Shown one piece after another: positions 1 through 64,000 of a DNA stretch of 64,000 nt. The position numbers were made by a program, and so were the translations under genes. The notes beneath the pieces were generated by a model. That model worked only from the letters and a program-made list of their open reading frames with translations, was not told the origin of the DNA and did not search any database. Origin of the DNA: Guillardia theta CCMP2712 (taxonomy: Eukaryota; Protista; Cryptophyta); assembly GCF_000315625.1 (NCBI RefSeq), contig NW_005434503.1:36175-100174 (forward strand), given 5' to 3'. The stretch's first letter is position 1. Each line of letters opens with the position of its first letter.

Positions 1-1330
1 GTTGTAACTTAGCATCGTACCAACTTTTGAAATGATCATTTCTTTGAGCGAGCTTACGCATTGTTGATATGATTCTAGATACATGGAGAGATCATTGCTG
101 GTAGACTTTTCCTTTTTTTTGGCTCTTTGTAGTTCTCTGCCGATTGAAATAATCATTTCATCATTTTTCATCCCAAAGCTTCTAATTTTCTCAATGATTT
201 CCTGTGTTTTTTGAGCCAACAAGTCATCATTCAGACGTCCTTGCAGCTTCAGTCTTTCAGAAGCGATCCTGTCCCTGGAATTCTCCATGAATTCACGAAT
301 CGCATTTTCATGACGAGCCTCTACTTGTGATCTCTTGCTGCGAAGCTTGCTATTCCGTCGTCTCAACTGAGTTATCTTGATCTCAAGAGTTTTGCATCTT
401 TCGATTTCCGAGGCAAAGCTGGAATCGGAGAGAAACAGCCACGCGCAGATTCGAACGGAAAACACCTGATGAGACAGCATTGCAACCAACCCCCGCAAGA
501 AGGTGTCATCCTTGAATGCGATCGCCATCTCTTGTAGGGTCAGCCAGGCACCACTTCCTACAAGCCCCGAGGCTGACAAATCCTCGAACTTGTCCGAGGA
601 AGCACAATGGCCACGCAAACGCAAGGCTGTGTTACGATTGGAGACGGCTAGGTACATGTCGACATCGAGTCGGTCTTGTTCAATGCATTTCTTATCGCAC
701 ATTTCAATCACGAGGCCGCGGACGTCAGCGTGATCGTCGGATATCGCTGATATAGTCGCTTCCATGATCGCTTTCTTTTCTGGAGTCACGGGCTGTCTAG
801 CCGCGAACATCAATCTCTTGACGATCAGCCTTCTGATCTTGAAGGACGGCTCTTGATGCAAGAGCTTGAGAGCAAACTGTGTAGCATTCGAGACTCCTTG
901 CTCCGCATAGTAACACACAACATTCGCCCAGCTCAACCTATCGATGATCGCTTCCGAGTTCATCACATCTGGATTCTCGACGAGATCTCTCTCGATGAGC
1001 TCCTCGTATCTGCTGCTCTTTGTCTCCATGTCTTCTGGAACTGCCTCAACCTTCCTTCCATTCTTGTCAATCATCCACTTCGTCCTCGTCTCGTCATGCG
1101 GAGTATCAGGACCCTGCAGATCGAAATTACATTGACATAATATAAGTCACGGACTGGTATGCAATAAGCATGCGCACCGTGGCACTTTCAATGGGAACAT
1201 CTCATTTCAGTTTCAAAAACAGACATCAGGTGTAGTGTTCAGTTCTCACCATCACTTTCTCGGCGAAGCCAAAGTAAAGGTCTGAGGACTTGAAACCTCC
1301 CAAACGGAGCATCTTCAACAAGTTCACCAT
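1..1330 (-). CDS. Hypothetical helical/coiled-coil protein, multi-exon, 3' end runs off the window
   Basis: Stop-free minus frame from ~1115 to base 1 (GPDTPHDETRTKWMID...LLHQEPSFKIRRLIVKRL...KITQLRRRNSKLRSKRSQVEARHE...SKSWYDAKLQ). Short upstream exon MVNLLKMLRLGGFKSSDLYFGFAEKVM is followed by gtgag. No family motif recognised. Confidence 0.7.
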
Positions 1331-1539
1331 GCTTTCTGATCAAGCCTGAGTTGGCGGACTAGATCAAGACACGGCGACTTCAATCAGGCTCTTCACTGTC
1401 CGATCTCATGCTAGGATGGTCCGAGTTGTGGTTGACGGCTTATATCCGATCCTGCCATTTCAAATGCCCGCCGCTCTACAGCAAGCGGCGGCATCGTCGC
1501 TACCAGCCTGAGTCCGTTGATCCGCAGTTCTTTCAGCCT

Positions 1540-2300
1540 AGGGCTGTGGGGCCGGTCTTGACGGTGGGGCCGCCCGGCCCGCCGCCCGCACCGGCCGGGC
1601 CGACGCCGAGTCGCAAGTCTCCGAGGCTCAGCCGCATGGCACTCAGTTACAACTCGCCCTCAGCGGCTTCCTGCCGGTCCAGCCGCCAGGCCCCCCGCGC
1701 TGACGTTGGCCCGGCTGAGCCGGGTGCCACTGACGTCACGGTCCGGCGACCCCGGGGCCCGGCCGGCCGTGCGGCCCGTCACGGTGGCCGCCGGGCACGG
1801 CCCCACCGGCCCGTGGGGCTCGGATCATCGGCCCCCCGGGCCCGGGCCCGGGCGGACGCCGGTCACCGTGGCACCGGCCGTCGGACTCCGCCGTGTGCCG
1901 GTGAGTTGTTTTCAAGTACGGCCCGGTCACGGGCCAAGCCTGGTGGGGCCCGGTGACAGCCGCAGAGTCGGCAGGATTGTACAGGCCCGGGGTTTGCCGG
2001 GTTCTCGGGGCCCGGCGGCGCCACTACGGTCTTGTTTTCGGAAGTTCAGGCTCTTCCAGGGAAGGCTCGCCGCCGTTTGGCCAGTGCGCCGGCCCGCCGC
2101 CGCCGCCGCCGCTCAGTGTACGACGGTCAGGGTCAAGGCTGGCAGTACTACAGCGCGCCCTGGTCTGGTACCGTGACGGACAGTCCGGCCGGGCGGCCGG
2201 GCCGCCCGGGGTGCGTGCGGCTGATCACACAGCCTCCATAACGCTATGCGGTCCCCGGCACTACGGTCCTGAGTACCGTACTCAAACGCGGCGGCTAGTT
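1540..2300. other. GC-rich palindromic intergenic island
   Basis: Dense CCGG/GGCC/CCCGGG with GAGTC/GACTC, ACGGT/ACCGT and TCAGT words. ORFs here are Arg/Pro/Gly/Ala noise. Similar islands occur at ~4930-5700, 11020-11360, 18680-19150, 36430-36560, 43400-43800 and 62170-62700. Confidence 0.75.
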
Positions 2301-2439
2301 GAACCAAAACAAAAAGATACTACTGGGTAGCTCAAAAAGTAATCTTAACTTTGAGTCAATGACCGTATGCCACCGGATAACAGCCCTTTGAACTTTCAAT
2401 AGTAGTATGATTTGGTCCTCTTGCCAAAAAGTTTACGCG

Positions 2440-2513
2440 TGCTTTCGCCCAGGTTCGAACTGGGGATCTTGTGCGTGTCAGGCACACGGATTAACCAACT
2501 TTCCCACGAAAGC
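2440..2513 (-). tRNA. tRNA-Val(GAC), copy 1
   Basis: Reverse complement folds as GCTTTCG TG GGAA AGTTGGTTA ATCC G TGTGC CTGACAC GCACA AGATC CCCAG TTCGAAC CTGGG CGAAAGC A: full cloverleaf, anticodon GAC, T5 Pol III terminator 10 nt downstream. Confidence 0.95.
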
Positions 2514-2531
2514 CCCACCACCTCGAGGCGG

Positions 2532-2722
2532 GATATCGAATGTGAGGTTCTGTGGGTTTATATAGTGAAATATGAAGTTGGGGAGCTGAAGCTTTGCTTG
2601 TACTATGCCATGATGGGGATGAGTACATGGGGATGAGTACATGGGGATAAGTACAAGCAAGCCTCAGCTCCCCAACTTCATACTAAGTTTGACTATATAA
2701 ACCCAACAATCACTCGAAATCT
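2532..2722. mobile_element. Foldback/MITE-like element with ~70-bp imperfect terminal inverted repeats
   Basis: Left arm TGGGTTTATATAGTGAAATATGAAGTTGGGGAGCTGAAGCTTTGCTTGTACT (to 2604) matches the reverse complement of the right arm AGTACAAGCAAGCCTCAGCTCCCCAACTTCATACTAAGTTTGACTATATAAACCCA (from 2650). The loop holds ~3 copies of ATGGGGATGAGTAC. Confidence 0.7.
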
Positions 2723-2775
2723 CTTCTTATACATATTTTTCTTACATCTAACATGGTGAGATAGGTTACATTCAT

Positions 2776-4261
2776 CTAAGGAAGTAATGTTGTGACAACA
2801 ACACTTGCGAAAATGAAAATGGGCCAGGAAGAAGAAATTAACCTGTCTCCCTTTGAAACAGTACCTTGGAATTGAATATCCTGAAGAGAAGCAACATTGT
2901 TCAGAAAAATAAACAGCAGACAACAATTACTCATTACATAGATGTGACTCTTCAGAAAATCGGAGTAGAAACTGATCTGTGTGTACACGCCATAGCGCCC
3001 AGGCGTCGCGCATAAGGGAGCATTTAACGGTAACTGTGATCCCATGCTGAGCACTCCAACGATGTAGGCAGAGTTGCTGACAGAGAAAAAGGCTGGGCCA
3101 CCTGCTCTCCCTTAGCACGCTGTAAAAGATTTTCATTCAGGGGCCGTACCTGAGTCTCCTTCGCAGCTGTCCTTCTGCCCTTCTCCATCTACGCACAACC
3201 ACACCCATCGAGAAGCGAAGGTTGCAAGAGAGGGATTGCTGTTCTTGCACGTTTGCTCTGTTGCGATAGGAACGGAAACCTGCGGCGCAGTCAGACACTC
3301 GATCCACGTACGTGTCACAGAACCTCGTACAATGCGAAGGGAATCTCAGGTGGCTTTCCCGACTGTATGTTTGCTGTCACCCCGAAGCCTGCAAGGATGA
3401 TGGAATTCCCAGGGCTAAGAAGTCCAGCGGGCAGAGTTGTAAGCCCATCGATCTTTGGGAACTGGTTGTTGATCAGTGGGGACAGATCGACCGAGACCTG
3501 AAGCTATTTTTAGTAACGTTTCTTCAAAGAGTCCTAGCACTGTATCAACTGACCTCGATCAGCAAAATGTCATTTTCAAGCAGTGTTGCATTGAAATCTG
3601 GATGAGGAACAAACCGTTTGACTTGAACTCGGTTGCAATTCGTTGATAGTGTGTTGCTGTTGCAGCCTATTGTTGTGTTATTTACATTGAATTTTCAAAA
3701 CAGCGACTCATCACCGACGATGAGTCGGGCAGACGAAGCCGGCATTATCGTCCCCGTGTTCCAATCGACAACGCAATGGACCGCAGATAATGCCCAAGTT
3801 GCAGAGACGATCTGAGCCGTACTGCAATGAGACAGTAACTCCATGATCCCCAAATACTGTCAATGATACCATAATGTGGTCGAATTTGGAAGGAACTCCA
3901 CCAACCATGGATACGCGCCATCAACTTTTGTTCCTCCGATTATGCGAGCATCTTGATTGTGCTGTCCAGGCCACAGTCCTACACGATGACGTTCTCATTT
4001 CTCATTCTCTTGTTGTAAACCAATGACTCACCCTCAAATGCTGACGACACTGAGTGGAACCAGGATTTTTCAGTTGCTGTCTGCATGCAAGTAAGTTCAA
4101 GAACACATGACTATACCTTTCCCTCCTCCCACCCAAACTCATACCGTGGGTATTGCTTTTATGACAGCCGGCTTTGCATCTGTGCAAAGAAAAACTCCAA
4201 GCGAGAATAAGAAAATGGGTTCAATGACACGGCGACTATGGAAAATTCTTTTGCACGCCAT
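2776..4261 (-). CDS. Trypsin-like serine protease (S1A family), multi-exon
   Basis: Activation motif RIIGG..AYPW (~3950), catalytic His SAVHC (~3775), Asp ENDILLI (~3570), Ser KDSCEGDSG (~3160) and C-terminal GRYGVYTQIS. Plausible signal peptide starts MACKRIFHSRRVIEPIFLFSLGVFLCTDA. Ends approximate. Confidence 0.9.
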
Positions 4262-4779
4262 GTCAAATGAACATGCACCTGCAAAGAGTGTTACCTATCA
4301 AAAATGAAGCCATATCCTTGCTCAAAACTTTGTGACTAAAGTGGTCCTATTACATTAGAAGCTGTACAGATACCGATCCACTTTTTGACAGAAAACTTTT
4401 GTGATGATCCGATTCACTCGTTTTTCAAAGTTCACTCTCTTTTCACTTGTGGTAACTCTCCCTGTTTCGATAACTTCCTTATCGCTTTCCTCCTCTGCTC
4501 CTTCCCTTATCATCACTTCTAAGGTCCACCCCCTTTATACCTCCCACACGCGACAGAATGAAAACTCTCATCGGACCTGTCCGCCTGCATGCTTGTTGCA
4601 CTTGTACAGCACTGGAGGATCAAGAAACTACAGCATGCACGGCTCAGAAAGTTTGGTACAATGACAATTTTAAATTGTATGTACAACAGAAAGCAAAAAA
4701 ATAAATTCCAGTACTACCTCTAAAATCAATTGTTCCCAGGCGCTTTTGCTGTCCTCAATCGCGAAAAAAGTTATTCTCG

Positions 4780-4853
4780 TGCTTTCGCCCAGGTTCGAAC
4801 TGGGGATCTTGTGCGTGTCAGGCACACGGATTAACCAACTTTCCCACGAAAGC
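4780..4853 (-). tRNA. tRNA-Val(GAC), copy 2
   Basis: Identical to copy 1; T6 terminator downstream. Confidence 0.95.
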
Positions 4854-5721
4854 CCCACCACCTCGAGGCGGGTCTGCTTCACTCTCGCCCCAAAGCCGTC
4901 ATATCATCATGAGTCCGATCATTTTGCCGCAACCAGCCTACGGTACGGTACCGTACGGTCCGATCCCCGCTCAGTGACCGTTTAGTTGGGAGGGGGTCCG
5001 ATCGGGTTAGTACTTAGACTGGGCGGCGGCGGTACGCACGGGCCATGGCCCCGGGCCCGGGCTGCTCACTGGGGAGTCCCGGCCGGGCTCAGGGCGGCCC
5101 AGGGGCGGCCCGTACTCCGGCGGGCCGAACCGCGGCCGCCAGTGTAAGTTCGAGTCGGGGGCCGGGCCCGGCGAACTTCCCGGCGGCGGCCGGCTATGCC
5201 AGCCGCCGAGTCAAGCCGTGCCAGCCTACGGTCAGATAGCGCCGAGCCTTAACAAAAACTGCCAGGCTCCTGTAGTGACCGTGTAAACTTTCACGGCAAC
5301 TGGCGCCGCCCGGCCCGGCCGCCGGTGAAGACGACTTACTAAGTCAGTTACGTGTTTTCAAGGCGGCAATGTCAATGAGTCAGTGCAGAGACGAAGAGGA
5401 GGTGACCTCAGCCTGGCAGTTCAGAGTCACTGTCAACGTCCGGCCCGGCCCGTTTGAAGTTCCTTACTAAGGTTTTCTCCGATGATGTGGATGCTTGAGT
5501 TTCACATGAGTCGGACTCTCCAACTTGAAGCTCTGAGCCGGAGTCTCCCCTGCGGCAGCCCGCCGGGCCGGGGCCGGGCTCCCCGGGGCGGGGGCCGGCC
5601 GGGCGGCGGCCGCGGGCTGGCAGGGCCGAGGCTCAGCGCTTGCCGCGCAGTGCGGTAAAAAAGCTGATGGCATACTATGATAACGGCCCTTCGATCTCAG
5701 TTTAATAGATACCGTTTTCAG

Positions 5722-5776
5722 TTTTACACAAAGTTCACTGAGTTAAAAAGCAGTACGCCGAGGACAATCAGGAGAG
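5722..5776 (-). repeat. Dispersed ~55-bp repeat (consensus CTCTCCTGATTGTCCTCGTACTGATTTTTAACTTAACTTTGAGTAAAAGAGG)
   Basis: Matches copies at 18639-18679 (+), 18821-18891 (-), 36565-36620 (+) and a partial copy at 43572-43602 (+). Confidence 0.75.
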
Positions 5777-5852
5777 TTAGTCTAGGAGGCTTTTCAGTTA
5801 CTAGTATGATTTGGCCGACCAGCACGCGTTTCTTTCCAAAAAGTTATCCTCG

Positions 5853-5926
5853 TGCTTTCGCCCAGGTTCGAACTGGGGATCTTGTGCGTGTCAGGCACAC
5901 GGATTAACCAACTTTCCCACGAAAGC
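5853..5926 (-). tRNA. tRNA-Val(GAC), copy 3
   Basis: Identical to copies 1 and 2; shares ~45 bp of upstream flank with copy 2. Confidence 0.95.
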
Positions 5927-6835
5927 CCCACCACCTCGAGGCGGGTCTGCTTCACTCTCGCCCCAAAGCCTTTATATAGCAACCAGTCCCTGACTTGGGA
6001 GGGGGTCGGGGTAGTACCGTACGCACCATGCCTGGTCACGAGGAGGGTCCTTGAGGGTCTGCAAAGGGGTGAAGTGGAGGGGAGAGGGGTATACCACGAT
6101 GAAGTTGTGGAGTATGGAAATGGGGGCCAGGAGTGTCGCTGGTTGCGATGGTTGCATGGAAAGGAAACATCAAGCAAGAGTCGTGTTAAGACAACAGAGA
6201 GAAAGATGTTTGGCAGATGAATACGATCATTAGGATCAATCTCTGAAGTCCTGCTGAAACATCATCATTACTACAAGTGGAAGACGTAGAAAGGGATATG
6301 ATTAGCTGAATCTGAGCAGGGAGCAGGTCTACCTTGACTTCTAAGATATTCATGGAAGCAACATAATTGAGAAAGACAAAGAATTGTGAGATGTTGAGTC
6401 AGCAAAGAGCAAGCGACAACGGACAATCACCATAAGTAGGCATTTCAGATCTAGAAACTGAGCAAAAGACTGGGTAAAAGGTGGAAGACTGTGTAATGAC
6501 AACTGATGTGTAGGTGATACTTCATGTGAACTGTTTAGAAATGTGCTTTCCTCGAAAGCAGGATGAGGCTTGTATGCGACACGGCCGAGCGAAACTTTTC
6601 TCATTGGGGCAGACAATGTCAACACAGTGTGAGAGGACGAGCGAGATTCAGAATCGTTGAGAGGTAGACAAGCCCAGTGTCAACATGTGTATACAATCTT
6701 TGTAAATGTGCTGAAGTTCAAAAAACAAAACAAGAGGCACCAGAGATCCTGAGGAAGGAAATTGCAAGAGAGATGTTTGGCCACCATTTGCCGCCTCCTT
6801 CTCTGGCTCCTCCTCCTTCTTTTGCTCCTGCTTCT

Positions 6836-7981
6836 CTATAGGTTCTTCGCGAGTTCCCGGAGCTTAAACTTCTGAAGCTTCCCCGTGGACGTTTTCGGCA
6901 ATTCCTGTAGAAAGTGAGGCGAAGGATCAAGTGATTGAAGAAAACAACCTGGAAGACGAAAGTCTTGGGGACCTTGAAATGTGCCATGTGCTGCTCATAA
7001 TTAGACCAAGACTTATCATTAGAAAAGTGAGTTACTTCACGACAGAAATTCTTCAAATCCTCCTCAACCGAGGCATCGTATCCTTTCTGAGAACTGTAGT
7101 GAGCAGAGGAGAGGAGAAAAGCAGAACAAGGCAGAGCTTTGTCCTTCACCTTCAGCTCCACGAACGCGCATGGTGTCTCGCCCCACTTCTCGTCGGGTCT
7201 GCGTCAGGAGGTTAGGCAAGAGACGAGCAAGCAAGAGGTACCTCGCGACCACCGCCACCATCTCTACAGCAGGATGAGACGTCATTATGCCTGCAAGGAA
7301 GAGAGTGAGCGTCAAGGACGACGCCAGAGAAGATGCGAGCCCTTGACTACCTTCAACTTCGATGGAAGAAATGTTCTCCCCTCCTGATATGATCACATCT
7401 TTGGAGCGATCCTGCCCCTCAGTCAGTCGCTGGACACGCACGGCCCGAGCTCAGACCTTGAGCTCGATGTAGCCGTCCGAGTGCATCACTGCAAGGTCCC
7501 CGGAGTGGAACCATCCTCCTCTTAGATCCTGAAAACGTAGATGGGCGATCAAGTGCGAAAGGGTGAGGACGGGGTGTAGTAGTGAGATCAGAAAATTCGT
7601 CATTGATTGGTTGTAGGAGATAGGGCAAAATGGAACGAGAAAGAAGCAGAGATGTTGGAGGAGGCAGGAGAAGAAACTGAAGGAGCAGCAGAGGGAAAGG
7701 AAACGACAATCAAGGGAGAAAAGAACCTTGCTGGTTGTGGCGGGGTTCTTAAGATATCCCTTCATCACGACGTTTCCGCTGTAACAGCTTTAGGAAACTC
7801 CCCTGCATTTTCTGTCTTACCGAAACATAACTTCTCCAAGAGTTTGTCCATCGGCAGGAACAGGTTGCAAAGTCTCGGGATCCAGAACCTTGATGAAATG
7901 TGAATACATGAAATCTCCCTCTACTTTCATCGCCTCCTCGCCTCCATCTCGTCCTTGTCTTCCTCCTCCTCCTCCTCCTCC

Positions 7982-8031
<50 letters not shown>

Positions 8032-8063
8032 TGAGTCTCAATCATCATCATCATCTGAGTCTC

Positions 8064-8118
<55 letters not shown>

Positions 8119-10449
8119 TGAGTCTCAATCATCATCATCATCTGAGTCTCAATCATCATCTGATTCTCCATCACCTCAAGGTCTTCCAATACATGGTAAT
8201 TAACTCCTTGTCTCGATCGCATCTTGTCGATCATCAGAGGGAGAACCAAGCAAGAGGGTTCGAAACCTTCGCCTGCTGCTCCAAGGGAAGCGCATCCCAC
8301 TCTCCTTTCCATGAGCAAATGACAGCAGGACCTCCAGAATGGTCGTCAGTCAAGATCAATTTGCAGAATTGTGTCTCTTCTCCTCCTCTAACTTGTCTTG
8401 TCACTCTGCTGTGTGGCCCGTTCCCTGTCCCCCTCGTCCATTTTTCATCCTTTGCATCTCCTCTCCAAAATGCCTTTTCCTCGTCTTTAAAGGTTCCTTT
8501 CCCTCTTGTACATGTTCCTCAACTCACCGTATGTTTCCGTCAGCCCGTAAACGTGAGTGACTTCGAACCCTTGCTGCTGCATTCTCTGCCTCTGGGTCAC
8601 GATCTCTCTCTCTCACGCATGACCTCTCGTACCTGCAGGGTGGACGGAGGAGGAGGAGCTGCAGCTGTCATCACCTTGACCTACCACAAAATCAACCTAG
8701 GAGGAGGATCGCTGACTCATCCCAGTCTCACCTGATGCTTGAAGGAACGACGACTTTCAGGAGGAGCGTTGATGATCGTGTTCAGAACTGCAGATGGCAG
8801 TGAGAGCAAGTGCATCGCAATGTCGAGTACCTATCGGGGCGCCACAGAGACGATCGACTCCATGGTCAGCGATAGAGTTGTAGATGTTCTCGGCTGTGAC
8901 CTGTGAAAGGTGAATCAAGAGGTGCCTGGTAACAACTGGAGGGAGAGTCTTGTGTACAAAATGTGACGGAGGGGTAGAGAAACATGGAGCATGTAGAAAG
9001 TGGCAGGAAACATGCGGAAGGAGGATCGCGGGTAAGAAGAAAATTAAAGACAGAAAAGAAGAATGAGAGTGACGAGGGGGGCAGGGCGATGAGCATCCAA
9101 GAAATGACAAGGAGCGGGTTTAATTGAGGGGAGCTTATGGGGGAAAGATGAGGAGGAGGTGGTCTGGAGATCCACTTACACACCTTTCTCAGGCACACCG
9201 ACGTCCCCCCGACTGCTGCGAGAGTCCAAGGAAAGCACCTGTCGTAGCGATAAGAACCCTAGCCCTAGTAGGTAAAGACGCACCAGCCGTTGCAATGAAA
9301 CATGGGAAGAGTCCACAGGTATCGGGAATGATGTCCCATATCCCACACGATGATGTTGCTGAGAGAGTTGAGGTATGCTCCCCTGTGATGTGTCACCACG
9401 CCCTGCAGTATGAAGCATTCAGTCTCGCCTCCCACCACTACGGCTTCTACACATCCTCCTCTCCTCCTCTTCCCTCCCTATCTCAATCCATCACTAGACC
9501 TTAGGGTCGCCTGTTGTTCCTGAAGTGTATCCAAGCGCAATGGCATCCCACTCGTCGAGAGGCCCGTCGATGTTCCCGTCCGGCGAGCCCTCTGTCAGCA
9601 ACTTCTCGTAGTCCGTCTGTGGAAAACGCGTCACAAGGACTCTGACCTCCTTCCCTCCAACTCACGTCGCTCAGACGATTGGCGGGAACGTTGAAGTTTG
9701 GCGCTTCCGAATCACAGATGTCGATCACCGAGATCTTCCTCTTGATCATCTGGAGAAACAAAACTTGTTAGCAACGGCTTCAAGTCACGTAAGCTCGATA
9801 CCTCCAACGCTGCCTTCACGTTCGGGGCAAACTCAGTATCAGTGATGAGGAAACTTGTCTCGGAATGGTCGAGGATGAAAGCAATCGCTGCAGGATCCAA
9901 CCTTGTGTTGATGCAGTTCAACACAGCTCCTGAAACAGCTTTCATTCCCTGCTGCCTCAACTTTCGTCCTTGCCTGTCATGGGCACACCGAAATGGCATT
10001 CCTTCATCTCAGGTGTGTTGGTGGCAATCACAGAGACAGTGTCACCCTGAATCATCAAGCACAGAATCCCGTCAGAAAGTTTTCAGGGGACAGAAGGCAG
10101 CCAGAGTTTTACCGGCTCGACTCCTCTCCTTCTAAGGGCTGAAGCCAGTCTCCGGCATCGCTCTGCTGTCTCTTTCCACGTGAAGGTCTTGGACCCATGG
10201 ATCACGCTCTCATATGAGGGATAGACTCGCTCAACACGTCGAAGGAAAGAAAGTGGAGTGAGCTAATCACTCGCGTCAAACCGCCTTGCGCAAGAGGATT
10301 CGGTTCCTTACCGGGACATAGTTCGCCTTGTTCTTCGGGATTTCCCACATGCCCGATCCAGCACTGAAGTTCGAGCTGTTTTCGCTCGAGAATGCACGTA
10401 TTGTACTATAACCAATCTTGATGGCTGGCTTCCATCGTAACAAAAACAT
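6836..10449 (-). CDS. Acyl-activating enzyme / acyl-CoA synthetase (AMP-binding, plant AAE1-like), probably mitochondrial
   Basis: Exons give NYVPLTPLSFLRR, GAVLNCINTRLD, YTSGTTG, GWFHSGDLAV, DRSKDVIISGGENISSIEVE and PKTSTGKLQKFKLRELAKNL*. The N-terminus MFLLRWKPAIKIGYSTIRAFSS resembles a presequence. Confidence 0.9.
7960..8165. repeat. Intronic (CCT)n + (CAT)n microsatellite with CTGAGTCTCAA interruptions
   Basis: Directly visible; produces spurious poly-H/M/S ORFs. Confidence 0.95.
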
Positions 10450-11429
10450 CTTGACAAGGGAGTCAGAAATCTTGACGGAAAAGTAAACTTGAGAGGAAGC
10501 ATATCGTCAATCACTGGTTTGAATAAGCAGTAATCAATTAATCCCTTTCTGTTGCGTCCTGTCCTGACATCCAGAAGAAGAATCTACAATAAACACACCA
10601 ATCTCGAATGGTCCTCTTTGACCATTTCCTTACACCCTTTTGTCATTCTGTAGTTCTGCCATAGTTCTCCTACCAAGATTATGTTGCAGAAACATTATCA
10701 TCCTTCTTATTCGTCTGCAGGGCATCAAATCCTCTAACATGTTTCTCCTTCTTCCGACAATTTCCACTCCCCGAGCTGCTCTCCTCCAGTTTGCTCTCAA
10801 CCTATCCTTCCATGCGACCGATTCTTCTTATCCTACAAGAGATGCGGCAGGACATGTTCTGCGTGCATGATCTCAGTAGATCTTCTTCTTCTCTTCCTCT
10901 GCTCCCCCTCCCTCCCCCTCCCCGACTTGTTCCGAGCTCAACACCATGTTGCAATCCTCATCGACTCAGTTGCGCCTCCCCCTCCGTTGCCAGGAATCGA
11001 TTCAAATCGAAACAAACTTCAAGCCCTCCGCGGCCGGCCGGGCCCGCCGCCCGGGGGCCCGGCCGGGCGGCCCCGCGGCCCGGCCGCGCCTGGCACTGCC
11101 GGGCAGCCTGAGTGCCATGATGCCGTCCGGTGAGAGTCAGTGACCGCCGGGGCGCACGACGAGTTCGTCGGACGGTCGCGGGGCCCTTCGGAAGTCGCGG
11201 CAAACGGACTCGTTACTAGTTACTACGGTACTACGGTACGGCCCAGTACTACGGTATCAATGATTCAATTCAGTACCCTGACCGTGTACTAACTTACTGG
11301 GAGCGCAACGACACTAGGACGGGCGCGGCCTGGTACTGCGGCCGCAGAGTGAGTGACCGGGCCACAATCTGTCAAATTCCCAGCTGGGATTTCAGACCCC
11401 AGGGATGAAATTCCTTCCTGCCATGTATA

Positions 11430-13975
11430 GTGAGAAGCATGAATCAGCAGAGCGGCAGGGGAAGAGAGCAGACGTGATCTCGTTGTAGATGAAGCAGAAG
11501 GCGTCTGATGACTGTGGGTCCTGAAGTGCCGGTGAGGTCGAGTGACTGAGAGCAGAGTCAAGTTTCAACAGTTGTCAACTAACCTGCAACTTCTTTTTGA
11601 CACTGACAAGCTCCACACAGGGATGGTCGTACTGACAGACCCAAACCTCCTCGATCCCCGTCACTATGAGTCTACCGAGACCACCTGCGCAAACAGCATG
11701 AGCATGAGCATGAGCATGAGCATGAGACCTGTGACGAAGGTTTTCTTTCCTCCACGTCGTGAGAGCGATCGGATGATGGTTGTCCAGGTCTGGTTCAAGA
11801 AGCATTGCCGAGTGACTTGCGGGTTCAGAAAGCGGAGCACCACCACCCCCGACCCTCCATCGCCAGCATCGCCAACAACGTTTCCATGTCCTCCATTGCC
11901 CGTGTTGCTGGCGGCAGGAGATCGCGGAGTCGTCATGTAAAACTTCCAAGGGTAGTGATCGACTCCGTCGCCTTCTCCTCCTGCTGCGTACCTCACCACT
12001 TGCTCTGTAATGCTGAACGCCCTGCCTGGTCCACCTAGGCCACCCAAGTTCTTCCATGTCCCTGTAACCCCTGGCCCTCCTCCTCCTCCTCCTCCTCCTC
12101 CTGTGGCACCCCACCAATTGGAAGGCGCATATGAGCTTCCTCCTCGATGCCCTTGCCCTTGCATGGGAGCACCTCCCAATCCAAGGTAGTCGCCTCCTCC
12201 ACCTCCTGATCCACCACTTCTTCCTGTAGTGTAGGCATCATTTGGCCCAGCCCATCCTCCTCCTCCTCCTCCAAAAGCCACGAGGTTGTCGAACTGAGAG
12301 TTCTGACCATCGTTACCAGTTCCATCAGCATGCAAGCCCCCTGCTCCAACGCGGACGATCTTGGTTCCTGCCCGTACCAACTCTCTCTTCCGGTAGATCA
12401 GGCCTCCTCCACCGCCGCCGCCTCCTCCTCTGTTGCCGTAACAAGATGGACACAGCTTGCCTCCAGCTCCACCTCCAGCTACAATCAGGATGTCACAGAA
12501 AGCGTCAACAGAGAAGTTGACAAGGTATTGGACATTGGGTCAGTGAAGCGAGCATACTGAAAGCTGGTTCCCGGGATGTCATGAACTGCAACAGGCGGAA
12601 GGAAAGAGATATTGAGAGTCTCTTGCTGCCCCTCTATCAAGTAACTGCTCGAGCTAGCCACCGGTTTGACTCCAAGACACGTTGCAGATGTGTTAGAGCA
12701 CTGCGGTGAACCCACATCGTACAAGACTGACGGCGGCCATGACGGTTGATAGCAGAGGTGGGAAGAATATTGAAAGTTCATTCGCACGTCGATCTCGCGT
12801 GCTGTCATGAGCCCGTCGAAGGCGTCGCTTGACACGCAGCTGAGCTCATTGTCTTCCAGCTCGAGATACTCCAAGCTCACCAACCCCGAGAAAGTGTTGC
12901 CCTGTATGCTCGACAGCTTGTTGGAGTGCAACGTGAGATGCGTCAGGCTAGAGAGCTGCTGGAACAAACCAGCCTGAACCTCTCCGATCTGATTGATATG
13001 CAAGTACAAGCCCTGCAGATTTGCGAGCGAGTCAAACAAGCCTAGCGGGAGCTCTTCCAGCTCGTTGTAGGACAACCAAAGCTCCTGTAGACCAGTGAGA
13101 GCGCTGAAAGTGTTAATGGGGATGGTCGAGATCTTGTTGTCGAAGAGATACAAGAACTGCAAGTTCTCAAGGCCTTTCAGCATGTTGTTCGATACGGAGG
13201 ACAACAGATTGTTCTCTAGCCTGAGCTCCACCACCGACGACAACCCTGCAAACTCACCGTCTGCAATCTCCGCGATTTTGTTGCCATGGAGGTAAAGATA
13301 CTGAAGACTAGCCATATTGGTGAAAGTTTTGTTCTTCAACGCCGTCAGCTCGTTTCCGTACAAAGTCAGATGAGTGAAGCTTGAGTTACGGCACAGCATT
13401 CTCTCAGGTAGACTTGACAACTGATTGCTGTGTAGACTCAGCCAGTTCAAGCTGCAAAGTTTCTCAAAGATTCCCTCAGGGAGGGAGGTGAGACGGTTGC
13501 CGTGCAAGTCGATTCCCTGGAGACTCAGCAGCTTGTCGAAGATTCCTGGAGGCAGCTGGGAGAGGTAGGTGTCGAACAAGGTGAGGTAGCTCATGCCCTG
13601 CAAGTGATCGAAGAGTCCAGCTGGTACGCTGTCAAACTCATTCACCTCTAGAGCCAGCCCCTGGAGCGTGACGTTTGAGAGACCATCGAAAATGCCAGGA
13701 GGAAGCGTCGTGATCTGATTGTGATCGATTCCCAGGCTCGTCAGGCCTTCAAGGTCCGCGAAAACACCCGGAGTCAAGGTTCGGATGCCTTTGGCCGCAA
13801 GATTGAGCGTGCTGCAATCTGAGAAGCAGCTGCCCTCCCTTGTGAGCACACCAGCATCGGATACTGTGAAGGTGCATCCGCCGCATGTCACTGCGGTGTA
13901 TCCTCTTGCTTGACTCACGTTCTGTGCGACCAAGATACACAAAAGAAAAGTCGAGGGCAGGAGATGTCTGAGCAT
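11430..13975 (-). CDS. Secreted leucine-rich-repeat protein with C-terminal glycine-rich domain (1-nt frameshift near 12538)
   Basis: Signal peptide, Cys cap and ~14 24-aa LRRs (LxxLxLxxNxLxxLPxxxF), then in the -1 frame CDILIVAGGGAGG...VRVGAGG...GGSGVVVLRF. 3' end approximate. Confidence 0.8.
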
Positions 13976-14019
13976 GATCTATTTTTGAAGGCCTGCAGAT
14001 TTTGAAGCAACCCACTTCC

Positions 14020-14060
14020 TGTCTCTCTGTCTCTGTCTCTGTCTCTCACTCACTCACTCA

Positions 14061-14095
<35 letters not shown>

Positions 14096-14150
14096 TCTCT
14101 CTCTCACACACACACACTCTCTCTCTCTCACACACACACTCTCTCCTCTC
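14020..14150. repeat. (CT)n/(CA)n compound microsatellite
   Basis: Directly visible. Confidence 0.9.
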
Positions 14151-17100
14151 TCCTAGCTCGTGTGCCGGTAGAAGCAGAGTGGTCGAGCTGGGAGCTCCCC
14201 CCAGATTTGCAAAGCTGCTAATTATCTGAGCCCGCCTTACCACTCAACGCAGGCAGAAGGGAGACAGCGAAGAAATGACTACCTGCAGCAGTGGTGCCGC
14301 CAAGACGAGGGAGGTAAAGATAAGATGCCAATCCCAACTGTCAGGTTGGCCTGAATTAGCTGCAACCATGATATGCATGGAGTCACGGGCGACGTCAGTG
14401 AGTGGAAGAGGGAGAATGAAGCGATCGCTTAACAAGGAGAGAGAAAAGACGTCAGTGAAGCAAGGAAGCGAAGGAGATGCAAGCACTGTGGAGGGGGAGC
14501 GAACACCGAGCGGAGCTTCATTTGAACACCATTGTATGAGAGTCGAGTAGACTTGAGGAGTGAAATCAGGAGAAGAACGAGCAGAGAAGAGTCACAGCGC
14601 TTTATCTCGCATTGAAGATGAGTGAACCACAAGGGAAGGGAAGGAGGCTGAGATAGAAAACCTATGGCCAGTAAACTTCTAAACAAGAAATCAGCGACGA
14701 CTCTGGGCTATGTGCAATCAGTCATGGCAGAGGTGGGACACTGACAAGTTCCGTGGATCGAACTTGTTCTCCTTGAAAGAGAAAGCATCTTGGTCACTTC
14801 AGCTCTTCGTTGGTATTTGTGCTCGCAAGCATCTCGAAAGGTCGCAAGATATCAATACTCAACGTCTGCATGCTTCTTCTGCCCCCTCTCGTTCTCTCGG
14901 CCTTGCTGGAGAGAGAACATTCCTGTCTCACTTCCCATGCAGCTTGTCTGAAGACTCCTGACAAGTGCGGAGATAGGGATGAAAGACACCGGGTCTTAGC
15001 AGCACAACCTCAGTGTCTTGTCCATGCACGTGGTCTCATGTCGCAGCCTCTTGCTAGACGCTAGTTGCTCTCAGCTAACTTGTTCCCCCATCAGCCGGGT
15101 GCCATCGGCTACCGGGCTCCTCTTTCGTCCATCCAGCATTTCCCTCATCCCTTACCCCAAACGAACATACGATGATGCTCTCAGTATCGAAACTTGCATG
15201 ATTGATGAGCTTTCTGCTCCACAAGAGACAAGCACTCAAGGCTAGCTTCGTCTTCCTGCTCCTGACTGGATCCAGCTCAGAGACTGTTTGTGGACAACCT
15301 CGTGACCTCTTAGGAGGTGCGGCGACTGCTTCTTGCAGACAAGCTCTGCGACTGGAAGTCACCAGGGCAGTCTGCTAGTAAGGCGCAGGCTCAGCATTCA
15401 GACAGTAAGGCTAGAGAGCCAGGGGGCATCAAGGAGGATTCTTGTGCGCTCTTATGAATCCTATCAGCTGCTTCTTCCACCAGTCGAAACCCATGTCGTC
15501 AAAGTCTGCCGGTACGTGTCGGAGCGCCTCTGCCAGGCCCGACGGACAATCGCCATGCTCGCTGCACATCCGCTCAAAGTGAAAGACCTGCACAAGAGTC
15601 TCAGAGTGGAGGCGACCAGACATCTTCTAACCCCATGCACATCCAGAAAAGAGCAGCTGCTGCCTGTACGCTCAGAGCCCAACAGAGCCTCTCTTGCATA
15701 GCGCATTCGCTCGTTGTCGTCTGCCCCCCTTTCCCCTGGATCTGCAAGCACGAGAGCTCGCTTGAGCGAGACGGCAATCGACAAGAGGCCTGCACAGAAG
15801 ATGGCGAGGAAGGCGAGGAAGATGAGGAGAGGGATGGGAGAAGAACGAGAGGAAAGAAAACAAAATCAGCAAGATGAGAACAGTGAGAGCAGCCCGGCGC
15901 CTACCTGCAATGATCCCGTCTCTTCCAGCTGCATCCCACTCTTTTCCCAGGGAGCTCAAACTTTCATACATAATCAGATTCAAACGTCAAATGCCACTCC
16001 ACCTTGGGACGCGAGCGACTAGCACGCTGGAAGCATTGCAGACTAAGGCAGGGGACGATCAGTGACGAGCAGGGGAGCAGAGGAGCTACCTGGAGGGTTT
16101 TGAGATGCTTCCAGAAAGTCCATGGCGTGCTTTTCATTTGCCTCTCCTCCACCAGCAGACGCTTCACAAGCGTCAGGTAGGAATGCCGCTACAATAATAC
16201 CTTGCAAACAATCCCCCACGAAGAACGATGCGGATAGAGAAGTTTGATATTCTTTCAACATACCATCAGTATCACTGCCTCAAAGTTGCTAAACATCTCA
16301 ATCTCCATCATGACATCAAAGTGCAAAAGAGAGACAAGAATAACAAGAAAAATTAACCGTGATCGATAACGTCAACATCATGCCATCCATGTGACATTTG
16401 CGGCAACACGAAGTGAGTCAAACTGCAAAAAGAAGTCAATGTTTCTCGTCAAGGCGACAAAGGCTTCAAGTAAGAACGACCGATCAGTCACTGCTGCTCC
16501 TGTGAGGTGAGCGACTGTATGACCGTCGAGGAGGATAGAGAAGTCAAGATTCCTGGGAGCACAAACCTGCAAGAAGGATCATTCTACACGCGTCAACCTC
16601 CCCGCAACTCACTTGCTGCCTGCAAGGTCTGTCGCTTGTTCGGCTGTAGAGGAGGTATACAGCCACCGAGGCTGACGACACGCACGAGCTGTGGACCATG
16701 GATGAGACACCTGCTGCTCAGCCCCCATCAAGTTGGAGGTAGGGCGCTTACCCATCTACGGGAGCAAGCAGCACGAGCTTGGAGATGGGCGAGGCTGTTT
16801 TGTGAGTGTGAGAGACAAGAAGGAGGGTGACAGAAAGGCACCTTGCCAGGAGTTTGGAAGGGAGAAGCGACGAGGCTCAGCCTGAGGAGGAGCATACCTT
16901 AAGAGCGCTGAGAGCACAGCACGGCTGACCCTACCTTGACATGACCGTGAAACACTCGCGACCAGACCTGCGACCACAAGATGAGGAGACTGTGAGGTCC
17001 CACAGGAGGGTTGCTCGAGACCTGGTCAACGGTCGATGCATTCGAATCAGCAGGGAAATGCTCGAACAAGAAATTCTGATGGGCGAGATACTCTCTGACT

Positions 17101-18550
17101 TCTTCTTCTTGATCCCATGAGTGATCCTTCGTTCTGACAGGTGACTTCATCAACAAGTAAGTATGCAAAGCATTCACCTTGACGCCTCCTCTGGTAGCTC
17201 CCAGTAATGCCAAGCTCCTTGCGGTTGGCCTCCCCCAAAGCCGTAACTGTTGACCCGCTTGCCTGCATCTTCATTGTAAGCGGAGTTTCATGTCACAAGC
17301 TGATTCTCCATCTCTCTCCTCCTCAATCAAGTTTCCACAATATAGCTTGCTTGTAAGTTCTCATCCTTGAACATAGTCTCACGTGATGTTTCTTTGACAT
17401 GAGCCGCCGTTTCCCTCCTCCTCGTTGAAATCATCATCATCAAACACGAGGAACTCACAGTGTTGTAGAGTCCATGCAAGAACAGAGAGACCAGCGCTAG
17501 GAAATCGTTTCCCAAAGTCTGCACCACATCTTGTGTGTCGACTTCACGAGGGCATCAAGGAGCGCACCTGAAGAGAACGAATCTTCCCATCCCAGCTGCT
17601 TTCTTGCAGCTTGTATGAGCCAGGGCGAGAAGAGGAGAACACGATGGTCCTCGTCCTTTGTGATGTTTCCCCCAGCCGCAAACCTGCGGTGAAGTTGCAA
17701 GTGGCTCCTCAAGTCGTCGGGGATTCTGCGCCCTATGAGATCATGGCGGGAGCATCAGCGTCCTACCGCGTCAGCAGGTGCAGGATCCTCTCCCCATCCG
17801 ACACTCTGCGTCGGGGAGCCGTTGAATGATAGACAACTCGGAGGTCACTTCTTGTTCCCACATCGCCCTCGAACCCAACTGCCAACATTCATGAGCTTTT
17901 CTCTGCCAGCGGGCCCTCGCGTCATCACCATGCTCTACGGCTCCTCCAAACCGAATCACAAGATCGTTCTTGTCGATCTCTTCACCAAAAGACGACCCCA
18001 CGAGATGCCATGCGTTGCCGACCACAGCGCAGGTCCCGCATTTCTCCGCTCCGCACTTCCACCGCAAGACGCTCTCTGCTTGTTTCGGAAATTTCGTGAG
18101 GTTGTGTTGATCCAATATATCCAGCAGCTCCACAAGAAAGTCTAAACATCTGGGTTTGCTGACATGGCAGCCTTCCATCCTATACCTGCAAACTACTCAG
18201 CTTGTCGCCCCAGGTCACCAGGCATTGACACCTTGCAGGAAACCACGTGCGGGAGCTCCGTTCGGACCTTCAAGACAGGAGCTTGTCGTCATTGACGCAT
18301 ATCAGCGCATGCTTGCTTACATTCTCGCGCAGTCTTGCTTCGGCGAGCATCTTGAGGAGTCTTCTGCAGGCTCTTGAGGATCTCCCTCAGTATTTGCACT
18401 CGTGACAACGCTGTTCATGGCTTCGCCTGCCCAGACGTCTCGCGCGAGTTTCCCCTGCCATGAAGCTCTATGTTCCCGGGTGATGATCTCTTCGCTAGGA
18501 CTCTCTCCTATCGCCCTCGAGAGGAGAAGAACCAACAGCATCCCTCGCAT
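14058..18550 (-). CDS. GT29 sialyltransferase-like protein with long unknown C-terminal extension, multi-exon
   Basis: Signal peptide MRGMLLVLLLSRAIG. Sialylmotif L CAVVGNAWHLVGSSFGEEIDKNDLVIRF (~18030-17950), S PSAGLSVLAWTLQH|CKRVNSYGF (spliced ~17460/17260), III HYWE and VS HSWDQE. Linkage of exons 14058-17000 to the same gene is inferred. Confidence 0.75.
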
Positions 18551-18638
18551 ACTGAATGCGTCCACTCGACTACTCCTCTGATGAGCACTGATCTTTTCAC
18601 TTCACTTTGAGTGAAGAGTCCGAAGCTCTAGCACCCCC

Positions 18639-18891
18639 GTCCTCGTACTGATTTTTCACTTAACTTTGAGTAAAGAAGGCCCGTCATTTGAGTGACGGTG
18701 CTACGGTGGCAACTTGCTTGTCGGATCAGGGAGCCCGGCCCGCGCGCGGCCCGCCAGCCCCCGGGCCCGGGCCCGGCCGGCGGTGGGAGTGACTCAGCCC
18801 GTTCACTCCGACCGGACCTACTCTTTTGACTCAAAGTCGGAAGTTAAAAATCAGTAGCCGAGGCCCGTGACAATCATGGGAGTCAGAAGAG
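18639..18891. repeat. Inverted pair of the dispersed ~55-bp repeat flanking a GC-rich core
   Basis: 18639-18679 (+) and 18821-18891 (-) face each other across ~140 bp. Confidence 0.7.
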
Positions 18892-19875
18892 GAGGCAGGC
18901 TTGACGGGGGCCCGGCCTGAGACTCTGTGACTCTGTCGCACAGGCCGCCATCAGTCCGATGATCATCGGATCATGCCTCCGACCCGGTCCGGCCGCCGGG
19001 GCCGCGATGGCCGCCGGAACAGTCACTCAAAACTTGTCACTGGCCGGTGCCCCGGCGCCGCGGGCAAACTTTGAAAGCTGAGTGAAGTGAATCTGATCGG
19101 ACTTGAAGCTGCAAGCGTCATGGCCATGGCACGGCCGGGACCCTGCGCCAGGGCCTTTCAAGAGGGGGTCCCCCTGAAAGAAATAACTAGTAGGAACAGA
19201 AAGAATTTTTCAAAAGGACCACGACCCGGCGTACCAACCATCATCCACCCTACCCCCGGCAACCCACCCGATGACCCCCCTCTCACGCCTTTACGCGGGA
19301 CTGGGAGCTCACCGTTGCCAGCCTTGAGAGAGCCTCTGATCTGATGAGCCTCAAGTAGTACCCCTACCACCCCCTACAGTCATCATGGCACCTCGGGACC
19401 GTCCTAGTAGTGCGGCCGGGTAGGGGGACCGGGATCCCATAGCTAGTTCATCATGTTTTACTCGCCGCTCGGCGGGACCAGATCTTCGTGACGCGGCGTC
19501 ACTGCCCGATCGGAGCGGGGGTGACAGGAGAGGGGTGGGGTCATACCACCCCCACCCCTCTCAAGGAGGATGGAGGACTGCTACCTCGTGCTACCGAAAC
19601 CGCCAGTAGTAACTTTTTATATAACCCAGTGGCACCGGGCCACTGAAGGTGGCCGGAAAAGCCTGGGGGTGGTGGGTGGTGAGAGGGTTGACTGTGTCAG
19701 GGTGGGATTCAAATTTCCTTCGGGTCCGGGGGGTACTCAGAGGTACCAGAGATACGGTAGATAGGGGGGTTGGGGGTGAAGCATATCATAGGCGGGAGGG
19801 GGTAGAATGAAAGACATGGTACCTACCCCCTTTCAACCCCGCTCGTCCTCCCCTCCTCTTGAGCAGGCACGGGCA

Positions 19876-21132
19876 ATGCTGATTCAACCGATTCCCTTGC
19901 CTCGCTCTCCTCGTCGCCTCCTCCCCTTCCTCTTCCTCTTTCTCTTCCATACTGTCATTGGCAATGGCGAAGACGGTATCGAGAAGCATGAAAACATCCT
20001 CAATGTCAGCCGCGTGTTTTGGATCACAGTCCATGAGGATCGGAAAGTTCCGGAGAACATTTGGCCAGGGGTTACGACAGAGCGATATATTGGATTGAGA
20101 GGAAGTGAGAGTCTTGTGAAATATTTGACTCCAAGGGCAAAACAAAATGTCCTTTATGGAAGAGATAGCGGGAAGGTGAGAATCTTCGCTCGATTTGAAT
20201 GACGCGACTATGAGCATGTTCACCGGCGCATGCATCCTGCTTGCTTCGTTTGTCCTCATGGGCGATTCGATCTGCTCGCTTGGTGACATGTTTGCAGGAG
20301 CTTCCGTCATGGAATGCTGTTGCTCTTTACTTAAATCATGTCGAGATATGGAAAAAAATCAAGCCAGGAGAAATCGTAGCGATCTTTGAGGTACTGAGTT
20401 AAAAATTCGTAGCAGACTAGTGTTATGCTCATGAATTTTTTGTCAGGAGGATGCTGAGATGCAGCATGGGACAAAGGAAATCCTTGAAAGCATGGACAGA
20501 GTGAGGATACGCGAAGGGAATCATAGTTGGTTTTACGGCGACAGCTTCTACCTGACGATGGACGCTTTCTGGGTCAAGGTACTGAATGTCTAAATTCACC
20601 TTCTTATCAATCCTTGGCACAATACTGAGAGTCGATGGTTGTGCAGGATTATGGCTGCAAGAAACCCTCGATTGATTTTGCTGAGGGTCAATGGATCAAG
20701 GACCTGCCATGTCACATGTGGTATGGAACATCCTCCTATCTCATTGGTGCTGGGGCTGCAAAAGAATTGCTTCAAAACGTGATGCCCATTGACATGCAAA
20801 TCGATGCATATGTGGCAACGCATGCAATCAGCAAGGGTAGCAGTAACGGGGGGACTGTACGATTTGCACAAACGACTCAGAGGTCTGTACTGCTGTAGCT
20901 CAGTGCTGAATGTTGCGATTCTGATATCTATGCATTCAGGTTGTACAAGCAATCTCTGTTCATTTCAGAAGTACAGAAAGTGGACGCATACGCGTTATAC
21001 ACATGGAGAGACACGCTGCTGGTGTTGATATTGGGTACAGCTCTTCCGTGTTTTGGGTTGGGATACGCCACTGGCTGGTTACTAAAATCTCCAGCATCTG
21101 GCAATGGTGGGAAAGAATTATCGAGATGTTGA
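19876..21132 (+). CDS. Glycosyltransferase family 25 protein, multi-exon
   Basis: Hydrophobic N-terminus; ALYLNHVEIWKKI...IFE|EDA and GTSSYLIGAGAAKELL...PIDMQIDAY are GT25 motifs; C-terminal TM segment. Confidence 0.8.
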
Positions 21133-21667
21133 AATCTCGACTCAACGATATAGGGGGAATCACGACAATTATTCATTCATTCCACTTGATATGTAATTAG
21201 GATCAATCGAAATTTCAATCAGAAGAAAACAACCTTCTCTTAGGACAACCTTCATCCTTTCTTTTTCTTGTCATCAATGTGTTTTTTTTAAACGAAAATG
21301 AGAATACACTCCAATTCTAATAAAAATCCTGTCAGAGAGCTGATGGTTGTTACATGCGGTGAAGTCGGTTCCTTGCAGTATCGCCTTCATGCTTGCCGCA
21401 CATGAAAGCATGTCGCAGGTGAGGGTCGCCATGAGGCATGTTGTTTCATATCCTCGCACATCTTTCCTCTCTCATCATGACATGTGCAGTAACTACACCT
21501 TCACCCGCTCGCCTCCTCCACTGCATCCTTTCCCGTTCCTCTCTTCCCGTTTATAACCCCATCATACCACCCCTCTAATTTACTTTCATGACCCCACCCT
21601 GAAAGCCCTGTTTCCTCCGACATCTGTTGGAAGCGAAAAGGAGGCAGGGCCGGGGAAAGCAGAAGAG

Positions 21668-22082
21668 GGAGGGGAGAGGGGAGAGGGGAGAGGGGAGAGA
21701 GGAGAGAGGAGAGAGGAGAGAGGAGAGAGGAGAGAGGAGAGAGGAGAGAGGAGAGAGGAGAGAGGAGAGAGGAGAGAGGAGAGAGGAGAGAGGAGAGAGG
21801 AGAGAGGAGAGAGGAGAGAGGAGAGAGGAGAGAGGAGAGAGGAGAGAGGAGAGAGGAGAGAGGAGAGAGGATAGAGCACAGAGGAGAGAGAGGAGAGAGG
21901 AGAGAGGAGAGAGGAGAGAGGAGAGAGGAGAGAGGAGAGAGGAGAGAGGAGAGAGGAGAGAGGAGAGAGGAGAGAGGGGAGAGGGGAGAGGGGAGAGGAG
22001 AGAGGGGAGAGGATACGGGATACGGGATACGGGATACAGGAGAGGGAACAGGGGAGAGGGGAGAGGGCAGTGAGGAGAGAGA
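21668..22082. repeat. (GGAGAGA)n heptamer satellite with GGATACG variants
   Basis: Directly visible. Confidence 0.95.
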
Positions 22083-22213
22083 GAAGGAAAGGACAATGAT
22101 GCAAAGAGGAACCTGGGAGGATGAAGAAGCTGAGAAGTGTTAGAGGACAATATCGGTGAAAAAGGTTTCCTGGCATTGCAGTAGATCTTCTGAGTTGAAT
22201 CTTCAAACCTACG

Positions 22214-26037
<3,824 letters not shown>

Positions 26038-26524
26038 TAGTTGTTCCTCATGTTAACTGGCTGCTGGGCTAGAGCCTGTTAAGACTTGAGGTCATTGCCA
26101 CGAGGAGGTAGAAGGAGATACGACACAAGTAATATCACAAGTGATCTAACTACAAGTAACTTAGTAACTACAAGTGTAGAAACATGATGAGAGTCTAGTG
26201 AATCACAGTCACTGACCGTCACCGCTACCGTCGGAAGGACTCCAACTTGGCTAGACGGGTACCAGCCTGAAGCCTTCAACGTTGCGATGACTCATTGGGA
26301 TCGGTACAGCTTGAGGCGATTGTCTACAACTGAGGGTTTAGTTTAGAACAAAACTATGTCAGATGGGGTTCGAATGATGGGAAAATGGGGGGTAGGGTGA
26401 TTGAATGCCTTCAGTCTGGTTGAGGGTAGGGGTATTTATATAGACAAACACTTCGGGACACGGGGGGTGGGGTAGTACCGCATGTGCAGTTCAGGAAATG
26501 GGAGTTGATCCAGGGGATGGGAAG

Positions 26525-26655
26525 GGAGAGAGGAGAGGAGAGGAGAGGAGAGGAGAGGAGAGGAGAGGAGAGGAGAGGAGAGGAGAGGAGAGGAGAGGAG
26601 AGGAGAGGAGAGGAGAGGAGAGGAGAAGAGAGGAGAAGAGAGGAGAAGAGAAGAT
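26525..26655. repeat. (GGAGA)n pentamer satellite
   Basis: Directly visible. Confidence 0.95.
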
Positions 26656-26963
26656 AGAATAGCTTAGTAAAATAGAATCCAGCAGCGTAGATGCAAGAAG
26701 ACATTGAGAAGAACTTAGTAGTGAAGAGGAAGGGCCAAAGACCGTTTGGGCGAAGCTTTGTTTGCTATCAAACTTCTGATGTTGATTGGCAGAAGTCATC
26801 ACGGAATTTGTTTCATCGCCTTCTGCTCCTTCCTAGAACAGCTGCAACAACAACTCACGTTGAGCTCACATCCTGCGAGAGAGATTGAGTCTCCCTCTCC
26901 CTCCCCCTCCTCCCCTTCTTCCTCCTTGCACAGACTCCTCCTGACGTACGAGAGAAGTAGAAT

Positions 26964-27949
26964 ATGAGCTCAAGCATTATCTCCAAGAGCGATCGAGCCT
27001 TCATTGAGCAGGCGGCGAAGGAGTCTCAGCGAGTTGACGGCCGCCGCTTGCTGGACCATCGCAGGGTAAGGATTCACTTCCATGTACAACCTGGCATGGT
27101 CGAAGTGCAGCTGGGAACATGCAGGTTGTGCTCGTCCTCGTCCACCTCGTCCTCCTCGTCCTCGTCCTCCTCGTCCTCGTCCTCCTTGTCCTCGTCCTCT
27201 TCCTCCCCCATCCCCCACTACCACCATCTCCTCTTCCTCTCGCTGACTTCTCAACAAGAGTACTCGGGGTCGTGAGCGCTGCTCTCGTCGTTCCCCCAGC
27301 AGAGCGTCCAGCAGAAGGGATCGTGTCCCTCGACCTCCTGCCACTCCCTCTTGCCGACTCGTCAACAGACGCGAACCGAGCAAGCGAGACCATGAAAGAC
27401 GGTCGAGCGATCTTGCAGGTGGCAAAGCAAAGGAGGAGAAGAAGGGAGGAGTGGGGAGTAGAGGAGGAGAAGGAGAAGGGAGCAGGAAAGAGAAAGACAT
27501 CGGAGACGAGGAGGAGCAAGGACGGGGACAAGAGGAGGAAGAAGCGGAGGTGTTAGTCTACTGAAATTCTGTCAGCGAGCGATTGTCAAGAGCCGATGCG
27601 TGGACGTGGAGTCACTTTGTGTCATCGCCGGGAAAGCAGTGTGGAAGGTTACAGTGGAATTGAAAGTGCTTGGTGAGAGAGGAGGAGAGGAGAGGAGAGG
27701 AGAGTGGAGGGAGGGGAGGAGTAGACGGAGCGGAGGGAACAAGCAGAGGGGAGTGGAGGGAGGCAGGGGACGGAAAGGGGAGGTAAGATTGAGTGTAAAC
27801 GAGTTGATCATGTTTGATACAGAGAATGGAGGCAACGTCACGGACTGCTGCAGCCTTGCCGCAGTCTTGTCTCTCAATCACTTCAAGTGAGAATTTCTTG
27901 CATGGCACTCCCGCTCCCTCCCCCAACCCTTCCGCCACCTGTTGCTTCC

Positions 27950-28001
<52 letters not shown>

Positions 28002-29456
28002 ATAATCGTGGTCCTGCTCCTCCTGCTCTTCCTGCTCCTCTTGCTCGTCTTCCTCCTCTAATTGTTCGGGTAGACTCAACGAGGTAATTGTCGACGGGGA
28101 CAAAGTCAAAGTCTTTGCCTACAGTGAGAGAGTAAGTGCCTGCCTCCCTCTCCCCAGTCGCTCTCCTCCTGCTCCTCCTGCTCCTCCTGCTCCTCCTGCT
28201 CCTCCTGCTCCTCCTGCTCCTCCTGCTCCTCCTCTCCTCGCCCCAAACCCACTTCCCTCCTCCTGTTCTTTCCAATATCTCTCCGTCCTTTCTCCCACTC
28301 CCCCATTTCCTTACCCTCTTTACGATCGGCTCTTTTCATTTTCGATTGCATCTTTCCCTGCGCGGTCTTTTCCTCTCAAACTCTCTCTTCCCCGTCCATC
28401 CTCTTGCTCCTTGTCAACATTCCTGCTCCTNNNNNNNNNNNNNNNNNNNNNNNNNNNNNNNNNNNNNNNNNNNNNNNNNNNNNNNNNNNNNNNNNNNNNN
28501 NNNNNNNNNNNNNNNNNNNNNNNNNNNNNNAACCCCCACCCCCTCCCTCCCTCCTCCCTCCCTCCCTCCTCCCTTCATATTCACTGCTTCATTTTGACAC
28601 CTTCTCGCATGTTCATTTCTGGTTCCCAGGTCATCATCGCCGATCCATCCAAACTCGAAGAACAAGTGCTTGCTGCTTGTGCCGCTGCTGCTGCTGCCTC
28701 CGTTACCTGATCAGATTTTCATCTTTCTTCTTGATCCTCTTTCATCCTTCTCCGTATTCCTTTCCCCTCATTTGTCTTCCAGGTCATGCATGGTCAACTG
28801 GTGATCATCGCAGGTAGCTCCTCCTCCCCTTCCTCCTCCCCTTCCTCCTCTCCCTCCTCTTTATCCTTCTCCTCCTTGTCCTCGTCCTCCTTCTATCCTC
28901 TATGCCCTCTGGTATCTCTTCTTCCTCTCCTCCTCCGCCCCTCTCCCCATTCTTCCCGCAGAGTCATTCTCCCTGTGCAGGCAGCAAAGATCGGTCGATG
29001 CTGTATGGCATCTCCAAGACTGGAGGAGCTCCCCTTCCTCCTTCTCAGCTCCAGCGATGCTGCGAGATGGCGATCGATAGAGCAGCGGAGCTTCACGAAG
29101 TGAGCCTGAGAAGGGGAGGAGAGGACGACCAAGTGCGAGGGAGAGAGGGCGGGGAAGGGGAAGAGGGAGGGAGTACGAAAGAGTATGAGGGAGGAGTGGG
29201 GCTGAGGAGGGAGGATAAGAGAGGAGGGAGGAAGAGGGAGGATAGAACTTATACCTTGTTACAGGTTTGCAAAGAAGCGCTAAGGAAGAACGAGGAGAAA
29301 ACCAAGAAGAGAGATATGGACGCTTTGAGAAAGATCAAGCGAGCGGACGTGGAGGAGGTGGAAGTGGAGGAGGAAGGAGAGAGCAAGGAGAAAGAGGAAA
29401 AGGGAGAGGAGGGAGAGGCGGAGAAAGAGGCGAAAAAACTCAAGACTGAAACCTAG
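26964..29456 (+). CDS. EXOSC9: Exosome complex component RRP45 (RNase PH-like), multi-exon
   Basis: RVDGRRLLDHRRVRI...VEVQLGT|TRV, PPAERPAEG, SRCVDVESLCVIAGKAVWKV, NGGNVTDCCSLAAVLSLNHFK, IIADPSKLEE and ISKTGG. Confidence 0.9.
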
Positions 29457-29716
29457 ATCAAGGGTGGAAGATAGTCAAAGGGGCCAGACAAGTGATGAAA
29501 GCTGTTCACAAGCCAGAGGATTGAAAGCGAGAGTTGAAGAGAACACATCAGAGGAGGAGGGGAGAAAGAAAGAGGAAGACGGGGAGGACGGAAAGAAAGG
29601 ATTGGAGGGATGTATCTACATTAATAAACAAGATTGGGGGGCAACGGCCAAACTATCTCTGAATCCAAAGGAGAACCTGCAGACAAGTCAAACTATCACC
29701 AAGAGCATGAAACAAG

Positions 29717-30824
29717 TCAACCAAGACATCTCATCGGCGTATAGTAGAGGTCAAAGTATTCCTGCAAGCACAACGAACTTGTCAACGTTTGGCAGCGAGA
29801 TCGAGTCGATGAGCATACCTCGAGACTCATGACGTCTGGGCTGGCACACAGGCCAAGGATCTCTTTCACGGATGGTATGAGCTCAGGATATTTCCGCTGC
29901 AGCAAAAGATCAAACGTCAGCAAGCAAGAATGCAAAAGAACAACTTGACTTCTCTACCTGCATGTTGCTCATTGCTTCTTGGTACTCCTTGTCGTCCAAC
30001 GTCTTCAGCTGCCGCAAGCTGTGAGGGGCTGAAGACTTTAGACGGCAATATCTTGCATTCCTCACATTCTTTCCGATCTTCTGCAAGTTGATCGACATCT
30101 CTGGAATGAGATTGATAACACCTTCCTGGTTTGAAAACACTTCACCTCATTCCTGAACAAAAACACCATGTGCTCTCACCCTGTCTAAGTGCGCTGGGTC
30201 AGCCTTCGGCTGGTTGATGGAGCAGGATGAGTACATAGGAAACATCCTTCCCGGTCTGTTTGCATGTCAGGAGGCAACAGCTTCGCAGCATAGCAAGCAT
30301 ACGTGTCTTGGATGGACGAAAACATATGAAAAGAAATCCCCTGCCCCTTCACTCCGTTGTCAGGTTCTTGGAGGCTCCTGAGCGTTCCCACGATGAGCCG
30401 TTGAGGCCCTTCAAGAGTCTGCAACAATGAGATGGACGAGTGAAAGTGAGAAGACAGAGGCGGGAAGGAATGACATGCGTACCAGCAGGCAGCAAGCATT
30501 CAACAGGATTGTTATCCCTGTTGTAAATCCTCCCTGCTCGTCCTGAGCAACAGTCTTCTTCACACAGTCGTCTATCTGCTCCTTGATCGCTTCCCCCGCC
30601 TCGATGCTCCCGCTGTATCTCATTCCAACAACAACTCTATGAATCTTCTCTACAAGCTCCAACTGTTCGGCCTTCTCCATGACAACATCGAGGAGGGATT
30701 TCCGTTCTACGTTGAAGGATTCCATGTCCAAACTATCCTCCTTGACAAGTCCTGCTCCGCCTGCTCCCGGTGCTGCCTGTGTCGCCCCTGCCGCCATGGC
30801 TCCATCCTCTTCTCGCGCTGCCAT
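29717..30824 (-). CDS. TEX47/C7orf62-like (BLUF-like fold) protein, multi-exon
   Basis: RKSLLDVV...IHRVV...TGITILL...LEGPQ pattern and a C-terminal SLEEYFDLY resemble the TEX47 family; recognised from memory only. Confidence 0.55.
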
Positions 30825-31288
30825 GGTGAAACAACGGCTGTGAGGTCGACTGGCGTTCAGAAAAGAACCTTGTTATTAGTGGTCGATATACACGGGTAGT
30901 CATAACCTGTGTGAGGAGGGGTGGGGGTGGTACATCTGCTGGAGTATGGGGTACTAATACAGGAAATTAGAGGGGTACACCCTGAAATTCATTGGTGGGT
31001 GGTTGAGGTCAGGGTGGGAGAGGTTCATGATAGGAGGTGGGGTCATTAACCCACGGTACCTTTTCTGTGACTGAGCAGTATGGAAAGTACCGGTACATAT
31101 AGACAATGCTCATCAGACATACCATGGGGTGGTACAATCGGATAATGATAAGGTGGGGTGACTGAGTTGCGTCGAAGTAGGGGTGCTACAGGGTCAGGTT
31201 CGTGGGGTATCAATAGTACGGGTAGTACTTACCACCCCGCCGCTTTCCTGTAAGAACCCACCTGGTAGGGATCCAGAGCGCAACAAGG

Positions 31289-32734
31289 ATGGCGGAAGGG
31301 GAGGAATGGGTCAGGCCGCATGCGGACGATGAAGAAGCCGCGGGAGGAGGAGGAGGAGGAAGGAGAAGCAAGACGGATATGGAGGAAGGGCAAGGCGACA
31401 CGGTCCTCATGCACAGCGAAGGTGGTGAGGGGAAGCAGATGTGCATGCGGTGGGCCGTTTTCGGAGCTTTGATTCTTTGCGTTTCGCTCAGTCCAGAAAT
31501 CATCGTGCTCCCCGAAGCAAAGATCCGCTACTTCGGCAATGCGACGCTGGCAACAGAGTACAGCAGCTACATAGATGCAAGCTCAAACTTCCTCGGCGTT
31601 CTCACTGCTCCTGTGCTGGGCAGACTTTCAGACACGCTCGGGAGAAAGCCTCTCTTTATCTTTGCCTGCATGGTGATCACAGCGCCAAGTGTCTGCCTCC
31701 TCCTTTCCCCTGTCAACCTGCTTCCTTACCTCGTCTGCACTGTATTGCGCGGGTTTGCAGGAGGGCCCAACGGGATCTTTCCCTTGATCACTGCGTACCT
31801 AGCGGATCTGTACCCGGCGGAGGTTCGATCCAAGTACTTTGGCTGGTCCTTTGCCATATTCTCCGTGGGGTTTATTCTTTCTCCTCTCATCACGCTGTTT
31901 GATCGAGGTGCCTCCAACGAGACCGTCTTCAAGGTTTCTGTTGCCTTCAACCTCCTCTCCGTTCTCCTCGCATTCGCCCTCCCGGAGTCTCTGGCCCGAA
32001 ACAGCCGCGTGCCCATGAAGGGAGGGTGGCGGAACGTGCTGCCATTTCGTGCTCTCAACAAGCTGTTTCACTGCAAGATCACGCTGGTGCTGGCTTGCAT
32101 CTCCTTCTTCTTCACGGTCTGCGAAAACGGGATAGAGACGACCATCTTCTACTTTCTCAACGACAGGCTCGGCTTCATGGAGAAGGACAACGCTCGCCTG
32201 TTCCTCATCCTCGGAGTCAGCAGCCTCTTCGTGCAATCGATCGCCCTGCCCATCCTCCTCAAGTTTGCCTCTGACTCTTCGGTTCTCCGCATCGGGCTCG
32301 TCTCCTACATCTTCCACCTCCTCCTCTTCGCCTGGTCGACGTCAAAGTGGATGGTTGACGCCAACATGCTGCTTGCTGGCTTCACCTTCCTCACCTTCCC
32401 TGCCATCAACGGGCTCATGTCCTCTGTCCTCTCCGGCAAGGACCAGGGCGTCGGCTTCGGGACCCTCGCGTCTGTGCGAGGCATCGCCGCTGCCCTCGGC
32501 CCCCTCATGTTCGGAACAGTGTACGCTGCTCTAGGCAACGAGCGGGTCAGATTTCCCGAAGGAGTCTTCTACTTCGGCTCCTCCTTCGTGCTCCTTGCCC
32601 TCCTCTTGTCTTGCTGCTGGCTGCCAGGCGCTCTGCTGGCTCCTGCGGTGGAGGAAGCCACGGAGCGCACTGCTCCTTTGCTCCTCCACCTGGAGAGCTC
32701 TTCGATGGATTGTGTGGACGATAGTGAAGGTTGA
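31289..32734 (+). CDS. MFS transporter (TetA/HIAT1-MFSD14-like), intronless
   Basis: Motif A GRLSDTLGRKP, AYLADL, LPESL, QGVGFG...GPLMFG; ~12 TM segments. Confidence 0.92.
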   Translation: MAEGEEWVRPHADDEEAAGGGGGGRRSKTDMEEGQGDTVLMHSEGGEGKQMCMRWAVFGALILCVSLSPEIIVLPEAKIRYFGNATLATEYSSYIDASSNFLGVLTAPVLGRLSDTLGRKPLFIFACMVITAPSVCLLLSPVNLLPYLVCTVLRGFAGGPNGIFPLITAYLADLYPAEVRSKYFGWSFAIFSVGFILSPLITLFDRGASNETVFKVSVAFNLLSVLLAFALPESLARNSRVPMKGGWRNVLPFRALNKLFHCKITLVLACISFFFTVCENGIETTIFYFLNDRLGFMEKDNARLFLILGVSSLFVQSIALPILLKFASDSSVLRIGLVSYIFHLLLFAWSTSKWMVDANMLLAGFTFLTFPAINGLMSSVLSGKDQGVGFGTLASVRGIAAALGPLMFGTVYAALGNERVRFPEGVFYFGSSFVLLALLLSCCWLPGALLAPAVEEATERTAPLLLHLESSSMDCVDDSEG

Positions 32735-33575
32735 AAGATGCGCAAGGACGTTAGCTGGACATTGTTCTTGTAAATGACGAATGAATCTTGTTTCTGTACA
32801 TCTGGGATCGCTGCAGTATGTACATAAGACAAGTTGTTCTTAGAAATCTCTGTTTGCAAAAGACAACCTGTTCACATGATTGCATGATCGGTTCTCATGT
32901 GCTCATGCGCAAACTCGCGCATGTCTGACGAAGAATCGACTCCTGATTTCATGACTGGACGCATTCTCGTTGTTGTTTCCGAGGGGTGGGGGGTCTAATT
33001 GGACGGGTACTTGAAGAAGAATTCCTTTTTAAAGGGGTAGAGGGAAGTGAGCAGCTATGTTTTTACAGAGAGAGTGTAGGGTGGGTGTAACAGATAGGGG
33101 TAGGGGTACACAAGAATATGTTGATGGGGTGCAAAGACCAACACGCGAAAATGAGAGTGGCGGAACATGATTGTGAGGGAGGGAGGAGGGAGGGAGGAGA
33201 GAGGGAGAAAAGAGGGAGGAGGGAGGGAGAGGAGAGAGGGAGGAGAGAGGGAGGAGCGAGGGAGGAAGAGCATGTATAGGCAGGTTCGTGATCTGATGAG
33301 AGGAGAAGCAATAGGGCAGGAACACAAGGGAAACATAGAAGAACACAGACAAAAAGAAGAGGTAGGCGGGCAGCAGACCTCTGACCTGCTTCTATCGCTC
33401 AGCCTAGCCCCTCTCCCTCCCTCTCTTCTTCCCTCCGCTCCTTTCCCCTTCGCTCCCATTCCCTCCGCTCCCCACCTTCCCCTTCCCACCCCTCTCTCTC
33501 CTGTCGTCATGTAGAATTTGCTTTCTACTGGATGTAATCTGAGGATGACCTTCTTGCAGACACTTCACTCGAACC

Positions 33576-36423
33576 ATGGAGACTGTGGATCTCACCGACG
33601 ACGCGGATGTCATGGTAGCAGAGGAAGCGTCGGGTTCATCGACGGCCAGCAAGATTCAGATGCTGCAAGAGATCCTGAAGCACAAGAGGCGCGAGAAGAG
33701 AGAGGCAGAGCGGAAGTTTCGGAGTCTCAAGGAGGAGGTGGAGGACCTGGAGGGGCAACTCCAGAAGCTGGTTGACAAGGAGAGGATGGATGAGATGGAG
33801 AGGAATCGACCCGATTGGTCCAAGGACTTCGAGTGGAGTGGGGAGACGAGGAGCGTGCTGAGAGACGTCTTCAGGCTGTCTTCCTTCCGGCCTCTGCAAG
33901 AAGAAATCATCAATGCAACGCTCTCTAACAAGGATACCCTCGTGCTCCTGCCTACAGGGGGAGGGAAGTCGCTGGTTTACATGCTCCCAGCAGTGATGAG
34001 GAAGGGCCTGACACTGGTTGTCTCTCCTCTGATCTCTCTCATGCATGACCAGGTCTCCCTTCTCCGTCTCCTCGCTCCTCTCAATCTGTTTGTCAATCCC
34101 TGCCCACCCGCCCACCTGCTTTCCTGTCCCCTCTACGCTCCTCACGAACATCTCAGGTCAGCCAACTACGTCAACTGGGAATCCGTGCTGCTCTCTTGTG
34201 CTCGGCATCGGACAAGATGGAGACGAAGCAGATCCATGACGAGATTGCGTGCGAGGGCTCATCCCTGAAGCTCTTGTACGTCACCCCTGAGAGGGTAGCC
34301 AAGAGCAAGACGCTCCTGTCCAAGCTGGAGAAGTGCTGGAAGATGTCGCTGCTGCAGCGGGTGGTGATCGACGAGGCGCACTGCATCTCCCAGTGGGGTC
34401 ATGACTTCCGCGGCGACTACACCAAGCTCGGCATCTTCAAACTTCAGTACCCCGACGTTCCGGTCATGGCACTGACGGCGACGGCTACCTCCAAAGTGCA
34501 GGAGGACATCAAGGATTCGCTCCAGATCTCCTTCTGCGAGACTTTCCGGGCTTCTGTTGATCGTGCCAACCTGCAGTTCGAGGTGAAGGAGAAGGCAAGC
34601 AACCAGGCTGCCTCCATGCAGCAGGTGGCGGAAGAGATCCTTAGCAGGTTCACCAACATGCCCGGCATTGTCTACTGGTCAACACCCTCATGCTCTGCTT
34701 GTCTGTCTGACGGCCAACCAGTTTCTCCAAGAAGGAGGCCGAGCAGTTGGCACAATACTTGCAGGTCCTTCAACCCCCGCCTCACACTCCCTCCTCTCCC
34801 ACTCAGCATGTGCCCAGCTGATGGAGGTTGACACAGGAGCAAGGCATTCGAGCCAGGTTTTACCATGCAGATCTAGGTGTACAGATGCGATCTTTGTGTA
34901 GCATGCGCAAGTGACGTGAAATGTAGAGATGTATGGAGACGCACAGGCTGGTACTTGTGGGCGTGTAGACGTGTATGAAGATTGGAGTAGCGGGAGGATC
35001 CAGGTGATTCAACCATCCACCCTCTTGCCCTCTTGGGTGGCATCCCGCCTCCTCACCGCCGCTCTCTTGCTCTCGTCTCATCGTTCGTGTGTCTTTGTGC
35101 AGGTAGTGGTTGCAACAATAGCCTTCGGAATGGGCATCAACAAGCTCGACACAAGATTCGTGATCCACCATACAAGTACTCCACCCAGCTCCCAGCTGCT
35201 TTCCAGCTGGCCTTTCAAGCACAAGACGCTGACATGCTGGCAGTGTCGAAGAGTCTCTCTGCCTACTACCAAGAGGTCAAGTCGCATGCTCGCGTCGCCC
35301 GAGGCTGATGCGCTGCAGGCGGGCAGAGCTGGGAGGGACGGAAAGCCTGCCACCTGTCTTGTGCTGTACCGACCAAGTGAGAAGCAGAGGAGGAGGAAGA
35401 GGGAGAGGATCCCGGCGAGGGCGAGGGACGGGAAGGGGCCGGAGGGATGCGAGGAGAGGACCTGAGATGAGGACGGCAGGTGATGTGATCCGACAGTCAA
35501 CCCTCGCGATGGGCAGCCAACTGAACAAGTGACGCATGTCTTGTCTTCCTCCGCGTACTTACCTCGATCCCAGCGCTGTTGACGGCGTCTACGGCATGGT
35601 GCGGTACTGCGAGTCGCTGATGGAGTTGGAGGAGGGGCAGTCTATGCACCTGCTGGGACGGGAGAAACTGGCTGAGAGCTTCGGAGAGCAGCTCAGTCTA
35701 CGTCCTCCGCAAGAGCAGCAGCAGCAGCAGCGGCTCGGGGAGAAGACAGACTTCACCGATCAGGCGAGAATCTGCTTGAACCTCGTCATCCAGTTGAAGA
35801 GCATGGACAAGCAAGTCACGCTCCTTCAGCTTGTGGACCTGTGGAAAGGACAAGGTGTGAACTACAGCTGTTGTCTTGCGCAGTCACCAGGGGCTCGGAG
35901 CAGGAAGGAAGGAGAGCTGGAGGCTTCCTCCCGACACCTGCCCCAAGGACATGAGCAAGACAGCGTGCGAGCGGGTCCTCGTTTGGATGCTGCTGGAGGT
36001 GAGCCAGAGGGAGGGAGGCTGTGGGCAAGGGGAGGTCGCTCGGGAGGATGTGAGGGGTGGGTGTTGGTTCGGAGGGAGAGAGCAGGGCCTGTGTGCAGGA
36101 GCTGAAGTCACTGACGGCAGGGAGTGCTGAAACAGCAGTTCTCCTTCACTGCGTACGCTGTCAACAGCTATCTAGTGCCAGGACCCAAGGCCAACGGTCT
36201 GCTCCATGGAGGAGAAAGGTTCTCGATCGGAGGCCATCTGGTGAGCAAGGGAGGAGGACGAGAGGCTGGCGGGCCCCGGTCGGAGACCAGAGGCCGGAAG
36301 AGCAAAGCTGGCATGTCTGGTGGGCAGGGGATGGACGAGGGCCGCGATGGTGCAGACTCAGATGATGAGTTCGTCAAGAAGAAGAAGAAGCCTCGGAAGA
36401 AGACTGTCAGTGACTCACTCTGA
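33576..36423 (+). CDS. RECQL: RecQ helicase, RECQ1-like, multi-exon
   Basis: DFEWS, FRPLQ, PTGGGKS, YVTPERVAKSK, DEAHCISQWGHDFR, ALTATAT, VATIAFGMGINK and GRAGRDG. Confidence 0.92.
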
Positions 36424-36564
36424 CTGCCCGGGTGAGTTTTCAGGTCCGAGTCAGTGTACGGTCACGGCGCGGCGGGCAGCGCGCGGCCCGGCCCCGGTTG
36501 ACTCCGAGTGGCCGAGCGGCGGCGGCACGGCTGGTGCAGTACTGCGATAGCCGAAACGTGACTG

Positions 36565-36620
36565 CTCTCCGCCTGATTGTCCTCGTACTGAATTTTAACT
36601 TAACTTTGAGTAAAAGAGGT
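36565..36620 (+). repeat. Dispersed ~55-bp repeat, best-preserved copy
   Basis: CTCTCCGCCTGATTGTCCTCGTACTGAATTTTAACTTAACTTTGAGTAAAAGAGGT. Confidence 0.75.
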
Positions 36621-38039
36621 ACTGGGGGCGGAGGAACACAGGTCGTCGGCTCGGTCCGCAGAGTCTGATTGCCCCCCATCCCCCCTCATCTCCGTTCCGA
36701 CGACTCACCAAAAAGGCTGCGGAGCCTCGGAGTTTTCGGGACAAGTTGGGGTGGTAGAAGGCTTTTAAAGTGGGGTAGGGGTGGTTTGAGATTCGACCTC
36801 TTGCGCGGAAGATACCAAAAATAATTGTTTGGGTTGCAAGCTGTAAGACTCGGCGGTCAGCTCCGTATCTTTACCAGCCCTCCTGTCAGCGCTCATTTAC
36901 ATATATTTAGCCGATTGAAATCTCAACGATCCATCTCCAATCCGTGCGCCTCCTTTAATAAGTCATCTCCTGGCACCTCTCACCGTAACAGAGAGATATG
37001 CCTCAGGGTAGGGTACAAGTATGTGAATTCGAGGGTAGGGGTACTTCTTGTTCTTGTACGTAGAGCTTTTATGACTCCTTCGATCACGATCGGGCCAAGC
37101 GGCGCTAGGTATTAGAAAAGGAAAGGACGAACAAATGGACCAGGATCAGGATAGGCGAAGATAACCTAATGCTTCAATTGAAGAAAATAGGTGGTAGGGG
37201 CATGTTTGCCCTACAATCCAAACATGTCAAGAGGTTGAATTGCCTCCTTGGTCTCGGGGACATCAGCAACTGTCATCAGAAATCTCGAGAACAGCGCAGG
37301 TGCACATGGGAGCAACTCGACAGGGGGCTGAGATCCTGAAAGCGCTACCTATCATACTTTACTACTGGGGGGGCTCCGACCTTTTGAGACGTAGGAACAA
37401 TGTATCTGGTGATACAAATGAATTGTCACGGTACCTAGAAGCAGGGTCGGTGGTCTTAAATATGATAAGCGACACGCGCTCTCAATGCATTTGTACTGGA
37501 AGGGGACAAGATTTCTATTTAAGGCCACATTCACGGGAGAGCTGTTGAAACGCTATGAGTTTACACTTTCTCATTACCACACACTTCCGACCCCAAGTCC
37601 TGGCCCAGACTCCACCCGACCCCTTGTTATTTCTACCTACCCCTTGAAGTCCTACCAGTACCCCTCATGTTCACAATGTACCCCTTCAACGACCACATAT
37701 TTGATGGAAATGTTGGGGTGTTTTTATTGACCTCTTCACCGCATGGCCTACCCTACCCTCCTAGCAGACAGCAAAGATGACCCCTACCCCCAATGCAGGT
37801 TCCCCCTCCCCCGCCCTCTTCACCTCCCCCCCAATATAAACTCGACGGGGAGCAGAACAGACAACAGTCAAAGTGCATCTTTAGTTTCATCTGCTTCCTC
37901 TGCTTCCCCTGCTTCCTCTGCCACCCCTCAGATCTCTGCGAACGAACCTTCACTCCTCCTCGTCTACTCTCTTGACCTTTCACCTCTTTCCGGTCTCACC
38001 TCTATCAGTCTTTCAACAAGCTACCCTTCTCCATAGATC

Positions 38040-38651
38040 ATGCACGACAACAGTTTTGCTAGAGTGTTTCCCAGGCGCAAGAGAGGAGAGCCGGGATGTT
38101 ACAGCAAGGGAAGAGACGGCATCCGCTTGGGCTACGAAGACATCACTGGACTCTTTCACATGCGCCAGACTGAAGCGGCCAAGTACCTTGGCATCTCCCT
38201 TACAACCATGAAGAGCGTTTGTCGCCGCGTTGGAATCACAAGATGGCCTTATTCAAGGCAAAGGGACAGGGCGGGCTCTCCTTGCAGCACAGACTCGGCA
38301 TCATCTGATGAGGCACATCATGCACACGAGGCTCCATCGCACGACTGTTCCTTCCCTAGCGTACAGCATGTGAGTAGCAAGGACGAATCATCACATCAGA
38401 TGGCCCTGCACTGCCAGAAGATCGAGACAGGGTCAGAGTACCTTCGCCTCCTGATGGCGGCAGCAGCTCATGACGGCGACTTCATTCCCAAGGTGGAGGA
38501 GAAGCAAGCGCTGCAGGGAAGCATGGTTTCTCGCGTGGTGCTGGACGACTCGGTGCACATGTCTGCTTTCGATGAGACCAACACTTCTCTCTTCGACGAG
38601 GCACTGCAGCATGTGCAGAGCACGTTTACCGGACGCTTTGCCTGCTACTGA
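38040..38651 (+). CDS. RWP-RK transcription factor, intronless
   Basis: LGYEDITGLFHMRQTEAAKYLGISLTTMKSVCRRVGITRWPYSR. Confidence 0.9.
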   Translation: MHDNSFARVFPRRKRGEPGCYSKGRDGIRLGYEDITGLFHMRQTEAAKYLGISLTTMKSVCRRVGITRWPYSRQRDRAGSPCSTDSASSDEAHHAHEAPSHDCSFPSVQHVSSKDESSHQMALHCQKIETGSEYLRLLMAAAAHDGDFIPKVEEKQALQGSMVSRVVLDDSVHMSAFDETNTSLFDEALQHVQSTFTGRFACY

Positions 38652-39208
38652 TTGAAATGACTGTAATCATACTCACATGTAAAGAATAAATCTGAATGAA
38701 CATCATGAATTTCATTTCATCTCTAAGGGAGGTCTTGGTGTTCTCAACGCACTTCTCTGTCGTTCTCACTTAAGTTGGTTGGTGTTGTAGGTAATGCTGT
38801 GACCCTCGCGTGAAGATTGTTATGTGGAAGTCTTATCCTTATTTCAAGGGTTGCTTGTTGTGTGCGATTTCGACTGTGTTACTTTTTTGAGAGAGGAGCG
38901 AGTTATCAGAAGACGGGAACTTTCGAAAATAGTGAGAGCGAAGCGGAGAGGTCCGAGAATGGGGATCCAAAGGAGCTGGAGGAAGTCAGAAATCCAGGAC
39001 CCAGTCAAACAAGGCGCTCGACGGAATGCCAGAAGATGATGATGAAACTGCGAAGAGAACCAACGGCAGGCAGGCCACATCGAAAGGAAGTGGAGTTGTT
39101 CCAACCCTGCAGTTCGAGCTGTTCTGACGTCATTTTGATCCTTGATTTACTGTACAATAGAAACTTGAATCATGAGATTAAATCTCGTTAACAAATCCAC
39201 GCGTCCGG

Positions 39209-42102
39209 TCACGCATGCCCCCTTTCAACATCTGCCAGCTCCTCTACGTCCTTCATGTTCACAATGTACACAAGTTCAGCAACAGCCGAAACCTTCGGGC
39301 CCTCGTCCAGCTTTGCATCTTGCTGTGCTCTTGCGCGATATCTCCTGATGGAGAAGGCGGAGATGCAAGCAACGCCTACTACTCCACAGGAGAGGATGAT
39401 GTAGCCGTACACAGACGTAGGGACTCGCGAGCTGACCGTGCTCCAGGTCCCTCCAGTCGCCGAGCCATTGGCGTACGAGGAGGCATCCGATGTGTTGGCA
39501 GGAGGATCCAGTCGAGGGTCAAGAGTGCGGGAGATTCCGGTGGACACCGAGCAAGAGATGAGGTGGACGTCTGGAAGGATAGCAACCAAGGTCGACTCGT
39601 TGAAGGTGGCTTCTTGTCCAACGAAGATGATCAACGCCTTGAAGAAAGCTGCCGTGACGGTAGGGGCCGAAGCACTCGACTGTGACGACGTCATGGAGCC
39701 GCTCCGATGGAACGCCAGGATCCTGACCTCCTGCACGGCGCCCAGCTCCGAGAGCCCCACGGAGAGACGCGATTGAAAGCTTTGCTTGAGCTTGACCAGC
39801 TCCATAGACGACTCTTCCAACGAGAGCCCGAGGCGAAAGTTGTAGACTATGGCCCCATTCTTCAAGAATCCCAAGGCTCGTGCAGCTTGCTCGGCTGGAT
39901 TCACAGGGAGTGCAAGTCCAAAAGAATTTTTCCCGGTGCTCAACTGCACGTCGAAGGCAACCCTCCTCTGAGAAGTTGTAGGCGAATATAAACTAATCAG
40001 AGAAATCTGAGACATCTAATCAGTTCGAAGCAAACAGATACAACGCAAGCTCTCACCATAGCCACCTTTGAAGGATACCATGTAACCGTTTGGTTGTAGC
40101 AATTTGCGGGATTGAACCACCACGCTCTATTGTATCTTCCATTCAAGAGGTACTTTCCTTGAACGATTGTAGCATACTGTATGCCCAGATTTCTAGAATA
40201 CTCAGACGTCCCAAACACGGTTTGGAAGAATGAGTTTTGTTCCATGCTTTGCGCAGTGCCATTCAATTCCATAATCGTCGTATCAACACACCCACCCGAG
40301 ATCCCTGGGGATTGTTTGATAACATTCATATCCTGCATGTCGTATCTCAAAAAGCATCCTGAGTTCGCTACAGTGTTGCACAGGTCAAGGAGTGCTGAAG
40401 TCGGTGTCATGGTTGGATGAAGCCCTGACTTGTCGATCGTGAGTGCCTGGCCTGACATCAACAGGCTCATTATTTCTTCATAGATGACACTGGAATCTGG
40501 GAAATGGAGAGAAATGACGTCTACAAGCTCGAGCACATTGTTTGCTGCACCCTGCAGGTTGAAAAAGCTGTCTTGTCCTTGCAAAACGAGAGTGACCAAA
40601 GCACTCTCAGGACTGGCAGCAGAAAAATTTGTTACAACCAATTCCCTTGAAGATGACTGGTTCGCTTGAAATAATATGTTTTCCAGAACTATCAATTTGC
40701 CATTCTGCAAGTTATCGATTTGATCTGTTGAACCAATAACAATGTCCTGGACAACATGTCAAATACATTGAAACAAGATTTGTTGAAAACCTACCACATT
40801 CGCCACATCGCTCAACACACTCACAGCTTTGGCTTCAGAGCACCAAGAAACATATCCGTTTTCAATCAAAGGGATCATGACCTGAAGATCCGTTGAGACA
40901 GTATTTCCGCTTAGATCTTGTGCAGTGACAGTAAACTCCATGAAGATGTCTTGTAATTTGGCAATGTCGTCTGAGGTAAAGAAATTTTCTCCAAGCGGTA
41001 TTCCAATTGAAATGAAGTTTCCTCCTGATTGATGAAGTTTCAACTGACAGAGATTAAGAATCGGTGCGCAGGTAGAGTCAAGGTTTGAAAACTTGTCCCT
41101 CAAGTTTTGATCATCCCAGATTGAATTGTTTGCCTGACTAGAGCATGCGCTTGTGAGATTCACTGTGCTGATATTCTTACCCTTCCCAACAAAGATTGAG
41201 TTCAACGGAATGATATCTCCATTCGACATATAGCTCGAAGATAACACGACCAGGACTTGGATGTAATCCAGCTTCGAAGCTCCCGAGTTGAGGTCAATCT
41301 GATTCAGCACAACAGACACAAAGTCGACGTAGGAAGTTCGTAGTGATGTTCCTCGTTGAACAGGGAGTATCCCTACAACAAAACAAATGTCAGAGGAAAC
41401 TAGATGTTTGAAGCAAACAGCACCTGTTTGCGACAGGCTAAAAGACTTTTTCACAATCCCTGCGTATGTGAATGGATCTCTGGTATGGAAAGTAGCCATC
41501 CCGATGTAAGTTTCGAGAGAGTGTTCACCGCCGTGCTCTTGATGAGACAGCGCAGCATTCATCTTCAGTTCCTTGGAGTCAAGTTGAAATGCCAAGCGAT
41601 CAGGTTTCGGATATCTCAGTCTTGAAACGTCCAATCCGATGATTCTTCCTTTGTCGTTTGGGGAGCTATACCTTTCTCTCTCAGACCTGATCTTAGAAGC
41701 TGTGCAGTCAATGTTCTCTGCATTGTCCGTGCCACTCGCAATTTCCGATGTCATCCAGAACTTTTGACCAAGAGTATCCAAGCAACAGAGGCCTCGCAAC
41801 GACCGTTTGCCAAATTTCGGTCTGCAGGGGAAAGAATTCGCTTCCTTTTCCATTTTGGGGTCTGACGCCTCATACAATCCAGGATTCGATGATCGTGGAA
41901 GGAAGAAAATACGCTTCTCCGATTCATCCTCGGATGTTTCGTGCGACAACAAGACGTTCCAGCATCCTGATTGCAAGCAATCTCTTTGAAACCAAACCTG
42001 CGTGACAGAAAAATGCTGGATTGTTTCATTTTCTTCTGAACACGAGCATCGCAGCAACAGGAGTAATATCCAAGGGATTTGCCAGACAGAGTGAGACTTC
42101 AT
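39209..42102 (-). CDS. Unknown type I membrane/surface glycoprotein, paralog A (4 exons)
   Basis: Signal peptide (WILLLLLRCSC), ~800-aa Cys-containing ectodomain and TM YGYIILSCGVVGVACISAFSI; clearly homologous to 55956-59158. Confidence 0.85.
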
Positions 42103-43806
42103 GGCGTCTTGTGTCAACACAAGACAACCGTGAACGCCTTTCTCCTCGCTGAGCTAGAGCAAATCAACATCAACGCTTTCTGGTTGGCCCTTGCAAGCGC
42201 ATCGATCAACGTTTGTGTGGGTTATGAATCTACAGTCTTGCTTCCGTCTTCATTCTGTCGTTCTACCCCAACTCGAGCTCTTTCCATCCTCCATCTCCCT
42301 CCTCTCATCTTCGAAAAGCCAAGAGTCCTTGCCCTGTCGCTCGGGCATAGAAGTCCGAACTTCTTTACCCTACCCCTGTGTACCCCGCAGTCCACCCCTC
42401 TTTCGCCTCTTTCTCTCTACCCTTACCCCCCTGAATCAGTCTTTGTACCCCCTTTCATGACCCTCTCTCCACCCCAGGAGAACATCTCTACCAGTACCTC
42501 TTCATCACCCCACCCCCCGAACTCACACCAACCTGACCCACCACCCCGGGACGGTTTACCAGGGTAAAACCTCTAAACACCCCAAATCCGACGACCCCTC
42601 GTTCCCAAAAATCTTGATCACCCCACCCCCATGATCTGACCTCCTAACTCCTACTCGCGGATTACCCCTACCTGTTACCTGTTGATTCAGATCACCGGTA
42701 CTTATTTTCGTCTAGCAAATACTACCCCTACGTGGTCTCTAAGGTTGTTTTGGTTCTCTCTGACCACCCCCACCCCTCATATTTCCAAGGCTCCATTTGA
42801 CCCTGTTGACAGCGCTTACACACTACACTGAAAGGACCACCACTGACTGGCGGCTGTACCAGTAGATACGAGGTATTACCACCCCACCCCTCTCACTGAA
42901 CCACCCACCACCGTCATAGGCTGATCACGTAGCGGCTGACTGCCTCTATGGGTATAGGCTAGTGGAGGGGCCCTAGTAGTAGGTTGCTACCCCTCCGAAC
43001 CCGGTATTTACAGTAGTAATTATTCTCAATGACCACCCCTGGTTCTATCGGGCGCAAAACGGAGTCTGAGAGATAACCACCCCTGGATCTCTGATCAACT
43101 GGCGGCACCCCCGGGTCCGACGGTCATCCACCCCCACCCCCCCTCCCCCCCACCCTTCGGCCTCTTTTGTCTGTTTCTTCAACTAGTTTTATGGGGAGAA
43201 ACATTCAGTCAACTGTCACTACCGGTACTTGCAGGCTGACAGCCGCGTTAGCCGGGACTGGCTCATCCGGAGGGGGTGGTCTCAGCCGCTGACTCGAGGG
43301 GCCCTCCCCGTCGGCTATCACCAGTGCCTGACCCGCTGGCTCGACCGTTTGAACTTAGTGGATCAATATGAAAATAGCCTTACATGGCCACCATAACCGC
43401 AGATCTCTCTTTCCGGGGCCGCCGCGGCCGCGCGTCCCGGAGCCTGCAGGAATAGGCTAGTGCGGTACCGTACTGCCGGGCACTGGCAGGGGGTACAGGG
43501 GGTGGGGGTCCGATCCGAGTCACTCCGTCGCCAAGCCCTACGAAGAGGTCACGATCAACCAGCGGGCGGCCGTAATAACTTAGCTTAACTTTGAGTAAAG
43601 AACCTGGTAGCAGGCCCACCACTCACACGCCCGGTCACGCTATCGCAGTCCGGGCCTGCCCCTCATACAATCCGGGCCCGGCGCCGGCCGGCGGCGCAGC
43701 GGCCGGCGCCGGCGGCGCTCACTAGTAGCGGCCACTGACGAGTCAAGACCGGGTCGCCGGGCCGGTCGGAGGGACTCCCGAGCGACCGTCGGGCACTGGC
43801 GATGAG

Positions 43807-45526
43807 ATGAGGGGAGGCATGCGAGTCGGGGAGGTGACGACGCTGATGGCGCTGTGGTGGGCGAGGGGAGCGAGCGGGAGAGTCTCAGCAGACAAGTCGG
43901 TGGTGTATGGCCCAGCTCTGAGAAGCAGAATCGTGACACCAGCTAGGTACCTCTTCATCCAGGCTGCGGACGAGGACGGGGTGAACTTCACGAGCTCAGC
44001 GGGTGCGGGTGCGTTCAGAGTTCAGGTTCACATCCTCGTTGGGGGGAAGAAGAAGCAGCTCAAGACCGAGGTCCAAGACAGGGGGGATGGGAGCTACCAG
44101 GCAGTGTTCTGGTATGGCATCCAGCCTGAAGCGCTCATCATCTCGGTCACCACGAAGGAGGGCAAGTACGTGAGGAAGGAGGGAGAGGAATCAGCGAGGT
44201 CTGGGCCCATCACGCTCAAGAAGGTGGAGGTGGAGCAGTGCTACTGTCCGGATCCTGATCCTGAGAGATGGGCGAAGAGTTATCAATGCAGGGAGGAAGA
44301 GCCGCAAATCTCTCGCGACTTCCAGCAGTTTGAGGGGATCAGCAATGCAGGGCTCGAGGACATGAAGCAGATACTGCGGAGGAACGACAGCAACTGTTTT
44401 GTGCATTACGTGGTTAGGAACAATGAACTGTATGGGAAGGCCTACGGGAAGTACCAGGGTTTCAAGAAGTACACGGATGACATGTTGCTTTCGCTGATGA
44501 GGAGGGTGGTGGTGCCTGATGTTGAGTTCCTGTGGAACGTGGGAGACTGGCCGTTGACCAACAAGTCTTCCCCTCCCTTCCCCGTGCTCTCCTTTTGTGG
44601 CAGCGCGAGCTCCTACGATGTGATTGTCCCGACGTACAAGCTGTTCCTGTCCACTGTCTTCGGGAAAGACCTTGAGAACGTCAACGACGTGGACGGGAAA
44701 TGTTACACGGCAGGAGGAGGGTGGGAACGAAAGATCGGGAAGCTCTTCTGGCGAGGAAGAGACTCAAACCCACAGCGGGTGAAGTTCGTGGAAGGGATTG
44801 CGTCAGAGCATCGAGATCTGATCGATGCTAATATCAGCAAGAACCACATGAATTACTACCCGTCGGAGGAGGAGCGGATGCGAGACAAGCTGCTGCAGGC
44901 CGGAAAGAAGGTGGAAAGAGTGAACTTTCTGTCCTTCTGGCGCTACAAGTACCTCCTCAGCCTGGATGGGACGGTGGCGGCCTACCGCATGCCTGCGCTG
45001 CTCGCAGGAGACTCGGTGGTAGTGAAGCAGAGCTCTGAGTGGTACGAGCACTTCTACTCTGAGCTGCTGCCCTTCACGCACTACATCCCCGTCAAGGAAG
45101 ACCTCTCGGACCTCCTCCTGCAGCTCCACTGGGCCAGGTAGGAGGCAGTTGGTGCATGTGGAGGCAGAGTGCGAGAAGAGAGGGAGGGAGGAGAGAAGGA
45201 GCAGGAGCGCGGGAGGGCAGCAATGACTCACTGTGCTCGCCAGGTCGCACGAGGAAGAAGTGCAGAGAATAGCGGCGCAGGGGAGAAGATTCGTGCGGGA
45301 GCGGCTGAGCTCGCAGCAAGTCTACTGCTACTACTTCCTAGTCCTCTCCTCCTACAATCGCAGCATGCTCTACCCCGTCGTCGTTCCTCCCGAGCTCCCT
45401 CGGGTGGAACAGCCGAGGCCGCAGACATCCTGCAGGTGTAGAAAGCGCAGGAAGAAGGAAAAGAGAAACGCGGGAGAGCAAGATAGGTGGAAGGGAGGGA
45501 TGCAACAGGGGAAACGGGAGCTGTAA
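43807..45526 (+). CDS. Protein O-glucosyltransferase POGLUT2/3 (KDELC)-like: filamin domain + GT90
   Basis: SVVYGPAL...PARYLFIQAADEDGVNFTS filamin-like start, CYCP, DVEFLWNVGDWP, FWRGRDS, YKYLLSLDGTVAAYRMP and HYIPVKEDLSDL. One intron ~45138-45243; C-terminus KREL. Confidence 0.9.
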
Positions 45527-45615
45527 AGGTGATTTTCAGTGAGGTGTGGGGTGATTGGTGAGGTGATAGTTTTTCATGATTAACTTGTTTCAGACAAGAA
45601 CAGGATACTTTGCCA

Positions 45616-48342
45616 TCAGGTCTTTCCTTGTCTCATCGTCAACTTGAAAGTTGAGATAGGGGAATTGAAATGAGAGCCAAAGGAGAAGCACGTCAGTCCC
45701 CCTCCCACGATGTACACGTCCGACCCTCCCCTCCCCTCCCCTCCTTCCTCTTTCTCCTCCTCTTCCTGTCCTCCCCCTTCGCTCTTCCGCGTGCTCCACG
45801 TGCCCCCTGCCCACATGTCTGTCTTGATCGAGCACAGCAAGGGCGCGCTGGAGTGAGGAGGAACGTGAAGCTCTTGCCATGTGAGCCGATCGAGGTCGAG
45901 AGCATAGAGGGGGAAGGAGAGATCCGCCGCCTCCTCCTGGTCAGTGCATCCTCCCCCGACTAGCAGAAACTTCTTGTTCTCTTCTCCTCCTGCCCGAGGG
46001 AGCAAGAGGAGACACGCAGAATGAGCAAACCTCGCGCAGGGCCGCGTCCCCCACGTCGTCAGCTCCTCTGATATGAGACGGACAGTCCTCCTCCCCATGT
46101 CCAGTCCAAGGAGAGAGATCCGATACAGCCTGTCGGAGAGGAGGCGGGTGGTTGGATCGTAACCTCCGAAAAGCAGGAGGTTTCTGCCCCCGTCTGCTGT
46201 GACGGTCCTGCCGATGGCGGAGGAGGGAGGAGTGCTTCCGCTCAGGCTGACCTCACACCAGCTCGCCTGAAGCTCCTCCTTTCCATGCCCCAACTTCAGC
46301 ACCAGCGCCTTCGCTCCACTACCAGCTCCAGCTACAATACCAGCTCCAGTCCCACTACCAGCTCCAGCTCCGGCTCCAGCTCCAGCAGCACTTCCTCTAC
46401 GAGGGCTGATGCCACCGAGCAGCACGACGATCTCGACCTGCTCGTTCTCTGTGGCCAATACGCCTGCTCTGTGCCTGAACGTGGGAGGAGGAGGGTTTCC
46501 AGCGCACAGCATCCTCTTCCACACGCGCTCCTGCGTGTCCAGCACAGCCACATCACTCATCACACTCGCCCGCTCCTCCTCCTTCTCCTCCTCCTCCTCC
46601 GTCTCCACGGGGTTCGGCGGCGAACTCCGTCCCCCGTGCACGACGAGGTAGCGATCGAAGACGGAGCAGGCAGCATGCCAGACGCGCGGGGAGGGTTCGC
46701 CCTTGAGACCAGAGAGGTTCTCGACCATAACAGCCCGTCCTGTCTCGTTGGCGCTGGGGTCAAGAGCAGGAGCCGGGGAGAGAGAAGCCCGCAGGAGTTG
46801 GTTGCTCCTCCCCCCGCTCGACGTTTGACCTCCAAAGATCCACAGCTCGTCCCTTATCTTTACAGACGCATGCCCCCAAAAGCCTCCTGCCCCTGCCCCT
46901 GAATCACCATCGCAAGCATAGATGCAAGACGCGCGGAGGAGTACTTCCTTGTTCGCAGAAGGAGGAGCAACGATTCCTTCCTCCTTCTCGCCTCGCTCGG
47001 CTCCAGCAGCCGAGGCTCTCCACCTGGGAAACGGCTGGACCAGCTGGGACATACTGGCTGAGCTGGTGATGGCCCAGGAGAGGCAGTAGTGCTTGCACTT
47101 CTCTTTCCACTCCTCCTCCTCGTCGAATTTCTCCCTCCTCTCCCCTTCCTCCACGCGCCCTCGCATCAGGACCTGCTCGTAGAGGTACGAGAGGGGGATA
47201 GAGTTTGATTCCTCCCATCCTGTCTCGAGGAGCCTCCGCTGCAGGGCTGCAGCATCAGGGGAGGACGAAATCGCCTTCAGCGCCTGCTCCTTCCTCTTCA
47301 GCGAGCTCGTCATCACCTGCCCGAACAGGTCGCAAGGGCCCGTCTGGTCGTAGGACACCAGAACAGCGTTGGGGAAGCGCTGGCGGACCCACAGGAGGAG
47401 ACGCCTGACCTCCTCCTCCTCGAGGTACTGCAGTACGCACTCCGCCAGCACTAGCGTCGGAGCATGCGAGCTGCAGAAGCGAGTTCGCTCTACTGCCTCG
47501 TCCAACTCCCGCAGCTCCCGCAGGTCTCCTCCCACCAGGATCAAGTCCGAAGTCTCCAGGCTCGTTCCCTCCCCTCCCAAGTCCAGCCGAATCAGCTCGG
47601 GGTGCTTCGTGTACACGTCTTGCAGCTGCTCTAGCCGGTGCTTCAGCATACGGCCGTCTCTTCCTACCTTCCCCAGCTCTTCGCACATGGCGACGGCACA
47701 GGCGAGCGGGTCTTGACGGAGCATGTCGCTCTTCCTCCTGAGCACGGCAGGCAGATCGATCTCCATCCACCTGACGTGGTCCAGCCGCTGCCTCTCCTTA
47801 AAATGCAGGTACGAAGTGTCGTAACCAGCTCCCAGCACCACCACCTGACTGCCCAGCTGCAGCTCAGCCGTCCTGTCGATGAAGCTCGAGATCAGCCCCC
47901 GGACCAGCTCCATCCTCACGAAGTAGCCCCGATTGATCAGCGCCGTCCTCCGGCACAGCCGCGTCTGGTACAGGCCCCTCCTCAGGAAAGCATCCTCCAA
48001 GTAGCCTTCCCGGCACGCCGATGCCTTGCTCATGGTCGAGTCGTCGTTAGTCCTCTCAATGCCGCGGACCCTCTGGGGATCCTGGCTCGCATCAGAGCAC
48101 CGGGGGACGCTCTCCTCTCCCTCCTCCTCCTCCGCTCCCTTGCCGCTCTTCCTCCCTCCCTTGCTCCACCGTATGACGCTCTGGTACCCCTTGTTGATAG
48201 TAGCGACCTTGGGCTCGAACAGCCATGCTCCTCCTCGTAGTTTCAACGGGCGGGCAGGAGGATGCGAAGGAGATTGGATCTGTGCCATGAGCAGGATGGA
48301 GGCGTCTGATATACACAAGAGGAGGAGGACGAGGATCTTCAT
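45616..48342 (-). CDS. TYW4: tRNA wybutosine-synthesising protein 4 (LCMT2): LCM methyltransferase + Kelch repeats, with N-terminal signal peptide
   Basis: TNDDSTMSK, LINRGYFVR, QVVVLGAGYDT, AECVLQYL, FGQVM, FDEEEEW...HY, Kelch repeats (IFGG, VHGGR, LFGG) and terminal GGGLTCFSFGSHFN. Confidence 0.92.
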   Translation of the reverse strand: MKILVLLLLCISDASILLMAQIQSPSHPPARPLKLRGGAWLFEPKVATINKGYQSVIRWSKGGRKSGKGAEEEEGEESVPRCSDASQDPQRVRGIERTNDDSTMSKASACREGYLEDAFLRRGLYQTRLCRRTALINRGYFVRMELVRGLISSFIDRTAELQLGSQVVVLGAGYDTSYLHFKERQRLDHVRWMEIDLPAVLRRKSDMLRQDPLACAVAMCEELGKVGRDGRMLKHRLEQLQDVYTKHPELIRLDLGGEGTSLETSDLILVGGDLRELRELDEAVERTRFCSSHAPTLVLAECVLQYLEEEEVRRLLLWVRQRFPNAVLVSYDQTGPCDLFGQVMTSSLKRKEQALKAISSSPDAAALQRRLLETGWEESNSIPLSYLYEQVLMRGRVEEGERREKFDEEEEWKEKCKHYCLSWAITSSASMSQLVQPFPRWRASAAGAERGEKEEGIVAPPSANKEVLLRASCIYACDGDSGAGAGGFWGHASVKIRDELWIFGGQTSSGGRSNQLLRASLSPAPALDPSANETGRAVMVENLSGLKGEPSPRVWHAACSVFDRYLVVHGGRSSPPNPVETEEEEEKEEERASVMSDVAVLDTQERVWKRMLCAGNPPPPTFRHRAGVLATENEQVEIVVLLGGISPRRGSAAGAGAGAGAGSGTGAGIVAGAGSGAKALVLKLGHGKEELQASWCEVSLSGSTPPSSAIGRTVTADGGRNLLLFGGYDPTTRLLSDRLYRISLLGLDMGRRTVRLISEELTTWGTRPCARFAHSACLLLLPRAGGEENKKFLLVGGGCTDQEEAADLSFPLYALDLDRLTWQELHVPPHSSAPLLCSIKTDMWAGGTWSTRKSEGGGQEEEEKEEGGEGRGGSDVYIVGGGLTCFSFGSHFNSPISTFKLTMRQGKT

Positions 48343-49135
48343 AGCAAACGATGATTGAATTGGTGCAGTGGAAGGGGAGGGAAGGAGAAAGAGTGAGAAT
48401 GGGGGGGGTTGAATGAGCTGGATGAAATGGTAGCAGGACACAGTGACAGCAGAAAGAAGAATAGGGTCAAGTGGATTGAGTATTGAGGAAGGGGGAAAAG
48501 GGAAATCAAGGAGGAGAGGGAAGGGGGGAGGGAGTATAGGGAGGGAGGGAGGAGGTAGTGGAAAGGTAGGAGGAGATGGGAGGAGATGGGAGGAGATGGG
48601 AGGAGATGGGAGAGATGGGAGGAGGTATCAGAAGAGGATAGGAATAGCTTCAGAGTTGAGGAGAAGCGGGGACGAAAGAAGAGGACGGAGGAGGAGGTAG
48701 TGAGGGCAGGTAGCGGATCCCTCCAGCATGGATTTCTGCACGCTGAGAGCTTCGAATAGGTGGGGGTACACAATGTGGGGGTGGGGGTACTGTAAATCAA
48801 GTCAAACACGTACTACTTACTGCGACGATCACCCCTCCTGTAAATTGGTCTTGCTAGTGTGGGTAGGGTAGTCAGAAAAAGGATGGTGGGGTACATAAAG
48901 GCAGCAGGGAAACAAACTCGAGTGAGGGAACTTGAGGCTCGGAGGAGAGAAGGGGGAGGAGGAGAGAAGAAGAAGAAGGAGGAGGAGGAGAAGAAGAAAG
49001 AGACGAAGGAGAAGGAGAAGGAGAAGGAGAGGAGAAGGAGAAGAAGAAGAAACTATATCAAGAGTTAGAATGGTGCAAGACAAACGGAGAAGGGACGCGA
49101 GAAGAACAAGAGAGGAAGGGCATTGACGGATTTAC

Positions 49136-50940
49136 ATGATGCTGTGGTACAGCAGCATGCCAAGGTTCGCCATATTCAAGCCTCATCGTCCGAGTTTCGT
49201 CTCTCTCCATGCTCAGCTGCGCAGGCAGGTCTGCCGTAACCTACAGACCTCAGGGAGGAGCAGACTTCTACATCCCCTCGTGCTGCCGCAATGGCGAAGA
49301 CCGTGCGACCACGCCGGAGCAGCAGGAGCAGGATCCGGGGCAGGAGCAGGAGCAGGAGCAAGGCTGCTATCAAGCAGCCCCCCGCAGAACTTCTGGCATG
49401 ATCGCACTTTCCTCGGGGCAGCAGCAGCGATGTCACTGGCTGTGTCCTCAAGCAACGTGCTCGTGCTCTACCCGATCAACGACTGGTTCACTGCTGGGAC
49501 GCTCACCTACCCCGTCACCTTCCTCATCACTGACGTCTGCAACAAGTTCCTGGGCAAGGCAGCGGCTGACCGAGTCGTCATGTCCGGCTTCGCCCTTGCC
49601 ATGCCTATCTCCTTCTTCCTCTCCGGCCCTCGGATCGCCATCGCCTCTGGCACCGCATACCTGACCTCTCAGCTCCTCGACGTTCGGATCTTCGATCGCC
49701 TCCGCCATCGCACATGGTGGGTGGCGCCGCTGGTCTCGACGCTGGTGGGGTCAGCGGTGGACAGCTCGCTCTTCGTCACCATCGCCTTCCTCGGGGAGCC
49801 GGTGCCATGGGTGACGTGGGGGATCGGCGACTTCGCCATGAAGGTCATGATGGCGCTGGTCATGCTGATGCCCTTCAAGGCCATCACTGGCAGCATCATG
49901 CGCAGCAGCAGACGCTCCTGGCATCTGCCGATCAGCAGGAGTCTTGGGAGGGGCGTGGGGAACTTGCTGTCAGAGTTGATCAGGGTAGGGGGCAAGCTGT
50001 CTCCTGCCCTCCCCACGGCTGGTCAGGAGCAGGTGGGGACGAGGCGGTGGGCTCCGAGCTGGATGTCTGGGGAGAGGCGCGTGTCGTCGAGGAGCTTCAA
50101 GATGTTCCATCCTACTGTGGACTGGCAGGCGGTGGAGGACGACCATGTGCTGCCTCCTGGGCTGGAGATCAGGATGGATGTGAGCAGCGGGCTGAGGTAC
50201 GCGCGTCTTCCTCCTCAGGTGAGATGGGAGGGGTGGGACCAGCATGTCGTGACGAGAGTGCAGGAGGAGGTTGTACAGAGAAGTCCGCGCGAGGAAGAGG
50301 AGGAGGTGAGTCCGAAAGAGCAGGCCCCGGCTCAGAGGGTTGTGGACGTTGAGGTGAAGGAAGAGAAAGAGGAGGAGCTTGAATATGTTCCGCACGTCAA
50401 CGTCGATGATTTTGACTACGAGCTGCCCGCTGAAAGGATCGCCGTCCGCCCTTGCAACCCGCGGGATCAGTCGAAGCTCCTGCTCTGTGTGGGAGACGAG
50501 CTTCTTCCTCGCTTCGCTTCTCTTCCTCCTCCCTCCCTCTCTGTCAACGGCTCGCACATCTTCGACCTCAACTTTATCGACGTTCCGGACTTCTTCCCCA
50601 AGAGCTCTCTCCTCCTCCTCAACGACTCCAAGGTGATCGCCGCCCGAATTCCCTGTAGCAAGAAGGACACAGGGGGAAGGTCTGAAGTCTTCCTGCTCTC
50701 TCCTCTCCTCCCCAGCAAGGATCCTCCTCAGGCTCTCCGAGCGAGCTCGGGGGAGGCTGTGTGGAAGACGATGATCCGTGGGAAGCGGATTGAGGTTGGC
50801 GACATCCTCGTGAGCCAGTCCATGGGAACCGACGGCACCAACAGCGCGCAAGTTCATGTGGAGGCTGAGGTGTTGGAGAAGGATGGAGCAGACGCTGTGG
50901 TCAGACTCCGCTGGTTCAATGCGAGCTCCAGAGCGCAAGG

Positions 50941-50982
<42 letters not shown>

Positions 50983-52628
50983 ATCGTCTCCTCTCTTGCT
51001 GCATGAGGTGCTGAAGCAGATCGGGCGCGTTCCTCTCCCTCCATACATCAAGCGCGAGGCGGACAAGGAGGACCTTGTGACCTACCAGACCAGCCACGCG
51101 CAGCACGAGGGGAGTGTAGCTGCTCCGACCGCTGGCCTGCACTTCAGCGAGAGGGTGATGAGACGGATGTCCGAGCAGGGGACGGAAACTCTGCGGGTGA
51201 CGCTGCATGTTGGTGCCGGGACGTTCAAGCCAGTGGAAGCGAATGACGTGGCCAATCACGAGATGCACCACGAGCGAATCATCGTCAACGTCAGCACAAT
51301 GAATGGAATCAAGCAGGTCCTCTCTCCTCTCTCCTCTCCTTCCCTCCCCTCCGATCCCCTCCCCTTCCCTCCGATCCTCTCTTCTCTGCTCTCCTCTCCT
51401 CTGCTCTCCTCTCCTCTCCTCTCCTCTCCTCTCCTCTGCTCTCCTCTCCTCTCCTCTCCTCTCCTCTCCTCTCCTCTCCTCTCCTCTCCTTCCCTCCCCT
51501 CCGATCCCCTCTCCTCTCCTCTGCTCTCCCCTCCTTCTTGTCAGTTTCTTCCCGCCTTTCTACTCGTCTACTTTTCCTCTCTGGTTCTCTTCTCTATCTT
51601 TTCTTTGCCCTGTCTTGTCTTCTTACTTGTCTTGTCCTCCCGCCTCCATCTCCCCATCTCTTCTCGTTTCCTTTGGGGTGATGCTCTCCTCCCAAGGCGT
51701 TGGAATCCAACAAGCTCATCGTTCCTGTTGGCACCACAACCGTTCGAACCATCGAGTCCCTATACTGGTTGTCCTCCCCTATGCTGCCCGCCCCTCCCGA
51801 CTTCTCTTCTCGCTAACCCTCTCTCTTCTCCTCTTCCTCCCCTCCCCATCCACTCCTCGCTTCCTTCCTGACCCCCCCCCCCCCTTCGGTCCCCCCCTCC
51901 CGACCCCTCTCTTCCCTCTCCCCCTTTTTTCTCTCCCCTCCCCTCCTCTTCCCTCCTCTCTCTCCCCACCCTCCCTTATCCCCCACAACTCACACCTTCT
52001 CTTCTTTGCGCTTCTCCTCCATTCTCACCGTCTTGCAGGTGGGGCGTTAAAGTGCTGCAGGGCGAAGTGGAGGAGGATGCGAAGGAGATTTCAGTGTCTC
52101 AATGGGATCCGTACAGGCTGGAGAGGAAGGTGGGGGGATGGGACAGACTGCCATCAGCACAAGAGTCGCTAGATGCTGTGCTCTCATGGAACAGACATGT
52201 CAATCTCGGAGACTTTGTCGTCGGAGAAACGCAGCTCATTATCGTTCCCGGATATCGGTGAAGTTGGACCTGAGCTCTGCTGATGGAGACGGCTGACTTC
52301 ATTCTTCTTGCTCAGTTTCGCGTTGTGCGACCTGCTCTTCACAAACTCACACCAGCCACGATCGACCCTGCTGATGCTGGTAGGAGGATAGGAGTTTGCT
52401 TCTTTCAACCCTCTTGTTGATATCTCCTAATTTTCAGGTCTCGGCATTCGTGGGAGGACAAGACAAACTAAAGAGCTTGTACCAACACGCCCTGCACAAC
52501 AACTTCAGGTAAATCTTCACTTTCGCTCCTTCACCAGTTCCCGACGCGGTTGCAGGTTTTTAAGTTATGGAGATAGCATGCTCCTCTCGTGTCCTCCATC
52601 AGCAAAACTGCCACACAGGAGCCAATAG
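49136..52628 (+). CDS. queA: Fusion of queuosine-precursor transporter (YhhQ/DUF165) and SAM:tRNA ribosyltransferase-isomerase QueA, with presequence-like leader
   Basis: One frame 49136-~51317 carries YhhQ motifs (SSNVLV, YPVTFLITDV, RIAIASGTAYLTSQLLDVRIF, VSTLVGSAVDSSLF, IGDFAMK) and QueA motifs (FDYELPAERIA, RDQSKLL, NDSKVIAAR, PLPPYIKR, YQT, GSVAAPTAGLHF, VTLHVGAGTFKPV). Spliced exons add VGTTTVRTIES, IVPGY, TNSHQPRSTLLML and RFLSYGDSMLL. Confidence 0.92.
51320..51535. repeat. Intronic (CTCCT)n polypyrimidine tract
   Basis: Directly visible; extends the called ORF spuriously to 51871. Confidence 0.9.
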
Positions 52629-52835
52629 CCTTGAAAATGATTTGCTCTTGTTTTGATTCGTCCATACAAAGTGATCGTATCAAGACTGTCAAAATAGGTG
52701 TCTGCAGGAGTCGTATTTGCAATCAATTTTATCAGAGAAAAGTAGGATTATTTCCTCAGGCGAACCCAGAAGACGATTTCCGATGGTCATGAATGATTTT
52801 TTGGCCCAATCTAAACATGAAAACAAAACTAGTAT

Positions 52836-54596
52836 CTAAATATGAAAACAAATACACTTGGATGCAACAACTAGGGTTGCTGTGACTATTCCGTAGAAGA
52901 TAGAATGGGAGTAGTGCGGACGATCCTGAGATCCTTCGATTTCTTCGGCTGAATACGTAGATCTTTCTGTCGGAAAGCTGATATTCTGAGGACCCGGTGA
53001 GAAGCTGGAATTCTTGACATGCTCAACCGGCATCAAGTCCTCACTGAAACACTTGTGGCTAGTGGAAATGTTCATTTTTGAACCAGATGTTTCGCGAAGG
53101 GACTTTGGCAACTTGTGAGTCGCAGCAAACACTTGGGGTCTTGAAAGCCTGTATCTCGAGGAGTTTGGGAAGGAGCTACATTGAAGCAGGTCATTGTCGA
53201 TTCTTTGCAACTGAGAGTCAAGGATCATCGGTCACGAACCAATGAATCAGATACTATCATCAAAGAAATGAAAGCAAGTTGACCTTTGTGCTGCTCGCTC
53301 TTGGTCTAGCGGCGGGTTCAAAGACAAGAATTTTCAAGAATGCCTGTTCAAACATGATGTTGCTGACTAACATGACAAAAACTCGTATCATCTGAGTCTG
53401 CTGGATAAAACTCTTAACTTTGCTCAAGGTATGTTTCTTCGTGTGCCCCTCGAATGTAGCACCTTTCTGCTGAAAACCATGTGCATCAGCTTTTTCTTCA
53501 AATAATTGCACAGGGTAGGAGCTTCCAGATTTGAAGATCTGTTCGCAAAATTTAGATTTCTTTCACAACTCTTTGCTTATCTGACTTACCTGTTCTTCAC
53601 TGGATTGAGTTGTCCTGCAGACAGTAGAACGTTTTGGAATAAAGTTGGCAACTTCAATGTTGTTAATTATCTCGCATGAACAAATCTTATTCAAACACCT
53701 TTGGTATGTTTCTTTCCTTTAAAGCCAAAGTGAAACTTGCCAGAAAGTGAGTAGACTTGACGTTTAAATCAAGAAATGGCGTACTGAGATCGAACTGACT
53801 TCACACGAAAAGATCGCTTTGCGAAAGAGTTGAATCCAAAATCCTTTGGTATTGAAAATCATGAAAAGCATCTCTTTCTTCATTACTTCTGGCAGCTTGT
53901 GAAGCATATCAAAGAGTTCTTGGATAAGAAGATGTATGTTTCTAGAAAGAGCTTCATCACAATTAGGATCGATTTCTCCATAGTCCTACCATAATCATTG
54001 TCAACCGTCAAAAAATGTTTTGCTACAAAACGTACATAATTTGATTCATCACCACCTTTCATTTCCCTTTTCATCAAAGTGTTATGATCAAAATCAAAAG
54101 TGAAGGAAAGAAAATACCTTTGTAAAACAGACTCTGTGCTTTCCGAGCTTTGAATCATTTCCGTTTGACCGATTTGGTTCCGTGCGTGATAAACAGCAAG
54201 ATAAGAACTTTTCTTTTCCTTGCTACCATGATTGTGCAACAGCATCCCAACAGATTGCTTAGCATAATCCATGCCTTTTGTGACTACTTTGATTCTTGGA
54301 ATTTTTGTTTCCACTTTCAGAGCTAAGCTAACGTCAAAAGCAAGATGTTGTTTGGTGCCACATTTCTCCGAAGTGTCTTGCCTCTCACAGACTTTGCTTT
54401 GTCCCAATCTCCTTCCAACCCCTTTCTTTTGAGGCTGTGCAATAACTTTACTCTGATTGATCGGTCTCATCAGCGCATAGCTTTTGCCACTCTTGTCCTT
54501 CCTCCCATTCTCTGCTGCTTCGCCGGTTTTGTCGGCACCTCGCATGCCACAAACTTTTTTTGCGCGCGCTTCCTTTCGGCGTAGGGGTCGGGTCAT
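52836..54596 (-). CDS. Hypothetical protein, probably multi-exon
   Basis: A 237-aa ORF (53883-54596) plus further minus-strand ORF blocks and gtaag donors; no motif recognised. Confidence 0.4.
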
Positions 54597-55955
54597 TTAC
54601 AAGGTCAAAGGGAGGGGTGCAATTGAAACGACTAGGTACCACACCTTTTACCTATCAAATCAAGGGTACCGGGGGGGTACTCGTGTTACTACCTTCCCTT
54701 GCTGCACCATGGCCCTCCTTTGACTTCTACCCTCGTCAATCGCCTCCTCCTCGCTCTCCTCCTCCTCCTCTCTCTCGTCTCTCCNNNNNNNNNNNNNNNN
54801 NNNNNNNNNNNNNNNNNNNNNNNNNNNNNNNNNNNNNNNNNNNNNNNNNNNNNNNNNNNNNNNNNNNNNNNNNNNNNNNNNNNNTTGCCCTCGTCGACTT
54901 CCTTTTCACCCCCTTCGTTGTCCCCCCTACATCCTCTCCTCCTCACCTTACTCCTCTTCGCCCTCCTCCTCACCTCCCCCTCTCCGCCCTCCTCCTCGTC
55001 CTCGCCTTCGCCTTCATGATGGGCATCGCAGTATTCCCGTCCTCAACTTCTCTTGACCTTTACCCTAGTCCTTCTCAGTCTTTATCCATCTTGTCTTGCT
55101 CCTCCTTCTCATCTTGATTGGTTTCTTCTTCCTCCTCCTCCCGGCGTCTCTTGCATCGTCCTCTACTTCCTCCTTCCGGCGACTCTTTCCGTCTTTCTCC
55201 ACTTTTCTCTTTTTCATCTTTCTCTCCGTCTTTTTTCTATGCTCCCCCCTTCCAACCTACACTTGTTCCTCTCCCTGCAGGTTCCTCAGCTCGTCCTCAC
55301 TCCAGCCCCCCATACATTGAGCAATCATTCTTGCGTTACATACTGTCACATACTTACATCCTATCATGGTGATAAGATCTTCAGAACACCTATCTCTCAT
55401 TTCTGCCTCTAGTCGACTCCATTTTCGACTCATTTTACAGTTCTTTCCCAGAAGTGAATAGAAGATGTTTGATCACAGTGATAAGATCGATTTATCAAGT
55501 TTTGAACATTGTATTGTGGCCTGATCCTCATTGCAGGAGTTGAGAATGTTCAAACTGCCCGAACTGAAACTGCAGCTATAACATGTCATTTGGAAGTCTG
55601 CTGCCTTAATGGGATATCGATCAGACTTGCAGCAGAGAAACTTTGAAGCTTTCGTAGTGGTGGTAGCATTTGGTGAAATTCAACCGATTCAGATTTGTTC
55701 ATTTTTTTTCAAGTTGTCCTGATCGCATAGACAAAGGGGTTACCCGAACCCACTTCCCAACTTCACTTCCTGATTTAAAGAAAAATCTTTGTCAAAGAAC
55801 AAACAAGAGAAATGAGTATGGCGGCAAACAGTTCGAGATTCGATTTGTTTTTCAAGTTTTTGACTTCATTAAAGTTAAATATCGTTCACTAGACTATATA
55901 TCACAAAAGGCAATTGACTGTAAGCAATTACACAGGTAAACAAGTACAAAGAGCA

Positions 55956-58900
55956 TTAATGCATGCTGCGCGTCTCCTCTTGAATTTCTTGTGACCCTCG
56001 GCTTGCCATGTCTCTCAACTCTTCGTCTTCGTCTACATCGTAGATGATGTCGCTCGTGAACTTGAGACGAGCCGGAAACTTCTCTCTGTATGATCCCCAG
56101 TCTGCTATTCTTCTCTCGATCATGTCCTGGAAGTTGGTCGGAGACTCGATGCTTCTGACCGGAGACACTGATCTCACCGGTGACACTGACCCGTCGGTCA
56201 CAGTCATGGAAGGACTGGAAGCCCCGTACCGCTGTAGCTCCATGAGAACTCCTTGCTCACCTTCTCGGCCGCTCCCGTCCATCTCCTTGTCCACGTTCTC
56301 CAGCTCCCCGTCGATCTTGAGCACAATCTCACCCGACACGTTGGGGTCGATCACCTCTGCTTTCTTTCCGTCCTTGGATCGATGCAGCGCGTACCTCCCC
56401 GACAAGACCACCATGATCACTGCTCCCGGGAAGCCGATGGCCATGCCGAAGATGAGCCCGGCCTGCATGGTTGAGCTGCCGGGAGTCGACGAGGGCGCTG
56501 CTGTAGTCGAGGGCGACGAGGGGGAGGTGGGGTCGACGCTCTTCACGTTGGCTCCCTGGGGAGCGGAGCTGAGCTTGGCAACGATGTTGGGCATCGACTT
56601 GCGGAGATGAGCCACGTCGAGGACCATGTCGTCAACGCTCATGAAAACGACGGCAGTCTCCATGGTGACTGAACCTCCCGAGGTCTGAAGCAGACGTCTG
56701 CCGGTCGTGCGGCTGACGGAGATGGAGATGATGAGAGCTTGCTGTATGTTGCTGCTCTTGATGGCGAGGTTGAGGTTGTCCTGCAGGTCCTGCTTCAGCT
56801 GCGCGTCCGTGAGGCTCAGCTGCTGCGGCGTGAGGCTCATGGTGAGATCCCAGACGGTCGTGGTAGCAGTAGGCAGCCCATAGCTCTTGGCGATCTCTTG
56901 CGACACGATGGTGGGAAGAGAGATGACGACGGGTGGGACGGTGCTGGAGACTGATCCTGGCTGAGAGGCAGTGGAGAGGAGGAAGCGACGTCTTGTGTAG
57001 CCGTTCTGCTTCACGCTGAAGATAACGTTCTGAGGAGAGGGAGTCAGCACAAGCCAGGAGCTACAGCAAATCTCTTACCATGATGATCTTGGCTGGGATC
57101 CAGGTGTTTCCGTCGATCTTCTGGTTGACAGGGCTGATCCACCACGCTCTCTTGTACCTTCCATTAAGCGAATAGGTCGACTTGATCACTTGCTGGTAGC
57201 TGGTAGCCAAATTCCTTACGTACTGACTGTCCGAAAAGATTCCGGCGAGAAAAGTCTCAGCGTCTTGCGAGTTGGAGGCGTTGAGCTCCATAGCAGTCAC
57301 GCGAGCTTGCTGCCACGTGTAGTTTTGCTGGACGACAGGTTCTCTCTGCTTGATGTCCCATCGGAGGTAGCAGTCGGAATTGCTGTTCTGGTCGCTCGAG
57401 CACAAATTTTGCAATGCCGTTGTCGGCGTCAAGTCCGCGTAGTTGGACAGCGAGACGTCAAAGGCTGTCTTAGCTGCGATGAGCTGCTGAACGCTATTGT
57501 AGGTGTTCGAGCCCGAGAGAAAGTGCAGAGTGATGATGTCGTCGACAACGACGTAGTCCTGCTCAGTTCCCGGGAGATTGAAGAAAGTGTCGGAGCCGTT
57601 GACAGCGAACGTCAGGAGCGCGCTCTCGGGAGCAGCTGAAGTGAAGCTGGTTGGGGTGACGAGGGTCATGTTGTCGTTGTTGACAAGGTTCTTGAGAGTG
57701 ACGAGCTTGCCTTGGGTCAGATCACTCTGAGTCGATGTCGAGCCAATTATCAAGTCCTGCGCATTCATATAAGTACCAGTCATTCTAGCATGCTCAATTT
57801 GTACTCACAGCGTTTGCTATCGCGGTGATGGTGTTCTGAAAGCTTGATTGGGTGCACCACTGGTCGTATCCGTTTGTCTCCAGCATGATCTTGGCGCGGA
57901 TGTTTGTTGAGGTGAGCTCTCCGCTAGCAGTGACCTGAGCAGCGACCGTGAAGTCAACGTAAACATAGTTGTTGGTGCTGATGTCCGACGAGGAGAAGAA
58001 ATCGATTCCCAGAGGGATGTCGATCTCAATACCATTGCCGACAGGTTGCACGGTCGTTTTCTGGGTGCAGAGGCTGAGAGTTGGAGCGCACGTGGTGGAG
58101 AGGGTGTCGAAGACTGACTTGATGCCAGCTTGCTGGTAGATGGCAGAGCTGGAGCTGTCTTCACAGGCCTGGCTGAACGTGGCGTCGGTCTCCGTGTACC
58201 CCTTGCCGACGCGGATAGAATCAAGAGGGATAAGGACGCCGTTGGCGGAGTACTTGCTGGGAAGCACAAAGGAGACTTTGAGGTATTGAGCGTTCTCGAT
58301 CGGGATGCCAGGAACAACCTCGACGTTTCCGAGATTCAGGTTCACAAAGTCCAAGAAAGTGTTCTGGATCCCGCCGTTGGTGACGAGCTGGGCGTATCCT
58401 GCGAAAGTGGTGAGAAGAGCAAGGAGAGGAGCAGCAAGCAGTACCGATGCGTTGAAGCGTCAATGCGTGTTGGGTAGCATAAGCGGACATGAGGTTGAAC
58501 GTATCAGTTGAGGTGAAGGTGGCGATGCCGACGAAGGTCTTGACCGTATAATCGGTCATGTAACCCGTCACCGTTCCAGCGTACTTCCGGAGCTCGCGAT
58601 CGTCGATTTCCAAGGTGATGGAGGAGGTTCCAGAGGAGACAATTTGCGAGACACTCATTCCGCTCAGCTGACCGGTGAAGTAGGAGCTCGTTGAAACATT
58701 GCTCAGGGGATTGGACACAGTGCTGCAGTTGGGGGCGATGACGACATTCTGGAGGTACGTGTCGAAGGTCAAGGCAGGACGATATTGGTCGTGGAAGGTC
58801 TGAAGGCAACAAGCATCGGCAAACCCGCCCGAGGCGCCTCCGCATGGGAAGTTGGACTGAACGTACGAGTCTTGCTCAATTTGGGTGTAGGAGTCCAAGT

Positions 58901-59158
58901 ACTGCCCATTGGAATTAAGTTGCGAAGCCCCGTTGATTCTTGGAACATACAGCACGTTGGTCATATACCCATTGCTTGAGGAGGTTGGCAAGGCACCCAG
59001 AGTGTAGTCGACATTGATCTTCCAGCATCCAGTATCCATACATCCTGTGTCGAAACGGATGCTCGAAATCGAAAATCCGGTGTTTTGTTGGTGGAGTATG
59101 CTCCATCGGCTGTGATTGCCAGATGAGCGATGCACACTACCAGAAGAAGAAGCTTCAT
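55956..59158 (-). CDS. Unknown type I membrane/surface glycoprotein, paralog B (frameshift near 59085)
   Basis: Signal peptide MKLLLLVVCIAHLAITADG; shared blocks with paralog A (GCW, FPC, CCL, TFVGIATF, IPLDSIRVGKG, APESALLT, LNGRYKRAWW); RRLL motif; TM LIFGMAIGFPGAVIMVVL. Confidence 0.85.
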
Positions 59159-59439
59159 TGAAGTGCTGGTCAACGTCTCTGTCCCAGAAATCGTAGCAAA
59201 CATGGACACACGATGCCTGTCCGAGTTGTGAGAGATTCACGAAAAAGGCTCACGAATGAGCGACAGACAGGAGAGGAGAGGTGCGATGAGACGATGCAGT
59301 GACAGCGGGAAGAGAAGCAGGCAGCGATAGAGAGAGGAGGAGAGGGAAGGGTTGATGTGACAGAAGCGGGAGGATGCGTCGAGGTTGGGGATGGGAGGCC
59401 TGCGGGAAACGCAGGGGCGGCGGGGAATAAAGAGTACAC

Positions 59440-62050
59440 TTCCCTGTGGTAGGGTTGGGGTCAAAAGTGAGGGGTGTGGGGGTCCTAAGGTGGCCGCCTG
59501 AGGTGATTTTAAGGGCCTGGGGTGGTGGGGCAATGGGAAATCATTCTCAAACAAGAGGAAAATCTTGGGGAGAGGGCGATGGGTAGGGTGAGGGGGCCAG
59601 GAACAATCAGAGGAGGGTGGGAGGTTGTCTCGGAAATCAAAAAGGGTGGTGGGGGTAGTAGGGTCGCTGAAGCTTCAACATCGGTCGGGGATCACGGGAG
59701 ATGTCGATGAGACCAGGGGTGGGGGTACAAGGGGTGGTGTGAAGATGGGGGTAGGGTTGTTTCCTGCGGGGTATTTGAGGGGTCTACGTTCCGAGGGGTG
59801 TAAATACTTGAAAAGGATTGCATCTATAGGGGGTGGAATGGTTGGGGGTTACTGTTGGTGGGTAAGGGTACTTCAAAATTTAAGGTACTATGTGATGAGC
59901 ACCACATGGAGGGGTATGAAAATAGGAAAAATGGTGGGTACAAGACAGCCGTTGAAGATGAGCAACTTTTGATGTGGGGTAGGGTAGGGTATGACGGGGG
60001 TACTGATTCACGTGTGCGAGTTCTGTGCATAAAAGAAGGGGTGGTACAGCTTGTGACCGGGTGTGGCAACAAAGAGGCCAGGATATCATCAGCAGATGAG
60101 CTCACGAGAGGGTGGGTACTCCTCGTGATGGGGTTGTGTCATGGGGTTGGGTAGAGTGATTCGTAAAAAATGTCTTTTTGGCGAAGAGGGCAAAATATAT
60201 ACAGGTGAGAGGGGGTGGTATCAGAGGGTGAAAGATGGGTAGGGGTGGTAAGAGGTTCCGAACGGGCCTATCGAAGGCAATAAGTCAGAAAGCACCCATG
60301 TGGTGGGGGTAGGCATATCGGGAAACCACCCCTTGACTAGACCATAATATATGGGCTGCTGACTACCGGGGGTGGTCATTCGCCATAATTGTCGCTACCA
60401 GTACGCTTAGGGCCGTCTTCTCCGAATATCTTCATACAAGAGAGGTGGGGTGGCGACCTGTACGGGGTAGGAACAGGTGATTTGTGATAGCTTTTAATGA
60501 ATAGGGTGGGGTTCTCCAAAAACTGAATCCAGTAGGGTAGGGGTAGAATGATATTTGTTGGGCAATTCGCGCTGCTAAGAATTTCGATGACCGGTGGTAT
60601 CAATTTGATTCAAAACAAGGGGTCGGGGTACATCTCAAGGATAGCAGCAGATTGGGAGATTTTCGAGAAGGGTGGGGGTAGAAACAGGATGGGGTAGCAT
60701 GAACGCAAGAAGGTTCTTTGAGGGTAGGGTGTAAGATTTCCCAAAGGATGGGTGGGGTGGTGGAAGAAGATGACACAAGATAGTACCGGGGGAGCGTGAT
60801 GACAAAGGCGGGAGTGACAAAGGAGTTCAAAAGTCATCAACAACCACAGGGGGTGGGGTGGGTCCGGGTGAATGAATGGGCCAGGGGGTAGGTGGGGAGC
60901 ACGGCACCATCAGCATCCGGATGCCACGCGGTCACGAGGGCGCAAGAAACTCGACAGTAGGGGGTGGCCCGGGGCGAGTGAAGCAGGGGTGGTCCGAAAC
61001 TAGAGAGTACCCCTACCACACGGCATCTGCGCTGTTGAAAGCAATATTCAGCCCCGAAGGTACCAGGAAGGTGGGGGTACTTATTTCCGGCGTCAGCACT
61101 CCTACATGTATAATGGACTTCACTCCCACCCCACCCATCATTCACCTCCCACCCTCAAAAAGATGCGAGAAGCAAAGGGGTCAGAAGGGCGCCAACCCTA
61201 CCCCCCCACAGCCTCTCCTTTTGACTTCGCTACTACCGGCAGTAGGCCCCGCCCGGCCTCCTCATATCGGCCAGTACCCCTCCTTTGATAGGCTTCTACC
61301 CCCACCCTTCACCCCTCAGAGGTTGAGACTCCGTCATCAAGTCCTCGCAAGAGGCCGCCCTCGCCGGGAGGACGGATGTGACGATTGACTCCAACAGTCA
61401 TCAATTTTACTACAGTCCGACCATCGTAACTTCAGGGGTGTGACCGGTGGTCTCCCATTTCCCACTAGTACCCCCACAACATCGTCCTTTGACCGGGTGT
61501 ATTTCCAGGGAGCCTGGGGTGGGGGTGGTTGGAGTGCAACGACAGGATAAATGGGTATAGTCCAGAAGGTTCCAGCTGCGGGCCCCAAGGACCGTCGGAA
61601 CAGAAGGCTAGAGGGGGGAAGGGTCCCTGTACCCACTAAACCATTAGAGCGAGACAGCATACATCTTCCACCTTCCCCCTGCCCTCCAACGGTTGTCTAC
61701 CTCGATCCCTTGGCCCATTCGGACCTTTACTCCCCAATCACGGCACCCTGTACCGACCAACTCTCTTGAGAGCTCGCCCTCTCCAGGGTTGACCTTTACC
61801 CACCCCGTCCTCTTAGTAACCTGCCCTCTACAGTCAAAACCACCCCCACCCTCACCCATCACACTCTCGTCGCTCGACTGGTACGGTCACGTTCAGACTT
61901 CTTGGCCCGTGGAGCAAAGCGGAGATCGCAGGAGATCCAGTCAAAGCCCTCTTTGAACCGCAACGGTTCGTCCGACCACCACAAAGACTACCAGAAGAGA
62001 GCTAATGGGGGCCGCGAGATCAAGAGGAGATTCTGGGGAGATACCTGATA
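59440..62050. other. GGGGT/ACCCC-rich non-coding tract
   Basis: Dense GGGGTGG/GGGTAGG words with no credible ORF. Similar tracts occur at ~19200-19830, 30900-31260, 36740-37830 and 42340-43330. Confidence 0.6.
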
Positions 62051-62749
62051 TCACTGCGGGTCAGTCCGTGCCATCAATGGGTGTGGTCTTATGTCAAGTG
62101 ACATTCGTGACTACCAGTCAGACTCTGACCCCCTCTAAAAACGGACTCTACTCTGGCTTCAAATCTGTTCCCAGGCGCGCGTAGCCCATCATGTGATTCG
62201 AGTCCCGGAGTCCGTCCGGGAAGTTCCGCAGTTCCGGTGACGGTTGACGGCGGCCAGGGCCGCCGCCCGCCGCCGATCCCCGTCGGAGTGGGCCCACGAA
62301 ACAGCCGGCCGCTGCGGCTTCCGGGCCGAGGGGCCCGGCGCCGGCGCTTACTTTGAACTTCAGAACCGTCACCCGGACTCGACCCGGTGGTACACGGTAC
62401 CCGGTGCCCGGTGCCCCCGGGCCCCCCGGTGCCAGGACCGTCACGGTCAAGACTCTTGGAACTTGTGACTTGACCGTACGGTTGAGCCGGCGGCCCCCTG
62501 GGCGCCGGGCACGGTCTGTACCCCTCCTCCCGGCCCGGCCCGGCCGGGCCGGGCCCGGCCTGATTCAAGTTACTATCAGTTCAGTTAGTTATCAGTACTC
62601 GGCTGCCCGGCCGGGCCACCGTACCCGGCGGTCCCGGGCCGGGAGGCTGGGCACGGTCCGGCCGGAGTCACGGTGCAGGCTCCGGCGGCAGACTCATGGA
62701 TCAATGAGGGGATGTGGGGTCACTTTCCGAAAGGGGAAGGAAGAACAAG

Positions 62750-64000
62750 ATGGGGAAGGAGCGGAAGAGGGAGGAAGAGCGACAGGGAGGGCGAGGAGGA
62801 GAAGCCGAGCAGGACGAGCAAGGTAGGGAGAGAGGACAACGAAGACAAAGATCCTCACACGATCGATGCTCTCCTGCGGTTCTAACCCGTGTCCGTGTCA
62901 GGGACGAGCAGGCCCAACATGAACGAACCAGTGAGAGTGAAGGAAATGCGAGCACGGTGGATTGGAAGGTGAGGAAGAGATGAGGTTGTCTGTGATCTGA
63001 GATAAGATTGTCTGTGATCTGAGACAAGATTGTCTGTGATATGATCGAGCAACAAACAACATCAGCCATCATGACACTGATCGATTGAATTAGTTTCTTA
63101 ATGGTTTCTCACAGGAACGATGAAATCCAGCAGCTTCTCAACATCTTCGGCCCAAGGAGGGCGCACGTCCCCCCAATCTTCGTGAATGGTCATGCATCGA
63201 CAGGGAAATCAGGTGATACAAGAACAAACATCAGCCATGTCTCGTCTCAACACGCCTCTTCACTTCTCATCCTCACACTACTTTCTTGCTCACGTCTATC
63301 ATGTTTCCTACCCCGATCATGCTGTCTCGTTGTTTGCAGCTCAGTCTTCTTCTGGCATTCCTCTTCCTTCTCACTTCCCTGCCAGCTGTCGTGCAAGACT
63401 TGCTCTTAACCCTGAAGGCGCCACATGCCTTTGTCAACTGCGTCGAAGCGACTACCCCCAGCGCGCTTTTTGAGATGGTAAGGCGTCAGGGGACGTTGAA
63501 CCTGAGCTCATGCCGGGGGCAGGTCCTACAGCAGCTGTGCTGCTCGGGGAGGAGGACGAGCAGCGAAGAGGAGGAGAACAAGCTCAGGTGCTGGGAGCTG
63601 GGATGTGACGGAGGTGATGGTGGAGGAAAGATGCAACGACGTCTCCAAGTTTGTGCGCCTCTTCGTGGACAACAAGAGCCTCAGACAAAGTGAGAGTTGT
63701 GCTGGTTGTCTGCTGGCTGATCCGTGAGCAGCATGCGGGGACGAGGAAGGGAGATGGATCTTGCATGAGAGGAAGGAGCAGGAGGAGGAGGAGACCTGGT
63801 AAGGAGGGGAGGAGGGACCAGCTTCTGCTTACCCGGCGCGCAGCTTCCTCGTCTTCGATCGAGCAGAGAGGCTGAGAAATTTGGACCCGCACTTGCTCAA
63901 GACGCTCGCACGGATGAACGAGCTGACGTCGAGGTAGGAGGAGGAGGAGGAGGAGGAGGAGGAGGAGGAGGGAGGAGGAGGAGGAGGAGGAGCGAAGGTA
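62750..64000 (+). CDS. ORC5: Origin recognition complex subunit 5, multi-exon, runs off the window
   Basis: Spliced WIGR|NDEIQQLLNIFG...PIFVNGHASTGKS (Walker A) |AVVQDLL...HAFVNCVE matches the ORC5 N-terminus. Confidence 0.88.

Follow-up and report, generated by a model that had tools for sequence, protein, structure and literature searches.

The 64,000 nt window analysed here, from the genome of Guillardia theta CCMP2712, contains a gene in which a predicted queuosine-precursor transporter and the tRNA-modification enzyme QueA are joined in a single reading frame. This YhhQ–QueA gene (49136-52628, + strand, as are all features described below) is a single, genuine cryptophyte nuclear gene that is expressed, and its spliced product of 877 aa, terminated by a TAG stop, consists in order of an Arg-rich leader, a six-helix YhhQ/QPTR domain, a linker of ~150 aa and a full-length QueA. 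The best overall explanation, which we regard as on balance probable, is that the product is a mitochondrial preQ1 importer–QueA fusion working with a separate TGT and QueG; its organelle, topology, substrate and activity are what we infer.

Several lines of evidence place the two domains on one transcript and in one frame. The Pfam models Vut_1 and Queuosine_synth match in the same frame of the gene ORF, and the 507 nt inter-domain stretch contains no stop in that frame, against eight and two in the other frames. When this stretch was shuffled, 32 of 20,000 sequences (~0.16%) remained open, and an open linker frame is unlikely to exist by chance. In the RNA data of two studies, the YhhQ domain lies together with the linker and the N-terminal half of QueA on single spliced contigs, which in contig record coordinates span 49058-50215 joined to 50261-50931; RNA contigs reach at least 44-53 nt upstream of 49058. 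This RNA evidence consists of assembled contigs, not single molecules, and the contigs break at the CAG repeat 50932-50989; the raw-read RNA run X20 gave 9 reads, too few for transcript ends. Bacterial contamination was ruled out by the six spliceosomal introns and by the position of the gene on a nuclear contig that is 100 kb or more in length. A preliminary description of this DNA had proposed a single stop-free frame from YhhQ/DUF165 to QueA within a resident nuclear gene, and had recommended profile searches for both domains. Those searches succeeded with both Pfam models, NCBIfam matches and the open linker agree with the single frame, and the spliced, expressed contig bearing both domains confirms the gene as a nuclear resident.

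The splicing pattern could be traced across the whole coding region. The first two exons (49136-50218 and 50264-51316) are followed by exon 3 of the gene (51697..51767, ALESNKLIVPVGTTTVRTIESLYW; RNA contigs), which corresponds to positions 229-247 of the Pfam Queuosine_synth profile, by exon 4 (52039..52257), placed by RNA contigs and alignment to bacterial QueA, by exons 5 (52316..52379) and 6 (52438..52508), placed by RNA contigs and sequence, and by the last coding exon (52556..52628; FLSYGDSMLL...), which ends in the TAG at 52626-52628 and aligns with the C-terminus of bacterial QueA and of P0004, a complete QueA-only relative. All six introns are GT..AG. Intron 1 (50219..50263) is 45 nt long, in frame, stop-free and located within the linker; intron 2 (51317..51696) comprises 380 nt of CT-rich, low-complexity sequence and is implied by RNA contig coordinates, which leave 72 nt (exon 3) between 51314 and 52038. 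Introns 3 (51768..52038, 271 nt), 4 (52258..52315, 58 nt), 5 (52380..52437, 58 nt) and 6 (52509..52555, 47 nt), like intron 1, are RNA joints in both runs X1 and X2. The five GT-AG introns that had been described earlier all exist, four of them as visible joints; the count of five does not hold, the sixth being the in-frame linker intron. Without splicing, the ORF (49136..51871) is 911 aa. An in-frame stop lies immediately upstream of the main ATG, and the sequence of the 5′ UTR contains an upstream ORF of 18 codons (49071..49127), in a frame different from that of the gene, which ends 9 nt before the main ATG. The 3′ UTR (52629..52870) includes the RNA contig ends at 52759 (X1) and 52870 (X2).

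The YhhQ/QPTR (Vut_1, COG1738) membrane domain, aa 92-252 (49409..49891), was assigned by both Pfam and NCBIfam: Vut_1 matches at 2.1e-28 (100.1 bits against a cut-off of 27.2), and TIGR00697, the queuosine precursor transporter model, at 91-97 bits against a cut-off of 50.95. The domain is complete, as had been proposed: when it was aligned with 21 and with 36 homologues, it was covered over its whole length and no invariant column of the 22- and 37-sequence alignments was lost, and its AF2 model consists of six long helices with pLDDT >90. E. coli YhhQ has 221 aa; truncation of the G. theta domain was considered and rejected, as the shortfall of ~40 aa is a trait of its short, ~175-aa subfamily. 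With bacterial QPTR/YhhQ (COG1738, PF02592; the E. coli preQ0/preQ1 importer, PMC5372724) it has in common the family, by Pfam and NCBIfam, and the six helices, but it differs from the E. coli protein in its short subfamily, its 88-aa leader and its C-terminal enzyme. In the two alphaproteobacterial loci examined, by contrast, yhhQ does not lie beside queA. The AF2 model superposes on the ECF S-components BioY, RibU, ThiT and PanT with target-normalised TM-scores of 0.5-0.7 and probability near 1, but with Foldseek E-values of only 0.02-0.7 and sequence identity of 10-20%. Vut_1 is single-copy in the genome. The best named relatives of the domain are alphaproteobacterial proteins (56-62% identity), and presequence-bearing YhhQ proteins make up a single eukaryotic clade that lies within sequences of alphaproteobacterial type.

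QueA, the tRNA preQ1(34) S-adenosylmethionine ribosyltransferase-isomerase, is also single-copy in the genome. The Pfam model Queuosine_synth matches the domain at 2e-56 (192 bits against a cut-off of 25), the first two thirds (50402..51316) covering profile positions 1-225 of 322. With the NCBIfam QueA equivalog models (TIGR00113, NF001140), the exon-1 piece alone scored 207 bits against a cut-off of 324 and 168 against 267; for comparison, the complete cryptophyte QueA P0004 reached 318.8 and 250 bits, just below the same cut-offs. PDB matches of the domain range from 1e-28 to 1e-31. Homology to bacterial QueA (PDB 1YY3, 1VKY, 1WDI) extends over the full length, with no terminal truncation. 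Among 112 bacterial QueA, 83 columns are conserved to 95% or more, and the domain retains 81 of them. It differs from these enzymes in two inserts, one of them a poly-Gln encoded by the CAG run 50932-50989, in one 6-residue deletion and in an N-terminus that is predicted to be tethered to a membrane.

The arrangement is conserved in relatives of G. theta, the same fusion being present in two uncultured ones. Leader, YhhQ, linker and QueA form an uninterrupted genomic ORF in P0001 (852 aa) and P0002 (792 aa). P0003 has the same arrangement, and its contig carries additional QueA exons downstream. In Hanusia phi (P0121), the N-terminal part is 86% identical over the leader, the YhhQ domain and the linker motif, and both the start MLW and the intron position are common to the two species. 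The contig of P0004 is open to its 5′ end and breaks in low-complexity sequence, and fusion is neither shown nor excluded for this protein.

The linker is long, of low complexity and of variable length among species. Its first part, aa 253-320 (49892..50095), is basic and poorly conserved (alignment A1, residue counts), and its second part (50264..50401) is acidic and variable. Between them lies a 39-aa motif, aa 321-359 (50096..50212), F.MF.PT..WQ.VE.DHVLP.GLEI..DV..G.R.ARLP, which is conserved across four cryptophyte sequences, with 23 of 44 columns invariant, and which AF2 models as a small beta unit with pLDDT ~90. The motif had no Pfam match at E up to 10, nothing significant in an ESM Atlas feature search (scores <=0.84) and only WW-like LPPGxE matches in a PDB profile search (E 0.4-0.9). 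It may resemble the N-terminal motif of SIL1, a likeness that we have left out of the argument. The strong conservation of the motif suggests that the linker has a role. A rather unlikely idea is that the beta motif is a docking site for a bacterial-like TGT or for tRNA, so that the fusion would seed a queuosine-synthesis complex on the membrane, at the site of preQ1 entry into the mitochondrial matrix. It is also conceivable, if improbable, that the two domains are fused solely for co-expression and co-import, the linker being cut after import so that the transporter would be free in the membrane and QueA soluble in the matrix. The low-complexity and species-variable character of the linker, the AF2 pLDDT <50 at aa ~285-318 and the standalone YhhQ proteins of other eukaryotes in the same YhhQ clade would all suit such cleavage; the conserved motif speaks for a linker that does more, and no cleavage motif was identified in the linker.

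The leader, aa 1-88 (49136..49399), is Arg-rich, acid-poor and presequence-like, as had been described, with 11 basic residues (10 R, 1 K) but a single acidic one, a D, and it is without the hydrophobic core of a signal peptide. Its first 60 aa contain 10 K+R against 1 D+E, and the best 10-aa hydropathy is only 0.65. The RLLSS noted earlier is indeed present, but its conservation is only partial, as Hanusia has RLLMS; across homologues it is the character of the leader that is kept, not its sequence. Within the YhhQ domain, K and R cluster in the N-tail, in loops 2-3 and 4-5 and in the C-tail, and ECF S-components have both ends in the cytoplasm. Leader composition and topology together make the mitochondrial inner membrane, with QueA in the matrix, the best reading of where the protein would reside.

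The same predicted topology could serve at another membrane. We consider it unlikely that the fusion is a plasma-membrane or endomembrane protein with a cytosolic QueA, where the eukaryotic TGT would place environmental preQ1 on cytosolic tRNAs that are then matured there. The first helix of a multi-pass protein can act as signal anchor, QueA would face the cytosol under the C-in topology predicted here, and preQ1 derivatives are reported to be incorporated in vivo by eukaryotic TGT (PMC9561289). Set against this are the long Arg-rich, acid-poor leader, which keeps its character but not its sequence in the manner of targeting peptides, a QueG N-terminus of the same kind, a cytosolic queuosine supply already provided by QNG1 and the eukaryote-type TGT, and the predicted mitochondrial location of the Chloropicon orthologues (PMC12301720).

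The complex plastid, too, would be a possible destination, alone or by dual targeting, with the same fused protein serving plastid-encoded GUN-anticodon tRNAs. There are two bacterial-like TGT paralogues but one QueA and one QueG, and two organelles could share the late enzymes; plastids are also of bacterial origin and encode GUN-anticodon tRNAs. This is nevertheless quite unlikely. Cryptophyte plastid import begins with an ER signal peptide, and the genome, with 23 matches to the phycoerythrin-alpha family, is that of a cryptophyte and provides its own plastid pre-protein controls. The phycoerythrin-alpha controls have a signal peptide at their N-terminus (MRSVAFAALIGSAAAF), with 2.1-2.2 as the highest hydropathy over 10 aa, whereas in the same comparison no signal peptide was found in the leaders of the G. 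theta fusion, P0001, P0003, P0121 and P0123. The mitochondrial reading is preferred because the leader is without the signal peptide of the alga's plastid proteins.

Partners for a queuosine pathway of bacterial type are encoded elsewhere in the genome. Two bacterial-like TGT genes lie on contigs other than that of the fusion, one as an ORF on C135 that matches TIGR00430 at 9e-40 over profile positions 1-133, the other as a paralogue on C226/C496. The substrate-pocket exons of these genes were not recovered, one copy being truncated where its contig stops and the other yielding no middle exons; a second TIGR00430 profile search gave no further TGT exons. QueG is a single-copy gene on C55 (1e-38) with a presequence-like N-terminus, MLSRRIAG. 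The genome also encodes QNG1 and, on C11, a eukaryote-type TGT; in a regex scan of the TGT loci, the GGLSGGE motif occurred only in this gene. Profile searches of the genome did not find QueF (PF14489), QueE (TIGR04322) or QueH, though exon-split genes can escape such searches. A PTPS/QueD-family gene is present, as is a QueC-like gene that scores 102 bits, below the equivalog cut-off of 150, and that is unexplained by a pure salvage model. Of the partners that the preliminary description had asked for, the bacterial-type TGT and QueG were thus found and QueH was not, and its suggestion of a bacterial-style queuosine pathway in an alga gains from the presence of these late-pathway components.

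In the mechanism that we favour, the fusion protein would be imported into the mitochondrion and put in the inner membrane such that the two transporter ends face the matrix, leaving QueA in the matrix but tethered to the membrane. Once the transporter had delivered preQ1 to the matrix, a bacterial-like TGT encoded by another gene would place it at G34 of mitochondrial tRNAs for Asp, Asn, His and Tyr. The tethered QueA would convert preQ1-tRNA to epoxyqueuosine-tRNA, and QueG would reduce this to queuosine. QueA acts on preQ1-tRNA and SAM, not on the free base, and because of this the fusion cannot channel substrate directly; the earlier proposal that it couples uptake to modification, taken as direct channelling, is not possible, and placing QueA beside a base importer brings no kinetic gain. 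What the fusion may offer instead is that importer and enzyme are co-expressed, co-targeted and made in a one-to-one ratio, perhaps also as part of a membrane-bound complex.

An importer of precursor fits a genome in which QueF, QueE and QueH were not found, and from the fusion with QueA and the absence of QueF we infer that the substrate is preQ1. The fusion argues that eukaryotic YhhQ serves the preQ1 route rather than the queuine route, since a queuine importer would have no use for QueA. It is very unlikely that the transporter carries queuine or another base, with the QueA domain idle or in some other role, even though the QPTR of Chlamydia trachomatis carries queuine and not preQ1 (PMC11130926) and bacterial-like TGTs may accept queuine (PMC12301720). 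If they do, as the latter study argues, QueA would be unnecessary; yet here it keeps nearly all of its near-invariant columns and is retained alongside QueG, which would be pointless in a queuine route, and the fusion itself ties the transporter to the preQ1 branch. Most improbable of all is an artefact, in which an assembler merged the transcripts of two neighbouring genes across a chance open frame: RNA support is at contig level and X20 gave few reads, but the spanning contig is itself spliced and present in two studies, the linker frame would seldom be open by chance, the fusion ORF is kept in the genomic DNA of other species, and no Met plus leader precedes QueA.

The general view is that eukaryotes rely on the salvage of queuine. 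The statement in the preliminary description that eukaryotes have no need of QueA has been overtaken, given that a mitochondrial pathway of YhhQ, bacterial-like TGT, QueA and QueG was proposed in Chloropicon in 2025, and that bacterial-like TGT, QueA and QueG were proposed also in red algae (PMC12301720). In Chloropicon primus and C. roscoffensis, these four components of bacterial type, mitochondrial by prediction, occur beside cytosolic QNG1 and QTRT1/2; YhhQ and QueA are physically linked as separate adjacent genes in C. primus and lie on different chromosomes in C. roscoffensis (PMC12301720). The cryptophyte gene differs in being one spliced ORF with a conserved linker motif, in another lineage. 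The Chloropicon study did not decide between preQ1 and queuine as the substrate of the bacterial-like TGT, and it did not see other eukaryotic YhhQ homologues because its BlastP search with YhhQ returned only bacteria (PMC12301720). The bacterial QPTR-bTGT fusions (PMC11130926) likewise join a queuosine-precursor transporter to an enzyme of the pathway, but there the TGT consumes the imported base and channelling is plausible, whereas QueA acts one step later, on tRNA. The search that revealed them covered only bTGT partners and says nothing on QPTR-QueA fusions (PMC11130926). The pathway itself, then, had already been proposed, and only the fusion and its cryptophyte range appear to be undescribed within the literature searched.

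Overall, the YhhQ–QueA gene extends the mitochondrial-type bacterial queuosine pathway to cryptophytes, in a field where eukaryotic queuosine-precursor transporters are largely unknown (PMC11130926), and it offers a single cloneable protein with which organellar queuosine synthesis can be tested. If the linker motif does serve as a docking site, the fusion would represent a transporter-anchored tRNA-modification metabolon in an organelle, and cryptophytes would be direct consumers of bacterial preQ1 in the sea.

The YhhQ-QueA gene of Guillardia theta begins with an ORF (49136..51871, + strand) that spans both domains in one frame, and its ATG at 49136 is directly preceded by an in-frame stop. 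The translation matched the Pfam families Vut_1 (2.1e-28) and Queuosine_synth (2e-56) in that same frame, as well as the NCBIfam queuosine precursor transporter model TIGR00697 (91 bits, cut-off 51); the QueA equivalog models of NCBIfam also matched the unspliced ORF (the exon-1 piece alone), below their cut-offs. The 507 nt between the domains contain no stop in the gene frame, compared with eight and two in the other frames, and 32 of 20 000 shuffles of this stretch stay open.

Many public sequencing runs contained about 0.72 of the window's sampled words (exon share approximately 0.75), and four were compared with the region 48000-53500. In X1 and X2, which come from different studies, one contig each joined 49058-50215 to 50261 onward, ending at 50603 and 50931, respectively, and the leader, YhhQ domain, linker and N-terminal half of QueA therefore lie on a single contig, from which a 45 nt GT..AG linker intron has been spliced out. 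A second contig in both runs carried 50990-51314, the 72 nt of exon 3 and 52038-52256, with joints at 51766/52038, 52256/52315, 52378/52437 and 52505/52553 and a 3′ end at 52759 or 52870. The sole gap between the two contigs is a masked CAG repeat (50932-50989). X13 was unspliced and resembles DNA, and X20, consisting of raw reads, contributed nine reads only. The exon model built from the RNA joints (+ strand; 49136-50218, 50264-51316, 51697-51767, 52039-52257, 52316-52379, 52438-52508 and 52556-52628) has six introns, all GT..AG, and encodes 877 aa before a TAG stop.

The stop-free frame joining YhhQ to QueA in the preliminary description was thus borne out by the profile matches, the open linker and the spanning RNA contig. 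All five of its GT-AG introns were right, but the count is six, the extra one being the frame-keeping intron in the linker (50219-50263, +; 45 nt). This intron is stop-free, and its retention would add 15 aa and leave the protein unbroken. Within QueA, the CAG run (50932-50989) specifies 12 Gln residues, and a CT-rich low-complexity tract (51316-51537) lies in intron 2; both break short-read transcript assemblies, and both were masked in read mapping. Upstream of the gene, an 18-codon ORF (49071-49127, +) has a strong start context (agaATGg) and terminates 9 nt short of the main ATG, which itself has a weak context; the upstream ORF could mean throttled translation or a shifted start site. The divergent neighbour (45616-48441, −) combines an LCM methyltransferase with a Kelch propeller (Pfam), the architecture of tRNA wybutosine-synthesizing protein 4 (TYW4/LCMT2), which places two tRNA-modification genes head to head across a purine-rich spacer of about 700 bp.

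The YhhQ domain (aa 92-252) aligned over its full length with a large subfamily whose members have approximately 175 aa, and keeps all invariant columns; its shortness relative to Escherichia coli YhhQ is therefore only apparent, and a trait of the subfamily. An AlphaFold2 model from 37 sequences (pLDDT >90) has six long helices and resembles the ECF S-components BioY, RibU, ThiT and PanT (target-normalized TM-scores 0.5-0.7, with weak Foldseek E-values); a sequence search of the PDB found no YhhQ structure. Clusters of Lys and Arg occupy the two tails (N and C) and loops 2-3 and 4-5; the positive-inside rule then predicts that both ends of the domain face the side corresponding to the cytoplasm in bacteria. 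The linker of about 150 aa is mostly variable, with low AlphaFold2 confidence, apart from a 39 aa motif (aa 321-359; nt 50096-50212) in which 23 of 44 alignment columns are invariant across four cryptophyte sequences. The motif is modelled as a small beta unit (pLDDT about 90), and searches of Pfam, the PDB and the ESM Atlas found nothing significant for it. The QueA domain, starting at about aa 408, is full length and retains 81 of 83 columns with at least 95 % conservation among 112 bacterial QueA proteins, departing from them by two inserts (one poly-Gln) and one 6-residue deletion.

The same arrangement of leader, YhhQ, linker and QueA was found in two uncultured relatives, P0001 and P0002 (852 and 792 aa; 49 % identity). 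On its eukaryotic metagenome contig, each is one unbroken ORF that continues until it meets an intron where the Guillardia gene has its intron 4, and their 90 %-identity cluster counts 47 members. A further homologue, P0003 (58 % identical in the aligned N-part), joins leader, YhhQ, linker and QueA start in one ORF, with more QueA exons downstream on its contig. The closest relative of the N-part, at 86 % identity, is the EukProt entry of Hanusia phi (Geminigeraceae), P0121, whose sequence continues into this same intron of the linker, where it stops. A maximum-likelihood phylogeny of YhhQ domains grouped the seven cryptophyte-type rows in one clade (SH-aLRT 97) within a 15-row clade (SH-aLRT 95) of proteins with presequence-like N-extensions, nested among alphaproteobacterial-type sequences. 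The other members, termed eukaryote-like for these extensions and for neighbouring genes of eukaryotic type, a PWWP gene among them, are standalone, with no adjoining QueA. One, P0413, from a compact eukaryotic metagenome genome (loci L047 and L048), has an N-extension of approximately 130 aa and is flanked by an ABC1/UbiB kinase gene and a PWWP-domain gene, QueA not adjoining. The top named bacterial YhhQ matches were Rhodospirillales, Kiloniellaceae, Marivibrio and Hyphomicrobiales (56-62 % identity), and queA was absent beside yhhQ in two such loci inspected; the top bacterial QueA matches were Bacteroidota and Kapabacteria (about 40 %). These differing best hits suggest separate sources for the two halves and a fusion that arose within eukaryotes, apparently in cryptophytes.

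Cryptophyte plastid proteins enter via the ER. Phycoerythrin-alpha pre-proteins of this genome start with a classical signal peptide, MRSVAFAALIGSAAAF (best 10 aa hydropathy 2.1-2.2), whereas the fusion leader reaches only 0.65 and has 10 Lys and Arg versus one acidic residue in its first 60 aa. Leaders of P0121, P0001, P0003, the homologue P0123 and the standalone eukaryotic YhhQ proteins share this character, their sequences not being conserved. The leader was previously described as presequence-like; its Arg-rich, acid-poor composition and lack of signal-peptide hydropathy, unlike plastid pre-proteins, fit a mitochondrial presequence, and from these we infer the mitochondrial site. Together with the N-in/C-in topology, such a presequence would place QueA in the matrix.

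The genome (87,145,349 bp, 669 contigs), in which the cryptophyte phycoerythrin-alpha family had 23 matches, encodes QueA and Vut_1 in this gene only. The suggested search for a bacterial-type TGT and QueG or QueH returned two bacterial-like TGTs and QueG, but QueH was not found. TGT-family matches fell in four places: a bacterial-like TGT cut by the contig start (C135:375-1082, −; TIGR00430 9e-40, first 133 profile positions); a second bacterial-like paralogue (C226:37300-38800, +, and C496, near-identical contigs), with an intron that would encode poly-Asp and middle exons that the profile search did not find; a eukaryote-type TGT with a GGLSGGE motif (C11); and a further family member (C25). 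QueG (C55:158202-159222, −; locus L012) is interrupted by at least one intron and, in the assembly, by a gap of Ns, and has a poly-Gly run after its leader; its N-terminus, first residues MLSRRIAG, reads MLSRRIAGIVAPW. QNG1 and a PTPS/QueD-family gene are also present. A single-exon QueC-like gene (C20:534556-535338; L017:1348-2130) encodes 260 aa with an Arg-rich N-extension (Pfam QueC, 125 bits; TIGR00364, 102 bits, equivalog cut-off 150); as neither QueF nor an E. coli-type QueE was found in the genome, its role is unexplained.

In Chloropicon, YhhQ, bacterial-like TGT, QueA and QueG are all predicted to be mitochondrial, with YhhQ and QueA adjoining each other in C. primus, and mitochondrial bacterial-like TGT, QueA and QueG are reported for red algae; the BlastP search of that study with YhhQ returned bacteria only (PMC12301720, 2025). 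COG1738 was reported in only four eukaryotic genomes (PMC5372724), and bacterial QPTR-bTGT fusions have been described (PMC11130926). The YhhQ-QueA fusion is mentioned in none of these papers or the other texts searched, consistent with its presentation as previously undescribed, although InterPro and UniProt architectures may show it without comment. The earlier interpretation, a transporter-enzyme coupling preQ1 uptake to tRNA modification in the mitochondrion, is largely reasonable; the organelle is inferred, the coupling is co-expression and co-location rather than channelling, and the pathway idea is already in print for green algae. What is new is the fusion itself and the fact that it is conserved among cryptophytes, the motif conserved in the linker, a clade of presequence-bearing eukaryotic YhhQ proteins, and the argument that, by way of this fusion, eukaryotic YhhQ is linked to the preQ1 branch.
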